This document shows positions 1 through 64,000 of a stretch of 64,000 nucleotides of DNA, piece after piece. Below the pieces are notes generated by a model, which saw only the letters and a list, made by a program, of their open reading frames with translations, searched no databases and was not told the origin of the DNA. Both the position numbers and the translations under genes were made by a program. This stretch comes from Lentimicrobiaceae bacterium (GTDB lineage: Bacteria; Bacteroidota; Bacteroidia; Bacteroidales; F082), in contig JABJIE010000015.1 in the NCBI GenBank assembly GCA_018661505.1, forward strand, positions 8,424 to 72,423. The letters are read 5' to 3'. Within the stretch, counting starts at the first letter, position 1. Each line of letters begins with the position of its first letter.

Positions 1-359
1 AATGTCTTTTCATTTTCGGCAGTATAAATATGATTGAGGAAATGAGGATAACTGTAAATATTATTCTTTGCTCCAAGATCACGAATTTTACCAGCATACT
101 TCCACATAATAAGGAACCCAATTACATATGCAATTCCAATTGCAACAGCAGCGAAGCCAGATTCATATCCCAAAGCCATTAGCCCAATGGATGTGCCTCC
201 ACCAACAAATGTTGCAAGAACTGTAAATACAAGAGGCAGTGTTCTTGTGTTACGATTATTAACAAGATACTGATCTAGATCAGAAGTTTTTATATGACGC
301 AGTGAAAGGATAACTATGAGCGCTAGAAACAATACAATCCAAAAAATTAGCCAGCCCAT
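1..359 (-). CDS. Sodium:solute symporter-family permease, N-terminal part. The gene continues past the left edge of the window.
   Basis: Not in the ORF track because there is no stop inside the window. The reverse complement from the ATG (cat at 357-359) reads MGWLIFWIVLFLALIVILSLRHIKTSDLDQYLVNNRNTRTLPLVFTVLATFVGGGTSIGLMALGYESGFAAVAIGIAYVIGF.... This gives TM1, then a 'yl-vnnR' segment, then 'ATfvGGGTS', as in SSF transporters. Confidence 0.55.
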   Translation of the reverse strand, partial: MGWLIFWIVLFLALIVILSLRHIKTSDLDQYLVNNRNTRTLPLVFTVLATFVGGGTSIGLMALGYESGFAAVAIGIAYVIGFLIMWKYAGKIRDLGAKNNIYSYPHFLNHIYTAENEKT

Positions 360-396
360 AATAAATAGGTATTAATTAGTGCGGAGTTTTTTGCCA

Positions 397-1953
397 TTAC
401 CCATCAAATCTGATTTTAACATACTCATTAATATCTGTAAGAGATGAAAGTTGCTGTGATGCATTTCCAGATCTTACATAAAATTTTTCAATTTCATTAC
501 CTTGTTTATTTCTTGTTTTTAGAAATATTGGATTTTTAGATGCTTTTATCTGAATTATACATATGATCTTATCATTTATTTTGGGGAAGCTTATTTTCAA
601 ATTATCGTTTGAAAAAGCTATCCCATATTGGTTAACAATTAATTTTCTTAGGTGTAGTTCAAAATAATCAGCATCATTTTTTTTAAGACTATTAAAGTCA
701 TTGTCAAGTCCAATTATTTCCAATTCATCATTAACACCAATAAATAAGTTTCCCCCTTTTGCATTTGCGAAAGCACATATACTTTTCATAATTACCTCTT
801 CCAGAATTTTGTTAGACTTACTCTCTCTATAATCCCATCTTAGAGAAGATTTAAATTCGACATATTCAGTTTCGCCTCCTTTAATCATTGTTTTAACATC
901 TGCAATGTCAAGATTCATTGGAAATAATTTATCACCTTTCAATCTTGGTTTTCTCAAAAAGAAAAAAAGTGCAACTAGAGACATAATTGCAAATGTGATG
1001 GATAAATATAGGTATATACGCTCTTTATTGCGTTCTGTAATGGCGAGGTCATGGGCAGATATTGTAACAGAAAAACCTTTAATTCCAATCATTGAGGGTA
1101 CATTTACTATTCTTGTCCAGTATATGCTATTATTTTTTTCGAAGGAATATGAGTGTGGTAGAAGTTCTTCACTACTACTCCATTTGTTTATTAGTTTTTT
1201 TACGTTTAAATCAATATCCATATGGAATTTAATGTTTGAGCTATCATTGTTAACTAGCGGTGTGATGATATTATTGTCGGTAGTTATTATTGAAATAAGA
1301 GGATTTTCGAACCTCATAACATCAGCAAATTTATTTTTAAGTTCAGGAGTGTAATAAATCAAGCCAGCTATAATTTCCTCTCCCGTTATCTTTTTTGACT
1401 TAAATATAATACTAATGGTATTCTTGGATTCAGGTATGGTATGATCTGACGCCACCCATACATAATTGGAATTATCTAAAGCACTTTTGATTGAATCAAT
1501 ATTGTTATTACTAGGAAATGCGGTATAGATGTCTGTCCATTCACTTTTTACTTCAAGTTTGTTGTTTAATCTTTGCCAGTTGGATGTACTATCAGATAGG
1601 TTTCCATCGTAGGAAACAGCCCACGATGAGTTATCTTTAAAAATCAAATAGCTAAATGAATCATTCGATAAAGCAATTCCTGTGAGGAATGATTCGGAAT
1701 TTATAACTTTAGTGATGTGTGGGGTGAGATTTTCTTCGATTAAAAAGGCCTCATCTTTTAGATCTTTATTAAAAGTATTAATGGTTTTATCAATTGTTGA
1801 AAGAAAATCCTGAAAGCTTGACTTAAATGTATCCGTTGTGGTTGTAATTATCTCATCTGCAAAACTATCTTCTTGATTCTTTATAATAAAAATCATAAAA
1901 AGAACAATTGAGATTATTGGCAAAGCAATAATAAATAAGCTTTTTTTGCGCAT
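397..1953 (-). CDS. Two-TM membrane protein with an extracytoplasmic Cache-like sensor region and a cytoplasmic AlbA_2 (Schlafen-type, putative nucleic-acid-binding) domain.
   Basis: 518 aa. TM1 is near residues 5-25 and is followed by about 290 aa of Ser/Asn-rich alpha/beta region. TM2 (IYLYLSITFAIMSLVALFFFL) is followed by basic RKPRLK. The C-terminal part reads GGETEYVEFKSSL...ICAFANAKGGNLFIGVNDELEIIGL...YVRSGNASQQL, which matches the AlbA_2 signature. Confidence 0.7.
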   Translation of the reverse strand: MRKKSLFIIALPIISIVLFMIFIIKNQEDSFADEIITTTTDTFKSSFQDFLSTIDKTINTFNKDLKDEAFLIEENLTPHITKVINSESFLTGIALSNDSFSYLIFKDNSSWAVSYDGNLSDSTSNWQRLNNKLEVKSEWTDIYTAFPSNNNIDSIKSALDNSNYVWVASDHTIPESKNTISIIFKSKKITGEEIIAGLIYYTPELKNKFADVMRFENPLISIITTDNNIITPLVNNDSSNIKFHMDIDLNVKKLINKWSSSEELLPHSYSFEKNNSIYWTRIVNVPSMIGIKGFSVTISAHDLAITERNKERIYLYLSITFAIMSLVALFFFLRKPRLKGDKLFPMNLDIADVKTMIKGGETEYVEFKSSLRWDYRESKSNKILEEVIMKSICAFANAKGGNLFIGVNDELEIIGLDNDFNSLKKNDADYFELHLRKLIVNQYGIAFSNDNLKISFPKINDKIICIIQIKASKNPIFLKTRNKQGNEIEKFYVRSGNASQQLSSLTDINEYVKIRFDG

Positions 1954-2008
1954 AATTTAAGGGTAAACCATTTTTATCAAAAATATGATTTTTATTTACT
2001 TAAGGGAT

Positions 2009-2947
2009 TCAAGTTAGTGAATCTATATTTCGTTTTAATCCTTTATATCGAGTTCGATTCACCGCAGATCCTTTGAATAATTTATTGAACTCAACCTTTT
2101 CAAGAATTTTCCATTTTTCTTTTGTCATAGCCTTTAAGTCGCTACTTGGATTAAAAAGGGGTTCATTATGCTGGGTGGAAAACCGATTCCATGGGCATAC
2201 ATCCTGGCAGATATCACATCCAAACATCCAATTTTTTGCCTTTTGTTTAAATTTCGTATCCAAATCTCCACGGTATTCAATTGTTAGATATGAGATGCAT
2301 TTTTTTGAATCCACATTAAATTCTGTAATTGCTTGTGTAGGACAGGCATCGATACATTTGGTGCAGTTGCCGCAAAAGTCTTTAGTTATCTCTGTATCCG
2401 AATAATTTAACTCAAGCTCTGTTATAATATTACCTATGAAAAAGAATGAACCTCCTTTTTTATTTATTAGCATGGTGTTTTTGCCAACGAATCCTAAACC
2501 GCTTTTTCTTGCCCATGCTCTATCCATTACGGGTGCTGAATCAACAAAAACACGTGTGTTATATTTTCCTGCTTTAGTTTCAATTATTTTAACAAGAGTA
2601 TTTAACTTTTCTTTCATTACATAATGATAATCTGTACCATATGCATATTTAGATATTTTAAAATTGTCTTTTTCAGGAAGTTTATCATTAGGAAAATAAT
2701 TATACAAAACAGTAATAACTGATTTGGAATTTTCAACAAGCAATTTTGGGTTATATCTTTTATCCTTGTTTCTATCAAGGTAACTCATTTCTCCGTTTCC
2801 CTTCTCTGACAGCCACTTCTCCATCCGTTCTTTGTCACCGGTAAGCTCTTGAGCTTTTGAAATACCACAATCAAAAAAACCTAATTTTTTAGCCTCATCT
2901 ATGATGAATTCGTTTAATTGGTCTTGTATCAATTTTTGTAGAGGCAA
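2009..2947 (-). CDS. queG: tRNA epoxyqueuosine(34) reductase
   Basis: 312 aa. Two 4Fe-4S ferredoxin motifs (CGNCTKCIDACP, CDICQDVCPWN) plus conserved QueG blocks (YARGxDYH-like 'YAYGTDYHYVMK', 'SAPVMDRAWA'). Confidence 0.9.
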   Translation of the reverse strand: MPLQKLIQDQLNEFIIDEAKKLGFFDCGISKAQELTGDKERMEKWLSEKGNGEMSYLDRNKDKRYNPKLLVENSKSVITVLYNYFPNDKLPEKDNFKISKYAYGTDYHYVMKEKLNTLVKIIETKAGKYNTRVFVDSAPVMDRAWARKSGLGFVGKNTMLINKKGGSFFFIGNIITELELNYSDTEITKDFCGNCTKCIDACPTQAITEFNVDSKKCISYLTIEYRGDLDTKFKQKAKNWMFGCDICQDVCPWNRFSTQHNEPLFNPSSDLKAMTKEKWKILEKVEFNKLFKGSAVNRTRYKGLKRNIDSLT

Positions 2948-2991
2948 CTTATTAGATTACTATCGATTACACATTGCAATGCTTGGAAGTT

Positions 2992-4014
2992 CTAGAATAA
3001 TTCTCTTTGATCGCGTTTCTTTATTTTGCCAAGATGTTCATATGCTCTTTGGGTAACTTCTCTTCCGCGAGGTGTTCTCATAATAAAACCTTCCTGGATT
3101 AGGAATGGTTCATACACTTCTTCTATGGTATCTCTCTCTTCACCACAGGCAGTGGCAATTGTGGTTATACCAACGGGTCCTCCTTTGAATTTATCGATTA
3201 TTGTTGTCAAGATTCTATTGTCCATCTCATCAAGGCCATTTTTATCAACATTTAATGCTTTAAGCGCATGTTGGGATATATCGACATCAATATTACCATC
3301 TCCAACAATTTGAGCAAAATCTCGTACTCTTCTTAAGAGTAGGTTGGCGATTCTTGGCGTCCCTCTGCTTCTTCCGGCTATTTCCTTGGCGGCATTCTCT
3401 TTTATACTAACATCAAGTATTGAGGAACTTCTTTTTACTATTGATGATAGAGTGCCTTTATTGTAATACTCCAATCTTGACGTAATTCCAAATCTAGATC
3501 TCAACGGCGCAGTAAGTAAACCCGAACGTGTTGTTGCTCCAATTAGAGTAAAGGGATTAATGGTTATTTGAACGGATCTCGCATTGGGACCTGTTTCGAT
3601 CATAATATCAATTTTGAAGTCTTCCATTGCAGAATAAAGATACTCTTCTACGACTGGGCTTAAACGATGAATCTCATCAATAAAAAGTACATCATTTTCA
3701 CTCAAATTGGTAAGTAAACCTGCAAGGTCTCCTGGCTTGTCAAGTACAGGCCCCGATGTTGTAATTATATTAACACCTAGTTCATTCGAAATTATGTGAG
3801 ATAAAGTTGTTTTTCCAAGCCCTGGAGGACCATGTAAAAGAACATGATCCAAAGCATCGCCCCTTTGTTTAGCAGCCTCCACAAAGATTTTAAGATTTTC
3901 AACAACACTTGGCTGGCCAGTAAAATGATCAAAGTGACCAGGACGAAGTGACTTTTCTATTTCTCTCTCGTCATTGGTTAGGTCTGATCCACTGGCATCA
4001 AGGTTTTCATTCAT
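2992..4014 (-). CDS. ruvB: Holliday junction branch-migration helicase RuvB
   Basis: 340 aa. LRPxxFxxFxGQ, Walker [10 protein letters not shown], Walker B FIDEIHRL, and the RuvB C-terminal winged helix (LDxMDxRIL, EPFLIQxGFIxRTPRGR). Confidence 0.97.
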
Positions 4015-4314
4015 CTATCACTATATTTATCACAAAAGTAGGGGAAATTAGCTTAAACACCCAAATATAATTTGTCCATGAATGATATACCATAATTTTT
4101 TGATTTAAAAACCTTGAAAATTGGCATATATTTGTTATATTAGCACCAATGGAGTATAGAACTTGATGACCTTGTGGATTGTATATATAAACATCATAAA
4201 TGGAGTATTGTGCAGCTACTGCAAATAATTTTTTGAGATAATATGTACTACAATTTATTAATAAATAAACCACATAAATATTTAGTGTACGATAGATAAA
4301 TCAGTATAAAATTA

Positions 4315-4725
4315 ATGAGAAGTATATTTTTAGCCATAGCAGCAATATTACTTACAGTTACCGTAGCGTTAGCACAGAGCCCATCAAATGGACATTCTAT
4401 TGTTATAAGTGATGGTCGTGTTGATTCCTTACTTCAGCTACATATTAACCACAATGAATCCTTTCCTACTTTTCCAGGTTATCGAGTACAAATTTTAATG
4501 GCATCAGGGAATGATGCTTTGGATGTTATAGATCAAGTAAAAGCTAAGTTTGAAAAAAAATACCCCGATATAAATCTATATTTAACATTTGGTGAGCCTA
4601 ACTACAGATTAAGGGCCGGTGATTTTAGGACCCGATTGGAAGCTGAGAATTTCCTTCAGAAAATACAGAGAAAATATCCCGGAGCATGGGTAACGCAGGA
4701 TAATATAAATTTTCCTGAGATGTAA
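4315..4725 (+). CDS. Secreted SPOR-domain (peptidoglycan-binding) protein
   Basis: 136 aa. N-terminal signal peptide (AILLTVTVALAQ). The C-terminal half reads GYRVQI..., ...YRLRAGDFRTRLEAENFLQKI, typical of a SPOR fold. Confidence 0.7.
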   Translation: MRSIFLAIAAILLTVTVALAQSPSNGHSIVISDGRVDSLLQLHINHNESFPTFPGYRVQILMASGNDALDVIDQVKAKFEKKYPDINLYLTFGEPNYRLRAGDFRTRLEAENFLQKIQRKYPGAWVTQDNINFPEM

Positions 4726-4744
4726 TAACTTAAAAACTATAGCT

Positions 4745-5578
4745 ATGAGTAAAGTAATCCTTGTGGGCGTCGATTTTTCAGACTGTTCAATAAATGCCCT
4801 TGAACATGCAATTACCATTGCCAGGAGAGCTAAAACCGGAATCGCAATGGTTTGGATAAATCATCTTGATTATTCCAAGGAAATTTTTTCAATAGAACCA
4901 AAGAACCTTGAAAATGAAGTATCAAGGCGGTTTGAGGAACTTACTAAAAAATACAAGTTTCAAATAAAAGAAAGTAATATCAAGTATTACATTCGAAAGG
5001 GGAAAGTATATAAGGAGGTTTGTAAGTTAGCCAAAGATCTAGAGGCTTTTATGGTTGTAATAGGAACACATGGTTCTTCTGGATTTGAAGAATTCTGGAT
5101 AGGCAGTAACGCCAATAGAATTGTGTCTGCATGCGATATTCCTGCCATAACAATACGTGGAGGCATAGACATTGGCTCAGACCTTAAAAAAATAGTTCTG
5201 CCTCTTGATAGCACTAGATTAACTCGTCAGAAGATGCCACTAACGGGGTTATTGGCCAAATACTTTTTATCTGAAGTACACATATTGGGCTTGTTCAGTA
5301 CAACCTCTGACGATATAAGATATAGAATACGAAATTATGTTGCACAGGCTGAAGAGTACATGGAGGAAAATAATATTAGATATAAATCATCATTTGTAGA
5401 GGCTGATAACATAACGGAGGAAACCATAAACTATGCTAATAAGATTGAAGCTAATCTCATATGCATAATGACAGAACAAGAAATTAGTGCTGCCAATTTA
5501 TTATTGGGACCTTATGCCTCTCAAATGGTTAATCATTCGCCAATACCTGTATTAAGTATTAAACCAAGCAAATATTAA
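4745..5578 (+). CDS. Tandem universal stress protein (UspA family)
   Basis: 277 aa. Two Usp halves: 'ILVGVDFSDCSINALEHA ... VIGTHGSSGFEEFWIGSNANRIV' and 'IVLPLDS ... LICIMT ... LLGPYASQMVNHSPIPVL'. Confidence 0.85.
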   Translation: MSKVILVGVDFSDCSINALEHAITIARRAKTGIAMVWINHLDYSKEIFSIEPKNLENEVSRRFEELTKKYKFQIKESNIKYYIRKGKVYKEVCKLAKDLEAFMVVIGTHGSSGFEEFWIGSNANRIVSACDIPAITIRGGIDIGSDLKKIVLPLDSTRLTRQKMPLTGLLAKYFLSEVHILGLFSTTSDDIRYRIRNYVAQAEEYMEENNIRYKSSFVEADNITEETINYANKIEANLICIMTEQEISAANLLLGPYASQMVNHSPIPVLSIKPSKY

Positions 5579-5588
5579 ATTGACTCTG

Positions 5589-5626
5589 AAAAAAAAAGGG
5601 CTTTGAATTTTCAAAGCCCTTTTTTG
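5589..5626. terminator. Bidirectional rho-independent terminator between the convergent usp and rng genes
   Basis: A-run, then AAAGGGCTTTGAA / TTCAAAGCCCTTT stem, then T-run (aaaaaaaaagggctttgaattttcaaagcccttttttg). Confidence 0.65.
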
Positions 5627-7177
5627 TTAATGTTTTAATACATTTCCATTCTTATTTCTAAATTGGAATTGCATTATCTGATAATCCTTTTCTGAACAAA
5701 CTTTTATCCATCGTTTGTAATTTTGATACCACCTCATTTGATGAGATAATAACCCTTTTGTTATAAAAGCATAGATATATGGATGAACTGCTAAAGTTAA
5801 TCCTCGTTCATTTTGGTCATTTATAAGGTAGTTAAGATTATTTTCTATTTCATCTATCAGAATCATTCCACTTTTAATTTGGCCTGTTCCCGAACATGTG
5901 GGGCAGGTTTCCAGAACTGGGACAATCATCTCCGGACGAACTCTTTGTCGAGTTATTTGAACCAAACCGAATTTACTTGGAGGAAGAATGGTGTGCTTAG
6001 CATGGTCCTTTGCCATTTCTTCAACCAGTTTTTGATGAAGTGCTCTTCTGTTTTTTGATTCATGAAGATCGATAAAGTCTACTACTATAATTCCACCCAT
6101 GTCTCGCAAGCGTAATTGTCTTGCAACCTCTGTAGCAGCTTCCATATTAACAAGCAATGCATTTTGCTCCTGAGTATTTTCTTTGTTGACTCTATGTCCA
6201 CTATTTATATCAATAACATGAAGCGCTTCCGTATGTTCTATTACCAGATAAACTCCGCTTTTTATGGTTACATTCTTTCCGAATGAACTCCGTAGTTGTT
6301 TTTCAATTCCGTAGTATTCAAAAATTGGTGCTTTACCACGGTATCGTTTAACAATATCCTTTTTATCCGGAGCTATTGTTTCGATATATGTCTTTATTTC
6401 ATCCGCAAGATTAGGGTCATTAATATGAATGGTATTAAATGATTCATTAAGAACATCTCTTAAAATTTGAGAAGTTCTATCCAATTCGCTTAGTACCTTT
6501 TTGGGTGATTTAGTATTATGAAGTTTCTTTATAATACCTTCCCACTTATTAACGAGATCACGAAGGTCAGTGTCAAGCTCAGCAACTTTTCTATTCTCAG
6601 CAACTGTTCTTATTATAATACCGTAATTCTTTGGAAGAATACTGGTAACAAGTCTCTTCAGCCTGTTTCTTTCTTCTTTACTTTTTATCTTCTGCGATAT
6701 TGAAATTTTACTAGAGAAGGGAAGTAGAACAACATACCTACCCGGAAAAGAAATCTCAGTTGAAATTCTTGGACCCTTTGTAGAGATTGGTTCCTTAACA
6801 ATCTGCACTAATATCTGTTGTCCTGAAACAAGCACCTGAGTGATTTTTCCAGACTTGTCAATATCTTTTTCTCGTTTAATTGTTTCGTGCGTGGTTAGCT
6901 CAGCCTTACCAAGCAATCCAAGTTTTACATATTTATTGAAGGTTCTTATTTGAGGACCTAGGTCGAGATAATGTAAAAATGCATCTTTCTCATAACCAAC
7001 ATCCACAAATGCTGCATTGAGTCCAGGCATTATCTTTTTGACCTTTGCCAAAAAAACATCACCAACAGCAAAGTTGTTATTAATTTGTTCTTTATTTAAT
7101 TCAACTAAGCTTTTGTCCTCAAGTAATGCAATGTTAACTTCCGATAAACTTGAATCAATAATTAATTCTCTGTTCAC
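5627..7177 (-). CDS. rng: Ribonuclease G/E family endoribonuclease
   Basis: 516 aa. N-terminal S1 domain (GDVFLAKVKKIMPGLNAAFVDVG) and the RNase E/G catalytic core (ALHVIDINSG, GGIIVVDFIDL, LVQITRQR). Confidence 0.9.
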   Translation of the reverse strand: MNRELIIDSSLSEVNIALLEDKSLVELNKEQINNNFAVGDVFLAKVKKIMPGLNAAFVDVGYEKDAFLHYLDLGPQIRTFNKYVKLGLLGKAELTTHETIKREKDIDKSGKITQVLVSGQQILVQIVKEPISTKGPRISTEISFPGRYVVLLPFSSKISISQKIKSKEERNRLKRLVTSILPKNYGIIIRTVAENRKVAELDTDLRDLVNKWEGIIKKLHNTKSPKKVLSELDRTSQILRDVLNESFNTIHINDPNLADEIKTYIETIAPDKKDIVKRYRGKAPIFEYYGIEKQLRSSFGKNVTIKSGVYLVIEHTEALHVIDINSGHRVNKENTQEQNALLVNMEAATEVARQLRLRDMGGIIVVDFIDLHESKNRRALHQKLVEEMAKDHAKHTILPPSKFGLVQITRQRVRPEMIVPVLETCPTCSGTGQIKSGMILIDEIENNLNYLINDQNERGLTLAVHPYIYAFITKGLLSHQMRWYQNYKRWIKVCSEKDYQIMQFQFRNKNGNVLKH

Positions 7178-7287
7178 ATTGTATATTTTTAATTAAATAT
7201 TAACTAGTTTGAGTAACCAGCTATTTAATAATTTTTGAAAGTTTAGGACAAACAGTGCGAGGGATATCTTGTAGGAGGAGTGAAAGG

Positions 7288-7323
7288 ATAACACAAGGCT
7301 ATTTTAAAATGGCCTTGTGTTAT
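7288..7323 (-). terminator. Stem-loop downstream of the HU/basic-peptide transcription unit
   Basis: ATAACACAAGGC (7288-7299) pairs perfectly with GCCTTGTGTTAT (7312-7323). It lies 17 nt past the stop of the 29-aa ORF. The U-tract on the minus strand is weak. Confidence 0.4.
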
Positions 7324-7339
7324 ATTACTAAAAGAAATA

Positions 7340-7429
7340 TTATTTCTTCTTATGCCTGTTCTTCCTTAAACGCTTTTTACGTTTATGGGTAGCCATCTTG
7401 TGTCTTTTCCTCTTTTTTCCGTTTGGCAT
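7340..7429 (-). CDS. 29-aa ultra-basic peptide, candidate small ribosomal protein of the bS22 / mS38 (AURKAIP1-COX24) type
   Basis: Not in the ORF track. My own translation of the minus strand is ATG..TAA = MPNGKKRKRHKMATHKRKKRLRKNRHKKK. It sits 27 nt downstream of HU on the same strand and is followed by a hairpin. The KRKRxKMxxHKRKKRxR pattern resembles bS22. Confidence 0.5.
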   Translation of the reverse strand: MPNGKKRKRHKMATHKRKKRLRKNRHKKK

Positions 7430-7456
7430 AATTAATTGATATTAAAAGTTTAAAAA

Positions 7457-7735
7457 TTATTTAGCTTTTACTTCGTTCACAAAAGTTTTAGCTGGTTTAA
7501 AAGCAGGAATGTTGTGAGCAGGAATAATGATGGTAGTATTTTTTGAAATATTACGACCAGTTTTTTCAGCTCTTCTTTTAATGATAAAGCTACCGAAGCC
7601 TCTTAAATATACATTTTCGCCATTAACCATTGTATCTTTTACGGTTTCCATGAAAGATTCCACTACTGCTTGCACAGCTACTTTTTCAACGCCAGTTTTG
7701 TTGGCTATTTCAGTTACAATTTCTGCTTTCGTCAT
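7457..7735 (-). CDS. hup: HU-family nucleoid-associated DNA-binding protein
   Basis: 92 aa. MTKAEIV..IA...G......V..........V..G..V.LRGFGSF....RAEKTGRN..........IPA...P.FKP.K is the classic HU/IHF signature. Confidence 0.95.
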   Translation of the reverse strand: MTKAEIVTEIANKTGVEKVAVQAVVESFMETVKDTMVNGENVYLRGFGSFIIKRRAEKTGRNISKNTTIIIPAHNIPAFKPAKTFVNEVKAK

Positions 7736-7948
7736 CTCAATGATATTTTAAATGATTAAAAATTAGTTTCTTAATAGGGCGACAAAAATAAGATAATTTT
7801 ATTATTTGCGATAAAAAAATTTAGTTTTTTTGTTTATAAAATATTCTTTTCTAGTATTTTCACATCATTTGGCAATCAAAACCAATAAATTTATAGATGT
7901 ATATCTATGATTGAAAGTTATGATATGTATTTCTCGTAATAAATTATC

Positions 7949-7956
7949 TATTTTTG
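7949..7956 (+). promoter_or_regulatory. Candidate Bacteroidota sigma-A -7 box (TAnnTTTG) for ssb
   Basis: TATTTTTG lies 33 nt upstream of the ssb ATG. Confidence 0.35.
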
Positions 7957-7988
7957 ATTATTGAATATTTACAGATAAATAATTAAAA

Positions 7989-8426
7989 ATGGCAGGAGTT
8001 AATAAAGTGATTCTAATAGGGCACATTGGAAAAGATCCGGATGTATTTACCTATGAAGACGGCACAAAGCGAATAAGTTTTCCCTTGGCTACCACTGAGA
8101 GCTATCGGGATAAAAATACTAATGAATGGGTTGACCAGACCGAATGGCATAACATTGTAGGATATCGTTATCTTGCTGAAAAGCGCATTGCCAAGGGAGA
8201 TCTAATATATGTTGAGGGTAAAATAAAAACTCGTAAGTATAAGGATAAGGATGGTAATGATAGATATATTACAGAAATCCTTGCGGAAAAAATTAATATG
8301 ATGGCCCATCCAAAAGGATATGATGGAGGTTCTTCAGATACTCATTCTGCAACACCTAAGAATTCTCAGACCACTGCTACTGATTCAGAAAAAAGTACTT
8401 TGCCAGAAGATGATCTTCCTTTCTAA
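7989..8426 (+). CDS. ssb: Single-stranded DNA-binding protein
   Basis: 145 aa. OB fold (MAGVNKVILIGHIGKDPD...TEWHNIV), a disordered tail and the acidic C-terminal tip DDLPF. Confidence 0.95.
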   Translation: MAGVNKVILIGHIGKDPDVFTYEDGTKRISFPLATTESYRDKNTNEWVDQTEWHNIVGYRYLAEKRIAKGDLIYVEGKIKTRKYKDKDGNDRYITEILAEKINMMAHPKGYDGGSSDTHSATPKNSQTTATDSEKSTLPEDDLPF

Positions 8427-8504
8427 ATAACAGCAAGTTAGTGCCTAAGTATGACATTTCTTAGTAATTTTGCAAAATTGGCATTGTTAAATTAAATCTT
8501 AATT

Positions 8505-9872
8505 TTGGAAGACGCGGATACAGATTCTTATATATCGGGGTTAAATATTCTATCAGAATATTTCCTTTCAGGGTTTGGCACGGATACAATAATTGGCCTT
8601 ATAATACTTATAATCCTGATTTTTTTCTCCGGTCTTGTTTCTGGGTCTGAAACAGCTTTTTTTTCACTTTCTCCAGCAGATATTGAGTCCTTAAAATTAA
8701 GGTCTGGTAAAAAAGACAAGGCCATATTATCGCTACTATCCAAACCAAAAAAACTACTTGCAACAATTCTTATATCAAATAACTTTATTAACGTTAGTAT
8801 TGTAATACTTTCAACATATATTGTAGCCAACCTGTTTAATGTTGGAGCAAATGATATACTAATATTTCTCATACAGGTTGTTGTGGTTACCTCAGTATTG
8901 CTGATTTTTGGAGAAATCATTCCTAAGATAATGGCCAACAAAGAACCAGTGGCAGTTGCCAACTTGATGGTATATAATTTAAAGTTTTTAATATGGTTAT
9001 TTAAACCATTGAGCGAACTATTGGTATCTTCAACTTCAGTTATAGATAAAAGGTTTGGACGAAAAAGTCATAACATTAGTATGAGTGATCTTTCAGATGC
9101 AATAGAGATTACATCGGACAGAAGTGTGACGGATGAGGAGAAACTTATTCTAAAGGGAATAGCTACTTTTGGAGAGAAGGAGGCAAGCGAAATTATGGTT
9201 TCAAGAGTTAATGTTACTGCCATTGATAAATCAATGTCATTGGAGGATGTTAAAGAAACTGTCCTAAAATCAGGCTTTTCTAGAATACCTGTTTTTGATG
9301 AAACCCTTGATAACATAATGGGGGTGCTTTATATTAAAGATTTGTTACCCTACGCAAACAACAGCAGCTTGGCATGGATAAACCTTATTCGAAAGCCTGT
9401 ATTTTTTGTTCCAGAAAACAAGAGAATTAATGATCTATTACAAGAATTCAGACAAAAGAAAATTCACCTTGCAATAGTTGTTGATGAGTATGGAGGAACA
9501 TCCGGTATAATTACTCTTGAGGATATTATTGAAGAAATAGTTGGAGAGATAAGTGATGAGTTTGATGTGGAGCCACTACAGTTTAAGTATGATAAGTTAT
9601 CTGAAAACAGATTTGTTTTCGAAGCAAAAACACCAATAGTTGATTTTTGTAAAATATTGCAGCTTGATGATGAAAAATTTGATGAGGTAAAAGGTGAATC
9701 CGATTCATTGGGAGGCTTAATTCTTGAGCTTCAAGGTAAGATACCAAAGCAAGGATCCATAATAGATTTTGAAAATATGCGTTTCGAGGTAATTGACGCA
9801 GATATACGTAAGATAAACAGAATAAAGATTGAAATAATAGATAAGGAAATTGAAAAGGATACTGATTTATAG
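8505..9872 (+). CDS. gldE: Gliding-motility-associated CNNM/CorC-family membrane protein GldE (DUF21 + CBS pair + CorC_HlyC)
   Basis: 455 aa with a TTG start. Has the TM DUF21 region, a CBS pair (IMVSRVNV..., VFDETLDNIMGVLYIKDLL), the 'HLAIVVDEYGGTSGIITLEDIIEEIVGEI' block and a CorC tail. The ssb-gldE-gldD order matches the known Flavobacterium arrangement. Confidence 0.8.
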   Translation: MEDADTDSYISGLNILSEYFLSGFGTDTIIGLIILIILIFFSGLVSGSETAFFSLSPADIESLKLRSGKKDKAILSLLSKPKKLLATILISNNFINVSIVILSTYIVANLFNVGANDILIFLIQVVVVTSVLLIFGEIIPKIMANKEPVAVANLMVYNLKFLIWLFKPLSELLVSSTSVIDKRFGRKSHNISMSDLSDAIEITSDRSVTDEEKLILKGIATFGEKEASEIMVSRVNVTAIDKSMSLEDVKETVLKSGFSRIPVFDETLDNIMGVLYIKDLLPYANNSSLAWINLIRKPVFFVPENKRINDLLQEFRQKKIHLAIVVDEYGGTSGIITLEDIIEEIVGEISDEFDVEPLQFKYDKLSENRFVFEAKTPIVDFCKILQLDDEKFDEVKGESDSLGGLILELQGKIPKQGSIIDFENMRFEVIDADIRKINRIKIEIIDKEIEKDTDL

Positions 9873-10443
9873 CTTAATTCTTTTGATAACTACCATTTCA
9901 TGTGATCAAAATACAACACCACTTCCACGTGGCTATTTTAGAATTGATATGCCAGAGCATAATTATATGTTATCTGACACAACCTTTCCCTATTATTTTG
10001 AATATCCAGTTTATACACAACTTATAGAGCCAACAAAAAATCATGGTCAGGAATATTGGTTGAATGTTGAGTATCCACAGTTTAATTCAACTATATTCCT
10101 CAGCTATAAACCAGTTAATGGAAATCTTATATCATATCTTGAAGACTCCTATACACTTGTATCTAAACATATTCCAAAGGCTGAGGATATACTTGATAGT
10201 GTTATTGTCGACAGAGATAGAAATATGTACGGGCTCACATATAAAATAGAAGGGAGTGGTGCTGCCTCACCATATCAATTTTTCCTAACTGATAGTGCTT
10301 CTCATTTCGTAAGAGGTGCATTGTATTTTAATATGAAACCCAACAACGATTCATTGGAACCGGTAATAGATTTTATATCCAAAGATATTGAACACATGTT
10401 AAATACAATGGAGTGGAATGATAGTTATGATTACTCACAGTAG
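9850..10443 (+). CDS. gldD: Gliding-motility lipoprotein GldD
   Basis: 197 aa with a TTG start that overlaps the gldE 3' end. Lipoprotein signal ...LLITTISC followed by 'PRGYFRIDMP'. Size and position directly after gldE fit GldD. Confidence 0.7.
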   Translation: MKRILIYSLILLITTISCDQNTTPLPRGYFRIDMPEHNYMLSDTTFPYYFEYPVYTQLIEPTKNHGQEYWLNVEYPQFNSTIFLSYKPVNGNLISYLEDSYTLVSKHIPKAEDILDSVIVDRDRNMYGLTYKIEGSGAASPYQFFLTDSASHFVRGALYFNMKPNNDSLEPVIDFISKDIEHMLNTMEWNDSYDYSQ

Positions 10444-11699
10444 AAGTTGATCATTTGTTGAATACCCCTATTACAAACAGGACAAAATTCATTAACCCTA
10501 AAGCTATTCATCAAGCAATCGTGCATGGGACGATACACCCCCTTTGCCACATAACCTCCTCCTTCAAATACACCAACTTTATCCTTATATTTTTCAGTGT
10601 CTGGAGTAGGAATTGGAGTTCTTTTCTTAACCATATCTTTCCATTTACTCTCGAAGTCAACCAGTGTGGTAAGATTAGGCTCCCATGGTTCAGCATTAAG
10701 ATTATAGAAGTCAATGTATGATGTTGATGATGTATAATACTCGTCACCTAGTCCGGCAAATCCATGTCCTAGCTCATGGATAAATATTTGGGCAGCTTTC
10801 TCATTACTATTTACACTAACGCTGTAGTAATTATATATGGCGCCTCCACCATATTTCTTGGTGTTAACTAGTATGTAAATCTGATCATATGGTACATTAG
10901 CAGCCAGATCCCTAACACTTTTGTTATCAAGGGTCATACAATACCTCTCACTATCAAACGTGTAGAAAGATGTGTTAAGTAATGTTTTGTTCCAAATATT
11001 ATTTGCTGGGATATCATTTCCCGAATCGCTAGATGGGGCTAATATTCCGTAAATATTAAAGTTGTTCTCATTAACAGAATATGGATAATAGTTAAATAGT
11101 CCACTTGTAAACTCCCTACAATCATCGATAAATTGACCCATTTCATCTTTGGAGTAGCCTTCAGGAAGTATAACTATATCAACTTTTTTGGATGGATCAC
11201 CAGATTTATAAGCCATAAAAGATGGATAAACCAATCGTCGATCTTTCTTTATGAAATAATCATTCGGATCTACTTCATGAATGAAAGACTCAACAAAAAT
11301 TTCATCATAATTGCGGGAATAAATTTTAACTACAACTGGCTTTTTTGGAAAAGGAAATACAACGGTTTCAGAGAATGCCCTACTTATTTTATTTGCTTCA
11401 TCTGTGGTTTGCCATTCAGCAAATAATGTAGAATATCCTCTGGAATATAGTAATGAATCATTAGACTTATTAAATACTTTTACATAATAATTGCCATATT
11501 CAAAGGTGTCAACAAGATTAGTTTTTGACCCTCCCCAAAAAGGTTCTTCCAATATCTCCTCAAAAAAGAACATTTCTGTGTTACTGTTGCCACCATGAGT
11601 GTAGTCAAGCCTCATTGTCTTGTCTTCAAAATATTTTTCAAATTGTGCAGTTCCTGATATACTACTAAATATTAATAATAGACTAAGCCAATTTTTCAT
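10431..11699 (-). CDS. Secreted M64-family (IgA-peptidase-like) zinc metallopeptidase
   Basis: The ORF extends to 11753, but a signal peptide begins at the internal Met (MKNWLSLLLIFSSISGTAQ). That start at 11699 also avoids overlap with the upstream gene. Zinc site HELGHGFAGLGDEY. Confidence 0.85.
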   Translation of the reverse strand: MKNWLSLLLIFSSISGTAQFEKYFEDKTMRLDYTHGGNSNTEMFFFEEILEEPFWGGSKTNLVDTFEYGNYYVKVFNKSNDSLLYSRGYSTLFAEWQTTDEANKISRAFSETVVFPFPKKPVVVKIYSRNYDEIFVESFIHEVDPNDYFIKKDRRLVYPSFMAYKSGDPSKKVDIVILPEGYSKDEMGQFIDDCREFTSGLFNYYPYSVNENNFNIYGILAPSSDSGNDIPANNIWNKTLLNTSFYTFDSERYCMTLDNKSVRDLAANVPYDQIYILVNTKKYGGGAIYNYYSVSVNSNEKAAQIFIHELGHGFAGLGDEYYTSSTSYIDFYNLNAEPWEPNLTTLVDFESKWKDMVKKRTPIPTPDTEKYKDKVGVFEGGGYVAKGVYRPMHDCLMNSFRVNEFCPVCNRGIQQMINFYCE

Positions 11700-11709
11700 T
11701 GTGTTAGAT

Positions 11710-13107
11710 TTATTTTTTTGATGCTTCTTCTTCTTCTGGTGATAGCCATCCACCTCCCAACGCTTTATATAGTTTAACGTATGTTGAAAGAAGCGCGGCT
11801 CGAGTTTGTGTATAGCTTAATTCAGCATCGAATGCCTGACGTTGTGAATCTAGTACCTCAAGATAACTTGTCACTCCTTGAGAGTATCTATTTTCCGATA
11901 ACATTTCGGCATTAGCTGCAGCCTTGTATCGTGTTTTTTGAGCAATAATTTCTTCTTTTAATGTTTCAATGCTAACCAGAGCATCTTCAACATCTTTAAA
12001 AGCCCTTAGAACTGTATTTTCATATTGGTATAGTTGAGCCTGAGCTTCGTAATTAGCAATTTCAGCTCGTTTTTTATTCTTGCCAAATTCAAATATTGGC
12101 CCCAATAAACTACCACCCGCGGACCATGCAATACCTCCAGTAGTAAGGGCATTTAGATCATTACTTGCTACACCAAGTAATCCCGTTAGATTGAGTGATG
12201 GCCATCTCATAGCCTCCGCTACTCCAATTTGTGCATTTTTAGATTTGTAATCTGCTTCAGCTTGCAATATATCAGGTCTTCTCTCCAATAATTGGGATGG
12301 TAGTCCTGTTGGAATATCAGGAGGATAGCCCATTTCATTTAAATTTTTATCAGTGTTAATTGCATTTGGATATCTGCCTAGCAGTATACTCAAAGAGCTT
12401 TCAGTAATGGCTACATCTCTTTTAAATTGAGGTACTGCTGCTGCTGATATTGCTCTTTGAACCTGCGATTGGTTGAGGTCTATTTCTGCGATAACACCCC
12501 ATTTATATCTAGCTTCCAATATTAATAAACCACTGTCTCTTGATTCCAATGTGTTTTTAGCAATTAATAATTTTTCACGATTACCTAATAATTCAAAATA
12601 TGAACTTGCAACTGCAGATATTAAACTCATCTGAATGGTTCTTAATCCATATTGACTGGATAATAAATCTGCTTGTGCTGCTTCGGTTAGCCTTCGATAT
12701 TTACCCCAAAAACCAATTTCCCAACTTAGTTCAGGATAGGCAAAGAAGTTATTTGTGATACTACTTTGCTTGCCACCCATGTAATTTCCTGTAGTTGCTC
12801 CAGCTGAAAACCCAAGCTTTGGATATTGGTCTGCAGAAGTATAGCCAACATTTACTCTTGCTGCTTCAATCCTAGCAGCAGCTATTAATACATCCTTATT
12901 CTCCCTGAGGGCTATAGCAATTAATGTGTCCAATATTGGATCGTCGAATAATTTCCACCAGTATAAGTTTACTATTGAGTCTGTTTTTACGGAATCAAAC
13001 CTATAATTATCTGGAGTTTGATAATCAGGCTTTTGAAAGTCAGGACCCAAAGTACAACCTGAAACTATAATGCCAACGGTGAAAATGTATATTAATATTT
13101 TTTTCAT
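11710..13107 (-). CDS. RND efflux outer-membrane factor lipoprotein (NodT/TolC family)
   Basis: Lipobox MKKILIYIFTVGIIVSGC. Two TolC-like repeats, and the tail ends LYKALGGGW. Confidence 0.9.
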   Translation of the reverse strand: MKKILIYIFTVGIIVSGCTLGPDFQKPDYQTPDNYRFDSVKTDSIVNLYWWKLFDDPILDTLIAIALRENKDVLIAAARIEAARVNVGYTSADQYPKLGFSAGATTGNYMGGKQSSITNNFFAYPELSWEIGFWGKYRRLTEAAQADLLSSQYGLRTIQMSLISAVASSYFELLGNREKLLIAKNTLESRDSGLLILEARYKWGVIAEIDLNQSQVQRAISAAAVPQFKRDVAITESSLSILLGRYPNAINTDKNLNEMGYPPDIPTGLPSQLLERRPDILQAEADYKSKNAQIGVAEAMRWPSLNLTGLLGVASNDLNALTTGGIAWSAGGSLLGPIFEFGKNKKRAEIANYEAQAQLYQYENTVLRAFKDVEDALVSIETLKEEIIAQKTRYKAAANAEMLSENRYSQGVTSYLEVLDSQRQAFDAELSYTQTRAALLSTYVKLYKALGGGWLSPEEEEASKK

Positions 13108-13114
13108 GCAGATA

Positions 13115-16100
13115 TTAGTTTGAAGGTTCATCTTTATTAGCTAACCGTGCTGCTTCTTTCTCTCTTCTTTTTTCATAACCTGCAATTTTACCAATGAATA
13201 CAAATAGCATTGGATACATGAATACTCCAAGGAAAGTTGCTAGTGACATACCACCTAAAAGTGCCATTCCCATAACTTTTCTTGCTTCGGCTCCAGAGCC
13301 AGATGCTATAACTAGAGGCATGACTCCAAAAATAAATGAGAATGCAGTCATTAAAATTGGTCTGAAACGAGCTCGTGCAGCAGCCATGGCCGATTTCATT
13401 AATGATTTACCAGTTTTAAACTCATCTATGGCAAATTCAACAATTAGAATTGCATTTTTTGCTGCCATACCCACCAACATTACAAATGAAACTTGGGCAA
13501 ATATATTGTTCTCAAATGATGGGCTGAATATTCTAGCAAACCAAAGTGCAAATAAAGCTCCGAATATGGCAAAAGGTGTTCCCATTAGAATACTGATTGG
13601 TAGCGACCAGCTTTCATATTGAGCACTTAGTATTAGGAATACAAATAATAGAGAAAAAGTTAGAATGATTCCCAATGAACCTGAAGCTTTCTTTTCCTGG
13701 AAAGACATAGCATTCCAAGAATAGCTCATATCAGACGGCAATACGCTCGCAGAAACCTCCTCTAAAGCTGTCATTGCCTGAGCTGAGGTATAGCCTTCAG
13801 CAGGACCACCAGTTACTTCTACTGACCTAAAAAGGTTAAACCTATTGGTGTAATCTGGCCCAGAAATATCTTTTACAGTTACCAAGGTGGACAAGGGAAC
13901 CATTTCCCCCTTGTTATTTTTTAAGAAGAAATTATTAATTTGTTTTTCGTTTACTCTATATTTTGGCTCTGCCTGAATATAAGTTTTATAGAGTCTTCCA
14001 AATCTTGTGAAATCATTAACGTAAGAACCTCCCATAAATGCTCCTATTGTTCTGTAAAGCTCATCAAGAGAAACTCCAAGTTTAAGAGCTTTCTGCTTAT
14101 CCACATCCATATACCTTTGTGGCACGTTAGCTTGGAATGTTGTAAATGCCTTATCAACTTCTGGTCTTTCATTGGCTTTTTTAATGAACTTGTATGTATT
14201 CTGAGCAAGATAATCTGGTGTATTTCCTCCTCTGTCTTGAATCATTATGCTAAATCCAGACCCACTACCAAGCCCTGGTAATGCTGGTGGACCAAAAGCA
14301 AAAACTTGAGCTCCAAGTACCTTTGTAAATAAAACAGGGTTTAGTTTTGCAATAATTTCTTTAGCGGTAGGCTTTCGCTTGCTCCAATCTTTTAAAGTAA
14401 CAAACATAAAACCATTACTTGATGCCATTGAGCCAGAAAGCATGCTGTATCCAGTTACATTGGTTACATATTCAACCTCGGGGATACTCAATAATATATT
14501 TTCCACCTGTTTAGCTATTGCATCCGATCTTTGCAAAGATGCCGCATCTGGAAGTTGCATATTAACAAAGAAGTACCCCATGTCTTCTTCAGGAATAAAT
14601 CCTCCAGGTACCATTTTTCCAAAAATTCCAGCTCCAATTGTAATCAGAACAATGAACACAATACTTCGTTTCATTTTCCTGGCGACAATATCTGAAAATG
14701 TCATGTAGGATTCAGTGGTTTTCCCCATTAACTTGTTAAATCCTCCAAAGAATTTACCTAGTATTCCTTTATAGGGCTTTGGCTCCTTTAATAATAATGA
14801 TGAAAGTGCTGGGCTAAGCGACAGGGCATTAATGGAAGACACTATAACGGAAACAACTATGGTAATAGCAAACTGTTGATATAGTCTACCTGTTATGCCA
14901 GCCATTGCAGCCACTGGGATAAATACTGCTATTAATACTAAGGTTGTAGCAATAATTGGTGCTGCAACTTTTTTCATTGCCTCAATTGTTGCTTGTTTGG
15001 CATTCATGCCCTTTGATATATTTACTTGAACAGCTTCAACAACAACAATTGCATCATCAACAACAATACCTATTGCTAGCACCAAGCCAAGTAACGAAAG
15101 CACATTTATGGTAAAGCCCAGAATTGGAAAAAAAATAAAAGCACCAATAAGTGATACTGGTATTGCAACTGTTGGTATAAGTGTGGCTCTCCAATCTTGT
15201 ATAAAGATAAAAACTACTAAAATAACCAAGAATACAGCAATAATTAGAGTTACTACAATATCTTTAATACCAGCATTAATTGCTAGAGTAGAGTCAAGAG
15301 AAACATCATATTTTACAGTTTCAGGAAAACTTTTTGACAGATCTTCCATCTGAGAAATAACCTCCTGGCTTAATTCAACAGCATTTGAACCTGGTGCCTG
15401 ATATAGAGCAATTAACGCGCATGTTTTACCATTTAAACGGGTATAAGCATCATAGCTTTCCACACCAAGGTCTATGGAAGCAATATCTTTAAGCTTTACT
15501 TGTGATCCTTCTGGAGTTGTTCTAATAACAATTTCACCAAATGCTTCAGGAGAACTAAATCTTTCGGGCAGTCTTACGGTATAAGTAAATTCAGTTCCTG
15601 GTGGAGCAGGTTCAGCACCAAATTTTCCACCAGGCACAATTATGTTTTGCTGATTAATGGCATTCTGTATTTCACCAACAGTAATGCCCATTTGAGCAAG
15701 TATATCGGGCTTAACCCAAATCCTCATGGAATAATCTGAGGCTCCTAATATACTTACCCTACCGACACCTTTTATTCTTGATAATTGATCTTTTATATTT
15801 ATCAATGCATAGTTGCCGAGAAAATCTTGATCGTATGTGCCATCTGATGTTAGAGTAACAATCATAAGGATGTTTGGCAATGATTTTTCAGTGGTTACAC
15901 CAAACTTTGTTACTTCACTTGGTAATTTTGCAGATGCAGCGCTGACCCTGTTTTGTGCAAGGACGGTATTCATATCTGGATCTGTTCCAACTTCAAATGA
16001 TATGTCTATTGTCATAGTACCATCATTGGCATTGGTAGATTTCATATATATCATGTTGTCTACTCCGTTTATCTGTTGTTCCAGAGGCGTAGCAACGGAT

Positions 16101-16288
16101 TCTTCAACGGCAATTGCATTTGCTCCCGTATAAGTGCCCCTAACTTGAACAACGGATGGAGTTAGATCAGGGTATTGTTCTATTGGTAAACCTGATAGCA
16201 TAATAAACCCAACTATTACTATAACAATTGCAATAACCATTGCAACAATAGGTCTGTGTACGAAAAAATATCCTTTTTGATCAGACAT
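13115..16288 (-). CDS. RND multidrug efflux permease (AcrB/HAE1 family)
   Basis: 1057 aa. N-terminal FFVHRPIVAMVIAIVI, 12-TM architecture with two large periplasmic loops, and the conserved 'VVDDAIVVVE' block. Confidence 0.95.
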   Translation of the reverse strand: MSDQKGYFFVHRPIVAMVIAIVIVIVGFIMLSGLPIEQYPDLTPSVVQVRGTYTGANAIAVEESVATPLEQQINGVDNMIYMKSTNANDGTMTIDISFEVGTDPDMNTVLAQNRVSAASAKLPSEVTKFGVTTEKSLPNILMIVTLTSDGTYDQDFLGNYALINIKDQLSRIKGVGRVSILGASDYSMRIWVKPDILAQMGITVGEIQNAINQQNIIVPGGKFGAEPAPPGTEFTYTVRLPERFSSPEAFGEIVIRTTPEGSQVKLKDIASIDLGVESYDAYTRLNGKTCALIALYQAPGSNAVELSQEVISQMEDLSKSFPETVKYDVSLDSTLAINAGIKDIVVTLIIAVFLVILVVFIFIQDWRATLIPTVAIPVSLIGAFIFFPILGFTINVLSLLGLVLAIGIVVDDAIVVVEAVQVNISKGMNAKQATIEAMKKVAAPIIATTLVLIAVFIPVAAMAGITGRLYQQFAITIVVSVIVSSINALSLSPALSSLLLKEPKPYKGILGKFFGGFNKLMGKTTESYMTFSDIVARKMKRSIVFIVLITIGAGIFGKMVPGGFIPEEDMGYFFVNMQLPDAASLQRSDAIAKQVENILLSIPEVEYVTNVTGYSMLSGSMASSNGFMFVTLKDWSKRKPTAKEIIAKLNPVLFTKVLGAQVFAFGPPALPGLGSGSGFSIMIQDRGGNTPDYLAQNTYKFIKKANERPEVDKAFTTFQANVPQRYMDVDKQKALKLGVSLDELYRTIGAFMGGSYVNDFTRFGRLYKTYIQAEPKYRVNEKQINNFFLKNNKGEMVPLSTLVTVKDISGPDYTNRFNLFRSVEVTGGPAEGYTSAQAMTALEEVSASVLPSDMSYSWNAMSFQEKKASGSLGIILTFSLLFVFLILSAQYESWSLPISILMGTPFAIFGALFALWFARIFSPSFENNIFAQVSFVMLVGMAAKNAILIVEFAIDEFKTGKSLMKSAMAAARARFRPILMTAFSFIFGVMPLVIASGSGAEARKVMGMALLGGMSLATFLGVFMYPMLFVFIGKIAGYEKRREKEAARLANKDEPSN

Positions 16289-16299
16289 GGTCAGTATTT

Positions 16300-17481
16300 T
16301 TAAATTGGGGTAGCTTCATTTTTAAATACGGTTTTCTTAGGAATAACAGGCATTCCTGGTTGAACCTTCTGCAGAGCATCAATCACAACTCTTTCATTGG
16401 GTTCAAGACCTTTCTGTATGATCCAGTAATCTTCGTATTTCTGTCCGGTTATTACCTGACGTTTTTCAATTTTGCTGCTGTCGTTAACCACATAAACGGA
16501 ATGTGTGCCTTGAAGTTCCATTATACATCTCTGTGGAATAATAAGAGCTCCTTTGATAACATTCATTTTAGCCCTTACCTTTGCGTATTGTCCTGGTCTT
16601 AATATCTTATCTGGGTTTGGAAATGATGTTTGAATTAACATGGAGCCAGTTTCTGGATTAACTTCCCTTCCTATAAAATTTACTTTTCCCTTATATTTAA
16701 AAACACTGTTATCAGATAGTATGAGTTCTAGGTTGCCGTTATCATCTTTTTGTTTGTTTATGGGATTTATCTTATTTTTTCTTTCATTCTCAATGAATTT
16801 ATTTGCCAAACCAAGATATTCTGTTTCAGCAATGTAAAACTCTACATGAATCGTGTCTATTGTAGATACAGTATTCAAAATAACAGGATTGGGATTCTGA
16901 CCCACAAACTCACCAACCTTTGCTTCTGTTTTACCTATCAGGCCATTTAAGGGCGAAATAATATTACAATAACTCAAGTTTATTTTGGCAATGTTAACGC
17001 CAGATTCAACAGCATTAACATTTGCGATGGCCGCATCATATTGCGCCTGAGCAGCATCAAGATCACTTTTACTTACGGCATTTATTTTTGCCAGAGGCTT
17101 TATTCTTCCAAGATCACTTTCTGCTTTTGCTAATTGTGTCTTTGCTTCCGCAAGGTTACTTAGTTCCCGCGCCAACTTTTCTTGAAGTGACTGTGGGTCA
17201 ATAGTGTATAGAAGCTGATTTTTTTTTACATATGTACCTTCTTGAAAATATATTTTATCAAGAAAACCAATTACTCGTGTTCGAATAGGGATGTCATATT
17301 GCCCGTAAATCTGTCCAATAAAATCTTGGTATATGGGAACGTCTTCTTTGATAACATCAACAATAGGAATTTGAAGCATTTGAGGAGCACTTTTCTTATT
17401 ATCATTACAGGCGCTAAGTGCCAGTAACAAGATCATAAAAGTGCCGAATCTTTTAAAAATAAAACTTGTTTTCTTGCTCAT
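16300..17481 (-). CDS. RND efflux periplasmic adaptor (membrane fusion protein) lipoprotein
   Basis: Start placed at the internal Met (MSKKTSFIFKRFGTFMILLLALSAC lipobox). Coiled-coil hairpin (AKTQLAKAESDLGR...DLDAAQAQYDAA) plus beta-barrel and MP domains. Confidence 0.9.
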   Translation of the reverse strand: MSKKTSFIFKRFGTFMILLLALSACNDNKKSAPQMLQIPIVDVIKEDVPIYQDFIGQIYGQYDIPIRTRVIGFLDKIYFQEGTYVKKNQLLYTIDPQSLQEKLARELSNLAEAKTQLAKAESDLGRIKPLAKINAVSKSDLDAAQAQYDAAIANVNAVESGVNIAKINLSYCNIISPLNGLIGKTEAKVGEFVGQNPNPVILNTVSTIDTIHVEFYIAETEYLGLANKFIENERKNKINPINKQKDDNGNLELILSDNSVFKYKGKVNFIGREVNPETGSMLIQTSFPNPDKILRPGQYAKVRAKMNVIKGALIIPQRCIMELQGTHSVYVVNDSSKIEKRQVITGQKYEDYWIIQKGLEPNERVVIDALQKVQPGMPVIPKKTVFKNEATPI

Positions 17482-17534
17482 AAAATTTATTTTTCTGAAA
17501 AACTCTGTAATTACAATACTGCAAATGTAAAAAA

Positions 17535-18710
17535 TCAAATGACTTTGGCTCTTTTGAACTCAACACTCTCGTTGAATATGTATCGATAGGTTATATGCGT
17601 CTTTTTTATCTTAGAACCAAGTTGCTTTACTAATTTAATCATCTTAGGATTAAAATCTCCAATCCAATTCATTTCCAAATCCCTATAATTCATACCTTGC
17701 CCTATCTCATTTTCAAAATATACAATCATACCTTCAGCCACACCAAATCCCTGAAACTTTGGAACAACACCAAATATAAGCCCCACTGCTCTGGTGCATT
17801 GTTTTTTTATTTTCAATAAATACAATAGTCTTAACTTATTAAATAGATGAAATTTCCCATTAAAATTTCTTGTTATCTGATATAAATCAGGTATCATTAT
17901 GAAAAAAGCAATCGGGTTATTTTTATGATAGGCAAATATAATCAACTTGGGGTCGATTATTTGCTTCATGGATTTAAATAATGCTCTGGATTGTTTTTCA
18001 GTTACTGGTTTTACTCCTTCAAATTTAGCCCAGGCTGAGTTAAATACAGTCATAAAGTTTTCAGCAGTCAATTGGGAATTATTTTTGTCATGGAAACCAA
18101 AACTAATATCCGGATTTTGCCGTATTTTATCTGACTTTTCTCTAATTATTGGATCTAAATTGCCCACAGTTAGTGGAATGTGAAAAGTATATTGGTTGAA
18201 GAAGTTCTTAAAACCGTAAGATTCAAAGAGGTCATTATAATACTCATGATTATAAGGCATGTTATATATTGGCTCATAGAAACCATCTTTAAGGCATCCC
18301 CAGAAATGTTCTCTAGAACCAAAATTAATGGGGCCATCCATTGCTTCCATCCCCTTATTATGTAACCATAATTTTGCAGCATCAAATAGAATTGTTGCAG
18401 CAGTATTGTTATTTATACATTCGAAAAACCCACAACCACCAGTAGGTTGATCATTTTTCATGGCAGTTTTATCATCATAAAATGCTGCAATTCTACCAAT
18501 GATGGAGTTATTTGAATTATAAAGTATCCACCTTATTGCATCTCCTCGTTTAAATAACCTGTTCTTTTTTGCATCGAATACTTTTTCAATATCCTCATCC
18601 AAAGGTCTAATCCAATTATTGTCGTCCTTGTATAATTTAACAGGAAATTGCAGAAATTCAGATTTCTCTTTTCTTGATTTTACTTCAATTAGATTATAAC
18701 TCTTGCTCAT
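17535..18710 (-). CDS. Conserved Bacteroidota protein, probable GNAT-fold acyltransferase
   Basis: 391 aa, with a central acetyltransferase-like block (..IGRIAAFYDD..GGCGFFECINN..A..LFDAAKLWLHNKGMEAMDGPINFG). The assignment rests on remembered family resemblance only. Confidence 0.45.
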   Translation of the reverse strand: MSKSYNLIEVKSRKEKSEFLQFPVKLYKDDNNWIRPLDEDIEKVFDAKKNRLFKRGDAIRWILYNSNNSIIGRIAAFYDDKTAMKNDQPTGGCGFFECINNNTAATILFDAAKLWLHNKGMEAMDGPINFGSREHFWGCLKDGFYEPIYNMPYNHEYYNDLFESYGFKNFFNQYTFHIPLTVGNLDPIIREKSDKIRQNPDISFGFHDKNNSQLTAENFMTVFNSAWAKFEGVKPVTEKQSRALFKSMKQIIDPKLIIFAYHKNNPIAFFIMIPDLYQITRNFNGKFHLFNKLRLLYLLKIKKQCTRAVGLIFGVVPKFQGFGVAEGMIVYFENEIGQGMNYRDLEMNWIGDFNPKMIKLVKQLGSKIKKTHITYRYIFNESVEFKRAKVI

Positions 18711-18878
18711 TTACTAATTTTTACAAAATTCAAAAGTAAATATATTGTTTGTAGTCGAATATTGTTTTATTAATAATTAGCATTTAAATAACTTTTTTGA
18801 TTATGGATTAATGTAATTAGAAATATTCCAAATTTGACAAAAACTTATTACTTTACTTTTTATAGTTGATAATGATTT

Positions 18879-18886
18879 TACCTTTG
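18879..18886 (+). promoter_or_regulatory. Candidate -7 box (TAnnTTTG) for pta
   Basis: TACCTTTG embedded in the near-palindrome TACCTTTGCAAAAGGTA, 36 nt upstream of the pta ATG. Confidence 0.4.
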
Positions 18887-18921
18887 CAAAAGGTAGTTAA
18901 AGATTTAATTTTGAAAATTAT

Positions 18922-21015
18922 ATGTCCAAGAATTTATATATAGCTGGAGCAGAAACTGAGGCTGGAAAATCAATGATAGTTTTGGGAATAATGGAATTTC
19001 TGTCAAGGCACATTAAAAAAATAGGATTTTTTCGTCCCATAGTTAGATCCGGAACAGAAATAGATAATCATATTAGATTAATATCTGAGAGGTATAGCTT
19101 AAAGCTTGAGTATAATTCTATGTATGGTTTAACAAGCGATGAAATGTTAGAATTTCATCAAAATGGCGATATTGATAGCGTATACTCCGTAATAGTTGAT
19201 AAATACAAAGCACTGGAGCAAAGCTGTGACTTTGTGCTTGTGGAGGGTAGTGATTTTCGCAGTCACTTAAGTAAATATGAGTTTGATTTTAATTTAAAGG
19301 TTGCAAATAACCTTGGGTGTCCCATAATATCAATAATTAGTGGTTACAATAAAGATGTGTCTGAAGTTTCAGAATCAATACAGATTATGAGACGGATGAT
19401 CCAAGATGAGAAGTGCAAAGAGCTTGGAACAATAGTAAATAGAGCTAGACCCGATGACATTCCTGAAATTAAAAAACTTCTAGTTAAAAATATGCAAGAT
19501 GACAGCATCAACTTTGTGATACCTGAGGAGAAATTTCTGCAAAAGCTTACAATGCGTCAGATAAAGGATGGTATTAATGCAAAACATATTTATGGTGATA
19601 ATCATAGTTTGAACTATGATGTTTCAGAATTTAAGGTTGCTGCCATGAATATTAACAATGTTTTAAATAATATTTCAGATGGAACATTAATTATAACACC
19701 AGGAGATAGGGTTGATATTTTATTAGGATTATCGATGGCATTATTATCGGATAATTTTCCTAAAATAGCAGGAATATTGCTAACCTGTGGGATAGAACCT
19801 GAAGATCAGATAAAACAACTAATATTTGGATTAAAAAAACTACCTATTTCGCTCTTATCCGTAAATGAAGATACCTTTACGGCAGCAGCAAATGTTAACA
19901 AGGTAAGGCCGTTATTGTTGCCGGAAAATGAACAACGACTGGCTACTGCATTAGGGTTATTCGAGGATTATGTGAATATCAAAGAACTTCAGGACAAAAT
20001 ATCAATTTCAAGATCAGATGTTCTAACTCCTGTTATGTTTGAATATTATCTGTTTAATAGAGCTAGGTTGAATCGTAAGCATATTGTTTTACCCGAAGGT
20101 AGTGATGATAGAGTATTACATGCAGCTGGTATATTACTAAAAAGAAATGTTGTTGATATTACTTTATTGGGTAATGAGGATGACATATACAGAAGAGCCT
20201 CCGAGCTTAGAGTAAATCTAAAGGGAGCATCCATTATTGATCCATTTGATAATGATCTAATAGGGGATTATGCAGCAACATATTATAAATTACGCAAACA
20301 AAAAGGAATTACTAAGGAGCAGGCAAAAGAGCTCATGTATGATGTTAGCTATTTAGGAACAATGATGGTTTATAAAGGCCATGCTGACGGAATGGTTTCG
20401 GGAGCATCTCATACAACACTCCATACCATCAGACCTGCCTTTGAATTTGTAAAAACAAAACCGGGAATATCAATTGTGTCAAGCTCATTCCTAATGTGTT
20501 TAGAAGATCGAGTATTGGTATATGGTGACTGTGCAGTAAATCCTAATCCCAATGCTGAGCAACTTGCAGATATTGCAATAAGTTCATCTGAAACCGCAAA
20601 AATGTTTGGTATCGAACCAAGAATAGCAATGTTGTCATATTCAACTGGGAAATCGGGAAAAGGTGCTGATGTTGAAAAAGTTAGGAAGGCCACAGAAATT
20701 GTCCGCAAGCGAAGGCCAGACTTAAAAACCGAGGGGCCAATACAGTATGATGCAGCAGTTGATAAGAATGTTGCAAAAACAAAAATTCCCACCAGTGATG
20801 TAGCGGGTAAGGCTACCATATTTATTTTTCCTGATTTAAATACTGGAAATAACACTTATAAGGCAGTTCAGCGTTCTGCAAATGTAGTTGCGATTGGTCC
20901 TATTTTGCAAGGACTAAATAAACCCGTAAATGATCTAAGCCGAGGTTGCCTTGTGGCAGATATTGTAAATACTGTGGTTATAACAGCAATACAGGCTCAA
21001 GAAGAAGTCACTTAA
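18922..21015 (+). CDS. pta: Phosphate acetyltransferase, long form (CobQ/DRTGG N-terminal domains + PTA_PTB catalytic domain)
   Basis: 697 aa. The C-terminal half carries HIVLPEG.D.RVL.AA, GMVSGA.HTT, and ADIAISS...FGIEPRIAMLSYSTG.SG.G. Confidence 0.95.
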   Translation: MSKNLYIAGAETEAGKSMIVLGIMEFLSRHIKKIGFFRPIVRSGTEIDNHIRLISERYSLKLEYNSMYGLTSDEMLEFHQNGDIDSVYSVIVDKYKALEQSCDFVLVEGSDFRSHLSKYEFDFNLKVANNLGCPIISIISGYNKDVSEVSESIQIMRRMIQDEKCKELGTIVNRARPDDIPEIKKLLVKNMQDDSINFVIPEEKFLQKLTMRQIKDGINAKHIYGDNHSLNYDVSEFKVAAMNINNVLNNISDGTLIITPGDRVDILLGLSMALLSDNFPKIAGILLTCGIEPEDQIKQLIFGLKKLPISLLSVNEDTFTAAANVNKVRPLLLPENEQRLATALGLFEDYVNIKELQDKISISRSDVLTPVMFEYYLFNRARLNRKHIVLPEGSDDRVLHAAGILLKRNVVDITLLGNEDDIYRRASELRVNLKGASIIDPFDNDLIGDYAATYYKLRKQKGITKEQAKELMYDVSYLGTMMVYKGHADGMVSGASHTTLHTIRPAFEFVKTKPGISIVSSSFLMCLEDRVLVYGDCAVNPNPNAEQLADIAISSSETAKMFGIEPRIAMLSYSTGKSGKGADVEKVRKATEIVRKRRPDLKTEGPIQYDAAVDKNVAKTKIPTSDVAGKATIFIFPDLNTGNNTYKAVQRSANVVAIGPILQGLNKPVNDLSRGCLVADIVNTVVITAIQAQEEVT

Positions 21016-21020
21016 CTATA

Positions 21021-21056
21021 AAGCTTGCAAAAATTATTAAATATTTTTGCAAGCTT
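21021..21056. terminator. Perfect 14-bp-stem hairpin between the convergent pta and DUF5684 genes
   Basis: AAGCTTGCAAAAAT (21021-21034) pairs with ATTTTTGCAAGCTT (21043-21056). It starts 5 nt after the pta stop. Confidence 0.55.
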
Positions 21057-21069
21057 ATATTATATGCAA

Positions 21070-21459
21070 TTACATCACAATTGTTTTACCTCCTGCAGGT
21101 CCAATATATTCAGCATTACTGAATGCAAGTATTGGATAGAAAATAAAACTTAAAAATATTAATCCTAAGGTAAACCCAATGCCCTTGCCAAAACTCAGCG
21201 AGAGCAGGTTTGATAACCATATACTAATGATTAAATTAATACCCGGAATAAAAAATAATAATATCCACCACCATGGTTTTCCCACAATTTTTAATAATAC
21301 GAGTCCACTGTATATAGGTATTATTGCTGCCCAACCAGGTTTTCCGGCTTTTTCAAAAATTCTCCAATAAACGAAAACATAAAAAACAACTAATGCCAAA
21401 ATTATGAATACATATGAACCATTTCCAAGTCCTTCATAATTAGTAAAATCTTGATCCAT
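21070..21459 (-). CDS. Small integral membrane protein (DUF5684-like)
   Basis: Start moved to the internal Met (MDQDF...). Contains the WRIFEKAGKPGWAAIIP...KIVGKPWWW motif and 3-4 TM helices. Confidence 0.6.
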   Translation of the reverse strand: MDQDFTNYEGLGNGSYVFIILALVVFYVFVYWRIFEKAGKPGWAAIIPIYSGLVLLKIVGKPWWWILLFFIPGINLIISIWLSNLLSLSFGKGIGFTLGLIFLSFIFYPILAFSNAEYIGPAGGKTIVM

Positions 21460-21530
21460 GATATATAGATGTTGGTTAAGAACCAAAAGTAACGAAAATA
21501 AATTATAATGAAAATGGGTGAAATATTCTG

Positions 21531-22343
21531 CTACATCATTTTAAGAATATTAATCTCTTTTTCTTCAAGAAACCTCCATCTTCCTCTGGGTAAATCTTTC
21601 TTTGTTAATCCAGCAAACATTACTCTATCGAGTTTTATAACATTATGGCCAACATGTTCAAAAAGACGCCTCACAATGCGATTCTTTCCAGAGTGCAGTT
21701 CAATGCCAATATGTTTTTTATTTACTTCGTCAGTTACCCAGTTAATGTTATCTGGTTTTATAAAACCATCCTCAAGTTCTACCCCTTCCATAATTCTCAA
21801 TAAATTGTTCTTTGAAAGAGGTTGGTCCAGCACTACATGATATAATTTTTTAACTCCATTGCTAGGATGTGTAAGCTTTGTTGTTAATTCACCATCATTC
21901 GTAAATAGAATAAGACCCGTGGTGTTTCTGTCGAGTCTGCCAACAGAATAAATTCTTTCCGGACATGCCTTTTCAATCAATTGCATAACTGTTTTTCTAT
22001 CATGAGGATCATCGGATGTGCTGATAAAACCTTTGGGTTTATTAAGCAATACATACCTCAACTTTTCCCCCTTCAATAATTTACCTTTGTAAGTAATTTT
22101 ATCCGATGGATTAACCTTTATACCTTGACGGGAAGCAATTTCACCATTAATATAAATTTCACCATTATCTATTAGTTTATCAGCTTCTCTTCGTGAACAA
22201 ATGCCAGCATCTGCAATATATTTATTTAACCTAACGAGCTTAGGTTTATTGCTATCTACTTCGGCATTGGCTTTTTCAGCAGCTTTAACATTGGATGAAG
22301 ATCCTTTTTTAGGATCTTTTAATTTTCTTGGGCTTTTCTTCAT
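21531..22343 (-). CDS. rRNA pseudouridine synthase, RsuA/RluB family
   Basis: 270 aa. Basic N-terminal tail, S4 domain (RLNKYIADAGICSRREADKLI) and the catalytic RLDRNTTGLILFTNDGEL. Confidence 0.9.
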   Translation of the reverse strand: MKKSPRKLKDPKKGSSSNVKAAEKANAEVDSNKPKLVRLNKYIADAGICSRREADKLIDNGEIYINGEIASRQGIKVNPSDKITYKGKLLKGEKLRYVLLNKPKGFISTSDDPHDRKTVMQLIEKACPERIYSVGRLDRNTTGLILFTNDGELTTKLTHPSNGVKKLYHVVLDQPLSKNNLLRIMEGVELEDGFIKPDNINWVTDEVNKKHIGIELHSGKNRIVRRLFEHVGHNVIKLDRVMFAGLTKKDLPRGRWRFLEEKEINILKMM

Positions 22344-22508
22344 TATTCCAACGTAGATATAGAGTTAAAATTTTTGCAAATATCTCATTATTTGGCCTTG
22401 AATCAAAATATAATAAAACGCATAACTTTAAATGCTATTAACTTATTTATTTTAAACTTTTTCATATCACTTTAAAAACATAAAGTACACCCATTACTTT
22501 AGATATTT

Positions 22509-24794
22509 CTATCTAATAATCATTTTTTTATAAGTAGTTTTTCCGTTAATGGTTATCGAATAAAAGTATAACCCACTAGGTATATTAGTTCTATTCCAAT
22601 TAAATGAATGTTCACCAGCAGGTAACCTTGTATTTACTAATGTTGCAACTTTTTTACCAATCGTATTCCAAATATTTAGCTTAACAAAATTTGTTTCGGG
22701 AATAATTAAATCAATATTTGTATAATCGTCAAATGGATTGGGGTAATTTTGTTTTAATTCGAAAGCGATATTATTTGAGATAACATCATTTAACCCTGTA
22801 ATTAGATCTGTATTTTCAGCACTAAATGTTGGTAGCATCAGGATGAAATCTCCAGTTCCATTTACAAACCTTCCAAAAGTTGTATCTGGATATTGTTGTG
22901 TAAAGGTGATCTCATCAATTACACTCATATCATTGTCTGAAAGAATAATAACCTCTCCCGAGGCAGACAATTTGAAATTTGCATGTAATCCACTTTGATC
23001 ATCGTCCTTATCACACCAAACAATCAAATATCCTCCAGCTGTTATTGTAGTATCAGGAAAAACCCACTGATCAGGTTCAGAGCTATCATCTGACAGGTAA
23101 TAACCATTTAAACTAATGTCAGTATTTCCATTATTGAAAAATTCTATCCAATCATCAAATTCTCCATCTTGATCTACCACAGTGCTTTCATTATCTGCCA
23201 TAAACTCATTAATTACCATTATGCCACTAACCTCAACGGTATAATATTCATATTCGGCTCTTGCTGGTGAAAAAGAGACAGCATTTGAGTTTTCAGCATA
23301 AATATAATATTGAATATTGGTTGATCCAGTGTTAAGGGATACTCCATAAATACCATCACCTGCCTGTCCATCTTCATGGTTTCCATCATCAAACATTGGA
23401 ATTTTTTCAAATAACCCATATAATCCTGTTCTGTGTGACAGGAATACATCAGTTTCATTTGTTACACTTGCATTAAACCAAACTTCATTATTTGGAGCAG
23501 CTGATTCCGGTGAGTGAGATACACTGGAAATTTCTGGCCCATCATACTGAAACTCCTGAAGGGAGTTAAGATAATCAGTTCTAGCATCCATAAGCTGAAC
23601 AATGCCTATAACTCCCATGGGGCCACCACCCACTTGATTATAAATATTACTTATAAAATTTGCATAGCTGTAAAATTTATTTTGATCTGCCTGGACATCA
23701 TCATCAATAATATCCTGAATTTGCAAAGCTCTGGTTTCATATAGGTTATTGTCAAAATATTCCTCTATGATTGTTTTCATGTGAGCAACATATATTTTTC
23801 TATATGTATCATTAGTTAATATCTTACTTATAATAGGAAATTCACTTTCATAAAGGTTAGCGAGAGGACTAAGCTGCTGTGCTTGAGTAGTGTTGAGGTT
23901 ACCCAATGTTTGATGCATCCTGAACCCTCCAAAGCTTTCGTTAAGGTCCCATAATACTGGTCTGAATCGTCCATTATCGCCCTTGTACAAGTAATAATTT
24001 TGTGGATTATTAATCGGGCCATCCAAATTTACAAGAAGATTTGAAAAAGCTATAAACCACAGATGATTGTCAATGTTCAAAAGCTGATCAACATTATTGT
24101 TGTGATTATTAAGAGTATCTAAAAAATTAATTAACTCTTCCCATCCGTAATCGGATTTCATATCATAAAGATTATAATAGCTAGTTGAGTCTTCACCGTA
24201 GTAATCCCATACACCACCTGTTGGTGGTCCACCACCGGAGGTAATTTCACCTTTTATCCTTGTGTTTTCATCACTTCCAAAATGAGTTCTCATAAAGTGC
24301 TTATCCACATTCTGGTCATTGGTATATAATCCAAGGTGTGTTCCATTTATATATACATTGGCAAAATTTGATAATCCTGCTGCCATATAATTTCTGGCCA
24401 TCTCGTAGGTTAATACCTCTCTTACAAAGGATGGATCTTTAAAGCAGTTGGCAAGCTTCAATGTTCCATAACCTTCAATTAGCTGATCATCGATTATATG
24501 GTCAAGCTTGATGTTAAGTGGGTTTTTTACCTGATTGGGACTATAGGTACTATTTCCTTTATATCTTACACCAACACTGTCAAAAAACTGTCCATTAAGC
24601 ACAACGGTTCCGATAAGTCTTTCTTCTTGGCCAGCAGCTACAAGCTGATCTAGCAAGTAGTCCCAGTTTGATTCTTCAAATGTTATTTCTATTGAGTTAA
24701 TCGTATTGATGTCATAAAAATTCTGACTTTGAACAAATGACGAAAAACCAGCAATTGTTATTAATATGAATAAATATTTTTTCATGATTTTCAT
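22509..24794 (-). CDS. Secreted CotH-family (atypical kinase fold) protein with a lamin-tail domain and a T9SS C-terminal sorting domain
   Basis: 761 aa with a signal peptide. CotH blocks (NIKLDHIIDD..., NYYLYKGDNGRFRPVLWDLNESFGG). LTD (VINEFMADNES...DWIEFFNNGNTDISLNGYYLSDD). CTD (QNYPNPFDDYTNIDL...GLYFYSITINGKTTYKKMIIR). Confidence 0.85.
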   Translation of the reverse strand: MKIMKKYLFILITIAGFSSFVQSQNFYDINTINSIEITFEESNWDYLLDQLVAAGQEERLIGTVVLNGQFFDSVGVRYKGNSTYSPNQVKNPLNIKLDHIIDDQLIEGYGTLKLANCFKDPSFVREVLTYEMARNYMAAGLSNFANVYINGTHLGLYTNDQNVDKHFMRTHFGSDENTRIKGEITSGGGPPTGGVWDYYGEDSTSYYNLYDMKSDYGWEELINFLDTLNNHNNNVDQLLNIDNHLWFIAFSNLLVNLDGPINNPQNYYLYKGDNGRFRPVLWDLNESFGGFRMHQTLGNLNTTQAQQLSPLANLYESEFPIISKILTNDTYRKIYVAHMKTIIEEYFDNNLYETRALQIQDIIDDDVQADQNKFYSYANFISNIYNQVGGGPMGVIGIVQLMDARTDYLNSLQEFQYDGPEISSVSHSPESAAPNNEVWFNASVTNETDVFLSHRTGLYGLFEKIPMFDDGNHEDGQAGDGIYGVSLNTGSTNIQYYIYAENSNAVSFSPARAEYEYYTVEVSGIMVINEFMADNESTVVDQDGEFDDWIEFFNNGNTDISLNGYYLSDDSSEPDQWVFPDTTITAGGYLIVWCDKDDDQSGLHANFKLSASGEVIILSDNDMSVIDEITFTQQYPDTTFGRFVNGTGDFILMLPTFSAENTDLITGLNDVISNNIAFELKQNYPNPFDDYTNIDLIIPETNFVKLNIWNTIGKKVATLVNTRLPAGEHSFNWNRTNIPSGLYFYSITINGKTTYKKMIIR

Positions 24795-24850
24795 TTTTTA
24801 TTATGTAATACATATCACAAAAACATCCAGTCCTGCTAATATATTAAAGA

Positions 24851-26383
24851 TTATTGCTTAATAATATTCCGCCACATATAACCCGAGGAGTTCTTTATTG
24901 CTATTATATATATACCCCTTGGCAAATTATTAATGTTGACTTTGATTTCTTCATGCCCTGAAACATTTAATGTATACATAACTCTACCATTTATATCGGT
25001 TATTTTTATTTCACCATATTCCGAGGAGTTATTATTAATATATAAAATGTTATTTACGGGATTTGGATACACCTGTATATTGCTGTCATTAAAGCCATTC
25101 TCATTTAATCCAAGTGTTGTGTCTGCATCCCTTACCAAACGCACATAGTTAAAAATTCTAACCACATCACCCTGTGGACCGTGACCATATGGATAATTGT
25201 CAGGGTTACCTGTTTTTGGGTCGCTTCGCTGAGATCCCGCACCATGCACATCCAACAATACATAATTTCCTGAATTTGGCGGCATTTGCATCCACCCAAG
25301 TGCTTCTCCAAAACAAACATATGCTGCATTTCTACCTTCATTATTCTGAAACCAACTCACATGTGTTGTTCCACTCCAGTAAAATGGATAGTTCGTATTA
25401 CCTCCCTCATCAATTATTTCGGAACAGTTGAATATGGGGTCAATAGCTGGAGAGTTTGTTGTTGAAGGAGATCGCGTATAGTCAAGAATGCTTTGAAGTT
25501 CCTTTGTATTTGGTAAACGCCAGTTCGAATGGCCGGCAAAGTTCGTATTTTCGGCATAATCTAATGCATCTTCCCATATCATACCTGAACCATTATCATT
25601 CTTAGCCCACATTAATCCTGATGATCTATCTGTAACAGTCCCATTACCATTATCCTGATAATCATTAGATCCATATCCTGTATCACCACGAACGTACATA
25701 ACATAAAATTGTTTATCCTCATTTTGACCAGGTAATGGACCTGTTGGATAACCTTTTATTCTGCCATCTGCAAAATTCACACCAAACATGGTGTGGTCTC
25801 CCATCATAGTTGTTCCGACATAAATAGTTGAAGAGGCCATTTGTGCATCTATAATTCTTTCGCCTGCATTTTGATCGCCATAGGCAAAATCAAAGTAACC
25901 CGTGTCTATAAACGGAATTAAATCATCGGTTGAAGTACCAGTATATCCGCTCGGGTCTACACCACTGAAAATTATTAATGAATACAATTCTTTTATGTTA
26001 GGCAGCCGCCAGTCTGTGTATCCGGCAAGATCAAATGATGTAACAGCTTCAATAGCTTCAAAGTAAGACATTTTATCATCATAATCAATATCACCATCAC
26101 CATCCATATCAGGACTTTTTTGCCACATAAGGCCTGTTACTAGATCCGTAACAGTTCCGTTTTCATTGTCCAAATAACTTGGTACATAGCCTGTATAATT
26201 TGCATCCTGACCGAAGAAAATATCTCCATTAGAAGGTGGCACTATTTGGATAATTGTATCATAGAATTTTTGCTGGTCTGTATCAACAATAGGGTGGTCA
26301 ATTGTTTTTTGTGCAAATGATTCATGCATCTGAAATAGAACAATTATCAGAGCAATTAATATGTAAGATATTCTTTTCTTCAT
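24851..26383 (-). CDS. Secreted DUF1566 (Lcl C-terminal-like) repeat protein with a T9SS C-terminal sorting domain
   Basis: Start placed at the internal Met (MKKRISYILIALIIVLF). Two DUF1566-type units (TGLMWQKS...WRLPNIKELYSL; SGLMWAKN...WRLPNTKELQSIL). CTD (VYPNPVNNILYI...GIYIIAIKNS). Confidence 0.8.
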   Translation of the reverse strand: MKKRISYILIALIIVLFQMHESFAQKTIDHPIVDTDQQKFYDTIIQIVPPSNGDIFFGQDANYTGYVPSYLDNENGTVTDLVTGLMWQKSPDMDGDGDIDYDDKMSYFEAIEAVTSFDLAGYTDWRLPNIKELYSLIIFSGVDPSGYTGTSTDDLIPFIDTGYFDFAYGDQNAGERIIDAQMASSTIYVGTTMMGDHTMFGVNFADGRIKGYPTGPLPGQNEDKQFYVMYVRGDTGYGSNDYQDNGNGTVTDRSSGLMWAKNDNGSGMIWEDALDYAENTNFAGHSNWRLPNTKELQSILDYTRSPSTTNSPAIDPIFNCSEIIDEGGNTNYPFYWSGTTHVSWFQNNEGRNAAYVCFGEALGWMQMPPNSGNYVLLDVHGAGSQRSDPKTGNPDNYPYGHGPQGDVVRIFNYVRLVRDADTTLGLNENGFNDSNIQVYPNPVNNILYINNNSSEYGEIKITDINGRVMYTLNVSGHEEIKVNINNLPRGIYIIAIKNSSGYMWRNIIKQ

Positions 26384-26689
26384 ATTTAGTTTTTCTTTAA
26401 AGTTAAATACTTTTTGATTTGATGTCAAATAACATAATAATTATAACGCAAATAAAATAAAATTAACGTTTAGGTATATAACATCAAAGAAAAGGACAGA
26501 ACTATCAATATATTTAAAATAGTAAACCATAATTACACCGTCAATAGTGATAATTAACCCCAATTACATTAAGAGTTAAAATATGATTGGTCAACCCTTT
26601 TAATGATAATAAAATTGTTAGTAATACATTAATGTATGGTACTTTGAAAATGTTTGATTTATTTTGTCTAAACAAAACATTATACTGCC

Positions 26690-27061
26690 ATGAAAATGCA
26701 AATTAGTTACTACGAAAGAATAGGAGAGGAAAATATAAAGAAACTCATACATGACTTTTATACTGAGATAAAAAAAGATAAACTACTATCACCAATGTAT
26801 AAAGGCGATTTTGAAGGTGCTGAGGAAAGACTATTTCTATTTATGATACAGTATTTGGGTGGTCCAACCATCTATAACGAGCAAAGAGGACATCCGCGTT
26901 TACGAATACGTCATGTAACTTTCCCTGTTAATGATAATGCAAAGAAAAACTGGCTTAATAATATGAAGATTGCTCTTGATAAATCAGAGATTGGTGACTC
27001 TGAAAAAGAATTCCTTTGGAGTTATTTCCAACAAACTGCCGAATTTTTGAAAAATAAATGA
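26690..27061 (+). CDS. Group II truncated hemoglobin (YjbI/trHbO-like globin)
   Basis: 123 aa. YERIGGE-like 'YERIGEENIKKLIHDFY', 'FLFMIQYLGGPTIYNEQRGHPRLRIRHVTFPV'. Confidence 0.85.
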   Translation: MKMQISYYERIGEENIKKLIHDFYTEIKKDKLLSPMYKGDFEGAEERLFLFMIQYLGGPTIYNEQRGHPRLRIRHVTFPVNDNAKKNWLNNMKIALDKSEIGDSEKEFLWSYFQQTAEFLKNK

Positions 27062-27110
27062 TGCATTATCATTAGGATAGAAAAGAACTTTACAATAAAT
27101 ACATCTTCAG

Positions 27111-27962
27111 CTAATTAGATCGAGCATCTTTTTTTATTAGACTAGGTGAATATGCAAAGAAATAATCACCTTCTCTATTGAAGGTGTCAAGTTGAAATGC
27201 CATTGCCTTATCGTGCGAATGTCCTTTTGAATCACCCAAAAGGGCTTTTACATTGGCTCTTTCATAATATGCAACCACATGTCTATCATCTATGTAAATG
27301 GCAGAATTCAATAACCTTATGGCTTTTCGCAAATCAGAATTACTTGGATTATTTTCTTTTTTTGAAAGTATTTGTGCTTGTGTTATAAGGTAATCCAATA
27401 GTCTTTTATCATTTATAATTGATATTGTCGATTCATCAGAGTTAAAGTAGTCAGCATTATCAAAATAAATCTCCAATAGACTATTTGATGCATCTTTAAA
27501 ACTAGGACATATTGAAAGGCACTCCAAATAGAAATTAATTGCATCATCGGTATTTCTAGATTTGTAATGTGCATTTCCAAGGTTGTAATAAACCAAATGA
27601 TTGTTCATGCCTTTTATTAGAGCTTTGGAATAGTTTATTATTGCCTTGTCATATTCTCCAAGGTGATAGTTGGTAACACCAAGATGAAAATATGAATCGA
27701 TAGAGTCGGAATTTAAATAGATAGCTTTTTTGAAACTTATCTTTGCCGATTCATATTCGCTTAACATCAACAAAGAAAGAGCATATGAATACCAACCAAA
27801 CTCAACCTCTGGATAAATGGTCATCATATTTTGACTAGCCTTGAGAAGACTTGTCCAGTTTTTGTCTTTGGTAAATGACTTTAAAGCATGTCTCATCTCA
27901 AAAAAAGGATGACCATCTTTCAGAATCCTGATTTCTTCATTCCTATCATTACCAATACTCAT
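27111..27962 (-). CDS. Tetratricopeptide-repeat protein
   Basis: 283 aa. Repeated 34-aa A/Y/L patterns (YSYALSLLMLSEYESAKISFKKAIYLN, YFHLGVTNYHLGEYDKAIINYSKAL, YYNLGNAHYKSRNTDDAINFYLECL). Confidence 0.7.
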   Translation of the reverse strand: MSIGNDRNEEIRILKDGHPFFEMRHALKSFTKDKNWTSLLKASQNMMTIYPEVEFGWYSYALSLLMLSEYESAKISFKKAIYLNSDSIDSYFHLGVTNYHLGEYDKAIINYSKALIKGMNNHLVYYNLGNAHYKSRNTDDAINFYLECLSICPSFKDASNSLLEIYFDNADYFNSDESTISIINDKRLLDYLITQAQILSKKENNPSNSDLRKAIRLLNSAIYIDDRHVVAYYERANVKALLGDSKGHSHDKAMAFQLDTFNREGDYFFAYSPSLIKKDARSN

Positions 27963-28116
27963 CTATGATGTGCTCTAATTTAAGTTAAAAGCTTGTGTTC
28001 TACAAAGATAAAAATAATAAAATGACCTTAAGTAGTTGTTAATTAGCATTTAATATATTCAACATAAAATTTATTATTATGTAATTTGGATGCCAGAATA
28101 GCAGTTTAAATTAATT

Positions 28117-28148
28117 ATATCGTTATCTTTGCAAAGATATAACGATAT
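28117..28148. promoter_or_regulatory. 32-bp near-perfect palindrome overlapping the Moco-operon promoter; candidate operator for the ModE-N-like regulator
   Basis: ATATCGTTAT (28117-28126) and ATAACGATAT (28139-28148) are exact reverse complements. The spacer CTTTGCAAAGAT holds a second palindrome and forms the -7 box TATCTTTG (28124-28131). The element ends 6 nt before the moeA GTG. Confidence 0.45.
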
Positions 28149-28153
28149 GTATT

Positions 28154-29341
28154 GTGGTTACAGTTGAAAAAGCACTTGAGTTGGTCAGAAAAAGCATTAT
28201 ACCAACCAATCAAAAAGAATCGAAATCTGTTTTAAAAGCATTGAATCAAACCCTATTTGAAGATGTATTTTCACCCATTAATATGCCGCCTTTCAGGCAG
28301 TCTGCAATGGATGGTTATGCCGTTCATCTTCATGATAATTTGGTATATAAAGTAATTGATGAAGTTAAAGCAGGAGATGGACATAATCCAGATTTAAAGC
28401 CTGGTGAAGCAACACGAATTTTTACCGGAGCAGCTGTTCCTGATTCTGCAAATGCTGTAGTTATTCAGGAGAAAGTTTTGGTTAATGGAAATGAAATAAG
28501 AGTTGAAAATCAGATTAAATTAAATGACAATATAAGACCTCTTGGGGAACAGGTAAAATTAGGTGATATGGCTCTTAAAAAAGGCACTAAATTAACACCT
28601 GCTGCCATTGGATTTTTATCTTCATTGGGAATTACTGATGTATCTGTTTACAAAAAACCAAGCATTGCTTTAATTGTGACTGGCAATGAACTTATGGAGG
28701 CCGGTAAGCCATTATCCTATGGAAAAGTTTATGAGAGTAATTCAGGGTTACTTAGAAGCGCATTATTAGATCTTGGTTTTAGCAATGTATCAGTGCATAG
28801 AGTTGAAGATAGTTATGATAAAACCCTTGGGTTGTTGGATAAAGCAGTTGAAGAAAATGATTTGATTATTATTTCCGGAGGTATTTCAGTGGGTGATTAC
28901 GATTTTGTTGGCAAAGCACTAGGTGAATTGAAAGTTGAAGAAGTTTTTTATAAAGTCAAACAAAAACCGGGGAAACCTTTATTTTTTGGTAAAAAAGAGG
29001 ATAAAATAATATTTGCACTTCCTGGTAATCCTGCTTCTGCTCTAACCTGTTTTTATATCTATGTTAACTGCGCTTTACAAATAATGAATGGTAATACAAT
29101 GCATTTATCAACAAAAAATAAAGCAAAATTAACGTCTAGCTACAACAAAAAAGGTGAACGTGCAGAGTTTTTAAAGGCCTACTATGAGAATGGACAAGTT
29201 ACGATTTTAGAAGGACAAAGTTCAGCTATGCTTCAAACCTATGCCCTTGCAAATTCATTGGTATACTTACCTCTAGAATCTGTTGAAATTAATAAGAATG
29301 ATGATGTAACGGTTATCACCCTACCTATTTTAAAAGGATGA
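28154..29341 (+). CDS. moeA: Molybdopterin molybdotransferase MoeA
   Basis: 395 aa with a GTG start. 'PPFRQSAMDGYAV', 'TGAAVP..ANAVV', 'ISGGISVGDYDFV', 'GNPASA'. Confidence 0.9.
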   Translation: MVTVEKALELVRKSIIPTNQKESKSVLKALNQTLFEDVFSPINMPPFRQSAMDGYAVHLHDNLVYKVIDEVKAGDGHNPDLKPGEATRIFTGAAVPDSANAVVIQEKVLVNGNEIRVENQIKLNDNIRPLGEQVKLGDMALKKGTKLTPAAIGFLSSLGITDVSVYKKPSIALIVTGNELMEAGKPLSYGKVYESNSGLLRSALLDLGFSNVSVHRVEDSYDKTLGLLDKAVEENDLIIISGGISVGDYDFVGKALGELKVEEVFYKVKQKPGKPLFFGKKEDKIIFALPGNPASALTCFYIYVNCALQIMNGNTMHLSTKNKAKLTSSYNKKGERAEFLKAYYENGQVTILEGQSSAMLQTYALANSLVYLPLESVEINKNDDVTVITLPILKG

Positions 29342-29676
29342 AACACAAGATTAAAAGTAGAATATGGATTGAAATAGACGACCAAGTTCTCTTGGGAGAG
29401 GGGAGAGTTCGTTTATTAAAGGCCATTGATAAAACGGGTTCTTTATCACAAGCAGCAAAATTATTAAATATGTCTTATAAAAAGGCTTGGAACCTAATTG
29501 ATTCTGTAAACAAATCAGCCAAAGAAAAGGTTACCATAAACACAGTTGGCGGAAAAGGTGGTGGTGGTGCATACGTAACACACTATGGCAAATCGTTAAT
29601 AGAAGCTTTTGATAATATAAATTCAAAATGCTGGAAATATTTAGTTGAACAGGAAAAAATCATCAATAAATTATGA
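29338..29676 (+). CDS. ModE-N-terminal-like winged-helix regulator with no Mop/molybdate-binding domains
   Basis: 112 aa. 'GEGRVRLLKAIDKTGSLSQAAKLLNMSYKKAWNLIDSVN' and 'GGKGGGGAYVTHYGKSLIEAF' parallel the E. coli ModE DNA-binding domain. ATGA overlap with moeA. Confidence 0.8.
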   Translation: MKHKIKSRIWIEIDDQVLLGEGRVRLLKAIDKTGSLSQAAKLLNMSYKKAWNLIDSVNKSAKEKVTINTVGGKGGGGAYVTHYGKSLIEAFDNINSKCWKYLVEQEKIINKL

Positions 29677-30416
29677 TCCTAGATACTCAACACATTTGGC
29701 TTTTTTTATTGATACTACCAATAGTTTCATTTTTATATGCAAGCGTGGGTCATGGTGGAGCCAGTGGGTATCTTGCGTTAATGGCTTTGTTCTCTATTTC
29801 ACCTGAAGTAATGAAACCCACTGCACTATTATTAAACTTATTCGTTGCTGGAATAGCTTTTTACTATTATTATAAGGAAGGCTTTTTTAACAGCAAACTG
29901 TTTTTATATTTTGCTTCGGCTTCAATTCCAATGGCACTATTGGGAGGGATGATAGAAATAGATGCATCCAACTACAAAAGGGTATTGGGCATTTTACTGA
30001 TTTTTGCCATTTTAAAAATGTTAATTGTGTTTGGAAAGGAAAACACAAAAATTAAGAAAGTTAAAATTTGGCAAGGATTGCTGGTTGGAGGTATAATAGG
30101 ATTCTTTTCAGGGTTGATTGGCATTGGCGGAGGTATAATTTTAACACCTATTATTTTGTTACTTCATTGGGGAAAAATGAAAGAGGCAGCAGCAGTGTCA
30201 GCCTTGTTCATCTGGGTAAATTCAGCAGCAGCAATAGTAGGTCAATTAAGTATTGGTGCTGTTATCAATGAAGAGTCCTTTGTTTTGGTTGGCATTGCAA
30301 TTATTGGGGGTCTATTTGGAGGATATTATGGAAGTAAAAAAATAAATAATCAATATTTAAGATATATTTTGGCCTTTGTGTTAATAATTGCTTCCATAAA
30401 ATTACTATTGGTTTAA
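29673..30416 (+). CDS. TauE/SafE-family anion (sulfite/sulfonate-type) exporter
   Basis: 247 aa, about 8 TM, with an internal duplication carrying 'GHGGASGYLALM' and 'GIGGGIILTPIIL'. ATGA overlap with the upstream gene. Confidence 0.8.
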   Translation: MILDTQHIWLFLLILPIVSFLYASVGHGGASGYLALMALFSISPEVMKPTALLLNLFVAGIAFYYYYKEGFFNSKLFLYFASASIPMALLGGMIEIDASNYKRVLGILLIFAILKMLIVFGKENTKIKKVKIWQGLLVGGIIGFFSGLIGIGGGIILTPIILLLHWGKMKEAAAVSALFIWVNSAAAIVGQLSIGAVINEESFVLVGIAIIGGLFGGYYGSKKINNQYLRYILAFVLIIASIKLLLV

Positions 30417-30428
30417 ACTTTTGAATAA

Positions 30429-30662
30429 ATGATTTTAACATTAAAATATTTTGGTCTTCTAGTAGAAGTCACAAAATGTAAAGAAGAGCAAATAGAATTT
30501 TCAGGAACTCAGATTAGTGAGTTGCTGGAAACGATATTTTCAAGATATCCAGAACTTAAAAACAAGGATTTTCAAATAGCTCAAAATAATACAATAACAA
30601 ATGATGAAACAGAAATTTCATCCGAAGAAATAGCCCTTTTACCACCTTTTGCCGGAGGTTAA
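30429..30662 (+). CDS. moaD: Molybdopterin synthase sulfur-carrier subunit MoaD
   Basis: 77 aa, ubiquitin-like size, ends ...LLPPFAGG (C-terminal Gly-Gly). Confidence 0.8.
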   Translation: MILTLKYFGLLVEVTKCKEEQIEFSGTQISELLETIFSRYPELKNKDFQIAQNNTITNDETEISSEEIALLPPFAGG

Positions 30663-30664
30663 AT

Positions 30665-31738
30665 ATGAATAGATATAACAGACATATAATACTTTCAGAA
30701 ATTGGCCAAATAGGTCAAGATAAACTCTTCAACTCAAAAGTAATGGTAGTAGGCGCTGGAGGTTTAGGATGCCCTGTTTTGCAATATCTCACTGCTGCTG
30801 GAGTTGGCACCATTGGAATTGTTGATTTTGATGTTGTTGAAGAATCTAATCTGCAGCGACAGGTTCTTTATGGTACTTCTTCACTGGGAATGAACAAAGC
30901 AGTTGCTGCAAAAGAACGATTATTGGATCTAAATAATACAATAACAGTTAATGCCTATCCAATTAGGCTAACCCATGATAATGCTTTGGATCTTTTTAAT
31001 AATTATGATATTATAGTTGATGGTACAGATAACTTTACAACACGCTACCTTATAAATGATGCTTCGGTAATTACAAATAAACCATTGGTGTTTGGAGCAA
31101 TATATAAGTTTGAAGGACAAATTGCTGTTTTTAATCACAAAAATGGACCAAGTTATAGATGTTTATTTCCAAATCCTCCAAAAAAAGATAGAGTTCCAAA
31201 CTGTTCAGAAATTGGTGTTCTGGGAGTTTTACCAGGTATAGTTGGTTCATTTCAAGCCAATGAAGTGTTGAAAATTATATTGGGCTTGGGGGACGTATTA
31301 TCTGGTAAACTGCTATGCTATAACGCACTCTCTAATGTAACCTCTATTCTAGCAATAAATAAATCTGAAGTTGAAATAGATAAAATTATTTCAGGTAAAG
31401 ACAATTTTACAAATGCCAATGAAAATTTTAATTGTGAAACCTTAATTCCTGAAATATCCATCGAAGAAGCAGTTAAAAAACCTAACATTCAGCTTATTGA
31501 TGTTAGAGAAATTGATGAAGAGCCTAAAGTTGAAGGATTAAATATACTCCAACTTCCATTGCAAGAATTGGAAAACAACATAGATAGAATTGATACTAAC
31601 GTGGAAAATATTTTCTTTTGTCAAGCTGGAATAAGAAGCAAAATTGCAGTTTATGTTGCTCAAAGACATCATATCAACAATTGTTATAGTTCGAAGGATG
31701 GTGCGGAAAAAATATTAGACCATCTATTAAAAACATAA
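30665..31738 (+). CDS. moeB: MoaD/ThiS adenylyltransferase MoeB fused to a C-terminal rhodanese domain (MoeZ-type)
   Basis: 357 aa. 'RYNRHIIL.EIG..GQ.KL...KVMVVGAGGLGCP', the 'DGTDNF.TRYLINDA' block, and a C-terminal rhodanese-like part with 'FFCQAGIRS'. Confidence 0.9.
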   Translation: MNRYNRHIILSEIGQIGQDKLFNSKVMVVGAGGLGCPVLQYLTAAGVGTIGIVDFDVVEESNLQRQVLYGTSSLGMNKAVAAKERLLDLNNTITVNAYPIRLTHDNALDLFNNYDIIVDGTDNFTTRYLINDASVITNKPLVFGAIYKFEGQIAVFNHKNGPSYRCLFPNPPKKDRVPNCSEIGVLGVLPGIVGSFQANEVLKIILGLGDVLSGKLLCYNALSNVTSILAINKSEVEIDKIISGKDNFTNANENFNCETLIPEISIEEAVKKPNIQLIDVREIDEEPKVEGLNILQLPLQELENNIDRIDTNVENIFFCQAGIRSKIAVYVAQRHHINNCYSSKDGAEKILDHLLKT

Positions 31739-31743
31739 ATAAA

Positions 31744-32187
31744 ATGAAAGCTAAAAAATCAAAAAATGTATTCAAGGAGGGTGCCATCTCGCCAGGTTTC
31801 ATAGCTGAATCCATTGGAAAGCATCAAACCAAAACAGATATAGGTGCACATAATATCTTTTTAGGTCAGGTACGTTCAGATCAAATAGATGGTAAAGTAG
31901 TTTCGGAGATAGAATACTCTGCATTTGAAGATATGGCAAATGAAAAGTTTCATGATATTCGTGAATCGGCTTTTGATAAATTTAACCTAAGCTGTATGCA
32001 TATTTATCACAGTTTGGGCACGGTTAAAGCCGGAGAAATATGTTTATTTGTTTTTGTATCCTCCACAAGAAGAAAAGACGTATTCCTTGCCTTGGAATAT
32101 ATAGTTGAAGAAATTAAAGCACACGTTCCTATTTTTGGCAAGGAATTCTTTGAAGACCACACTCATCAGTGGAAAGTTAATTCATAA
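31744..32187 (+). CDS. moaE: Molybdopterin synthase catalytic subunit MoaE
   Basis: 147 aa. 'GAHNIFLGQVR', 'EYSAFEDMA', 'PIFGKEFFED..HQW'. Confidence 0.9.
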   Translation: MKAKKSKNVFKEGAISPGFIAESIGKHQTKTDIGAHNIFLGQVRSDQIDGKVVSEIEYSAFEDMANEKFHDIRESAFDKFNLSCMHIYHSLGTVKAGEICLFVFVSSTRRKDVFLALEYIVEEIKAHVPIFGKEFFEDHTHQWKVNS

Positions 32188-32214
32188 TAGCTTCACCAGT
32201 TTAAGAAATAAAGT

Positions 32215-33126
32215 ATGGTAGATATCACAAATAAAAGTAACACATTACGCACAGCAACTGCCCAAGCAATTTTAAAGGTTAGTAAATCACAAACCATTGA
32301 AGCCATAGAAAAAAGAACAGTGCCAAAAGGTGATGTGTTTGAAATGAGTAAAGCTGCAGGGTTATTGGGAGTAAAAAAAACATCAGATTTATTGCCCGAT
32401 TGTCATCCTTTACCAATTGAATACACGGGAATTGAATATAAAATCGATGGCTTGGAAATAATAATAAATTGTACCATAAAAACCATTTACAAAACTGGAG
32501 TTGAGGTTGAAGCTATGCATGGCGCAAGTATAGTGGCATTGAATATGTACGATATGCTAAAACCAATAGATAATGGCATTGAAATTCATAATATCAAATT
32601 AATTACTAAAAAGGGTGGTAAATCGAGTTTTAAAAACCGTTTTATAAACGAATTAACAGCAGCAGTAATTGTATGTTCTGATACTATATCTAAAGGTAAA
32701 AAAGAGGATAGGGCAGGGAAAGCAATCATAAAAAAACTTGAAGAGTCCAATGTTTCTATTTCAGATTATATAATTATTCCAGATGAAAAAAGCATTATCA
32801 GAGAAAAGGTAAATCTCTACGAAAAACAAGGAATAGACCTTGTCATTTTTACAGGAGGAACGGGCTTATCATCGCGGGATGTAACTCCAGAGGCATTGGA
32901 AGATATAATTGATAAGCACATTCCAGGGATAGAGGAAGCCATTAGAAGCTATGGACAAAATAGAACACCTTATTCTATGCTTTCTCGAAGTGTAGCAGGA
33001 GTTATAAATCAGAGCTTGGTACTTGCATTACCTGGTTCAACCAATGGAGCAAAGGAATCTATGGAAGCTATTTTCCCCTCTGTTCTCCACATTTTTGGAA
33101 TACTAAAAGGAGCAAGACACGACTGA
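32215..33126 (+). CDS. moaC: Bifunctional MoaC (cyclic pyranopterin monophosphate synthase) / MoaB-Mog-like fusion
   Basis: 303 aa. N-terminal MoaC blocks (PKGDV...[39 protein letters not shown]). C-terminal MogA/MoaB blocks ([20 protein letters not shown]). Confidence 0.9.
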
Positions 33127-34133
33127 TGAATAGTTATACGAATATACTAACAGACTCCCACAATAGAAAACTCACGTATCTGCGCATATCCTTAACAGAA
33201 TTATGCAATTTGCGCTGTAATTACTGTATGCCAGCTGAGGGTGTTCAACTATCTCCCAAATCTCATATTATGAATTTTGATGAGATTTTTGCCATAGCAA
33301 AAACATTTGTGGACAATGGCGTAACCAAAATTCGGTTAACAGGTGGGGAGCCTCTGATTAGAAAGGATATAGAGCATATAATAAGAAAATTGTCAGCACT
33401 TCCCGTGGAATTGTCAATAACCACAAACGCGGTAATTGTTGATAATTATATTGATGTACTTAAGTCATGCAACATTCATAGTGTTAATGTTAGCTTGGAT
33501 TCCTTAAAACCAGAAAGATTTAACACTATTACAAGAAGAAATCATTTTGCACAAGTTTATGATAATATTCTATTACTCATAAAAGAAGGATTTAAGGTTA
33601 AACTAAATGCAGTAATAATAAAGGGGTTCAATGATGATGAAATAATTGACTTTGTTCAATTAACCAAAACACTTCCCATTTCAATTAGATTTATAGAGTT
33701 TATGCCTTTTGATGGAAATGAATGGGATAAGTCAAAGATGATGTCTCACTCAGAAGCCATAGATATCATAAATGCTAACTATGATCAGAAGCATGTTATA
33801 AAACTACAGGACACTAAAAACGACACCTCAAAAAATTATAAAATTGAAGGTTTTCAAGGATCATTTGGATTAATTAGTTCCATCACTAATCCATTTTGTG
33901 ATTCATGTAATAGAATCCGATTAACAGCAAATGGACATATTAAGAATTGTTTATTTTCTTCCACAGAATCCGACTTGCTAACCCCATTAAGAGCAGGAAA
34001 AGATATTACTAGAATAATTCAAGAAACTGTAAAATCAAAGTATCGAATAAGAGGCGGAATGGATACCTTGAAAAAATTGGAATCACCAGATTTACATACT
34101 AGAAACCGCAGCATGACGGCCATTGGTGGTTAG
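33126..34133 (+). CDS. moaA: GTP 3',8-cyclase MoaA (radical SAM)
   Basis: 335 aa. 'YLRISLTELCNLRCNYCMP' (CxxxCxxC), 'IRLTGGEPL', C-terminal 'CDSCNRIRLTANG', ends ...IGG. 1-nt overlap with the moaCB stop (TGATG). Confidence 0.95.
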   Translation: MNSYTNILTDSHNRKLTYLRISLTELCNLRCNYCMPAEGVQLSPKSHIMNFDEIFAIAKTFVDNGVTKIRLTGGEPLIRKDIEHIIRKLSALPVELSITTNAVIVDNYIDVLKSCNIHSVNVSLDSLKPERFNTITRRNHFAQVYDNILLLIKEGFKVKLNAVIIKGFNDDEIIDFVQLTKTLPISIRFIEFMPFDGNEWDKSKMMSHSEAIDIINANYDQKHVIKLQDTKNDTSKNYKIEGFQGSFGLISSITNPFCDSCNRIRLTANGHIKNCLFSSTESDLLTPLRAGKDITRIIQETVKSKYRIRGGMDTLKKLESPDLHTRNRSMTAIGG

Positions 34134-34169
34134 TATTTTATCTTTGGTAATATTTAAAAAAAATGGAAG

Positions 34170-34241
34170 TAGCCCCGAGTGGAATCGAACCACTATCTAA
34201 AGTTTAGGAAACTCTTATTCTATCCGTTGAACTACGGGGCC
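34170..34241 (-). tRNA. tRNA-Arg (anticodon CCT)
   Basis: My manual fold of the minus-strand 72-mer GGCCCCGTAGTTCAACGGATAGAATAAGAGTTTCCTAAACTTTAGATAGTGGTTCGATTCCACTCGGGGCTA. It has a 7-bp acceptor, D arm, anticodon stem AGAGT/ACTTT with loop TTCCTAA, and T arm AGTGG-TTCGATT-CCACT. No encoded CCA. Confidence 0.9.
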
Positions 34242-34340
34242 AAGTCTCATAATATCATTTAATAGACTTCTAAAAAGAGCTGCAAAAGTAAGATATTTTT
34301 AATAAGATAATTACCTGCTTTTGGTCGTGATATATTATTA

Positions 34341-37085
34341 CTAAAAATCTCTAAAATCTTTCTTTTTGTTCAGTTTTAGATCCTGAAGAATAGACGCCTT
34401 TACATTTATAGAAAAATTCCAACTTTTTCTTACTCCCAAAGGTATCCAACTAAACCTCATCTCCCAACAGTGCAAATCACGATATAAATTAATGGATGTA
34501 TAGGATAGCTTATTCTGTGTAAAATCCCAACCAGAGTTAAAGGTAAATTTCCATTTTGGAGTTATATTTACCTGTCCTGCAAAGGATAGAGTTTGAACAA
34601 CAGTATTGTTAGGAACTTTCATATAATCTATATATTCCAGATTATTTGTATATGTAAAGTTATAGTTAAGGTTTATTGACCAAGGAATACTCCAATCAAC
34701 ATATTCATCCAGATTATCATTTATTTCATCAATCTCATCTTCGGTAGCATTACTAGGCTTGTCTTTTTTCTTGAAATCTTTATCTCCAAGTTTGAACCCT
34801 AAACTTAATCTCCATGTGGTCTGCTCTAGACGTAAAAGTCTGCGATTTACATCCCATTCAAATTTATTTATGCGGTTACCTGCGCTATCAGCAGCGTATG
34901 GATCCCATATTGATCCATATTGTACATTAAAATTCTTCCACAGAGTTGTTCTTCCCGACATTGTTATCATGGACATATTTAATGAATCTTTTGCCAAATC
35001 GTAATTTCCTGAAATACTAAAACTCTCAACTAGCTTTATCTTTTTCAATCCAGTTATTGTATCCTTTTTTGAAGGAACTTTGATTTCAAGATTATTACCA
35101 AGGGATATACCAACCCTGCCCGATTCCTGCCCTGGAGGGGAACCATATAAGCTACCTTCAAAATGGGAGTATGTTACTTCTCTGCCGTTACCATCAATAT
35201 ATGCACCATAGTATCCAAGATTTGCGGATCCAAAATCTGGTGTATATGCAAAGTTAATGCTTGGAGTAAGTACATGCCGAATTGCTCTAACAGGACCTTT
35301 TTTAAAGCCAACCATTCCGAATAACTTTGTAGATAATGAACTAGTTATACTATAATCAATACTGTTTCTAAAACCATTAATGGTATCAATTACAACTCCA
35401 GGAGGGATGGTGTCACTACCAATTATCGTGGTGTCACTTTCCCAATATTTATTTATACTGCGACTATACATTCTGTCGGTAATATTGAAGGAAGTATTAA
35501 GAGTGAAGTATTTTAAAACCTTAATGGGGAGACTAATTGGCACCTTATGAATGGCACCTGCCTGCATATTATTTTCAATTGTTTCCATATCGAATAGGAC
35601 GGAATCAGCTGTGCTTATTTGATTTCTAGAGTTCATGGTGTATGATACACTCAGGTCCTCATAAAATTTTTTCTTTCCACCTTTTTTGCTTCTCAATGGA
35701 TAAAACCTATTAACAGTGAAGGTCATCTCAGGTAAACTTACATCTACCTTGTGGGTTTTAGTATTCTGTCGGTGGCTTGCATTTAGGGTAAGAAAGAATT
35801 TTCCACCCCAGTTTTTTTGATATGCTACACTCGACTGGAACTCATTTGAAAGGTAATCCTCTGCAGATACAACATTATACTTAACATAATTGCCACTAAC
35901 AATGTTTACATCAGCAGTAAATGTGCTATTAGGTCTTGCTTTGGGATCTTGCCTATGAGACCATCTAACCTTAAAATCAGTGCTCTTAGTATAATCTGGA
36001 GTGTCCTTTGTTCCAACAATATTAACGGCATAACCAAGATTAATATCACCACTATACTTATATCTCTTTTTGTATCTAAATCGAGGTTTGATACCCCAAC
36101 CACCTCTTGAATAAATATCACCAAGAACCTGAAAATCCATGTATTCATTTATTGCCCAGTAGTAACCGCCATCCTCAAGATAAAAACCCCTGTTTGTATA
36201 CTCACCAAAAGTAGGTATTACTATTCCTGATGTTTGACCTGTCTTGTTGGGGAAAAACCCAAATGGAAGACCAATTGGCGTTGGCATTTGTTCAATTTCC
36301 ATATACGCAGGTCCAGTTACAATCTTAGAATCAGGAATGACTCTAGATTTTTTGAACTTGAAACCAAAATGTGGGTTTTCTTCAAGATTACATGTAGTAT
36401 ATGTACCATGTAAAATATTAACCGTATTATCTTCAAGCTTCTTAACTTTTTTACCATGCAAAAATCCATTACCATCCTCAGTAACAACGCTTGATATCAT
36501 CCCCTTTTGAGTATCAAAATTGTATGTCATTGTGGTTGATTTAAAGGTTTGATCACCTTGTGTAAACTCTGGATCACCAATTATTTTTCCCGTGGTGTCT
36601 TCAAGTCCCGATGCAAATACGGTGTTTGTGGTAAGGTCTACCTCTATGAACTCTGCGCTAAGAATTATATCCTGGTATTTTACCTCAGCATCACCATATA
36701 AATATATTTTACGTTGAGATATATCCTGAACTATGGAGTCTCTGGCATAACGCTCTACTTTATCGTCAATCTTTGTACGGCTGATATTTTCATTAATTAC
36801 AGTGTCTCCAGCAATACTTGTGGAGATAACCCTATTACCCACAATAATATCCTTATAAACAAGTGTATCACCATAAGCTATTGCCAATGAGTCATTATAA
36901 CTTGTTGTTATGCTATCAGAAAGTAAAAGTACTTTTGTAAGTGAAGAGGATATTAAGCAAAGTGGGTTAAAACAGAAAACAATTATCCATAGCAATAATA
37001 TTATTTTTTTGAAATTAATATTAACTATCAAACCTTTGTAGTTTTCTGTTTTAATAACTTTAATAAAATGCAAATATAATTCCAA
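34341..37085 (-). CDS. lptD: Large outer-membrane LPS-assembly protein, LptD/OstA-like
   Basis: 914 aa. The N-terminal OstA-type beta-jellyroll repeats (..DIILSAEFIEVDLTTNTVFASG..) are followed by a long beta-barrel with alternating aromatic strands. The true start is uncertain, because the N-terminal about 25 aa precede the hydrophobic signal. Confidence 0.7.
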   Translation of the reverse strand: MELYLHFIKVIKTENYKGLIVNINFKKIILLLWIIVFCFNPLCLISSSLTKVLLLSDSITTSYNDSLAIAYGDTLVYKDIIVGNRVISTSIAGDTVINENISRTKIDDKVERYARDSIVQDISQRKIYLYGDAEVKYQDIILSAEFIEVDLTTNTVFASGLEDTTGKIIGDPEFTQGDQTFKSTTMTYNFDTQKGMISSVVTEDGNGFLHGKKVKKLEDNTVNILHGTYTTCNLEENPHFGFKFKKSRVIPDSKIVTGPAYMEIEQMPTPIGLPFGFFPNKTGQTSGIVIPTFGEYTNRGFYLEDGGYYWAINEYMDFQVLGDIYSRGGWGIKPRFRYKKRYKYSGDINLGYAVNIVGTKDTPDYTKSTDFKVRWSHRQDPKARPNSTFTADVNIVSGNYVKYNVVSAEDYLSNEFQSSVAYQKNWGGKFFLTLNASHRQNTKTHKVDVSLPEMTFTVNRFYPLRSKKGGKKKFYEDLSVSYTMNSRNQISTADSVLFDMETIENNMQAGAIHKVPISLPIKVLKYFTLNTSFNITDRMYSRSINKYWESDTTIIGSDTIPPGVVIDTINGFRNSIDYSITSSLSTKLFGMVGFKKGPVRAIRHVLTPSINFAYTPDFGSANLGYYGAYIDGNGREVTYSHFEGSLYGSPPGQESGRVGISLGNNLEIKVPSKKDTITGLKKIKLVESFSISGNYDLAKDSLNMSMITMSGRTTLWKNFNVQYGSIWDPYAADSAGNRINKFEWDVNRRLLRLEQTTWRLSLGFKLGDKDFKKKDKPSNATEDEIDEINDNLDEYVDWSIPWSINLNYNFTYTNNLEYIDYMKVPNNTVVQTLSFAGQVNITPKWKFTFNSGWDFTQNKLSYTSINLYRDLHCWEMRFSWIPLGVRKSWNFSINVKASILQDLKLNKKKDFRDF

Positions 37086-37182
37086 AAATAAGAAGCTTCG
37101 CAGAGATCACTAATTTTGGTTAATACTATTAGAAACGTGTTAATTATAAAGATATTACAATGTGTTTAAATATACCTTGTTA

Positions 37183-38451
37183 CTATTCAATTACCATTTT
37201 AAGTTCTTCTAGTTTGTTTCCACTAGACTTAATTACAGTAAATTTATAAGGCCTAATCTCAATAACCTCTCCTTTATTAGGAATGCTTTTGTAGTTGTGG
37301 ATTAGATATCCTGCAAGAGTTTCATAGTCGTCAAGAACGGGTAAATTAAACTTATATTTTTCATTTAAATAATCAATCTCAAGCCTTGCCGAGAATAAGA
37401 AAGTGTTATCAGAAATTTGCCTTTCCACATCTTCAATATTATCATACTCATCCTCAATTTCACCAAATATTTCTTCTATAATGTCTTCCATAGTGACAAT
37501 TCCAGCCGTTCCTCCAAACTCATCTAGCACGATTGCTGAGCTTTTGTGTCCCGATATAAATTTCTGAAGTAATTCATTTGCGGGCATTGTTTCTGGGTAG
37601 GGCTCAATTTCTCGTATAACTTCTTTAACTGATGATGGGCCATTTAATAAATCATAAACATGCACATAACCTATAATTTTATCAATGGTTTCTTCATAAA
37701 TAAATATTTTTGAATGACCTGTTTCCACAAGCAATTTATTATACTCTTCAACTTCTCGACCAATTTCAAGAGCTTTTATTTCAGTTCTTGGAACCATACA
37801 TTCGCGTAATTTAACGTGCTTGAAATCCATGGCATTTTGGATCATTTGGATTTCTTTATTTATTTCCACATCTGTCTCTCTAACTGTTGATATAGAATCT
37901 TTCACATATTCCTCCAAATCAACAGCACTGAATGAATACGATTCTTTAGCTAGTTTAACTCTAAATATCACTTTTAAAATTAATTCAGAGATGCCTATAT
38001 ACAATAATATTAATGGATAAAAAAGGTAGTAAAATAACCATACAGGTAATGCGAATGCTTTTAATATTGTATTGGGTCTTATGCGGAACAAAACCTTTGG
38101 AATGAACTCAGCTACTAGTAAAATTAAAAGAGTTGAAATAATTGTTTGAAATAAAAGAACTATATACTCAGAGTTAAGGGAAATGGGTAGAAGTTCAATA
38201 ATTACCGGCTCAAGTAAAGCAGCAATTGCAATTCCATAGATTACAAGTGCAATATTGTTACCCAATAATAATGCCCCTATAAACCTTGATGGATGATTGT
38301 AAAAAGCTGAAAGAATTCGTGCGGGAATTATCTTGCGTTTTAGATCAAGCTCTTGAACCAAACGATTTGAACTAACAAAAGCTATTTCCATTCCCGAGAA
38401 GAACCCCGAAAACAATAATGAGAAGATTATTATAAGACCGTTTGTACTCAT
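37183..38451 (-). CDS. CNNM/CorC-family (hemolysin-like) membrane protein with DUF21 + CBS pair + CorC_HlyC; paralog of gldE
   Basis: 422 aa. 'GMEIAFVSSN', 'SAIVLDEFGGTAGIVTMEDIIEEIFGEIEDEYD', CorC tail. Confidence 0.85.
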   Translation of the reverse strand: MSTNGLIIIFSLLFSGFFSGMEIAFVSSNRLVQELDLKRKIIPARILSAFYNHPSRFIGALLLGNNIALVIYGIAIAALLEPVIIELLPISLNSEYIVLLFQTIISTLLILLVAEFIPKVLFRIRPNTILKAFALPVWLFYYLFYPLILLYIGISELILKVIFRVKLAKESYSFSAVDLEEYVKDSISTVRETDVEINKEIQMIQNAMDFKHVKLRECMVPRTEIKALEIGREVEEYNKLLVETGHSKIFIYEETIDKIIGYVHVYDLLNGPSSVKEVIREIEPYPETMPANELLQKFISGHKSSAIVLDEFGGTAGIVTMEDIIEEIFGEIEDEYDNIEDVERQISDNTFLFSARLEIDYLNEKYKFNLPVLDDYETLAGYLIHNYKSIPNKGEVIEIRPYKFTVIKSSGNKLEELKMVIE

Positions 38452-38524
38452 GGATTATTTTAACAAATGTAAGGAATATTTCTTCAATGGGGTATCAGTT
38501 AATTGGTGTGTAAGGAAGTTAAAA

Positions 38525-39091
38525 CTAGCGTGATATAGAGTCTTCTTCGATATCAAATTGACCTTTTATGTTATAAATCTCATGCTCTGTAAATTCCTCA
38601 TTTGCCCACATACTATCTCCAAATATTGTTTTATCCGGCATAACTAATTTGACAAATGTATTGGATTTAATGAGATTTCCTTTTTGATCCCAAATTAGGT
38701 TTTCAGTATAAAGCTCTTCACTGGTTTCATAATTTTTTATGACCACATTATTTCTTGCATTCATTGATTTACGTTTTCGGTAGTCAATGCCATAATTTGC
38801 TGTTATATATGATGTTTCATGCCCCTTTTTGTCAAAGAAGGTTATTTCAAAACCATTTGGAAATTCATTATACTCATCATCACCAAGATATCGTTTCATA
38901 AGAGGGCTACTTAATCTAACTCTAATAAAGCCAGAATCGGATCGCTCATAGACTATATTGTAGGTGGTAATAGCAGCCAGAGTATCTTCTAGTTGTGTGA
39001 TCTCATTTATTTTTGATATGGAGTTCTCACAAGAAAAAAGTAATACTCCAGCCAGAACCAGAAAAGTACTTTTTATTGATTTTAAGAACAT
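38525..39091 (-). CDS. LptC-like periplasmic lipoprotein (LPS export)
   Basis: 188 aa with lipobox LAGVLLFSC. The size, beta-rich sequence and position in the lptD-containing array fit LptC. The name comes from context. Confidence 0.5.
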   Translation of the reverse strand: MFLKSIKSTFLVLAGVLLFSCENSISKINEITQLEDTLAAITTYNIVYERSDSGFIRVRLSSPLMKRYLGDDEYNEFPNGFEITFFDKKGHETSYITANYGIDYRKRKSMNARNNVVIKNYETSEELYTENLIWDQKGNLIKSNTFVKLVMPDKTIFGDSMWANEEFTEHEIYNIKGQFDIEEDSISR

Positions 39092-39106
39092 GTTTATAGA
39101 TTTCGG

Positions 39107-40498
39107 TTACTTGGCAGCTCTGACCGTAGTTATCTCATTAATCCAACATTCTACCGTATATTCATCACCTTCATGAAGGTTGTAGAAAAATAAAAGCTCA
39201 GTGGTTGGGAAATATTTTTGATAAGAACTGATTCTCTTATTCATTGATGTGGCAATATTAGGTTCAACAGAGCGAGCTTTTTTGTATTGATCAACAGCTG
39301 CCCAATAGGCAACTTTTCTAGTTAGCTCATCATTGCCACAATCATTAGCTGTTGATGCATATAAATCGCCAATTATAATGTAAGGTTTGCCAGCTTTTGG
39401 ATTTAGATTTGCAGCTTTTCTGGCAATTGCACGGGCTTTCTCGTTTTTTTGTAGAGACATAAAATCCTCAGCCAGGAAAATCAACGCCTTGTATGCTCTA
39501 GTTTCATTTTCCATTTTAATAGCCTCCTCAAGGTAAGGTACTGCCTCAACATACTTCTCTTCTTTCAGCAACATTTTACCAATTAAATATGCAGACTCTG
39601 GAGAAGGCTCAAGTCTATAGAGGGCCACAGTAGAATTGAAATATAATGGTGACTCTATACAACCTTTTTTATCCAATAGCTTGGTTATCTTTTTAAGTAA
39701 TTTTGTGTCCTCGGGATTCGCATCATATTTCTTCTGATATATTCTTACCAGATCATCACACTTGGCAAATGGTTCAAACGAATTTTCTATGGTACCCTTT
39801 ATGTTGATATACTCTTCTCCTTTTTTCCAATTACCTGCTTTGTCATATTTATCAATATTAGCATCAATGTAGTCGCTTAGCATATCGTAAGCATCCACAA
39901 CTGCTAAGGTGTCGATATTTCCTTTTTTCGCCATTTTAGTAATTGACCTGAAATAATATACATATACGGATCCTTTTGCATTTTCACCGTCAAGTTCAAT
40001 TGATTCTCCTAAAATTTCATATGCTCCAAGATAGTTTTTCGAAGGGCTAAGGTTATAATAGTCTATACCTTTTCTCCCAAGTATACTTCCCACTTGTGGT
40101 TTTTTAGTTTTGTAGTGATACGGATAATAATACGCTCTCATATCATAAAGCATCATTAAGGTATCTGTCAATTCTTGTTTTCTGGCGGCATCCTTTTCTT
40201 TTTTGATACTATAGTTAATCATTTTTACCCCATCAACATATATATTTTCTGTAGCTTTTGGACAGTTATGAAGTACATGCCTCCAATATTTCAATGCAGA
40301 TGAAATAATATCACTTTTATACCCACTTGCTTTCCATTGTTTGTAATCACCACGATAAAGTGATAAATTTTTAACACATTCAATGCTGTCGTTGCCATAT
40401 TTTGCAAGGTCATCCTTTGTTGTGAAGGTTTGTGCTGTTGAGGTCATAAAAAGACCTGTTATTGCCACTAGTGTTAAAATTGCAGATTTAAGTCTCAT
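39107..40498 (-). CDS. Secreted TPR-containing protein
   Basis: 463 aa, signal peptide (LVAITGLFMTSTAQ), TPR-like units near the C-terminus (EKYVEAVPYLEEAIKME, ALIFLAEDFMSLQKNEKARAIARKAANLNP). Confidence 0.6.
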   Translation of the reverse strand: MRLKSAILTLVAITGLFMTSTAQTFTTKDDLAKYGNDSIECVKNLSLYRGDYKQWKASGYKSDIISSALKYWRHVLHNCPKATENIYVDGVKMINYSIKKEKDAARKQELTDTLMMLYDMRAYYYPYHYKTKKPQVGSILGRKGIDYYNLSPSKNYLGAYEILGESIELDGENAKGSVYVYYFRSITKMAKKGNIDTLAVVDAYDMLSDYIDANIDKYDKAGNWKKGEEYINIKGTIENSFEPFAKCDDLVRIYQKKYDANPEDTKLLKKITKLLDKKGCIESPLYFNSTVALYRLEPSPESAYLIGKMLLKEEKYVEAVPYLEEAIKMENETRAYKALIFLAEDFMSLQKNEKARAIARKAANLNPKAGKPYIIIGDLYASTANDCGNDELTRKVAYWAAVDQYKKARSVEPNIATSMNKRISSYQKYFPTTELLFFYNLHEGDEYTVECWINEITTVRAAK

Positions 40499-40518
40499 GA
40501 TAAACTTTTTAATTGTTA

Positions 40519-41808
40519 CTATCTGTATTTCCTTTTCTGGAACCAGTTTTCTTGGATTGATACTCCAAGAGAAATATCAAAGAAATTTTCTTGAATCAGA
40601 TTATTATCTGTTGTTCCTCTTCTTCCGAAATCCACTCCCAGATCTATACCAGTTTTAGAGTTCTTCAGTGGAAAACTTACGCCAAAACTTATGCCAAACT
40701 CTGTAATTGGGTTATTGTAAAATTTTAAATAGGATTGATTATATCTTAATCCAGCTCTATAGGTCATCCTTTTAAAGATGGAAGAAATATTAGTATGCTT
40801 CGGTGTGAATGCACCTCCCAAGGTAACTCTCCAAGAATTTGAAAGAGAGTCTTCAACGCCAAAAGCCTCAAATTCTTTCCATTTCTGCCACTCAAAATCT
40901 GCTCCAATCATCCAGTTTCCTTCATTGGTAAGAGCAAGCCCAAATCCTAATCTCGCAGGTAAAACAATCGATCCCTCTTCATCTGGTCTATATTCAATGG
41001 TATCTACTACTTGCTCAAGAAGTCCATTATAACCACCTATGATTGTTTTGGAGAGGTAATTATAGTTGGCTGATAAATTGAATTTTTGGGCATACGTAGC
41101 GCCTATTGTTAGTTTAGTTTTCTCTCCAAGTTTTAAGTCGTATTGTATCCCATAATCAAAAATGAAATCACCAACACTGATGTGATTTTCTACTTTAGTG
41201 CCAAAAATATTGGAGGAGTCAGGATAGAAAATCATACTTAAACGCGATGATTGCCCAAATAGATAGGAGGCATCAATACCCACTCTGAGATTTTCTGAGA
41301 TATTAAAACCATTACCCCAAAATACTCGATTAAGTCCACCATCTCCTGAAAATGAATGTACCACGTCACTAAAGTTATCAACTGGAACTAGCACCTGAAC
41401 ATTGTAGCCTATTTTGCTAAAGGGCATTATCCCTGCTCCCGATCTCCACCACCTAGTAATGGGGAAACCAATGAAAATGTAACTCAGGGTTGCATCATAT
41501 CCACTTTCTGTTAATGTATTGGTCTTGAGAGTTGTAGCGTTGCCCGAAACCCCAACCTCAAATAGAAATGCTGATGAATCTAGTGTTCCGTATGATGCGG
41601 GATTAGCAGGGTTTAAAATTGTAGGATCATGCAAGGCTATGCCCAGTCCACCCATTGCAACAGAAACCGTATTTAGGTTTTCCAAGTATAGTTGACCAAG
41701 TCCATATCTTGAATATGGCGAATTTATTCCTGTCTGAGCATCTAATTGCAAGCTCAAAACAGTGAATATTAATATTATTATTAGATTAATTCTTTTCATT
41801 AAAATCAA
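40519..41808 (-). CDS. Outer-membrane beta-barrel protein of unknown function
   Basis: 429 aa with signal peptide (IFTVLSLQLDAQ). Alternating-hydrophobic strands run throughout, and the terminal aromatic-rich strand ends before a basic tail. The start overlaps the coaX 3' end. Confidence 0.55.
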   Translation of the reverse strand: MILMKRINLIIILIFTVLSLQLDAQTGINSPYSRYGLGQLYLENLNTVSVAMGGLGIALHDPTILNPANPASYGTLDSSAFLFEVGVSGNATTLKTNTLTESGYDATLSYIFIGFPITRWWRSGAGIMPFSKIGYNVQVLVPVDNFSDVVHSFSGDGGLNRVFWGNGFNISENLRVGIDASYLFGQSSRLSMIFYPDSSNIFGTKVENHISVGDFIFDYGIQYDLKLGEKTKLTIGATYAQKFNLSANYNYLSKTIIGGYNGLLEQVVDTIEYRPDEEGSIVLPARLGFGLALTNEGNWMIGADFEWQKWKEFEAFGVEDSLSNSWRVTLGGAFTPKHTNISSIFKRMTYRAGLRYNQSYLKFYNNPITEFGISFGVSFPLKNSKTGIDLGVDFGRRGTTDNNLIQENFFDISLGVSIQENWFQKRKYR

Positions 41809-42529
41809 GGATTTTTTTTAATCCATGTACCACAATATTAGGGGATGCAAAGATGTTACTTTTTACCAAGTTTTCAAAATATAAATAATCACCCCCGCTA
41901 ATAATTATTTTAAGTGGTGAAAATAAGGCTTCGTATTGGTTTATAATATGTTCCACTTCTGTTTTTAATCCATTAATTACCCCAGAAGTGATTGATTCAT
42001 GTGTTGTTTTACCTACTAGATTCACTTCCTTTTCGGCACTTGGTTTATCCAATCTGGGTAATTCATGAGTAAATTTACTCAGTGCGTCAAATCTCATTGT
42101 TAATCCTGGGCTAATTGCTCCCCCAAGATAATCACCATCTGCATTAATAAAATCATAGGTAACACATGTGCCTGTATCAATAACTAAAACATTTTCACCA
42201 GGATAAGCTAAACTTCCAGCTGCAGCAATGGCTATTCTGTCTTTTCCAAGTGTGGCGGCTGATTGATACATGTTTTTGAAAGGCACTTTTGTAGTATGAG
42301 TTAATTCAATGAAATAGCCTTTTCCCTGTAAGAATTTTGACACTTCACCATCATGATTAGAAACTGATGATAGGATTGAAGAGCATATATCAGGAAAAGA
42401 AATAATGATTTCTTTTAAAACTTCGATAAGGTTTTCCTTAATTACTCGAAACTCTATGATTTCATCATTGCTAAAAACAGCTATTTTAGATGATGTGTTT
42501 CCTATGTCAACTATTAATTTCAAAAGCAC
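41786..42529 (-). CDS. coaX: Type III pantothenate kinase
   Basis: 247 aa. 'LIVDIGNTSSKIAVF', 'VIDTGTCVTYDFI', 'ISPG..MRF.AL...T..LP', 'GGDA-like SGGDY'. Confidence 0.9.
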   Translation of the reverse strand: MLLKLIVDIGNTSSKIAVFSNDEIIEFRVIKENLIEVLKEIIISFPDICSSILSSVSNHDGEVSKFLQGKGYFIELTHTTKVPFKNMYQSAATLGKDRIAIAAAGSLAYPGENVLVIDTGTCVTYDFINADGDYLGGAISPGLTMRFDALSKFTHELPRLDKPSAEKEVNLVGKTTHESITSGVINGLKTEVEHIINQYEALFSPLKIIISGGDYLYFENLVKSNIFASPNIVVHGLKKILDFNEKN

Positions 42530-42615
42530 TACATGTGATTATCAGACAAAAATAATACTATGTATTTGTACAGGGGAAATTTTTATGATTTTTTTTGATA
42601 AAACGAAAAATTGTG

Positions 42616-42623
42616 TACTTTTG
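42616..42623 (+). promoter_or_regulatory. Candidate -7 box (TACTTTTG) for tRNA-Phe
   Basis: Matches TAnnTTTG, 15 nt upstream of the tRNA 5' end. Confidence 0.4.
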
Positions 42624-42637
42624 CGACCGTTTTTGTT

Positions 42638-42710
<73 letters not shown>

Positions 42711-42726
42711 CTTTAAAAACCTAATT

Positions 42727-42763
42727 TCCCCTTGATACCATTGGTGTCAAGGGGATTTTATTT
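42727..42763 (+). terminator. Rho-independent terminator after tRNA-Phe
   Basis: CCCCTTGATACC / GGTGTCAAGGGG stem (one G-U pair) followed by ATTTTATTT. Confidence 0.6.
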
Positions 42764-42899
42764 ATATGGCCTTCAAAATAATCCCATTATTCAAGTGTTT
42801 TAATAAGTTATCCATAATGGATCGATTATTAATCAATTATATGGATATAACTGCGCTTTTGAGATTTGATTTAATACATTTGTAAAAAATCAATAATCA

Positions 42900-43625
42900 A
42901 TGATTGTAAATACCAGAGGAGTAGTTATAAAACAAACTAAATTCTCAGACTCGGGAGTTATTGTAAAGATATTTACAGAACAATATGGTATGCAATCATT
43001 TTTTGTTAGAGGACTAAAAAGCAGGAAGTCAAAAAGTAAAGCGGCAATGTTTCAGCCCCTTTCAATACTTGATTTGGTAATTAATTTCTCCGATAAGAAA
43101 TCTCTTCAAACCATAAAGGATATTGATTTAGCATACTCATATAAAAGCATACCTGATAATATGGTAAAGAGGTCTGTATTATTTTTTATTGTGGAATTAT
43201 TGTATAAATGTTTGAAGGACGAAGTTAAAAACAAGGAGTTGTTTGATTGGATAAACGGATCATTGGTTTGGTTAGATATTGCCAATGAAGGGTATGCTAA
43301 TTTTCACCTGCTGTTTATGATGCAGCTTACAAAGTTTTTAGGATTTTATCCATCAAAGTTATCAATGATGGAGATATCAATTTTTGACCTTCAGGATGGA
43401 CAATTTACAAATACGATTCCTTTACATGGTAATTATCTGTCAGGTGATGAAGTCAATAATATAATGTCCATATATTCAAAGAGTTTTGAAGATGCTACAT
43501 CAATAAAATTTAATAGGGAAAATAGAATGCAGGTTTTAGAAAATCTTATTAAATATTATAATTTTCATATTCCTTCCATGGGGGGATTTAAATCTTTGGA
43601 GATACTCAGTGTAATATTAGATTAA
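42900..43625 (+). CDS. recO: DNA repair protein RecO
   Basis: 241 aa. N-terminal OB region 'RGVVIKQTKFSDSGVIVKIFTEQYGMQSFFVRG' and the typical RecO length and helical C-terminal half. Confidence 0.85.
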   Translation: MIVNTRGVVIKQTKFSDSGVIVKIFTEQYGMQSFFVRGLKSRKSKSKAAMFQPLSILDLVINFSDKKSLQTIKDIDLAYSYKSIPDNMVKRSVLFFIVELLYKCLKDEVKNKELFDWINGSLVWLDIANEGYANFHLLFMMQLTKFLGFYPSKLSMMEISIFDLQDGQFTNTIPLHGNYLSGDEVNNIMSIYSKSFEDATSIKFNRENRMQVLENLIKYYNFHIPSMGGFKSLEILSVILD

Positions 43626-43660
43626 GGATTTTTCTTCGGAATAGACTTAATATTGAAGAG

Positions 43661-44362
43661 CTATATAAACTGCATGCCAAAGACGTTGGAAAATTCTTTA
43701 TTTAATATCAAATGAACATCTTTTATATCAATCTCTTTTCCCAATTCTTTGGCAATTGAAGTAACAGATTTTCCCTGTATGCCGCAGGGTACTATATAGT
43801 CGAAATAATCCAAGTTAGTATTAACATTTAATGCAAAACCATGCATGCTTACCCAATGACTTGTTCTTACTCCAATGGCACAGATTTTTCTGGATTTAAT
43901 TGGATTTTCAGCATCTAGCCATACACCCGTAGCTCCTTCTGATCGAGTTGCAAAAACATCAAAATGACTCAATGTTTTTATGATTACTTCTTCTAGATTG
44001 TAGATGTAGTTTTTTATAGAAACACCAAAATTATCCAAATCAAGTATTGGATATCCAACAATTTGACCAGGACCGTGAAAGGTAATATCTCCTCCACGAT
44101 TTATTCTATATAATGATGCTCCCTTACTTTTTAAAAAATCTTCACTTATTAGTAAGTTATCCTGTTTGCCACTCTTACCTATGGTGTATACATTTGGATG
44201 TTCGCAATAGATAAGAAAATTTGGTGTAGCAGATTTAATCTTATTTTTTCTATTGTTTTCTTTTATAGAAACAATTTCATCAAAAAGTTTTTCCTGATAG
44301 TCCCAAGCTTTTTGATAGTCAACCAGATCAATGTTTATATTTTTTACATTTTTGTTCACCAT
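43661..44362 (-). CDS. lipB: Lipoyl(octanoyl) transferase
   Basis: 233 aa. 'RGGDITFHGPGQIVGYPILDL', 'KICAIGVR......MHGFALNV', 'IVPCGI'. Confidence 0.9.
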   Translation of the reverse strand: MVNKNVKNINIDLVDYQKAWDYQEKLFDEIVSIKENNRKNKIKSATPNFLIYCEHPNVYTIGKSGKQDNLLISEDFLKSKGASLYRINRGGDITFHGPGQIVGYPILDLDNFGVSIKNYIYNLEEVIIKTLSHFDVFATRSEGATGVWLDAENPIKSRKICAIGVRTSHWVSMHGFALNVNTNLDYFDYIVPCGIQGKSVTSIAKELGKEIDIKDVHLILNKEFSNVFGMQFI

Positions 44363-44371
44363 AATTGCTGA

Positions 44372-45232
44372 TTACAAACCGCGAACATGTTTTTCAGCTC
44401 TATATGAAGATCTAACCAAAGGACTGCTTTCAACAAAACGAAAGCCCATTTTCAATCCTTCTTCTTTATAATCTGCAAACAGCTCTGGAGTTATGTACTC
44501 CTTTACCATTAGATGCTTTTTTGTGGGTTGAAGATATTGACCAATTGTTACTACTTCTACTCCAGAATTCCTCATATCATGCATTGTTTCGATTACCTCA
44601 TCACGTGTTTCTCCCAACCCTACCATTATTCCTGATTTGACAACGACACCTGTTTTTGCAATTATGCTAAGGGTCTTAAGGCTTAGATCATATTTTGCTC
44701 TACTCCTCGCCCACGGTGTAATTCTTCTGACGGTTTCCAGATTATGTGAAACAACTTCTTGCCCGGCTTTGCATACTGGTATTACAAGCTCTTCAATACC
44801 ATCAAAATCTGGAATTAGAGTTTCAATGGTTGTTTGCGGTCTTATTTTTTTAATTTCCTTCACCGTTTTAATCCAAATGTCCATGCCTAGATCTTCGAGG
44901 TCATCTCTATCTACAGATGTAAGAACGCAATGCTTTAATTTCATCAGGTTAACAGTATTCCCAACTCTTTCAGGCTCTTTCAAATCAACTTCCAAGGGAC
45001 GGCCTGTTTTTACATTGCAAAAGCCACAAGAACGAGTACATATATCACCTAAAATCATAAGTGTTGCTGTGCCTCGTCCCCAGCATTCATCCATATTTGG
45101 GCAATGACCACTTGTACATATGGTGTGAAGCTTGTTTTTTTCTACAATATCTCTTACTAACCTATATTCTTTACCCGATGGTATCTTGCTTTTCAACCAG
45201 TGGGGTTTCCTTAATGTCTTGTCCAATTTCAA
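44372..45232 (-). CDS. lipA: Lipoyl synthase (radical SAM)
   Basis: 286 aa. 'CPNMDECWGRGTATLMILGDICTRSCGFCNV' carries both cysteine clusters, plus 'TSVDRDDL' and 'LPDF'-type blocks. Confidence 0.95.
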   Translation of the reverse strand: MKLDKTLRKPHWLKSKIPSGKEYRLVRDIVEKNKLHTICTSGHCPNMDECWGRGTATLMILGDICTRSCGFCNVKTGRPLEVDLKEPERVGNTVNLMKLKHCVLTSVDRDDLEDLGMDIWIKTVKEIKKIRPQTTIETLIPDFDGIEELVIPVCKAGQEVVSHNLETVRRITPWARSRAKYDLSLKTLSIIAKTGVVVKSGIMVGLGETRDEVIETMHDMRNSGVEVVTIGQYLQPTKKHLMVKEYITPELFADYKEEGLKMGFRFVESSPLVRSSYRAEKHVRGL

Positions 45233-45462
45233 ACTATATTATTAATTTCCAATTTAAGAAATTGATGGTTATTTCAAAGGGCAAAATTATATAAATAAAG
45301 CTTTAATCAAGACAATTACCTAAATAGATATAAATAGTTAGTAAATAGACGAGTATAATTTTTATAATCAGAATATTCTTCTAATCTGATGATAGATAAT
45401 TTTAAAGATTTAAAAACAACTAAATAAACTACTTTTGTGTCGCAACACTGACACACCTAACC

Positions 45463-47409
45463 ATGAAATACTATTTCACATTAGCCATATTAGTATTAAC
45501 TATATCGTTTTCCTTTGCACAATTAAACAATAAGGTTGTTAATCATGAGATTATGGTTCAACTAAGTAATTCAGATCAATTGAGTAAACTTCTGGAAAAC
45601 CATAATCTTGAAGTAAAGGATATCCTATCTGAACGATTTAAGATTTATCTTTTGCAAATAAAAGATAAAGGTAAATCCAATTCTGAGGTTATTTCTAGCT
45701 TAAGATCCATTCATTACATCCATAATGTTCAAAGTAATCATATTGTAGAATTAAGAAATACTCAACAGAAAATTCCCAACGATTCATTATTTGCGGATCA
45801 ATGGGCTTTGCTTAATACGGGGCAGGGCAGTGGTTATGCAGGGGCTGATATAAGCGCTACTCTTGCATGGGATATTACCACAGGAGGAGTTACTGCGCAT
45901 GGAGACACAATTGTTGTTGCCGTTGTTGATGATGGATGTGATATTGAACAGAATGACCTTAATCTTTGGAGGAATTATAATGAAATTCCCAACAATGGCA
46001 TTGATGATGATGATAATGGTTATGTTGATGATTATAATGGTTGGAATGTATATAATAACAGTGGTGATATACCTTCTACTAATCATGGAACTCATGTTAG
46101 TGGAATTATTGGAGCCATTGGCAATAATGATAGGGGAATTTCGGGTTCAAATTGGGATGTAAAAATTCTACCCATTGCAGGTGAATCTAGTACAGAATCA
46201 ATTGTTGTGAAAGCACTTTCCTATGTTTATGAGGTAAGGGAGAAGTATGATCAAACAAATGGTATTGAGGGAGCATTTATTGTGGCTCAAAATAATTCGT
46301 TTGGTGTTGATAAAGGGCAACCAAATCAATATCCAATATGGGAAGCAATGTATGATTCATTGGGGTCAATTGGAATACTTAGTATTGGCGCTACTGCTAA
46401 CAGATCATGGGATATTGATAGCTTAGGTGACATACCCACAGCCTTTGAAACACCATTTATGATATCAGTTACAAATACCACAAATAGGGATTTTAAAAAT
46501 AATAGTGCAGCTTGGGGTAAAACAACCATTGACTTGGGTGCTCCTGGGACAATAATTTGGTCACTTGGACTAAATAATACCTATAGAATGAGCTCTGGGA
46601 CATCAATGGCTACCCCTTTTGTTTCTGGTGCTATAGCGCTTCTTTTGTCAGCAGCTGATTCGGCATTCATTAACAACTATAAAAATAATCCAGCACAGGT
46701 AGCCCTTATGCTAAAGGAGTTTATTTTAAATGGTGTTGACATATTACCAGATTTGGATAGTATAACAGTATCTGGAGGCAGATTAAATTTATTTAAATCA
46801 TTGAATCTTATGCTTGGCAATGCAGCAATTGATGTTAATCCACAATTAATCTCAGAAGAACTTCCTCTTGACTACACATTAACCAAGTCTATTTTCATAA
46901 CCAATTTAGGATCCGATACAATCAATTATGAGATTAGTATCGATAACAATCCGGGGTGGATTTACCTTTCGGATGATGATGGTCAATTAATGGGCAACGA
47001 AACAGATACAATTATGGTTGAACTTTCAACCATGAATATAGATTCTACTGGTGTATATTCATGTATAATAAGCATTTCTGGTCAAAACATCGATACTAGT
47101 TACACCTCGGTTATTATGAATGCCTTTGATGATTCGGGTATACCGGGTGGTAACACTAATAAAGTTAATGTATATCCAAATCCGTTTGGTGATGTTGTGA
47201 GATTTGATTGCAAAATAAGAGGTCAAGGCGAGTATTTGATCAATATTTATGACATTTTAGGAAATGAGGTATATAAACACCAGGAAATTAATCGAAACTC
47301 AAGCATTACACATATTTGGCATTGTGATGCGGTTAAAAGTGGCATATATTATTATGAAATATCATTTAATGATGTAAACATATATTCCGGGAAATTATTT
47401 AAAAATTGA
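45463..47409 (+). CDS. Secreted S8 (subtilisin-family) serine peptidase with a T9SS C-terminal sorting domain
   Basis: 648 aa. Catalytic triad blocks VAVVDDG, HGTHVSGIIGA, SGTSMATPFVSGA. Asp/Asn-rich Ca-binding-like insert DDDDNGYVDDYNG. CTD VYPNPFGDVVRF...GIYYYEISF. Confidence 0.9.
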   Translation: MKYYFTLAILVLTISFSFAQLNNKVVNHEIMVQLSNSDQLSKLLENHNLEVKDILSERFKIYLLQIKDKGKSNSEVISSLRSIHYIHNVQSNHIVELRNTQQKIPNDSLFADQWALLNTGQGSGYAGADISATLAWDITTGGVTAHGDTIVVAVVDDGCDIEQNDLNLWRNYNEIPNNGIDDDDNGYVDDYNGWNVYNNSGDIPSTNHGTHVSGIIGAIGNNDRGISGSNWDVKILPIAGESSTESIVVKALSYVYEVREKYDQTNGIEGAFIVAQNNSFGVDKGQPNQYPIWEAMYDSLGSIGILSIGATANRSWDIDSLGDIPTAFETPFMISVTNTTNRDFKNNSAAWGKTTIDLGAPGTIIWSLGLNNTYRMSSGTSMATPFVSGAIALLLSAADSAFINNYKNNPAQVALMLKEFILNGVDILPDLDSITVSGGRLNLFKSLNLMLGNAAIDVNPQLISEELPLDYTLTKSIFITNLGSDTINYEISIDNNPGWIYLSDDDGQLMGNETDTIMVELSTMNIDSTGVYSCIISISGQNIDTSYTSVIMNAFDDSGIPGGNTNKVNVYPNPFGDVVRFDCKIRGQGEYLINIYDILGNEVYKHQEINRNSSITHIWHCDAVKSGIYYYEISFNDVNIYSGKLFKN

Positions 47410-47480
47410 ACCCTAAATATGTGGGCCGTTAATTTCACGAACAATTTTTATAATTACACTTCAAGATAGGAGGAAATTAC

Positions 47481-47488
47481 TACTTTTG
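47481..47488 (+). promoter_or_regulatory. Candidate -7 box (TACTTTTG) for tRNA-Leu
   Basis: Matches TAnnTTTG, 17 nt upstream of the tRNA 5' end. Confidence 0.4.
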
Positions 47489-47504
47489 CAAACCTTCATC
47501 AGTT

Positions 47505-47586
47505 GCCCAAGTGGCGGAATTGGTAGACGCGCTGGTCTCAAAAACCAGTTCCTTTTGGAGTGCCGGTTCGATCCCGGCCTTGGGTA
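47505..47586 (+). tRNA. tRNA-Leu (anticodon CAA), class II with a long variable arm
   Basis: GCCCAAGTGGCGGAATTGGTAGACGCGCTGGTCTCAAAAACCAGTTCCTTTTGGAGTGCCGGTTCGATCCCGGCCTTGGGTA. Anticodon stem CTGGT/ACCAG, loop CTCAAAA, 13-nt variable arm, T arm GCCGG-TTCGATC-CCGGC. Confidence 0.9.
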
Positions 47587-47589
47587 CTT

Positions 47590-47621
47590 AAGAGATCAAC
47601 AATTTGTTGATCTCTTTTTTT
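47590..47621 (+). terminator. Rho-independent terminator after tRNA-Leu, abutting the stop of the convergent photolyase gene
   Basis: AAGAGATCAAC / GTTGATCTCTT stem (47590-47616) followed by TTTTT. Confidence 0.65.
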
Positions 47622-48898
47622 CATCTAAGAGCAGTCTTATAAGCTTCCATTGCCCTATTTCGTGCATACTTATGTTCGATAATTGGTTTAATATAATTGT
47701 CCGAATCAAAGTTTGGTATCCATTTATTAATGTATTGATTCTGATTATCAAATTTCTTTTGTTGTTCAATTGGATTAAATATCCGAAAATATGGCGCAGC
47801 ATCGCACCCTGTACCTGCTGCCCATTGCCAGTTACCATTATTTGAGGACAATTCATAATCCAATAATTTTTTAGCAAAATAAGCTTCTCCCCATCTCCAG
47901 TCAATTAATAGATGCTTGCATAAAAATCCTGCAGTAACCATTCTAACCCTATTATGCATGTAACCTGTTTGATTTAATTCTTTCATACCAGCATCAACAA
48001 TTGGATAGCCTGTGGTGCCATTGCACCAGTTTTCAAAATCACTTTTACTATTTAACCAATTAATGCTATCATATTTTGATCTAAAATTACCAGAGATAAC
48101 TTTGGGGAAATTGAATAATATCTGCATGAAAAATTCACGCCAAATAAGTTCACTTGTAAACGCATAATTTTTATTAAAAACCTTTTGCAGAACCAAACGA
48201 ATACTAACGGTTCCAAATCTTAAATGAGGACTTAAATGACTCGTGGAATGTAAATATGGGTAATTTCGTTCCGTAGAGTAATTATCTAAGTCTTCAATAT
48301 TAAATGGTTTGACCTTTATGGATGACCTAATGAAACCGAGTTCTTCTAAAGTGGGTATTCTATGATTCGAAATAATGTAGTTTAGATTTTGTTCAGATTC
48401 TTTTTCTATTGGCAAAATCTCTTTAAAGGAGGATAACCATTTGTTTTTGTAAGGTGTATAAACAGTATATGGATGTCCATCATTTTTAGAGATTTCATTT
48501 TCTTCAAAGATTACTTGATCTTTATAAGTTATGAAATTAATTTTTTTTCTTCTAAGGGACTGGCCAATTTCATAGTCTCTCTCTAGAGCATAAGGCTCAT
48601 AATCTTTATTAGCATAAACATCGGAGATATTATACTTGTCTACAAGCTTTTCTAAAACTGACTTTGGATTTCCCTTTAATATAAGTAGTGATGAATTATA
48701 ATTGTGAAGTTGCTTATCTATTCCCAGGAGGTTATCATGTATAAAAGATATTCTAGGATCATCAATGTCTAGTTCTTTTGTGATATTATCATCAAAAATA
48801 AATACAGTTAAAACTGGATTACCTCTTTGAATTGCTTTAAGGAGAGCAGTATTATCATCTAATCTTAAATCTCGGCGAAACCAGAACAGAGAGTTCAT
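47621..48898 (-). CDS. phr: Cryptochrome/photolyase-family flavoprotein (CPD photolyase or Cry-DASH type)
   Basis: 425 aa. 'LFWFRRDLRLDDN', 'TGYPIVDAGMKELNQTGYMHNRVRM', 'WGEAYFAKKLLDYELSSNNGNWQWAAGTGCDAAPYFRIFNP'. Confidence 0.9.
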   Translation of the reverse strand: MNSLFWFRRDLRLDDNTALLKAIQRGNPVLTVFIFDDNITKELDIDDPRISFIHDNLLGIDKQLHNYNSSLLILKGNPKSVLEKLVDKYNISDVYANKDYEPYALERDYEIGQSLRRKKINFITYKDQVIFEENEISKNDGHPYTVYTPYKNKWLSSFKEILPIEKESEQNLNYIISNHRIPTLEELGFIRSSIKVKPFNIEDLDNYSTERNYPYLHSTSHLSPHLRFGTVSIRLVLQKVFNKNYAFTSELIWREFFMQILFNFPKVISGNFRSKYDSINWLNSKSDFENWCNGTTGYPIVDAGMKELNQTGYMHNRVRMVTAGFLCKHLLIDWRWGEAYFAKKLLDYELSSNNGNWQWAAGTGCDAAPYFRIFNPIEQQKKFDNQNQYINKWIPNFDSDNYIKPIIEHKYARNRAMEAYKTALR

Positions 48899-48909
48899 TA
48901 TTTTATTAG

Positions 48910-49392
48910 TTAATTATTCGTTGGGCCAAATAGGTGCACTAATTTTTTTTCTCTAAAATTGAAGATATTACGTAATTCTTTTTTAATTATTACGTAGTTT
49001 ATAATTGCTCCTAAGAACCCAATGGGGGGTTTGTAAGTGATTGTATCTTTCATTAAAACTCCATCTGTCATAGGAACTAAAGTATGCTCATGATACCATA
49101 ACTTATATGGACCATGTAATTGATTGTCCACGAAATAGAGACCTTCTTTTACATGGGCAATTTCTGTTACCCAACTCATGGATATTCCCAGTAAAGGTTT
49201 CACCTTATATTTAATTATTTGACCTTCATGCATTTTATTTGGTAACGTGCCTGACGTAATATTGAAACCCATATGCTCTGGAGTAATGGTTTTAAGATTC
49301 GTGGGATTTGAAATAAAGTCCCACGCTTCTTCCATTGTTGTGTTTAATTTCTGCTCTCTTTTAAATTGATAAACTGGCATTCTAATGGTCAT
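48910..49392 (-). CDS. SRPBCC-superfamily (START/Bet v1-like) protein
   Basis: 160 aa. The size and pattern (..AWDFISNP.NL..ITP........G........G..I.Y.V.P..G......VTEI......YFVD.Q..GPY..W.H.H) fit the small SRPBCC proteins often found beside photolyases. Confidence 0.65.
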   Translation of the reverse strand: MTIRMPVYQFKREQKLNTTMEEAWDFISNPTNLKTITPEHMGFNITSGTLPNKMHEGQIIKYKVKPLLGISMSWVTEIAHVKEGLYFVDNQLHGPYKLWYHEHTLVPMTDGVLMKDTITYKPPIGFLGAIINYVIIKKELRNIFNFREKKLVHLFGPTNN

Positions 49393-49398
49393 TTAAAT

Positions 49399-49941
49399 TT
49401 AATAAAATTCTATGTAATCAATATCAATTTCAAAATTACCTTGTTTCTTGTTGCTAACTATTAACCCTATCCTTATAATATCGTTAAAATCACTAGAATT
49501 AAGATTTTTTTCTGTTTGCCTATTTAGCTGGTATTCTTTAAAATTTTTTAGAGGTATTAGTGTTGTCTTCCATACCCATGATGTTGTTTCTAAGGCTGTC
49601 TTAAAATAAGGAAGGTAATAGGCGTCGTTTTTTAGTAGTCTAACACTTACTTTTTGACCCCTGCTTCTATAGCGAACCTTCATAATTGTAAAATCTGAAA
49701 GGTTTATATTGCTTTTAAAACTTCTTACAGAAGCAAAACCGCCATTGTTTTGAAGGGAAATAGTACCCTCAAAATTCATATAATTGTTAGAGATGTTGGC
49801 AGTTGAATTAGATAGTCCACCCATAACTCCATCATTAACTACTAACCATTTATTTCCTTGCTTTGATTTACCAAAATCTATTACATAATTAGTAGAGATA
49901 GTTTGCGTCACAATCGCGATAAGTATAAGTATAGTTTTCAT
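49399..49941 (-). CDS. CIA30-domain (complex I intermediate-associated protein 30-like) secreted protein
   Basis: 180 aa with a signal peptide. 'W.VVNDGVMGGLSNS', 'NNGGFASVRS', C-terminal 'F.IDIDYIEF'. Confidence 0.8.
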   Translation of the reverse strand: MKTILILIAIVTQTISTNYVIDFGKSKQGNKWLVVNDGVMGGLSNSTANISNNYMNFEGTISLQNNGGFASVRSFKSNINLSDFTIMKVRYRSRGQKVSVRLLKNDAYYLPYFKTALETTSWVWKTTLIPLKNFKEYQLNRQTEKNLNSSDFNDIIRIGLIVSNKKQGNFEIDIDYIEFY

Positions 49942-49960
49942 GTTTTTTTAAAATAAAGGA

Positions 49961-50014
49961 GACCGGGTCACATAACGAAGTGCGTATGAGGAACTCGTTA
50001 TACGATACCCGGTC
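49961..50014 (-). terminator. 54-nt imperfect stem-loop between the DUF4397 stop and the CIA30 start (terminator/attenuator candidate)
   Basis: Outer stem GACCGGGT (49961-49968) / ACCCGGTC (50007-50014). Inner stem ATAACGA (49972-49978) / TCGTTAT (49995-50001). On the minus strand it is followed by TCCTTTATTTT and ends only 20 nt before the CIA30 ATG. Confidence 0.45.
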
Positions 50015-50034
50015 AGTGGAAAAGATTGTTTTAA

Positions 50035-51087
50035 TTAATTTAAAAAATTCACTTTACGTGTTGTAATCATGTTTCCTGTTGCTATCCTAAGGAAATATAT
50101 TCCACTAGATAGAGTAGAGATATCAATTGAGTTTGTTTGTGTAGATTTCAATATGTATCCTGGAGTGGTAGTTTGAACCAATGTTCCTGTGATGTCATAT
50201 AGGTCTATGTTCACAAATGAATCTTCCAATAGAGTGTAATTTATATTTACTACTGATGTAGCTGGATTTGGAAAGACCGAAATAGAATTCTTGTCTAAAA
50301 CTGATTCCAGAACTGAAGTTACCAATGGTAACTCTACCAATGTTCCTCCCTCTGGTAATGCAACCCATAAACCAAAAGATGGGCCATTTTCATTGTTAGA
50401 AGGATTCAAGAACCCTGAAGCTACAATAGTTATGGCATAATTATCTAAGCCAAGTGCAGCTAATGGCGCCTCGTATTCTGCCACAGTTGTGCTACCTGTT
50501 TCATCTCTTACGGCTAAGCGATAGTTATCAGTTGGAAGCTCTAAATATCCGGCATAATCTCCGTACATTAAATCGTCTACTATTGTCCCGGCGCCTACAC
50601 CAACTTCTACTATATCAACAGTTGGCGCATCAGTTGAACCATGGAACACTAAAACATCTGTATTGGATGGATTGGTAGCTTCCTCTCTCGCCATGGAATA
50701 AACGTAAATATCGAATGGTTTCACTGGATCATAACCGCTAGGACTTACTATACCATTTGCAATAAGAATATATTTTTCATCTGCTTGAAGAGTATAATTC
50801 TGAGACCAAATTGGGTTGTCTGGACTTGAACTACCTGGACCTGCAATTGAAATTGTGAATTCTTGATCAGCTGGTGCATCGATAAATGGAGTAGCAGATC
50901 TAAATTCAAAGTTGTCAATTAATAGCACATCATCAAGCCAAACATCTACAAACTCTGCAGCATTATCTGCGGAATTATGGATAACTTGGACACGTGCGGT
51001 TGGGTTTTGGGCTATTGCTGAGATATGTGAAAAGCCTAGTATCAATGCAATAAATGTTGCGAAAATAACTTGTGATTTTGTTTTCAT
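50035..51087 (-). CDS. Secreted DUF4397-domain protein with a T9SS C-terminal sorting domain
   Basis: 350 aa with a signal peptide. Two DUF4397-like units ('ARVQVIHNSADNAAEFVDVWLDD...', 'DVLVFHGSTDAPTVDIV...YGDYAGYLELPTDNYRLAV'). CTD 'VFPNPATSVVNINY...GIYFLRIATGN'. Confidence 0.75.
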   Translation of the reverse strand: MKTKSQVIFATFIALILGFSHISAIAQNPTARVQVIHNSADNAAEFVDVWLDDVLLIDNFEFRSATPFIDAPADQEFTISIAGPGSSSPDNPIWSQNYTLQADEKYILIANGIVSPSGYDPVKPFDIYVYSMAREEATNPSNTDVLVFHGSTDAPTVDIVEVGVGAGTIVDDLMYGDYAGYLELPTDNYRLAVRDETGSTTVAEYEAPLAALGLDNYAITIVASGFLNPSNNENGPSFGLWVALPEGGTLVELPLVTSVLESVLDKNSISVFPNPATSVVNINYTLLEDSFVNIDLYDITGTLVQTTTPGYILKSTQTNSIDISTLSSGIYFLRIATGNMITTRKVNFLN

Positions 51088-51139
51088 TTTAGTAATATTT
51101 TGTGATTATAGTTTAGTTTCTTAGTTTGGGTAATCAGTT

Positions 51140-51193
51140 GTGATTTTAATAGTTAGCCAGTGGGACGAGGCCGCACCGACTAACTAAAATCAC
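51140..51193 (-). other. 54-nt stem-loop with a GC-rich apex between the fasciclin stop and the DUF4397 start
   Basis: GTGATTTTA..TAGTTAG pairs with CTAAC.TAAAATCAC. The inner AGCCAGTG/CACCGACT pairs allow G-U. The local GC-rich core gtgggacgaggccgcaccg stands out in AT-rich surroundings. No clear U-tract follows. Confidence 0.4.
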
Positions 51194-51204
51194 GTCATTG
51201 GAAT

Positions 51205-52566
51205 CTAATTTGGGAGTAATACAGCGTCAATTACATGGATTACTCCATTTGTTGCATTTGTATTAACCGCGATAATTTTGCTTGTTTCGTTTATTGTTAA
51301 GTTTGCTAGATTAATCGATATGTTTTGACCTTGAACAGTTGCCAGATCACCATTTGGACCTAATATACCTGGAAGATCAGTACTATAAGCACGCCCTGAA
51401 ACAACATGATATGTTAGAACAGAGATTAGTACGTCTAGTGGTATATCATTTAAACTGTTCCACTGTGGACTGCTGTCTAATAATGCTTGAAATGCTGCAT
51501 TAGTAGGTGCGAACACTGTGAATGGACCATTACTACTGAGAACTGAAATTAAATTTTGTTCTGGAGTTCCTTCATTGGCTGTTCTTTGCAAAGCAGCAAC
51601 AAGTGAAGTGAATTCACCGTCTTCAGTAAGGGCAACAGCTGTCTCAACAATATTTCCTACAGGAGGAAGTAGTACATTATTAATTACATGCACAACACCT
51701 GATCCACTTTCAATATCAACTCCTACAATCTCGGTGCTTCCATTGATGAAATTTCCTGATTCAGTAAGACTGAAATAAATATTATTTCCATTTAATGTTG
51801 AGGCTTCCCTTGGAATATCGGAACTCAGTACTTTAGCTCCTACTACATGATACGTTAGGACTGCGCCAAGGGTTGCTGCATCTATGTTTTCAGGATTGAT
51901 ACCCGCAGCGTTAAATGCATCATTGGTTGGTGCAAAAATTGTTAAATTAGGAGTTGTCAATAAGGCTGTTACTAGGTCAGCCTTAACTGCTGCCGCGATT
52001 AAGGTAGAAAAGTTCTTATTAAAATAAGCTGGTTCCAATACAGTATTAACAAACTGTAAAATTGCAGCTGGAACTAAAACCTGATCAATGGTGTGTATAA
52101 CTCCATTTGAAGCAATTACATCATACGGCATGATAACATTTGCGTCATTCACCATAATTCCGGATGATATACTTACGGTCACATCTGTGCCTTGAAGAGT
52201 TTGAACCATGCCAGCTTGGAGTTGAGTTGAAATTACGCTTGATGGAACAACATGATAGAGGAGTATCTGTTGAAGAACTTCCACAGGTACATCGTTGATA
52301 TCTGTTTGTCCTATTGCACCCAGAAGAGCTGCAAAAGCTTCGTCTGTGGGTGCAAATACTGTGAAAGGCCCTGCACCTTGAAGATCGTCATCTAAACCGG
52401 CAATGGTTAGAGCGGTCGCAAGGGAGTTAAACCCACTCGCCTGAGCAATTTGAACAATGTTGTCCGGCTGAACTGGAGTGGGATCGTTATCGTCATCTTT
52501 ATTGCATCCTGCAAAAATTAAAGAAGAGGAAATTAAAAGTGCTAATGTTAAAAATTGTGTTTTCAT
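51205..52566 (-). CDS. Lipoprotein with three FAS1 (fasciclin) domains
   Basis: 453 aa with lipobox SSSLIFAGC. Repeated 'GPFTVFAPT(D/N)(E/A)AF', 'L.YHVV', 'NGVIHVID.VLLP' motifs occur three times. Confidence 0.85.
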   Translation of the reverse strand: MKTQFLTLALLISSSLIFAGCNKDDDNDPTPVQPDNIVQIAQASGFNSLATALTIAGLDDDLQGAGPFTVFAPTDEAFAALLGAIGQTDINDVPVEVLQQILLYHVVPSSVISTQLQAGMVQTLQGTDVTVSISSGIMVNDANVIMPYDVIASNGVIHTIDQVLVPAAILQFVNTVLEPAYFNKNFSTLIAAAVKADLVTALLTTPNLTIFAPTNDAFNAAGINPENIDAATLGAVLTYHVVGAKVLSSDIPREASTLNGNNIYFSLTESGNFINGSTEIVGVDIESGSGVVHVINNVLLPPVGNIVETAVALTEDGEFTSLVAALQRTANEGTPEQNLISVLSSNGPFTVFAPTNAAFQALLDSSPQWNSLNDIPLDVLISVLTYHVVSGRAYSTDLPGILGPNGDLATVQGQNISINLANLTINETSKIIAVNTNATNGVIHVIDAVLLPN

Positions 52567-52750
52567 TTGTTTGTGATTTAATTTTAGTGATTTTAATTTA
52601 TTGTCTAACTAATAATTTGTAAATATTCGACAAAGTAAAGGTAAATAATTTAAATGACCAAGAATAAAGTGGAAAAAATTAGACAAAAAATACTTTGTAA
52701 CTGATAATCAATGCATTAAAATTCGGTAAATATTTAAATATTAAAAAAAA

Positions 52751-52781
52751 TGTCTATATTTACAATCTAAATAGGTAGACA
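52751..52781. promoter_or_regulatory. Imperfect palindrome overlapping the start codon of the MerR/B12 regulator; candidate autoregulatory operator
   Basis: TGTCTA-TATTTA (52751-52762) ... TAAATA-GG-TAGACA (52768-52781). The arms are exact reverse complements apart from the GG bulge. Confidence 0.3.
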
Positions 52782-53665
52782 TGGAATCATATTCAGTGGC
52801 ACAAGTTGAATCAATTACAGGAATTAGTGGTCATAAATTAAGAATTTGGGAAAGGCGTTACAAGTTTCTCAAACCAAAGAGAACACCTACGAACATAAGG
52901 TTTTACACAGCAGACGATCTAAAGCTCCTTATTAATGTGGGAATTTTAACAAGACATGGGAATCGAATATCCAAGATAGGCAGCCTATCCAGTAAGGAAA
53001 TATCTGAAAAGGTAATAGAGCTTCTAACTGATACAGATACAGACTTTGAAGATGATATATCAAGTTTAATGTTAAGCGCAATAAACTTTGACGAAAATCT
53101 TTTTAATAATATTTTTCAACGTCAACTGGTTAGAAGTGGATTTTTAGCAACCATAACAGATCTAATTTATCCTTTTCTAAATCGTGTAGGTGTAATGTGG
53201 ACAGCTAGCAGGATAATTCCATCCCAGGAACATTTTATTACGAACCTAGTTAGACAAAAAATAATAAGCTCTATCGATAGCTTGCAACAACCAGCGCATG
53301 ATGCACCTGAAATACTTTTGTTCCTGTTCGAAGGTGAGGATCATGAACTGCCACTGTTAATTGCCTCATTCATTATTAAAGATTTAGGATGGAAAGTATA
53401 CTATCTTGGTCAAAATATTCCCTTAAATGATATCGTTACAATAATTAAAAAAAGAAACATACCAACTGTTATGTCTATGATTACAGCACCGCAAATTGAT
53501 AAGGTATCCAATCTAATCTACGACCTGATATCAAATACCGACGTTCACCTTATATTATCTGGAAGCAAGAAAAACATCCCAAATTTCGAAAATCTAGAAA
53601 CTGTTTCCGTTGTAAATAATCCTAAGGAACTTATATCACAACTACATAATCTCAGTAATAGGTAA
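52781..53665 (+). CDS. MerR-family regulator with a C-terminal cobalamin-binding module (CarH/LitR-type light-responsive repressor candidate)
   Basis: 294 aa. N-terminal MerR HTH (YSVAQVESITGISGHKLRIWERRY). Wx9EH motif at W140...E150-H151 (VMWTASRIIPSQEHF). Rossmann-like B12 domain with candidate axial His188 in 'LFLFEGEDHELPLLIASFIIKDLGWKVYYLGQNIP'. Confidence 0.8.
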   Translation: MESYSVAQVESITGISGHKLRIWERRYKFLKPKRTPTNIRFYTADDLKLLINVGILTRHGNRISKIGSLSSKEISEKVIELLTDTDTDFEDDISSLMLSAINFDENLFNNIFQRQLVRSGFLATITDLIYPFLNRVGVMWTASRIIPSQEHFITNLVRQKIISSIDSLQQPAHDAPEILLFLFEGEDHELPLLIASFIIKDLGWKVYYLGQNIPLNDIVTIIKKRNIPTVMSMITAPQIDKVSNLIYDLISNTDVHLILSGSKKNIPNFENLETVSVVNNPKELISQLHNLSNR

Positions 53666-53698
53666 TTTCTAACGGAATTAATTACTATCATTGCCCAC

Positions 53699-54745
53699 AT
53701 GAAACAAAATCTTTTTGGCAAGAGTTTACCAGAACTCCAGGATGTGGTTGCTCAGCTAGGGCTGCCAAGATTTACTGCCAAACAAATGGCCCAATGGCTA
53801 TATCAGAAAGATATTACCTCCATTGATGAAATGACAAACCTCAGCAAAAAAGCAAGGGGTATGTTGAGCGATAAATACTTGTTGGGACTTTCTGCTCCTA
53901 TTTCAGCTCAGGAATCAAAAGATGGAACAAAGAAATATTTATTTAGTATAGGCGACAATGGATATATTGAATCAGCCTTTATTCCTGAATCCAAAAGAAA
54001 TACTATTTGTGTTAGTTCTCAGGTTGGATGTAAAATGAGATGCTTGTTCTGCATGACAGGGCGTCAAGGGTTAAAATCAAACCTTACCGCAGGGGAAATC
54101 CTTAATCAAATTAGAAGCTTACCTGAATGGCAAAAATTGACGAATATTGTTTTTATGGGAATGGGTGAACCCCTTGATAATTTGGATGCTGTACTCAAAA
54201 GTTTAGATATTTTAACTTCAGAATGGGGTTTTGGATGGAGTAAACGTAAAATAACTGTAAGTACAATTGGAATTGTTCCTGCAATGAGACGGTTTTTGAT
54301 AGAGAGTGAATGTCATTTGGCCGTTAGTTTGCATTCTCCCTTTGAATCGGAGCGAAAAATGCTAATGCCAGTTAGCCATGTACATTCAATTGAAAGTATA
54401 GTTAAAGAAATTAAAAGGCATGACTTGGGAAGACATCGTAGAATATCCTTTGAATACATTGTTTTTGGTGGAATTAATGATACATCTAAGCACGTGAAGG
54501 AAATGGCAAGGGTTCTAAATGGTATAAATTGTAGGATTAATCTAATACGATTTCATGAAATACCCAAAACACCTCTTGCATCAACCGATGAAAGACGATT
54601 ACAAATTTTTAAGGATGCGTTAAGCAATAAAGGCATTTTTACTTCAGTAAGAGCTTCTCGTGGCCAAGATATTGATGCTGCGTGTGGATTGTTATCTACT
54701 AAAAATCAACAGCCTGCCATACCTGAAATTAAAACTATTGCATAA
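53699..54745 (+). CDS. rlmN: 23S rRNA (A2503-C2)/tRNA A37 methyltransferase RlmN (radical SAM)
   Basis: 348 aa. 'FRAKQ-like FTAKQMAQWLY', 'CVSSQVGCKMRCLFCMTG', 'NIVFMGMGEPL', 'IDAACGLL'. Confidence 0.95.
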   Translation: MKQNLFGKSLPELQDVVAQLGLPRFTAKQMAQWLYQKDITSIDEMTNLSKKARGMLSDKYLLGLSAPISAQESKDGTKKYLFSIGDNGYIESAFIPESKRNTICVSSQVGCKMRCLFCMTGRQGLKSNLTAGEILNQIRSLPEWQKLTNIVFMGMGEPLDNLDAVLKSLDILTSEWGFGWSKRKITVSTIGIVPAMRRFLIESECHLAVSLHSPFESERKMLMPVSHVHSIESIVKEIKRHDLGRHRRISFEYIVFGGINDTSKHVKEMARVLNGINCRINLIRFHEIPKTPLASTDERRLQIFKDALSNKGIFTSVRASRGQDIDAACGLLSTKNQQPAIPEIKTIA

Positions 54746-54860
54746 TATATTTATACTGATTCCTCAATACAACAAATACTGATGTAAGCATAAACAATAT
54801 TAATATCCCGGCATGTGGGAAATAAAAATGCCTAATTTTGTCATTTTATAATGTTATAGG

Positions 54861-55928
54861 ATGGGTAGAGGATTTGCAAGTGATAATTGGTCTGGAGTTT
54901 GTCCAGAAATTATGAGAGCTCTTAATGATGTAAATGAAGGACATATTTTTGCCTACGGTGAAGGTAACGAAGAAATTTCTGCTACATCTCGTGAAATATT
55001 TAAGAAATATTTTGGTGATGATATAGAAATATTCTTTGTTTACAATGGAACAGCAGCAAATGTATTATCAATTAAACATATAATACAATCTTATCAAGCA
55101 ATAATAACGGCAAATACTGCTCATCTTACTGAGGATGAATGCGGTGCTCCAGAAAAATTTATAGGCTCAAAAATACTTGAAGTAAATTCCACTGATGGTA
55201 AGATTACTCCTGAGCAAGTAGAGCCTTTTATGAATAGTATTGGATTTCAGCATCACAGTCAGCCAAAGATTATTTCAATATCTCAGGTAACGGAAATGGG
55301 CACTGTATATTCACCCCAGGAAATAAGAACTCTTGCCGATTACGCTCATGCAAATAATATGTATTTACACATGGATGGAGCTAGAATTAGTAATGCAGCT
55401 GTTTCATTGGGATCTGATTTTAAAAGTTTTACAACAGATGTAGGAGTTGATATACTTTCATTTGGGGGAACAAAAAATGGTTTGATGTTTGGAGAGGTAG
55501 TTATATTCTTTAATAAAGAATTAGCTAATGATTTTGAATACACCAGAAAACAAGGGATGCAATTACATTCTAAAATGAGATTTATTGCTGCTCAGTTTAC
55601 ACAATATCTAACCAATGATTTGTGGCGCAAAAATGCTCAAATAGCTAATGATAAGGCAAAAGAACTTGCTAAAAAAATTTCCAATATAAAACATCTAAAA
55701 GTAAGTCAGGATACCCAAGCAAATGGTGTATTCGTTATGATACCAGTGGGGATTATTCCAATTTTACAGAATGAGTATTTTTTCCATGTATGGAATGAAA
55801 CTCCACAATTAATTAATGATGTTGAATATAAAGAGGTGAGATTAATGTGTTCATGGGATACTACGGATGGCGATATAAATGGGTTCATTGATCTGACTAA
55901 AAAAATACTAGAAAAAAACGGCATTTAG
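54861..55928 (+). CDS. ltaE: Low-specificity threonine aldolase (PLP, beta-eliminating lyase family)
   Basis: 355 aa. 'FASDN', 'NGTAANVLS', 'HMDGARI.NA', 'SFGGTKNG' (PLP lysine). Confidence 0.85.
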   Translation: MGRGFASDNWSGVCPEIMRALNDVNEGHIFAYGEGNEEISATSREIFKKYFGDDIEIFFVYNGTAANVLSIKHIIQSYQAIITANTAHLTEDECGAPEKFIGSKILEVNSTDGKITPEQVEPFMNSIGFQHHSQPKIISISQVTEMGTVYSPQEIRTLADYAHANNMYLHMDGARISNAAVSLGSDFKSFTTDVGVDILSFGGTKNGLMFGEVVIFFNKELANDFEYTRKQGMQLHSKMRFIAAQFTQYLTNDLWRKNAQIANDKAKELAKKISNIKHLKVSQDTQANGVFVMIPVGIIPILQNEYFFHVWNETPQLINDVEYKEVRLMCSWDTTDGDINGFIDLTKKILEKNGI

Positions 55929-55931
55929 ATT

Positions 55932-58151
55932 TTATTCAATTACCTTATCGTTGTGAGAATTAACAAAAAGGATGGTGCCAGTTTTATCAAAACCATTGAA
56001 GGTATCTCCTTTCTTGACGGAGTCTTCATGAAATCCCAATATAACTAATCCTGCGTCTCCCGATTTATCATTAACAAGTTTCTTAGTGCTTAAATCATGG
56101 TCTTGGGGTATAATCTCAATATTATTTGATGTTACTGGCAGCCGACCTGATTTTATAAGATCTTTCATTTTGATACGACTTTCCGCTTCCAGATCAGGAG
56201 GGCATACATCAAAAATTCTTATGTCTGTTTTTTTCCAGTCGGGATGGCCCAAAATAATAAACCCAAGTAATATCATCAAATTGGCATTTGAGGAATCCGA
56301 TGAGGATATCCAAATATGAATTCCATTTTTATAGTTTACATTTCTCTTGCTAGTAGCAAGTATAAGAACATCAAAATTACCGGCGTTAACAAGAGCGAAA
56401 TTGTCAACAATATGTTCCAAATTACCCGGTTTATCTTTGTCAAATTCAAATATCACCATATTATTTTCCATTCCTGCAATTCCTGGTATTTGAATGGATT
56501 GTGCAATTGCAGAGGTATAGGAGGGTGATATGATGGTATCTAGATAAACATGGCTCCCAGTTTTGCGTATAATTTTATTTATTCTTAACAATTCATCTTC
56601 AGCTTGTTCGCGGGTTGCTTTTGAATAATAACCCTCTATTCTGTGGAGGTATGTGCCAAATCCATACTTATAAGATATCCAGTTTAATAGCGTAAGTGCC
56701 ATGTTTCTTTCAAAAGTACTTTTAGATATACATATTGCACTAGGTCTCCATTCATGATAGGCTCTTTTTCGTCTTTTGCGCTGTAGAAATACCTGTAAAT
56801 TTCTATTTAATTGAAATATTGCATTTGAAAATATTGAAACGAAACCCTTGCGTTTTTTGTGATAGCTATTTATATAAAAATACAGACTAGTCATAATTAT
56901 GAATGCTAGCATAGCATAAAAGGTATTTATTTTAAACATTACCCATAATGAAATGATAAAACCTAAAAGTGATAAATACCATTTACTATTATACGATGGT
57001 CGATATGATGGTGATGATCCAAAATGGTTCAAAAAAGAAATTAGACAAAGTGCACCATATGTTAACATAAAAAACATAGATATAATCTCTGCAACGGAAT
57101 TCACATTACCCAATGAAATAAAAGCAATTGCAATTATCAAAGTAATTATGGAGCTATTTATTGGTTCGTTATCATTGTTTCTTCCGTGAGCAAGCCATTT
57201 ATTTAATTTCTTACTAGGAAAAGCATTATCTGAAGCAAGCGCCTGCAAAGTTCTTGGTGCCACCATAATGGATCCCAGTGCTGATGAAATTGTAGATGCA
57301 GCAAGTCCAAGTGGTATAATCCAACTTCCTTCTATGGCTATATTTCCCATTACAAACTGATTATTTACCAACTCCTCTGGGCTTGCGCTAACCGAAAGTT
57401 TGTATGAAATAAAAAAGTAGATAATCATTCCGAAAAATGCTGCGGCTATGGTGCCAATGGGGATGGATTTGGATGGATTCTTCAAGTCACCAGATAAGCC
57501 TACTCCTGCTGTTATACCTGTAAACGCTGGAAATATTATAGCAAAGACAAGAAAAAAATCGTTACTGTTTCTAAAGTCCACATTTAAGAAACTAAAATCT
57601 GAATTTGCTGCAGCATCTCCATTTCCAGCGAAGAATAACCCAAGTGATATAAATAGTATTGCCACAACAAAATATAGTGCCTTAACTCCTAAATTAGCAC
57701 CTTTAATTAAAATTACCATACCAAGTATTAGTATCGATGGTAAACTTATGGCTTGTCGTGGCAAATTAATTTCATAAACCTTCTCAACATACTCAAAAAA
57801 GAACTGAAATGATTCTGTAAATGCAATTACATAGAAGGCGACACTAATTGCCTGAGAAAGAAAAAGCGCTATGCCAATAGTGGCTCCAATGTTTAACCCA
57901 AAGGATCTTGAAATTATAAAATATTCTCCGCCACCTTCAACTCTCTTATTACTAGCAATCTCTGAAATGGCTAATGCTGTTGGAATTGTGACCAGATGTC
58001 CTAGAATTATTATTGCTATAACACCCCAAAAACCTAAAGTGCCTACTGCAAAACCAAACCTCAGAAATAAGATTGCCCCTAATATTGTTGAAATTGCAGT
58101 AAAGAATACAGGTGCTGTACCAAATTTACCTGAAATTGTTTTCCTTGCCAT
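55932..58151 (-). CDS. APC-superfamily permease with a large cytoplasmic C-terminal domain (SLC12 / cation-chloride-cotransporter-like)
   Basis: 739 aa. About 12 TM with 'GTAPVFFTAISTILGAILFLRFG' (the SLC12-type TM1 motif), then about 280 aa of soluble alpha/beta domain. Confidence 0.75.
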   Translation of the reverse strand: MARKTISGKFGTAPVFFTAISTILGAILFLRFGFAVGTLGFWGVIAIIILGHLVTIPTALAISEIASNKRVEGGGEYFIISRSFGLNIGATIGIALFLSQAISVAFYVIAFTESFQFFFEYVEKVYEINLPRQAISLPSILILGMVILIKGANLGVKALYFVVAILFISLGLFFAGNGDAAANSDFSFLNVDFRNSNDFFLVFAIIFPAFTGITAGVGLSGDLKNPSKSIPIGTIAAAFFGMIIYFFISYKLSVSASPEELVNNQFVMGNIAIEGSWIIPLGLAASTISSALGSIMVAPRTLQALASDNAFPSKKLNKWLAHGRNNDNEPINSSIITLIIAIAFISLGNVNSVAEIISMFFMLTYGALCLISFLNHFGSSPSYRPSYNSKWYLSLLGFIISLWVMFKINTFYAMLAFIIMTSLYFYINSYHKKRKGFVSIFSNAIFQLNRNLQVFLQRKRRKRAYHEWRPSAICISKSTFERNMALTLLNWISYKYGFGTYLHRIEGYYSKATREQAEDELLRINKIIRKTGSHVYLDTIISPSYTSAIAQSIQIPGIAGMENNMVIFEFDKDKPGNLEHIVDNFALVNAGNFDVLILATSKRNVNYKNGIHIWISSSDSSNANLMILLGFIILGHPDWKKTDIRIFDVCPPDLEAESRIKMKDLIKSGRLPVTSNNIEIIPQDHDLSTKKLVNDKSGDAGLVILGFHEDSVKKGDTFNGFDKTGTILFVNSHNDKVIE

Positions 58152-58309
58152 TTTTAATTTATTTTTCAGATACTAACAAAGATAGAATTTTATGTATTCA
58201 TTAAGGATTACGAAAATCATGGACTGCCAAAAAAGTACAATTCAATATAAATCATACTTGATGTAAAGTATTCACTTCAGTTGTTTCATAGGTGAAAGAT
58301 GATAACAGA

Positions 58310-59695
58310 CTATTTGTGAACATCTTTTATGAATTCATCTACTTCGGGAACTCCACCCTGATAAACAAGATACCCATTGTATGGTTCACGTAAAGTTATT
58401 TCATCATTTACAGGAGTTAGCATAAGTTTCTTTACTTCCTCAGGGTCATCAGTTTGACCAAGAACCCAACTTAACTTTACCCATGCAACTTCTGGTAACA
58501 TATTACCTGCTGGTATAATTCCCTTTGCCATCATATCCCGTCCTGTATCATAAACAAACATATGAACATAACCCCAGATAGTTTGGAGAGTCATAAACAT
58601 ATGTATACCTTTTTCATGGGCTCTTTCAATTGCTGGATAAAGCTCTTTGTTAACATGCCCAAGTCCCGTACCGACAAAAATAATACCCTTATAACCTGAA
58701 TCTACAAGTGCATCAATAGTATCTGGAGCCATGCCTGGATAATAATATAACATGGTTACTTTATCACTAAAATAAGGTAGAATATTTACGTTCTTATCAT
58801 TACGTCGTTTGTTGTAGTTCTTTTTTATGGGGATAATCTCTTCTCTGTTTATTCTTGCAAGTGGTGTATCTCCGATGGTTCTAAATGTTGACCTATAAGA
58901 AGAGTGCATTTTTCTTACTCGTGTTCCCTTATGCAATAATCCGTATTCATCAGATGTTGGGCCAAACATACAGACTTGCACTTCTGCCATATCAGATTGC
59001 CCAGCTGCTTTCATGGCATGCATAAGATTAAGTGCGGCGTCAGAACTAGGTCTATCTGAAGATCTTTGCGAACCAACAAGAATAATTGGTATTGGCAGGT
59101 TCTGGCACATAAAAGTAAGTGCTGCACCTGTGTGATGTAATGTATCTGTACCATGCCCTATTACAATTCCATCAACTCCTTTCTTTATTTCTTTTCCAAT
59201 TGCCTTGGCAAGTGCTAAATACTGTTTTGGCCCCATATTTTCACTAAAAACAGCAAATATTTTCTCGGTTTCTAGATTGCAAATATCAGCAAGCTCTGGT
59301 ACCGCACCATAAAGCTCTCCTGGAGAGAATGCGGGAATTACAGCTCCCGTTCTATAATCAAGTCTTGACGCTATTGTGCCACCAGTTCCAAATAACTTTA
59401 CTTTTGGAAGACCCTTTGTGTAGGGAAAATCTTTTTCAGGTATTTTATAATTAGCCTTTTTATAACCGGTTTCTTTCATGCTTAAAATCGTACGGGTATC
59501 TATGCCTATATTATATCCTGTTATTATCTTTATAACAATGTGCTTATCATCGTCATTCTCGGATCTAGGTAGCACTGTACCCTCAAAACTTCCGCGGGTT
59601 GTCTCAGCAGATACAGCTCCCCAAACTCTAACTTTGTATTTCTTAAGTAGCTCTAAAGCCTCACCTTTGTACCCTTGAAAAATATCGTTGTCCAT
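58310..59695 (-). CDS. gatD: Glu-tRNA(Gln) amidotransferase subunit D (archaeal-type GatD; asparaginase-fold glutaminase)
   Basis: 461 aa. GatD-specific N-terminal domain (..FEGTVLPRSENDDDKHIVIKIITGYNIGID). 'GTGGTIASRLDYRTGAV', 'HGTDTLHHTGAAL', 'GSQRSSDRPSSDAALNL', 'VRKMHSSYRSTF', 'LPEVAWVKLSWVLGQTDDPEEV'. It lies 2 nt downstream of gatE. Confidence 0.9.
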   Translation of the reverse strand: MDNDIFQGYKGEALELLKKYKVRVWGAVSAETTRGSFEGTVLPRSENDDDKHIVIKIITGYNIGIDTRTILSMKETGYKKANYKIPEKDFPYTKGLPKVKLFGTGGTIASRLDYRTGAVIPAFSPGELYGAVPELADICNLETEKIFAVFSENMGPKQYLALAKAIGKEIKKGVDGIVIGHGTDTLHHTGAALTFMCQNLPIPIILVGSQRSSDRPSSDAALNLMHAMKAAGQSDMAEVQVCMFGPTSDEYGLLHKGTRVRKMHSSYRSTFRTIGDTPLARINREEIIPIKKNYNKRRNDKNVNILPYFSDKVTMLYYYPGMAPDTIDALVDSGYKGIIFVGTGLGHVNKELYPAIERAHEKGIHMFMTLQTIWGYVHMFVYDTGRDMMAKGIIPAGNMLPEVAWVKLSWVLGQTDDPEEVKKLMLTPVNDEITLREPYNGYLVYQGGVPEVDEFIKDVHK

Positions 59696-59697
59696 AA

Positions 59698-61635
59698 TTA
59701 AACCTCTTTACTTAAGTCAGTTAATTCAATATTCCCGATTGCTATATTTCTTAGCTTTCCCATAACCCAATTCTTTCTTTTGATATTGGAAATTATTTCT
59801 TTACCCTCGGAAAACTTTTCATTTAGCAAGGGTAGTTTTGATAGTATTTCTTTTTTTGAGTATTTTTTGAAATTCATACTGGTGAGGATGGATTCAAAAT
59901 CCATCTGAGGATGCATAATAAGTTCTGGCAGCATCTTTTCTGCCAACTCAAAAGTTATTCCTTTACTTTTTAAGTATTTGAAAAGTTTAAATATTCTTTC
60001 AAAATTAAACTGTTCAGGACCCTGGTAATGTCCAACTGCAAACTTAACCTCGTGGCCAAAAAACGCGCATACATATTTGGGATTTACACCAATTTTATCA
60101 ACGATTTTAGTTATTATGGGAAAAAGATTTTTGGAAAATATGTACGTATAAACTTCCTCATTAACTCCCCATTCCTTTAATATCTTATAGTTATCAATTA
60201 CATCTGTAGGCAGGTTTTTATTTAGATTATTCAAATAGTTGTCGTCAAGAGGTATGGGTGCTGAATCAGTATCTGGATACATTCGATCTGCTCCTGGTAG
60301 GACACGCTCAAATATTGTTGTTCCATCTTCAAATGACTTTCTTGTTTCATTTGGAACTCCAGTAAGTGCCAATTTACATCTTTCTTCAACTGTTTCTATA
60401 GCAGTTGAAATATCATCTTCATTTGCCCATATGATTATTTGAGAATCTTCCTTCGACGCCTTAAGTCTTGTTTGGACCAATTTCCAGTGTTTTTCAGAGA
60501 GTATTGACTCAAATTCTTCTGAATGGGCCATGTTAGGTTTTTCAATGCATGCTATTACCTTTAACCTGGTAGATATTTCATCTGCAAACATTTGTCCCGG
60601 TTGAGTAAAATAGGAAAGAGCACCCTTAAATCCAGGAAGGTTTATGGCAATAATGGTTTCTTTTTCCTCCAATTCTGGTAAAATAGATAATATGTCTTTT
60701 ACACCCACCGAACTTACTTTCCATCCTTTAATGTTGTTTAAGTTTGCGGAAAGCATATCTCTTATTTGTAACAAAGCCCATTGACGAAATACCTCATTGT
60801 GGGTTAATTCGGGGATCCACTTTGTGTGCGCTACACCTTTTATTTCAACACGACTGCCACCTCTACAACTTACATTAACATCTTGTCTTCCTGCTCCCAT
60901 TCCTGTTCTTACATTTCCAGTACTCCTGTTTAAAAACCTGATATAGTCACAACCATCTTTTACTTCATCAGGATTTTTAAAATCAGGATAGGTAACAGTT
61001 TCAATCAATGGCATCCCAAGTCTGTCGGTTTTATAAACACGAACATGTCCCACATCGCTAATCTCTCGGCATGAATCTTCTTCAATACTTAATTGTATTA
61101 ACCGTATTTTTTTAGATGGGAGTTCGAGTTCTCCCTCTACACCCAATATCGCTGTACGCTGAAAACCAGCAGGGATACTTCCGTCGAGGTATTGCTTGCG
61201 TGTAATGTGAACCTCTCCAACAATATTTAGTTTCGATAATAAAGATATTTCCAATGCCTTCTCCAATGCATCCACGTTAATCGGAAAAGGAGGAGTATCA
61301 TCGATTTCATAGGTACATGCATTTTCATTATTTATTCGATATACAATTTCCTTTCTTGTTTTAAATTCCATTAATGCTGTTCCATCATATTCTCCAAGTT
61401 CACTTAAAGTTGGTCGCATATGCCTGATTAGCTCAGCATTGTAATCATCGTGTTCATGAAATATTCCTGCTGGACAATGACAAAAGAGCTTTTCACTTGT
61501 AAGTAACTGCTGGTGTACTTCCAATCCAGACATAAAACCCAAAGCATCATATGTCTCTTGAGTTGCATCTATTCGAGGAACATAACCAACCTTTTTCTTG
61601 CTTATTTCATAATTGGACTTTGAATTAAAGCTCAT
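59698..61635 (-). CDS. gatE: Glu-tRNA(Gln) amidotransferase subunit E (archaeal-type GatE)
   Basis: 645 aa. 'GLEVHQQLLTSEKLFCHCP', 'RPTLSELGEYD', 'DDTPPFPIN', 'FQRTAILG', 'IEEDSCRE', 'DRLGMPLIETVT', 'GAGRQDVNVSCRGGSRVEIKGV'. It has an inserted domain and a YqeY/GatB-like tail. It is about 160 aa longer than GatB and is paired with GatD rather than GatA. Confidence 0.85.
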   Translation of the reverse strand: MSFNSKSNYEISKKKVGYVPRIDATQETYDALGFMSGLEVHQQLLTSEKLFCHCPAGIFHEHDDYNAELIRHMRPTLSELGEYDGTALMEFKTRKEIVYRINNENACTYEIDDTPPFPINVDALEKALEISLLSKLNIVGEVHITRKQYLDGSIPAGFQRTAILGVEGELELPSKKIRLIQLSIEEDSCREISDVGHVRVYKTDRLGMPLIETVTYPDFKNPDEVKDGCDYIRFLNRSTGNVRTGMGAGRQDVNVSCRGGSRVEIKGVAHTKWIPELTHNEVFRQWALLQIRDMLSANLNNIKGWKVSSVGVKDILSILPELEEKETIIAINLPGFKGALSYFTQPGQMFADEISTRLKVIACIEKPNMAHSEEFESILSEKHWKLVQTRLKASKEDSQIIIWANEDDISTAIETVEERCKLALTGVPNETRKSFEDGTTIFERVLPGADRMYPDTDSAPIPLDDNYLNNLNKNLPTDVIDNYKILKEWGVNEEVYTYIFSKNLFPIITKIVDKIGVNPKYVCAFFGHEVKFAVGHYQGPEQFNFERIFKLFKYLKSKGITFELAEKMLPELIMHPQMDFESILTSMNFKKYSKKEILSKLPLLNEKFSEGKEIISNIKRKNWVMGKLRNIAIGNIELTDLSKEV

Positions 61636-61811
61636 TATATCAGTTGTTATTATTGTTTCATGTAAAAGTTCAAATTTAAGAAAAATGCCTTGGGAGATAT
61701 CCTAATTTTTGAAAACTTTTATATCCTAATTTCAATTTAGATTTGACCTTTTTAATCAAATATCAATGGATATTTAAATCCAATTTCAATAAAGTTTCTA
61801 AATATTACGTT

Positions 61812-61819
61812 TATTTTTG
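61812..61819 (+). promoter_or_regulatory. Candidate -7 box (TATTTTTG) for the OstA-like gene
   Basis: Matches TAnnTTTG about 37 nt upstream of the GTG/ATG start region. Confidence 0.35.
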
Positions 61820-61855
61820 TGGCAATTGGTTTTTGTATATTAATTATTTCACCTA

Positions 61856-63391
61856 GTGAAGATGTTTATGAACGCAGAATTATTGAAAAATCTAAAGATA
61901 ACCTTACTTATTATTATGGTTATCATCAGTATTTCTTCATATGCGCAACAAAAGTCGCGTGTGATTATTGAGCATGCAGATTCCTACAGGTATAATGCTC
62001 GTATTGATAAGGATGTACAAAGATTAATAGGTAATGTTGTCATACGACAGGATTCCACATTATTTTATTGTGATAGCGCATACATCAATGAAATAAAAAA
62101 TAGCTTTGAAGCATTTAATAATGTTCACATAAAAGTAAATGATACTATTGATGTTTATGGTGATAGACTTTTATATGATGGCAATACCAGAATAGCGGAA
62201 TTATTTGATAGTGTTAAGCTCGTAGATAAAAACACCATTCTTCGTACGAACCACTTGATATATAACAGACTAACTAAAACGGCATTTTATGATATAGGTG
62301 GAATTATTGAAAATGGCGACAATATTTTAAATAGTCTCATAGGAATATATTATACTAAAATTCGCACTTTTCATTTTAGGAAAGATGTAGTTTTAACAAA
62401 CCCAGATCAAGAAACATATTCTGATACTCTCATATACAATACCAATAATGAAACTGCATATTTCCATGGACCAACTTTGATTAGAGGCGAGGAGAGTATG
62501 ATATATTGCGAGGATGGATGGTACGATACAAAAAATGATATCTCGAAGCTTAAAAAAAGACCGTCAATAACAAATGATGAACAGAAAATAAGTGCTGATA
62601 GTATTTTATACAATAATAAAACCATGTTTGGTAAGGCCATGGGGTCCGTATTGATTGAAGATACCCTGCGTAAGGTAATTTTATCAGGTAAAAAGGGCGA
62701 GTTATGGGATAAGCTTGGCAAATCATATGTTACGGATAGTGCAGTAGCAATAACATATGACGCGAGGGATTCATTGTATATACATTCGGATACAATGTGG
62801 ATGTTTTTTGATGAAGAGAGAAAAGCAAAGTACATGCAGGCCTACTATAATGTTAGGTTTTATAGAAATAATTTGCAAGGCAAATGTGATTCGCTTGCAT
62901 ATAGTATGTCTGATTCAACCATAAGGATGTATTATAAACCAGTTATGTGGTCTGGAAAAAATCAACTTACAGCTGATTCCATTACAATAATTGTATCGGG
63001 GAATAAGATTGACTCATTAATGATGTATAATACAGCATTTATTGTTTCTCGTGATTCAACAAAATCATTTAATCAAATAAGAGGTAAAAACATGGTTGCA
63101 TATTTTGATAAAAATTCTCTTTCCAGGATTGATGTAAATGGAAATGCTCAAACTGTTTATTATGTAAGAGAAGAGGATGGTAATTTGATTGGGGTTGACT
63201 TGGCAGAAGCAAGTAGAATGAAAATTAGATTAAGAGATAGTGAAATACAAACAATTACTTATCATTTATCTGTAAATGAAGATATGTTCCCAGAAAAAGA
63301 TCTCACGGAAAAAGAAACCCGCCTAAAAGACTTTAGCTGGTTAGAAAGCGATAGACCAATAAGTAAGAATGATATTTTTCCAAAGAAGTAA
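61856..63391 (+). CDS. Periplasmic OstA/LptA-like repeat protein
   Basis: 511 aa with a signal-anchor (ITLLIIMVIISISSYAQ). It contains repeated OstA_N-type beta-jellyroll units ('LIGNVVIRQDSTLFYCDSAYI', 'FRKDVVLTNPDQETYSDTLIYN', 'AMGSVLIEDT..'). The start could be the GTG at 61856 or the ATG at 61862. Confidence 0.6.
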   Translation: MKMFMNAELLKNLKITLLIIMVIISISSYAQQKSRVIIEHADSYRYNARIDKDVQRLIGNVVIRQDSTLFYCDSAYINEIKNSFEAFNNVHIKVNDTIDVYGDRLLYDGNTRIAELFDSVKLVDKNTILRTNHLIYNRLTKTAFYDIGGIIENGDNILNSLIGIYYTKIRTFHFRKDVVLTNPDQETYSDTLIYNTNNETAYFHGPTLIRGEESMIYCEDGWYDTKNDISKLKKRPSITNDEQKISADSILYNNKTMFGKAMGSVLIEDTLRKVILSGKKGELWDKLGKSYVTDSAVAITYDARDSLYIHSDTMWMFFDEERKAKYMQAYYNVRFYRNNLQGKCDSLAYSMSDSTIRMYYKPVMWSGKNQLTADSITIIVSGNKIDSLMMYNTAFIVSRDSTKSFNQIRGKNMVAYFDKNSLSRIDVNGNAQTVYYVREEDGNLIGVDLAEASRMKIRLRDSEIQTITYHLSVNEDMFPEKDLTEKETRLKDFSWLESDRPISKNDIFPKK

Positions 63392-63393
63392 TT

Positions 63394-64000
63394 CTAGAAA
63401 AGGGAGAACCTTACGTAACGTTTAGGGTTTTTCCTAACATCAAGAAGCAGAGAATCTAATGCTGATGCTGACCTATTTAGTTCTAGGTATAAACTATCAT
63501 CATTCATTAGTTTACCCAGCGTACCATCTCCAGAATCAATTTTTGCTAATATTGAACTCATCTCATCCAATGCTAAGTTTATCCTGGCAAATGTTCCAGG
63601 GATCTCAGAGTTAGCCAATGAATCGCTGATAATTTCAAAATTTGTTATAATATTTTGAATATTTCCTTTATTGGCATTTAAAGCAGTTGTTAAAGAATCC
63701 ATATTAATTAGAATGTCAGAAATTCTAGATGATTCTTCCACCACTAATGTGTCAATATTTGATGATGTACGTTGAAGGTTTGCAAAAGTTAGCTCAATAT
63801 TTTGAAAACTTTCTTTGATATTAGTTCTAGCTTGTTCATTAAATATAGATTGAAATGCAATCACCAATGTGTCAATGGATCCCAAAAGATCTTCGGCCTT
63901 TTTCTTTATTGGTTGCATTTGTGCATTTACTTCTTCCATTAATCCACCCTCAACACTAGATTGAAGTGTATCGCCTTCCATTAGAATGGTAGGAGAATTT
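63394..64000 (-). CDS. MlaD/MCE-family protein, C-terminal part. The gene continues past the right edge of the window.
   Basis: The open frame runs to the window end. It has a long helical Ser/Asn/Leu-rich region with the conserved tail 'GDGTLGKLMNDDSLY..L......L..LL.D.RKNPKRYVRFSLF'. Confidence 0.6.
   Translation of the reverse strand, partial: NSPTILMEGDTLQSSVEGGLMEEVNAQMQPIKKKAEDLLGSIDTLVIAFQSIFNEQARTNIKESFQNIELTFANLQRTSSNIDTLVVEESSRISDILINMDSLTTALNANKGNIQNIITNFEIISDSLANSEIPGTFARINLALDEMSSILAKIDSGDGTLGKLMNDDSLYLELNRSASALDSLLLDVRKNPKRYVRFSLF

What the first reader, a model, noticed from the sequence alone, without database searches (positions are those of the whole stretch)
397..1953. Transmembrane sensor fused to an AlbA_2/Schlafen-like domain
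The 518-aa protein has a clear N-in topology. A short basic N-terminus and TM1 are followed by about 290 aa of extracytoplasmic alpha/beta region that reads like a Cache/PDC-type ligand-binding module. TM2 is followed by RKPRLK and then a cytoplasmic AlbA_2 domain (GGETEYVEFKSSL...ICAFANAKGGNLFIGVND..IIGL...YVRSGNASQQL). In the prokaryotic architectures I know, AlbA_2 sits in soluble proteins, usually fused to HATPase-like and wHTH modules (the 'RecG-like' regulators). It is related to the Schlafen core, which acts on nucleic acids. Here there is no HTH, kinase, cyclase or other recognised transmitter, so the AlbA_2 domain is the only candidate output. Tethering it to the membrane under a periplasmic sensor suggests an undescribed one-component signalling or defence-like device.
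Basis: partly seen in the sequence, partly recalled or inferred. Interest (0 to 1): 0.6.

Follow-up and report, generated by a model that had tools for sequence, protein, structure and literature searches.

The report
Membrane sensor fused to Schlafen nuclease
This gene encodes a two-pass membrane protein whose outside part looks like a bacterial ligand sensor and whose inside part is a Schlafen-type RNA-cutting domain, so a signal from outside the cell may directly switch an RNase on or off.

Summary
ORF 397..1953 (-) encodes 518 aa with TM1 6-24, about 290 aa outside, TM2 315-333, then PF04326 SLFN_AlbA_2 (E 2.8e-20) running to the C-terminus, with no other domain.

The Schlafen catalytic signature (E361-x4-E366-x-K368, AFAN box, D409) is invariant in the family. 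The cytoplasmic domain is 69% identical across 43 homologues, against 38% for the outside part.

The outside part is Cache-like only by transitive evidence. It matches related 2-TM AlbA_2 proteins (hhalign 99.7%), and their joint profile hits solved dCache chemoreceptor domains. The family's own profiles hit none.

The same AlbA_2 clade also follows SBP_bac_3 periplasmic domains and a response-regulator receiver domain. It separates in a tree from DUF262 (6 rows) and SBP_bac_3 (14 rows) fusions.

The gene is single-copy. It sits in a housekeeping block (ruvB-queG-X-SSF-tadA), not in a defence island, and I found no full-length copy on phage or plasmid records.

Best reading (about 0.5): a ligand-gated receptor-RNase, a signalling branch of the prokaryotic Schlafens. 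Six literature searches found no description of it.

The parts
397..1953 (-). Whole gene, 518 aa (stop codon 397-399)
   Evidence: 840 homologues
1882..1938 (-). TM1, residues 6-24, preceded by the cytoplasmic stub MRKKS (1939-1953)
   Evidence: hydropathy 3.2 and charge flanks; conserved in 43 homologues
1012..1881 (-). Extracytoplasmic region, residues 25-314. Putative dCache-like sensor. Family-invariant I36, G92, W126, R128, W139, W166, F209, W258, T297
   Evidence: A1 invariants. hhalign 99.7% to the P0161 group. The superfamily profile hits solved Cache/MCP sensor domains. ESM Atlas part search gives 0.95 to Cache-clan clusters. No direct Pfam or PDB hit for the family alone
955..1011 (-). 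TM2, residues 315-333
901..954 (-). Basic, poorly conserved juxtamembrane linker, residues 334-351 (RKPRLKGDK...)
   Evidence: 22% mean pairwise identity; the TM2-to-GE distance is 25-33 aa in 42 homologues
400..900 (-). Cytoplasmic Schlafen/AlbA_2 domain, residues 352-518
   Evidence: PF04326 E 2.8e-20. PDB profile hits to SLFN11, 12, 14, 8 and 5. 69% mean pairwise identity
850..873 (-). E361-x4-E366-F-K368, the Ex4(E/D)xK nuclease motif
   Evidence: Invariant in A1. E361 in 367, E366 in 368 and K368 in 369 of 372 domain rows. The motif is defined in PMC13056530 sec. 6 and in the SLFN-pAgo preprint sec. 10
727..729 (-). D409 in the GVxD motif, candidate third acidic residue
   Evidence: 368 of 372 rows. 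It aligns with the second D of GVDD in SLFN11 chain 7fex_A
2009..2947 (-). Upstream neighbour queG (tRNA epoxyqueuosine(34) reductase), 55-nt gap, same strand
   Evidence: TIGR00276 319 bits; Pfam; immediately upstream in 29 of 47 family loci
3..359 (-). Downstream neighbour, SSF-family permease (5' part; the gene runs beyond the window). 37-nt gap, same strand. Followed by tadA

Best explanation
The protein is a one-polypeptide transmembrane receptor-nuclease.

Anatomy. An extracytoplasmic, probably dCache-type, ligand-binding domain sits between two TM helices. A short flexible basic linker joins TM2 to a cytoplasmic Schlafen (AlbA_2) metal-dependent RNase domain.

Proposed mechanism (inferred). 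The receptor is dimeric or oligomeric. What happens at the outside domain changes how two or more Schlafen domains pack against each other under the membrane. Single-lobe bacterial Schlafen domains must pair to form the bilobed, horseshoe-shaped active site. Pairing would therefore switch on cleavage of tRNA or another RNA and throttle translation.

What is shown: the gene, the topology signal, the AlbA_2 domain with its catalytic signature, the family and its synteny.

What is inferred: the Cache fold, ligand gating, the RNA substrate and the physiological role.

Given the housekeeping context, I favour a stress or nutrient response over a mobile defence role.
For: 1. Architecture and topology.

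2. Catalytic competence. Ex4ExK, the AFAN box and D409 are invariant in 43 of 43 family members and near-invariant in 372 domain rows, 319 of them unique. The motif is the one reported as essential for tRNA cleavage in SLFN11 and bacterial Schlafens (PMC13056530 sec. 6 read; PMC13462974 passages; preprint 10.64898/2026.05.29.728809 sec. 10 passages). The profile aligns to the SLFN11, 12, 14, 8 and 5 nuclease lobes.

3. Sensor. The family's N-part is homologous over 325 columns to related 2-TM AlbA_2 proteins (hhalign 99.7%, E 9e-27). P0161, the first row of that aligned group, has a Pfam dCache_1 match (E 5.4e-8, below the cut-off), as do 4 of the 61 two-TM proteins scanned. The joint profile hits solved sensor domains: 7w0w MCP 6.9e-6, 9hvj 'Cache domain protein' 4.5e-4, 6iop 9.3e-4. 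The Atlas features of residues 1-340 point to the Cache clan.

4. Output-domain logic. Close relatives of the same AlbA_2 type follow SBP_bac_3 (8 of 61 two-TM proteins; 64 bits, above the cut-off) or a REC receiver domain (63.8 bits against a cut-off of 30.2; 301-aa proteins in 5 or more MAGs). In a tree of 158 AlbA_2 domains, a clade of 82 (support 0.89) holds 46/46 family members, 16/19 other large-periplasm 2-TM proteins, 7/8 mid-periplasm ones, 3/3 REC fusions, 1/35 soluble others, 0/6 DUF262 fusions and 0/14 SBP_bac_3 fusions.

5. Selection. AlbA_2 is 69% identical across the family, the sensor 38% and the linker 22%.

6. Context. The gene is single-copy and lies in ruvB-queG-X-SSF-tadA-RluA family on one strand, with 6-57-nt gaps and no minus-strand terminator-like site. 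The own locus holds no defence genes. 104 neighbour proteins from 10 loci with other contexts gave few PADLOC hits.

7. Metatranscriptome assemblies of 20 runs from 17 studies hold the stretch.
Against: The Cache assignment is transitive. Pfam finds nothing in residues 25-314 of this protein, and family-only profiles hit no solved Cache domain.

No HAMP-like or other known transmitter links TM2 to the nuclease. The linker is the least conserved part, so the route of signal transmission is unexplained.

The gene is dispensable and patchy. It occurs in 6 of 14 genera of its family, and is cleanly missing from one genome of the same genus, G007, with the block otherwise intact. It appears full-length in 0 of 400 sampled genomes of the phylum. 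That pattern also fits an accessory defence gene.

Among the relatives I annotated, the soluble ones are DUF262, HsdM, REase and other fusions. The published view is that bacterial AlbA_2 domains are mainly immune effectors (PMC12680541 passages; PMC13056530 sec. 6).

Nuclease activity, substrate and ligand are all untested. RNA-library contigs do not prove transcription.
Confidence: 0.5

Rival explanations
1. It is an anti-phage abortive-infection device. The outside domain detects phage adsorption, injection or envelope damage, and the Schlafen domain then cleaves tRNA to stop translation, as in the published bacterial Schlafen defence proteins.
For: Bacterial Schlafens fused to sensors protect against phage and cleave tRNA (PMC13056530 sec. 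6; PMC13462974 passages). A DUF262-Slfn fusion is a proven defence gene. DUF262, HsdM and REase fusions are among the relatives of this AlbA_2 domain (plasmid hits). The distribution is patchy, with a clean loss in G007. The outside domain evolves much faster than the nuclease.
Against: The own locus is housekeeping on both sides for 10 kb or more. Synteny is stable across 10 of 13 related genomes, and 29 of 47 family loci keep queG immediately upstream. Only scattered PADLOC hits appear among 104 neighbours of 10 divergent loci. There is no match on phage records and no full-length match on plasmid records. The gene is single-copy. In the tree the membrane and REC forms separate from the DUF262 forms. 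PMC13056530 itself reports 30.4% of prokaryotic Schlafen genes away from defence genes.
Confidence: 0.25
2. It is a non-catalytic, membrane-tethered nucleic-acid binder. The AlbA_2 domain binds DNA or RNA, as in ToxR-like tethered regulators or RNA sequestration, and the outside domain controls the binding.
For: Public names for relatives include 'AlbA family DNA-binding domain-containing protein' and 'RNA-binding domain-containing protein'. The REC-AlbA_2 relatives resemble DNA-binding response regulators in layout, and sources file them as such. Several mammalian Schlafens lack catalytic residues (PMC13462974 introduction passage).
Against: The nuclease motif and the conserved Asp are kept in about 99% of 372 domain rows. 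A pure binder would not need that. No HTH or other DNA-reading module is present.
Confidence: 0.12
3. It is a tethered latent nuclease released by regulated proteolysis. The membrane anchor keeps the RNase inactive or away from its substrate. A periplasmic event triggers cleavage of the anchor and frees the domain.
For: The TM2-nuclease linker is unconserved and flexible. Stand-alone and short-anchor forms of the same AlbA_2 type exist.
Against: No protease partner is conserved next to the gene in the main context. A Peptidase_C69 gene follows it in only 5 of 47 loci. Many of the short forms may be assembly fragments.
Confidence: 0.08

Closest known systems
Prokaryotic Schlafen (pSlfn) effectors fused to sensor domains (PMC13056530; Cash, PMC13462974; SLFN-pAgo preprint 10.64898/2026.05.29.728809)
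   Same: It has the same nuclease domain with the Ex4(E/D)xK motif and the AFAN box. It follows the same design rule of one Schlafen effector plus a variable sensor in one polypeptide. Activation of those proteins works by oligomerisation, which is the mechanism proposed here.
   Different: The proteins described are cytoplasmic (HisKinase/GHKL, HTH, Ig-like, DUF262, Csx15, NACHT, Ago) and mostly sit near defence genes. Here the sensor is extracytoplasmic, between two TM helices, and the gene sits in a housekeeping block. The words membrane, transmembrane, Cache and periplasm do not occur in the main text of PMC13056530. Its Supplementary Table 2, which lists 55 domain compositions, could not be seen.
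dCache-type transmembrane receptors (chemoreceptors, histidine kinases, cyclases; PMC4822843)
   Same: The layout is TM, then about 290 aa outside, then TM. There is transitive profile similarity to solved dCache sensor domains.
   Different: The output is a nuclease domain, not an MCP, kinase, GGDEF/EAL, cyclase or phosphatase module, and no HAMP is present. The terms 'AlbA' and 'nuclease' do not occur in PMC4822843. This protein itself does not reach any Pfam Cache model.
'RecG-like' / Schlatpase proteins (AlbA_2 + GHKL ATPase +/- HTH)
   Same: They share the AlbA_2 domain. NCBI names homologues of this protein 'ATP-binding protein' by transfer from this group.
   Different: This protein has no ATPase and no HTH, and it ends at the AlbA_2 domain. 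The public name 'ATP-binding protein' is therefore misleading.
Eukaryotic Ire1 (recalled; not searched here)
   Same: It works alike in outline: a sensor on the far side of a membrane, a membrane span, and an RNase on the cytosolic side that is switched by oligomerisation.
   Different: The folds are unrelated (kinase plus KEN-domain RNase). This is an analogy only and came from no call.

Membership tests
Schlafen / AlbA_2 (PF04326) nuclease domain | Match to the Pfam model above the gathering score | tested here: met
   73.5 bits against 25.3, residues 361-502, profile positions 1-117 of 118
Schlafen / AlbA_2 (PF04326) nuclease domain | Ex4(E/D)xK catalytic motif | tested here: met
   E361-TEYV-E366-F-K368, invariant in 43 of 43 and in 367-369 of 372 rows. 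The motif is as defined in PMC13056530 sec. 6
Schlafen / AlbA_2 (PF04326) nuclease domain | Schlafen box (S)AFAN and the glycine-hydrophobic core with a third acidic residue | tested here: met
   C393-AFAN397 and GGNLFIGVND409. A394, F395, N397, G400, G401, G406 and D409 are invariant. D409 aligns with the second D of SLFN11 GVDD. Which D of GVDD is the published catalytic one was not resolved here
Schlafen / AlbA_2 (PF04326) nuclease domain | Metal-dependent RNA cleavage | not testable with these tools
   Needs biochemistry
dCache / PDC extracytoplasmic sensor | Significant match of this protein to a Cache-clan model or solved Cache domain | tested here: not met
   No Pfam hit in residues 25-314. 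Family profiles A1 and A5 hit no Cache chain
dCache / PDC extracytoplasmic sensor | Homology through intermediates to Cache domains | tested here: met
   hhalign 99.7% over 325 columns to the P0161 group. P0161 matches dCache_1 at E 5.4e-8. dCache_1 is found in 4 of 61 and MCP-like_PDC_1 in 1 of 61. The A3 profile hits 7w0w, 9hvj and 6iop
dCache / PDC extracytoplasmic sensor | Long N-terminal helix plus two PAS-like modules in 3-D | not testable with these tools
Anti-phage pSlfn defence genes | Known defence genes within about 10 kb | tested here: not met
   The own locus holds metG, an LD-carboxypeptidase, a methyltransferase, an RluA-family gene, tadA, SSF, queG, ruvB and a SPOR-domain gene by Pfam/NCBIfam. 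Usp, RNase G/E, HU and ssb are my working labels from ORF translations and synteny, not from a family search. Among 104 neighbours of 10 divergent loci there were only single PADLOC hits: RT_UG29 in 1, and partial PD-Lambda-2 matches, one of them (PD-Lambda-2_B) placed on a 122-aa ORF of L062
Anti-phage pSlfn defence genes | Protection against phage | not testable with these tools
   Needs experiment
Schlatpase / 'RecG-like' AlbA_2-GHKL-HTH regulators | GHKL ATPase domain after AlbA_2 | tested here: not met
   There is no such Pfam hit, and the protein ends 16 aa after the Pfam match
Bacterial signal-transduction output domain (one-component or response-regulator logic) | The same output domain combined with different recognised input domains | tested here: met
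   dCache-like, SBP_bac_3 and REC inputs occur on close AlbA_2 relatives. They share one clade, apart from the SBP_bac_3 forms
Bacterial signal-transduction output domain (one-component or response-regulator logic) | Output activity changed by the input signal | not testable with these tools
   Needs experiment

The most novel reading that the evidence does not exclude
Schlafen RNase domains form a so-far unlisted output class of bacterial signal transduction. Transmembrane receptor-RNases (dCache-like or SBP-type sensor, TM, Schlafen) and Schlafen response regulators (REC-Schlafen) would turn extracellular or phosphorelay signals directly into tRNA/RNA cleavage. That would be a bacterial counterpart, in logic, of Ire1.

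In the Lentimicrobiaceae lineage the gene's persistent adjacency to tadA (and to queG) raises a further possibility: the target or the signal may be tied to the modification state of tRNA position 34.
Probability: 0.3. Interest if true: 0.85.

Novelty: new variant of a known kind. Interest (0 to 1): 0.62.

Why it matters
Censuses of bacterial transmembrane signalling list kinases, chemoreceptors, cyclases, phosphodiesterases, phosphatases and tethered DNA binders as outputs (my recollection; PMC4822843 says only that Cache proteins carry 'known output domains'). A nuclease is not among them.

If this protein is a ligand-gated RNase, it shows a direct route from an external cue to translation control. 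It would also widen bacterial Schlafen biology from phage defence to ordinary physiology.

The family also gives a compact test bed for how Schlafen nucleases are switched by assembly: two TM helices and a 165-aa effector. The REC-Schlafen relatives offer a phosphorylation-switchable version.

On the practical side, the public names ('ATP-binding protein', 'YesN/AraC family response regulator') are misleading. The 499-aa start calls probably drop TM1.

Tried and rejected
The ESM Atlas has no model of this protein.

Direct Cache assignment. Pfam on the protein, the family profile A1 and the periplasm-only profile A5 gave no Cache hit. The best A5 hits were noise (NUP159 at 0.17, CdiI at 0.3). 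Only the wider profile A3 reached solved Cache domains.

Same sensor with other outputs. A region search on residues 25-320 found 18 proteins, all carrying PF04326 only. Profile A5 against longer proteins (528-2000 aa) found one protein, also PF04326 only. The tool itself calls the second result weak evidence.

Defence context. PADLOC on the protein gave no hit. Neighbour scans gave few hits. I did not locate the single RT_UG29 hit.

Mobility. There was no phage match, and plasmid matches covered only the AlbA_2 part (10 records, 0 with 80% or more of the query).

Promoters. Sigma-70-like sites were at chance level, 22 found against 21.7 expected, so they were not used.

Earlier notes of this scan held nothing.

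The tadA/queG link is kept as a lead only. All loci that show it belong to one broad lineage, and the queG-SSF-tadA block also exists without the gene.

Literature. Six searches and passages of seven papers showed no membrane-tethered or REC-linked Schlafen. Supplementary tables, notably Supplementary Table 2 of PMC13056530, were closed and may list such compositions.

Tree. I left out 12 rows labelled AlbA_2-only or fragment. I kept only 13 of the close family members P0001-P0121 and 13 locus ORFs. The root is at midpoint and the sample is the best 150 hits to this protein, so it is biased towards its relatives.
Full report
THE GENE. The minus-strand ORF 397..1953 encodes 518 aa. A hydropathy scan finds two membrane spans, residues 6-24 and 315-333. 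The short N-terminus (MRKKS) and the stretch after TM2 (RKPRLKGDK) are basic. The flanks facing the 290-aa middle region are acidic. Over 43 aligned homologues the mean net charge is +3.6 after TM2, -1.5 after TM1 and -1.3 before TM2. By the positive-inside rule, both ends are cytoplasmic and residues 25-314 lie outside. Pfam gives a single domain, PF04326 SLFN_AlbA_2, at residues 361-502 (E 2.8e-20, 73.5 bits, cut-off 25.3). NCBIfam and PADLOC give nothing.

THE FAMILY. A word-indexed search found 840 homologues. The best 120 are 38-56% identical and nearly all 508-537 aa and full length (two shorter). PF04326 is their only Pfam domain. An exhaustive search of 1.84 billion cluster representatives gave 5,687 hits at E<=0.001 and 119 at E<=1e-30. 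Of the 146 listed proteins that I parsed, 142 carry the domain, and in 138 it ends within 21 aa of the C-terminus. No homologue adds a kinase, HTH or ATPase after it, so nothing has been truncated here. The organism is a marine Lentimicrobiaceae/Bacteroidales MAG. The exact protein was seen on 203 contigs.

THE CYTOPLASMIC DOMAIN IS BUILT LIKE AN ACTIVE SCHLAFEN NUCLEASE. In the 43-member alignment the invariant residues are G360, E361, E366, K368, S369, S370, R372, D374, K390, A394, F395, N397, A398, G400, G401, G406, D409, D419, D429 and others. E361-x4-E366-x-K368 is the Ex4(E/D)xK motif. PMC13056530 (section 6 read) reports that motif as essential for tRNA cleavage by SLFN11 and conserved in 5,930 prokaryotic Schlafens. 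The SLFN-pAgo preprint (passages of section 10) adds the 'SAFAN' Schlafen box and an acidic triad holding a metal. Here the box reads C393-AFAN397.

Across 372 aligned domains of this subfamily (319 unique; P ids and locus ORFs overlap), E361 is kept in 367, E366 in 368, K368 in 369, N397 in 372 and D409 in 368. A profile of the family aligns these residues with the PESQSIEFK ... AFANT.EGGSLFIGVDD stretch of SLFN11 (7fex, E 3.3e-7), and also hits SLFN12, 14, 8 and 5. D409 pairs with the second D of GVDD. I could not settle which of the two is the published catalytic Asp.

The domain is 69% identical on average across the family. The outside region is 38% identical and the TM2-domain linker 22%. 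That degree of constraint fits an enzyme working on a very conserved substrate.

THE OUTSIDE DOMAIN. Nothing in Pfam covers residues 25-314. Profiles of the family alone (A1, and A5 for the periplasm only) find no solved Cache domain. The Cache reading rests on intermediates.
- BLAST links the N-parts of 44 of 61 two-TM AlbA_2 proteins by single linkage.
- hhalign of the family's N-part against a group around P0161 gives 99.7% probability and E 9e-27 over 325 columns.
- P0161 has a dCache_1 match (E 5.4e-8, 33 bits, below the cut-off of 45). P0147 has an MCP-like_PDC_1 match (E 7.7e-5).
- Of the 61 two-TM proteins, 4 match dCache_1, 1 matches MCP-like_PDC_1 and 8 match SBP_bac_3.
- The joint profile A3 hits solved sensor domains: 7w0w (chemoreceptor, 6.9e-6), 9hvj ('Cache domain protein', 4.5e-4, 164 profile positions), 6iop (9.3e-4), and 6iov, 3c8c and 5ave at about 0.06.
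- The ESM Atlas features of residues 1-340 score 0.95 to clusters carrying HK_sensor_dom_bact, dCache_1, MCP-like_PDC_1, dCache_2 and Cache_3-Cache_2. They share 146-165 of 256 features, below the 170 typical of same-family hits, so this is only a lead.

Family-invariant W126, R128, W139, W166 and W258 may line a pocket, but that is a guess. This periplasmic family was found only on AlbA_2 proteins (weak evidence).

THE SAME NUCLEASE TYPE SERVES AS THE C-TERMINAL MODULE OF SEVERAL INPUT DOMAINS. These relatives are 40-50% identical in the AlbA_2 part.
- Soluble fusions carry GmrSD_N/DUF262 (4 proteins above the cut-off), HsdM_N plus N6_Mtase, a REase plus DUF3320, Metallophos, or pentapeptide repeats.
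- Two-TM proteins carry SBP_bac_3 outside (64 bits, cut-off 26).
- 264-273-aa proteins have one or two TM helices and almost no outside part. They occur in cultured Flagellimonas (10 species), Aquimarina and Croceitalea, and in Prolixibacteraceae, Marinifilaceae and Draconibacterium MAGs.
- 301-aa proteins consist of a receiver domain plus AlbA_2 (Response_reg 63.8 bits, cut-off 30.2; the REC is most like BtsR/LytR). They are present in at least five MAGs and in a cluster of 32 sequences that sources call 'YesN/AraC' or 'LytR/AlgR' response regulators.

In a FastTree (LG+gamma, 165 columns, 158 domains, midpoint root) one clade of 82 (support 0.89) contains 46/46 family members, 16/19 other large-periplasm two-TM proteins, 7/8 mid-periplasm ones and 3/3 REC fusions. 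It holds only 1/35 soluble others, 0/6 DUF262 fusions and 0/14 SBP_bac_3 forms. That is the pattern expected of a signalling output domain. The sample is biased, because it is the set of best hits to this protein.

CONTEXT AND DISTRIBUTION. The window is G000:C12:8424-72423. With the 8.4 kb to the left fetched, the neighbourhood reads: AI-2E transporter, metG, LD-carboxypeptidase, a methyltransferase, RluA-family pseudouridine synthase, tadA, SSF permease, the gene, queG, ruvB, then a SPOR-domain gene. The labels for the genes beyond SPOR (Usp, RNase G/E, HU, ssb) come from my reading of the ORF translations and synteny, not from a family search. From ruvB to the RluA-family gene all genes are on one strand with gaps of 6-57 nt, and there is no terminator-like site on that strand in 1-4400.

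In 41 related genomes the gene is full length and single-copy in 16. That is 10 of 11 other genomes of the genus, 6 of 14 genera of the family, and none of the 16 genomes searched from other families of the order. queG is adjacent in 10 of 13 fetched loci. The neighbours are more conserved than the gene: ruvB 77-88%, SSF 65-84%, queG 57-66%, against 40-53% for the gene, leaving out the near-identical G004.

The one genome of the genus without the gene (G007, 96% complete) has ruvB-queG-SSF-tadA intact, with 57 nt where the gene would be. Three other genera without it lack SSF-tadA after queG.

Among 47 family loci from a scan of 185,579 species genomes, 32 have tadA within three genes downstream. 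Of those, 25 have queG upstream, 5 have another upstream gene and 2 lie at a contig edge. Five have a Peptidase_C69 gene instead.

A sample of 400 genomes of the phylum has no full-length copy; 10 genomes match only the AlbA_2 part. Family members also occur in MAGs labelled Chlorobiota, Ignavibacteriales, Melioribacteraceae and Marinilabiliales. A related 557-aa form occurs in Vulcanimicrobiota. The Atlas lists clusters of the same feature type whose commonest phylum is Thermodesulfobacteriota.

DEFENCE OR PHYSIOLOGY? Published work places most bacterial Schlafens near defence genes: 69.6% within 10 kb, against 0.13-0.19 defence genes per locus for ribosomal-protein controls (PMC13056530 section 6). 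PMC12680541 (passages) argues that immune defence is their primary role.

Here the own locus has no defence gene. PADLOC on 104 neighbours of 10 loci with other contexts gave 20 families, each in one or two proteins. Most were generic (GlgB, MotA/ExbB-like 'ZorA', TPR). There was one RT_UG29, and there were partial PD-Lambda-2 A/B matches; the PD-Lambda-2_B match lies on a 122-aa ORF of L062. The Pfam tally of the same set is housekeeping. There is no match on 50,697 phage records and no full-length match on 72,556 plasmid records.

Against this stand the patchy distribution, the clean loss in G007 and the fast-evolving outside domain. These keep the defence reading alive, and I give it 0.25.

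EXPRESSION. Twenty marine metatranscriptome runs from 17 studies hold the stretch 1-4100. In four runs laid as contigs, one 2,907-nt contig covers 1-2512 (SSF, the gene and queG) without a mismatch. Contigs of all four runs stop at 4007-4009, just inside the called ruvB start at 4014. This is a weak hint of a transcript start there and of real RNA origin. The tool warns that contigs show neither transcription nor single transcripts.

MECHANISM. Shown: the layout and the conserved catalytic signature. Inferred from the literature on single-lobe bacterial Schlafens: two domains must pair to rebuild the bilobed horseshoe (SLFN-pAgo preprint, section 10 passages), and activation works by oligomerisation or filament formation (PMC13462974 passages). 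dCache receptors are dimers, which I recall rather than tested.

The simplest model is that the state of the outside domain sets the pairing of the Schlafen domains beneath the membrane and so gates RNA cleavage. The weak point is the 25-33-aa unconserved linker with no HAMP-like element. It argues for control by proximity or assembly rather than by a rigid helical relay. It also leaves room for release by proteolysis.

VERDICT. It is a new variant of a recently established kind, the sensor-fused prokaryotic Schlafen nucleases. It is distinguished by an extracytoplasmic sensor, by a sister group of REC-Schlafen proteins and by a non-defence context. Six literature searches and the passages read found no description. 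Supplementary tables that might list it were closed.

Noticed in passing
L079:6765-7670 (+); also L075, L077, L078, L080, L081; P0151: 301-aa proteins made of a receiver (REC) domain plus the same AlbA_2/Schlafen type. This would be a response regulator with a nuclease-type output. Sources file them as YesN/AraC or LytR/AlgR response regulators.
   Followed up: partly
L096-L105 (match about 9983-10777), L095:9791-10585: 264-aa AlbA_2 proteins with one or two N-terminal TM helices and almost no outside domain. They are nearly identical across ten cultured Flagellimonas species and also occur in Aquimarina and Croceitalea. In L099 the next genes are a lycopene-cyclase-domain gene and a Usp gene. 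They would be tractable relatives for experiments.
   Followed up: partly
L082:9116-10474 and 10471-11052: In Treponemataceae MAGs a 452-aa two-TM AlbA_2 protein overlaps by 4 nt with a downstream RNase_T-family exonuclease gene, and a hexapeptide transferase gene lies upstream. By length and layout it resembles the SBP_bac_3 forms such as P0210. My local profile did not label it SBP_bac_3, and its AlbA_2 domain falls inside the dCache-like/REC clade.
   Followed up: no
L093:7535-9757: In a Prolixibacteraceae genome two HisKA/HATPase_c histidine-kinase genes lie directly upstream of a 270-aa membrane-anchored AlbA_2 gene.
   Followed up: no
L107 (G007:C80), between 9124 and 9182 of the locus: One genome of the same genus lacks the gene but keeps ruvB-queG-SSF-tadA. 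Only 57 nt separate queG and SSF, so this is a clean presence/absence polymorphism.
   Followed up: yes
window 1897-1953: Several public records of the same 90% cluster give the protein as 499 aa. By length these would start at Met20 and cut off TM1, which would mislead topology prediction. The N-terminal basic stub plus TM1 is conserved in the homologues. I did not inspect the 499-aa sequences themselves.
   Followed up: partly
window 4007-4009: Metatranscriptome contigs of four runs all end here, 5-7 nt inside the called ruvB start (4014). This may be the 5' end of an operon transcript, or the ruvB start may be miscalled.
   Followed up: no
G000:C64:27001-27339 (L111:7729-8244, -): The genome has a second, unrelated AlbA_2 ORF (PF04326 77.6 bits, open frame 228 aa). 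It is soluble. From the ORF translations its neighbours look like the aspartate carbamoyltransferase pair (pyrI/pyrB) on one side and an outer-membrane-like protein on the other; I ran no family search on them.
   Followed up: partly
window 3..2947 and L002:5983-7338: The gene lies between two enzymes that modify tRNA position 34: queG upstream and, after the permease, tadA downstream. A RluA-family pseudouridine synthase follows and metG is nearby. tadA stays downstream in 32 of 47 family loci, including 5 with a different upstream gene. All of these belong to one broad lineage, so shared descent is not excluded.
   Followed up: partly

Follow-up and report, generated by a model that had tools for sequence, protein, structure and literature searches.

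The window, by which we mean the whole 64,000-nucleotide stretch of DNA analyzed here, carries an intact pair of genes for GatD and GatE of the tRNA-dependent amidotransferase family, and the pair is confirmed to reside in a genuine Bacteroidota chromosome. An earlier note on this DNA had proposed that identity from the letters and the open reading frames (ORFs); hidden Markov models (HMMs), solved structures, catalytic residues, predicted fold, synteny, and composition all agree with it. The note was also correct that the literature treats GatDE as archaeal (PMC2330236, PMC2811023, PMC9499178), with one source naming it an "archaeal signature protein" (PMC2330236). We found no paper on a GatDE from bacteria, and as late as 2022 reviews gave the enzyme an archaea-only distribution. 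It is not peculiar to one lineage: the window's pair belongs to a very large bacterial clade. On balance, we favor the reading that this is a working GatDE with Glu-tRNAGln as its likeliest substrate, that it belongs to an old bacterial clade of probable Asgard-like derivation, and that it acts beside GlnRS and does not replace it.

Identity and architecture of the two subunits

The earlier note described two minus-strand genes separated by 2 nt, encoding a GatE of 645 aa and a GatD of 461 aa; both ORFs are as stated (Table 1), and the short spacer implies a bicistronic operon. All of the peptide blocks listed at that time are present in the translations (GTGGTIASRLDYRTGAV, HGTDTLHHTGAAL, GSQRSSDRPSSDAALNL, LPEVAWVKLSWVLGQTDDPEEV, and GLEVHQQL...KLFCHCP). 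The HMM check that the note had called for came out in favor of GatD and GatE, with the equivalog models for both passed and GatB models short by ∼200 bits. GatD scored 497.2 bits against TIGR02153 (cutoff, 324) and 496.4 bits against NF003217 (cutoff, 310), while GatE scored 385.5 bits against TIGR00134 (cutoff, 319.55). A second GatE model, NF003107, fell 8 bits short of its cutoff (448.2 versus 456 bits), and the top GatB model, TIGR00133, failed on GatE (116.9 bits versus a cutoff of 314.8). Among solved structures, GatD matched 1zq1_A (385 bits) and 2d6f_A (384 bits), compared with ≤139 bits for free asparaginases; GatE matched 2d6f_C (291 bits) and 1zq1_C (275 bits), compared with ≤64 bits for GatB chains.

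Table 1. Features of the gatE-gatD locus, in window coordinates
Feature	Position	Strand	Details
gatE	59698-61635	minus	645 aa, ATG start; kinase/amidase (tRNA-binding) subunit; from ORF list and HMMs
gatD	58310-59695	minus	461 aa, ATG start; asparaginase-fold glutaminase, ammonia-donor subunit; from ORF list and HMMs
2-nt spacer, gatE stop to gatD start	59696-59697	minus	from ORF coordinates
GatD_N domain (GatD-specific, N-terminal)	59489-59605	minus	residues 31-69; PF18195, 41.7 bits (cutoff, 25.7)
GatD asparaginase-fold catalytic core	58421-59404	minus	residues 98-425; PF00710 Asparaginase, 186.5 bits; PF17763 Asparaginase_C, 115.8 bits
GatE cradle (catalytic) domain, first part	60739-61530	minus	residues ∼36-299; Mg2+ ligands His41, Glu185, Glu212
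GatE insertion domain, AspRS/GAD-like, absent from GatB	60424-60738	minus	residues ∼300-404, boundaries approximate
GatE cradle domain, second part	60232-60423	minus	residues ∼405-468; from GatB_N end and alignment to 2d6f_C
GatE helical and YqeY-like tail	59701-60231	minus	residues ∼469-645
TAAATTTG	61671-61678	minus	candidate Bacteroidota-type -7 box (TAnnTTTG), ∼36 nt upstream of gatE ATG

The GatD-specific N-terminal domain and asparaginase fold recognized in the earlier note correspond to the Pfam domains GatD_N, Asparaginase, and Asparaginase_C. Thr107, Thr183, Asp184, and Lys262 of GatD are invariant in 141 sequences (two PDB GatD chains included). Catalysis by GatD relies on a Thr nucleophile and a Thr-Lys-Asp triad, and the amide donor of GatD-type subunits is Asn or Gln (PMC2330236). 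The protein resembles type I L-asparaginases in these catalytic Thr/Thr-Asp-Lys residues, which are common to GatD, and in that its core exceeds the cutoff of the asnASE_I subfamily model (375 bits; cutoff, 260.5). Unlike those enzymes, it possesses the extra GatD_N domain, gives its higher scores with the GatD equivalogs, and fits GatD structures far better (385 versus ≤139 bits); it also always occurs together with gatE. The alternative of a free type I asparaginase beside a GatB was rejected in view of the GatD_N domain, the margins of the HMM scores, and the structural matches.

For GatE, the cradle blocks, inserted domain, and YqeY-like tail reported previously are borne out by HMMs, alignments, and the AF2 fold. 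The Pfam GatB_N match covers residues 36 to 468 yet only 277 profile positions, which places ∼105 extra residues inside the domain. A Pfam GAD match within this insertion is subthreshold (residues 322 to 402; E value, 0.012), and relatives have precomputed PF02938 matches. The AF2 model (pLDDT, 80.8) retrieved 2d6f_D and 1zq1_C as the best Foldseek matches at an E value of ∼1e-40, versus ∼1e-22 for GatB, and AspRS (e.g., 1c0a_A) among the secondary matches. The tail region aligns with P. abyssi GatE (to residue 598) and with GatB tails, its Pfam GatB_Yqey match is subthreshold (residues 543 to 621), and it is all-helical in the AF2 model at a pLDDT of 85 to 95, with confident helices across residues 465 to 644. 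In known amidotransferases, the helical and YqeY-like tail is the D-loop-binding module. The RGK motif of the tail is changed in Bacteroidales. Across 127 sequences from bacteria and archaea, His41, Glu185, and Glu212 do not vary; they align with the M. thermautotrophicus Mg2+ ligands His15, Glu157, and Glu184 (PMC2330236).

Both flanks of the pair are bacterial, as had been noted (SLC12/amino acid permease-like, OstA/LptA-like, MlaD-like, RlmN, and T9SS sorting domains), and bacterial marker genes such as those for T9SS, LptD, RuvB, and DnaA surround the pair in the window and in its relatives. The remark that the pair is as AT rich as its neighbors also holds: gatE has a GC3 of 0.276 and gatD one of 0.264, compared with 0.260 ± 0.025 in 31 other window ORFs, and the codon usage distance of both genes lies inside the range of window ORFs. 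No GatA or GatC gene was found in the window. The Bacteroidota-type -7 promoter consensus is TAnnTTTG, which occurs 20 to 90 nt upstream of 15/36 window ORFs, versus ∼0.06 expected per ORF by chance. The box ahead of gatE is a candidate host-type promoter element; no TAnnTTTG box was found upstream of gatD. A scan for sigma-70 promoters and terminators returned 16 sites, with 16.1 expected.

Distribution and descent of the bacterial clade

Relatives of the pair were retrieved from ∼448 species-representative genomes, mostly Bacteroidales and comprising hundreds of uncultured species, and from at least 595 metagenome stretches. Members of the clade include Bacteroidales, Aminicenantes, Calditrichia, KSB1, Latescibacteria, Krumholzibacteria, and Desulfaltia, on contigs that carry bacterial genes (DnaA, RecO, FtsX, SecA, and the T9SS tail). 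The exact protein has already been deposited as "GatE [Lentimicrobiaceae bacterium]." The earlier note had cautioned that novelty would be lost if GatDE were already widespread and characterized in this clade; widespread it is, as a large bacterial clade automatically annotated in GenBank, but characterized it is not.

A synteny survey of related Bacteroidota, as the note had suggested, showed that the locus recurs with matching bacterial flanks. The protein is listed in 390 index blocks, and the 24 long contigs read from these have the window's flanks; the junctions are repeated in many independent assemblies, including closed contigs of 4.4 to 4.8 Mb (closed chromosomes with GatDE are OZ223471.1, OY762280.1, OY781436.1, and ERZ28669879 ctg35861). 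These recurrent junctions and the host-like codon usage support the earlier view that the pair is neither a recent transfer nor a chimera. The order of gatE followed by gatD is common to relatives, and the two genes are adjacent in 148/154 loci. Synonymous sites are saturated (pS, 0.72 to 0.89), while pN is 0.05 to 0.09 for gatD and 0.14 to 0.22 for gatE; both genes are under strong purifying selection.

In the GatE tree, bacteria and archaea were split in 100/100 bootstraps; organism names were obtained for 8 of 30 representatives queried, and members lacking a name were labeled bacterial or archaeal by clade. The archaeal sequences closest to the bacterial clade are those of Heimdall-, Hod-, Thor-, and Odinarchaeota (Asgard). 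In a GatB-rooted neighbor-joining (NJ) tree of ∼196 columns, the bacterial GatE proteins were nested next to those of Heimdallarchaeota. The archaea came out as monophyletic in only 11/100 bootstraps; thus, the deep topology is poorly resolved, and the donor can be named only tentatively. The clade is bacteria specific and presumably old; it probably derives from an Asgard-like archaeal donor, with later diversification across several phyla. It is marked by 21 diagnostic substitutions, mostly in the GatE cradle.

Gene neighbors and the probable reaction

E. coli GlnRS, GluRS, AsnRS, AspRS, and AsnB, together with three fragments of the GatB cradle, served as queries against approximately 170 loci, with up to 10 kb of flank covered per locus. 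Apart from the GatB fragments, matches were confined to glnS (loci L030 and L087 to L089). No gltX was detected within the flanks of these loci, every match to the GatB fragments was gatE itself, and linkage to aspS, asnS, or asnB was never observed in ∼165 GatE-bearing loci. In L030 and L087, glnS lies 100 bp upstream of gatE-gatD and is codirectional, an arrangement read on 15 contigs, and the gene is intact (TIGR00440, 745 bits; HIGH and MSK motifs present). Because a bona fide glnS lies directly upstream of gatE-gatD there, GatDE and GlnRS occur together in at least one Bacteroidota sublineage. In L093 and L161, a bona fide glnA is located 10 to 28 bp upstream (glnA-gatE-gatD). Each of these two linkages, to glnS and to glnA, occurs in only a few lineages, and the window itself has neither. 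Clustering of neighboring ORFs gave no conserved third partner gene across phyla, with only lineage-specific synteny (CoA pyrophosphatase-like, LolE-like, and aminotransferase) and GS-family genes recovered. No tRNA-Gln genes, which were sought for their 1-72 pair, were found in the window or in 80 loci.

The earlier note had posed a choice between a lineage that makes Gln-tRNAGln the archaeal way and a GatDE recruited to a different amidation. According to reviews, GlnRS is lacking in all archaea (PMC9499178). The first option needs refinement, since an intact glnS adjoins gatE-gatD in a related sublineage, and the archaeal way can therefore not simply mean the absence of GlnRS.

By homology to the solved archaeal enzymes, the bicistronic operon, with its candidate host-type promoter box upstream, would encode a heterodimeric (by homology, α2β2) amidotransferase. 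GatD would hydrolyze Gln or Asn, using Thr107 as the nucleophile and a Thr183-Asp184-Lys262 triad, and the ammonia would pass via an intersubunit tunnel to GatE. GatE would hold the acceptor end and D-loop of the mischarged tRNA, phosphorylate the side chain carboxylate with ATP/Mg2+ (His41, Glu185, and Glu212), and then amidate it. Conversion of Glu-tRNAGln to Gln-tRNAGln is the likeliest reaction. Where GlnRS is present, there is no obvious need for a Glu-tRNAGln amidotransferase, unless GluRS is nondiscriminating. A possible role would be the correction of Glu-tRNAGln produced by a GluRS that discriminates incompletely with respect to tRNAGln, tied to glutamine supply.

Retention of the GatE-specific insertion domain and the linkage to glnS or glnA speak for Glu-tRNAGln amidation. 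Counting against this reading, archaeal GatDE recognizes A1-U72, whereas bacterial tRNAGln normally has U1-A72 (PMC2330236). Given the 21 diagnostic substitutions and the altered RGK tail in Bacteroidales, specificity may have shifted. We regard it as unlikely, although it is the leading alternative, that GatDE displaced GatCAB and serves as an Asp-tRNAAsn or dual Asp/Glu amidotransferase, giving tRNA-dependent Asn synthesis in GlnRS-bearing genomes. The bacterial clade's own cradle substitutions and tail motif would fit such a role, as would the coexistence of GlnRS with GatDE, the acceptance of either Asn or Gln by GatD-type subunits (PMC2330236), and the fact that tRNA-dependent Asn synthesis is the known reason for keeping an amidotransferase beside GlnRS and AsnRS, as reported for some Bacteroidetes genera (PMC4206432). 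However, characterized GatDE is specific for Glu-tRNAGln (PMC2811023), the retained GatE insertion domain has been modeled as clashing with ND-AspRS (PMC2330236), and the genes seen linked to gatE-gatD are glnS and glnA, with no case of aspS, asnS, or asnB in the ∼165 loci. A fuller scenario strikes us as slightly less probable again: GatDE came from an Asgard-like archaeon, was retuned to bacterial tRNAs through the cradle substitutions and the tail, took the place of GatCAB in several sediment-dwelling phyla, and now amidates Asp-tRNAAsn or both substrates alongside GlnRS. If true, this would be an Asp-tRNAAsn or dual specificity that is not known from any other GatDE.

Recruitment of the pair outside translation, with GatDE chemistry alone kept and directed to another carboxylate or to an aminoacyl-tRNA for metabolite or envelope synthesis, appears decidedly improbable. 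The OstA-like and MlaD-like neighbors in the window are envelope genes, the clade has its specific substitutions, and the function is dispensable in principle where GlnRS is present. This envelope synteny, however, is confined to part of Bacteroidales and is absent in other phyla, no third partner is conserved across phyla, and the tRNA-handling modules (cradle, insertion domain, and YqeY-like tail) have all been kept. An artifact or nonfunctional remnant, whether a chimera, contaminating archaeal DNA, a very recent transfer, or a misannotated GatB with a free asparaginase, is already effectively refuted, and we give it next to no weight. Although these are metagenome-assembled genomes (MAGs), some of them with evidently wrong titles, such an origin is at odds with the identical junctions in independent assemblies and closed contigs, the host-like codon usage, the strong purifying selection, the ∼200-bit failure of GatB models, the presence of GatD_N, and the GatD chains as best structural matches.

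Textbooks as well as reviews list GatDE as an archaeal signature enzyme, and scenarios for the evolution of Gln-tRNAGln formation rest on this distribution. These include the presence of GatDE in LUCA with loss from bacteria, its coevolution with archaeal tRNAGln, which is unusual, and the idea that this tRNA hindered the acquisition of GlnRS. The bacterial clade shows that GatDE is able to function, or at any rate to be maintained, where the translation system is bacterial and that GatDE and GlnRS are not mutually exclusive. It thereby offers a natural experiment on what decides amidotransferase choice and, for enzymologists, a mesophilic GatDE presumably reading bacterial tRNA. For annotation, "gatD_arch" and "gatE_arch" matches in bacterial MAGs should not be taken as contamination.

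Comparison with archaeal GatDE and bacterial GatCAB

The label of archaeal signature protein (PMC2330236) entails an archaeal host, which neither the window nor its relatives have; this criterion is distributional, not biochemical. The enzyme shares with the archaeal GatDE of M. thermautotrophicus (2D6F) and P. abyssi (1ZQ1) its two subunits, identical catalytic residues, and domain plan (GatD_N with an asparaginase fold; a cradle with an AspRS-like insertion and a helical and YqeY-like tail), at 44 to 47% identity for GatD and ∼30 to 34% for GatE. Unlike the archaeal enzymes, it is bacterial and falls in a separate clade (100/100 bootstraps; 21 diagnostic positions), its genes are almost always joined as a gatE-to-gatD operon, and at least one sublineage has it side by side with GlnRS. 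The tRNAGln of its bacterial hosts is presumed to have U1-A72 and not A1-U72.

GatCAB is the normal tRNA-dependent amidotransferase of bacteria. It is kept by some bacteria despite the presence of GlnRS and AsnRS (PMC4206432). The window's enzyme is similar to GatCAB in overall chemistry, with GatB as the paralogous kinase subunit. In contrast to GatCAB, its glutaminase has an asparaginase fold and not an amidase fold, the partner gene is gatD, and GatE contains the insertion domain and a GatE-type short loop (VRTG.GAGRQD) that replaces the 3-10 turn of GatB.

Family identity of the two proteins

The 461-aa protein encoded by the window was assigned to GatD by the NCBIfam models TIGR02153 (497.2 bits; cutoff, 324) and NF003217 (496.4 bits; cutoff, 310). 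The 645-aa protein, whose gene lies 2 nt from gatD, was assigned to GatE by TIGR00134 (385.5 bits; cutoff, 319.55); it scored 448.2 bits on NF003107, 8 short of the cutoff of 456, and at most 117 bits on NCBIfam GatB models, far below their cutoff of 315. The HMM results thus side with the GatD and GatE identities proposed in an earlier note, and all peptide blocks quoted there were found in the window translations.

Pfam resolved GatD into GatD_N, Asparaginase, and Asparaginase_C domains. In GatE, the 277-position GatB_N profile covered 433 residues, indicating a large insertion. At relaxed thresholds, weak matches to GAD (residues 322 to 402) and GatB_Yqey (residues 543 to 621) coincided with the expected sites of the GatE insertion and tail domains, in agreement with the inserted domain and YqeY-like tail read earlier from the sequence. 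The closest PDB chains were likewise those of GatE (2d6f_C, 291 bits; 1zq1_C, 275 bits; GatB chains, ≤64 bits) and GatD (1zq1_A and 2d6f_A, 385 and 384 bits; free asparaginases, ≤139 bits). An AlphaFold2 model of GatE (pLDDT, 80.8; pTM, 0.79) matched GatE chains at an E value of about 1e-40 (TM score of 0.76 on the target) and GatB at about 1e-22. AspRS was also matched, weakly, because of the insertion domain.

Coordinates of gatE, gatD, and other features in the window and in GatE-bearing loci of relatives (L numbers)
Feature	Coordinates	Strand	Remarks
gatE ORF	59698-61635	minus	645 aa
gatD ORF	58310-59695	minus	461 aa
TAnnTTTG boxes	61671-61678; 58177-58184		first box, 36 nt upstream of gatE
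Main region of diagnostic GatE positions	60994-61422		GatE residues 72-214
Bacteroidales-type GatE tail	59701-59790		GatE residues about 616-645
T9SS cargo with Por_Secre_tail	22509-26428; 45463-47409; 50035-51087
Schlafen/AlbA_2-domain protein; CarH-like regulator and photolyase	397-1953; 47621-48898; 52781-53665
glnS -> gatE -> gatD	L030:62-4891; L087:8001-13190	one strand	100-bp gap; one Bacteroidota sublineage
glnA -> gatE-gatD	L093:8660-13309; L161:604-5509	co-directional	glnA 10-28 bp upstream

Bacterial setting and distribution

The surroundings of the pair are bacterial, as had been noted: other window genes encode RuvB, RNase E/G, QueG, an AcrB/TolC efflux system, LptD, Pta, RlmN, and several T9SS sorting-domain proteins, and molybdenum-cofactor genes are also present. 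The pair is compositionally like its neighbors, with GC3 values of 0.276 (gatE) and 0.264 (gatD) compared with 0.260 ± 0.025 for 31 other window ORFs, and with codon-usage distances inside the window's range. A TAnnTTTG box, matching the -7 consensus of Bacteroidota, lies upstream of gatE; none was found upstream of gatD. Across the window, this motif occurs 20 to 90 nt upstream of 15/36 ORFs (about 0.06 expected per ORF), including the permease and OstA-like genes.

Window T9SS cargo comprises a protein with CotH-kinase and lamin-tail domains, an Lcl_C-domain protein, a subtilisin-like protease, and a small protein. Near the start of the window is a gene for a Schlafen/AlbA_2-domain protein. 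Only a few kilobases separate the genes for a CarH-like (B12/light) regulator and a photolyase, a hint of light-responsive regulation in the lineage.

Scanning GTDB with one genome for each species retrieved 448 stretches that encode a relative. The best 80 of these were all bacterial MAGs, mostly broad-sense Bacteroidales (Lentimicrobiaceae, Marinilabiliales, Prolixibacteraceae, and Ancylomarina), with 71 to 92% identity to the window GatD and 60 to 80% to GatE. Four lie on chromosome-scale contigs of 4.1 to 4.8 Mb, three of which are recorded as chromosomes. Closed chromosomes bearing the operon include OZ223471.1, OY762280.1, OY781436.1, JAXHMP010000001.1, and ERZ28669879 ctg35861. gatE was followed by gatD in 78/80 of these loci, both exceptions being contig ends, and in 148/154 over all loci compared. 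At five loci (L041, L068, L071, L113, and L138), one additional gene of about 1 to 2 kb separates the two, and in L162 the 9.7 kb downstream of gatE lack a gatD. When 1.84 billion cluster representatives were searched exhaustively, 586 proteins matched at an E value of <1e-30, and JGI metagenomes held at least 595 additional stretches.

The OstA/MlaD and permease/aldolase flanks are common to many relatives and, in the best 80 loci, reach well past the nearest ones. MlaD, OstA, gatE, gatD, permease, and aldolase genes were neighbors in 24/24 long contigs read, and a closed 4.45-Mb contig encoding an 80%-identical GatE has the synteny of the window. A database entry titled 'MAG: GatE [Lentimicrobiaceae bacterium]' is identical in sequence to the window GatE, and 390 index blocks list the exact protein. 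Chimerism, contamination, and recent transfer, the last of which the earlier note had also argued against along with chimerism, are excluded by the recurring flanks and junctions, the closed-contig synteny, and the host-like composition and codon usage.

Between the window and five relatives, synonymous sites are saturated (pS, 0.72 to 0.89), while pN is 0.05 to 0.09 for gatD and 0.14 to 0.22 for gatE; by sequence comparison, both genes are under strong purifying selection. Between bacterial phyla (window positions 58310 to 61635 versus L081 to L169), GatD is conserved far above GatE, with 63 to 77% and 41 to 44% identity to the window proteins, respectively, a gap that may stem from tighter constraint on GatD or from differing histories. 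Bacteroidales-type GatEs (61 to 66% identity) also occur under the labels Thiohalospira sp., Eubacteriales, Aminicenantes, Ignavibacteria, and Chlorobiota (L047, L076, L065, L072, L074, L078, and L021). These contigs are probably mis-binned or mislabeled; L047 and L046 have Bacteroidales synteny in common.

The reviews read, dating from 2008 to 2022, all treat GatDE as exclusive to archaea (PMC2330236, PMC2811023, PMC8007984, and PMC9499178), as the earlier note had stated, and the most recent of these restates an inferred presence of GatDE in LUCA, with the enzyme 'now only found in archaea' (PMC9499178). We found no report of a bacterial GatDE in a literature search whose coverage falls short of most subscription-journal papers. 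NCBI and JGI pipelines routinely call GatD and GatE in hundreds of bacterial MAGs; thus, the annotation is already known. Bacterial GatDE is therefore widespread and automatically named, but as a biological fact it appears to be undescribed and uncharacterized.

Bacterial clade and its origin

A tree of 127 full-length GatE sequences contained two groups, split at 100/100 bootstraps, which places the window GatE in a bacterial clade apart from archaeal GatEs. Its group, which also takes in sequences scoring 400 to 620 bits, has only bacterial named members and relatives (CSSED10-310, Calditrichia, KSB1, Krumholzibacteria, Latescibacteria, Aminicenantes, Desulfaltia, and 'Clostridiales'). The named members of the second group are archaeal (Heimdall-, Thor-, Odin-, and Hodarchaeales, Ignisphaera, and Aenigmarchaeota). 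On contigs of Aminicenantes, Calditrichia, and Latescibacteria and on a 5.98-Mb contig, gatE and gatD stand in this order amid bacterial genes (DnaA, RecO, FtsX, RodZ, L28, SecA, and a T9SS tail).

Independent of rooting, the bacterial clade plus Asgard-like sequences separated from the other 76 archaeal GatEs in 57/60 bootstraps. When the cradle domain was rooted with three GatB fragments (NJ, 196 columns), bacteria were monophyletic in 96/100 replicates and adjoined a Heimdallarchaeota sequence; archaeal monophyly was recovered in just 11/100. The trees favor an old transfer as the putative source of bacterial GatDE, the donor being Asgard-like, with the root held tentative because it derives from NJ on 196 columns. 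Such a transfer would be ecologically plausible, as the bacterial phyla of the clade and Asgard archaea share anoxic sediments.

At 21 diagnostic positions, mostly in the catalytic cradle, one residue occurs in at least 90% of bacterial and at most 10% of archaeal GatEs (e.g., bacterial I154 versus N, T108 versus L, F117 versus H, and D455 versus E).

Gene linkage, substrate, and comparison with archaeal GatDE

Just upstream of gatE at L030, in the same orientation, lies the end of a gene with 55% identity to E. coli GlnRS. The full-length glnS of L087 scored 745 bits (versus 426) on TIGR00440, and its HIGH and MSK motifs are retained. We read the glnS-gatE-gatD order on 15 contigs, which derive from several samples. 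A few kilobases upstream are genes for glutamine synthetase and TyrRS, and folB is transcribed divergently from glnS. More distant Bacteroidota keep the folB/glnS neighborhood without gatED, which suggests that glnS is ancestral at this site and that gatED moved beside it later. Some bacteria outside the Bacteroidales have a genuine type I glnA next to gatED (463 and 455 bits versus 429 on TIGR00653 in L093 and L161; the arrangement recurs in L094 and L097). Separately, a GS-family gene of ~500 aa is present in 15 Bacteroidales loci, on the opposite strand and some 7.5 kb upstream.

If taken to mean a lack of GlnRS, the earlier suggestion that this lineage makes Gln-tRNAGln the archaeal way fails for at least one related Bacteroidota sublineage, where an intact glnS adjoins gatED. 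Glu-tRNAGln nevertheless is most likely the substrate, with the enzyme predicted to work beside GlnRS, given the glnS and glnA linkages and the retained insertion domain. The main rival reading is that bacterial GatDE amidates Asp-tRNAAsn for tRNA-dependent Asn synthesis in genomes with GlnRS. This is the known reason for keeping an amidotransferase alongside GlnRS and AsnRS, including in some Bacteroidetes (PMC4206432), and the 21 cradle-rich substitutions, together with a Bacteroidales tail that has lost RGK, fit such a shift in that tRNA or substrate specificity may have changed. However, no linkage of gatED to aspS, asnS, or asnB was seen at the ~170 loci screened (nor to gltX or gatB), and the retained insertion domain has been modeled as incompatible with ND-AspRS (PMC2330236). 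Glu-tRNAGln thus stays the likelier substrate.

Retention of amidotransferase chemistry by the window GatDE, although predicted, is not in doubt, because all catalytic residues and tRNA-handling modules are kept under strong purifying selection. The GatD nucleophile Thr107 and the triad Thr183, Asp184, and Lys262 are invariant (n = 141 sequences). As in archaeal GatDE, the kinase site has its His/Glu/Glu set: the Mg2+ ligands His15, Glu157, and Glu184 of M. thermautotrophicus GatE, essential by mutagenesis (PMC2330236), correspond to His41, Glu185, and Glu212 of the window GatE, which are invariant (n = 127). The tail differs. Bacteroidales GatEs have WVMG.LRN.AIGN in place of the G..M...RGK/RGR..G..V retained by GatEs of archaea and other bacteria; with RGK they have lost two basic residues from what is presumed to be the D-loop-binding motif.
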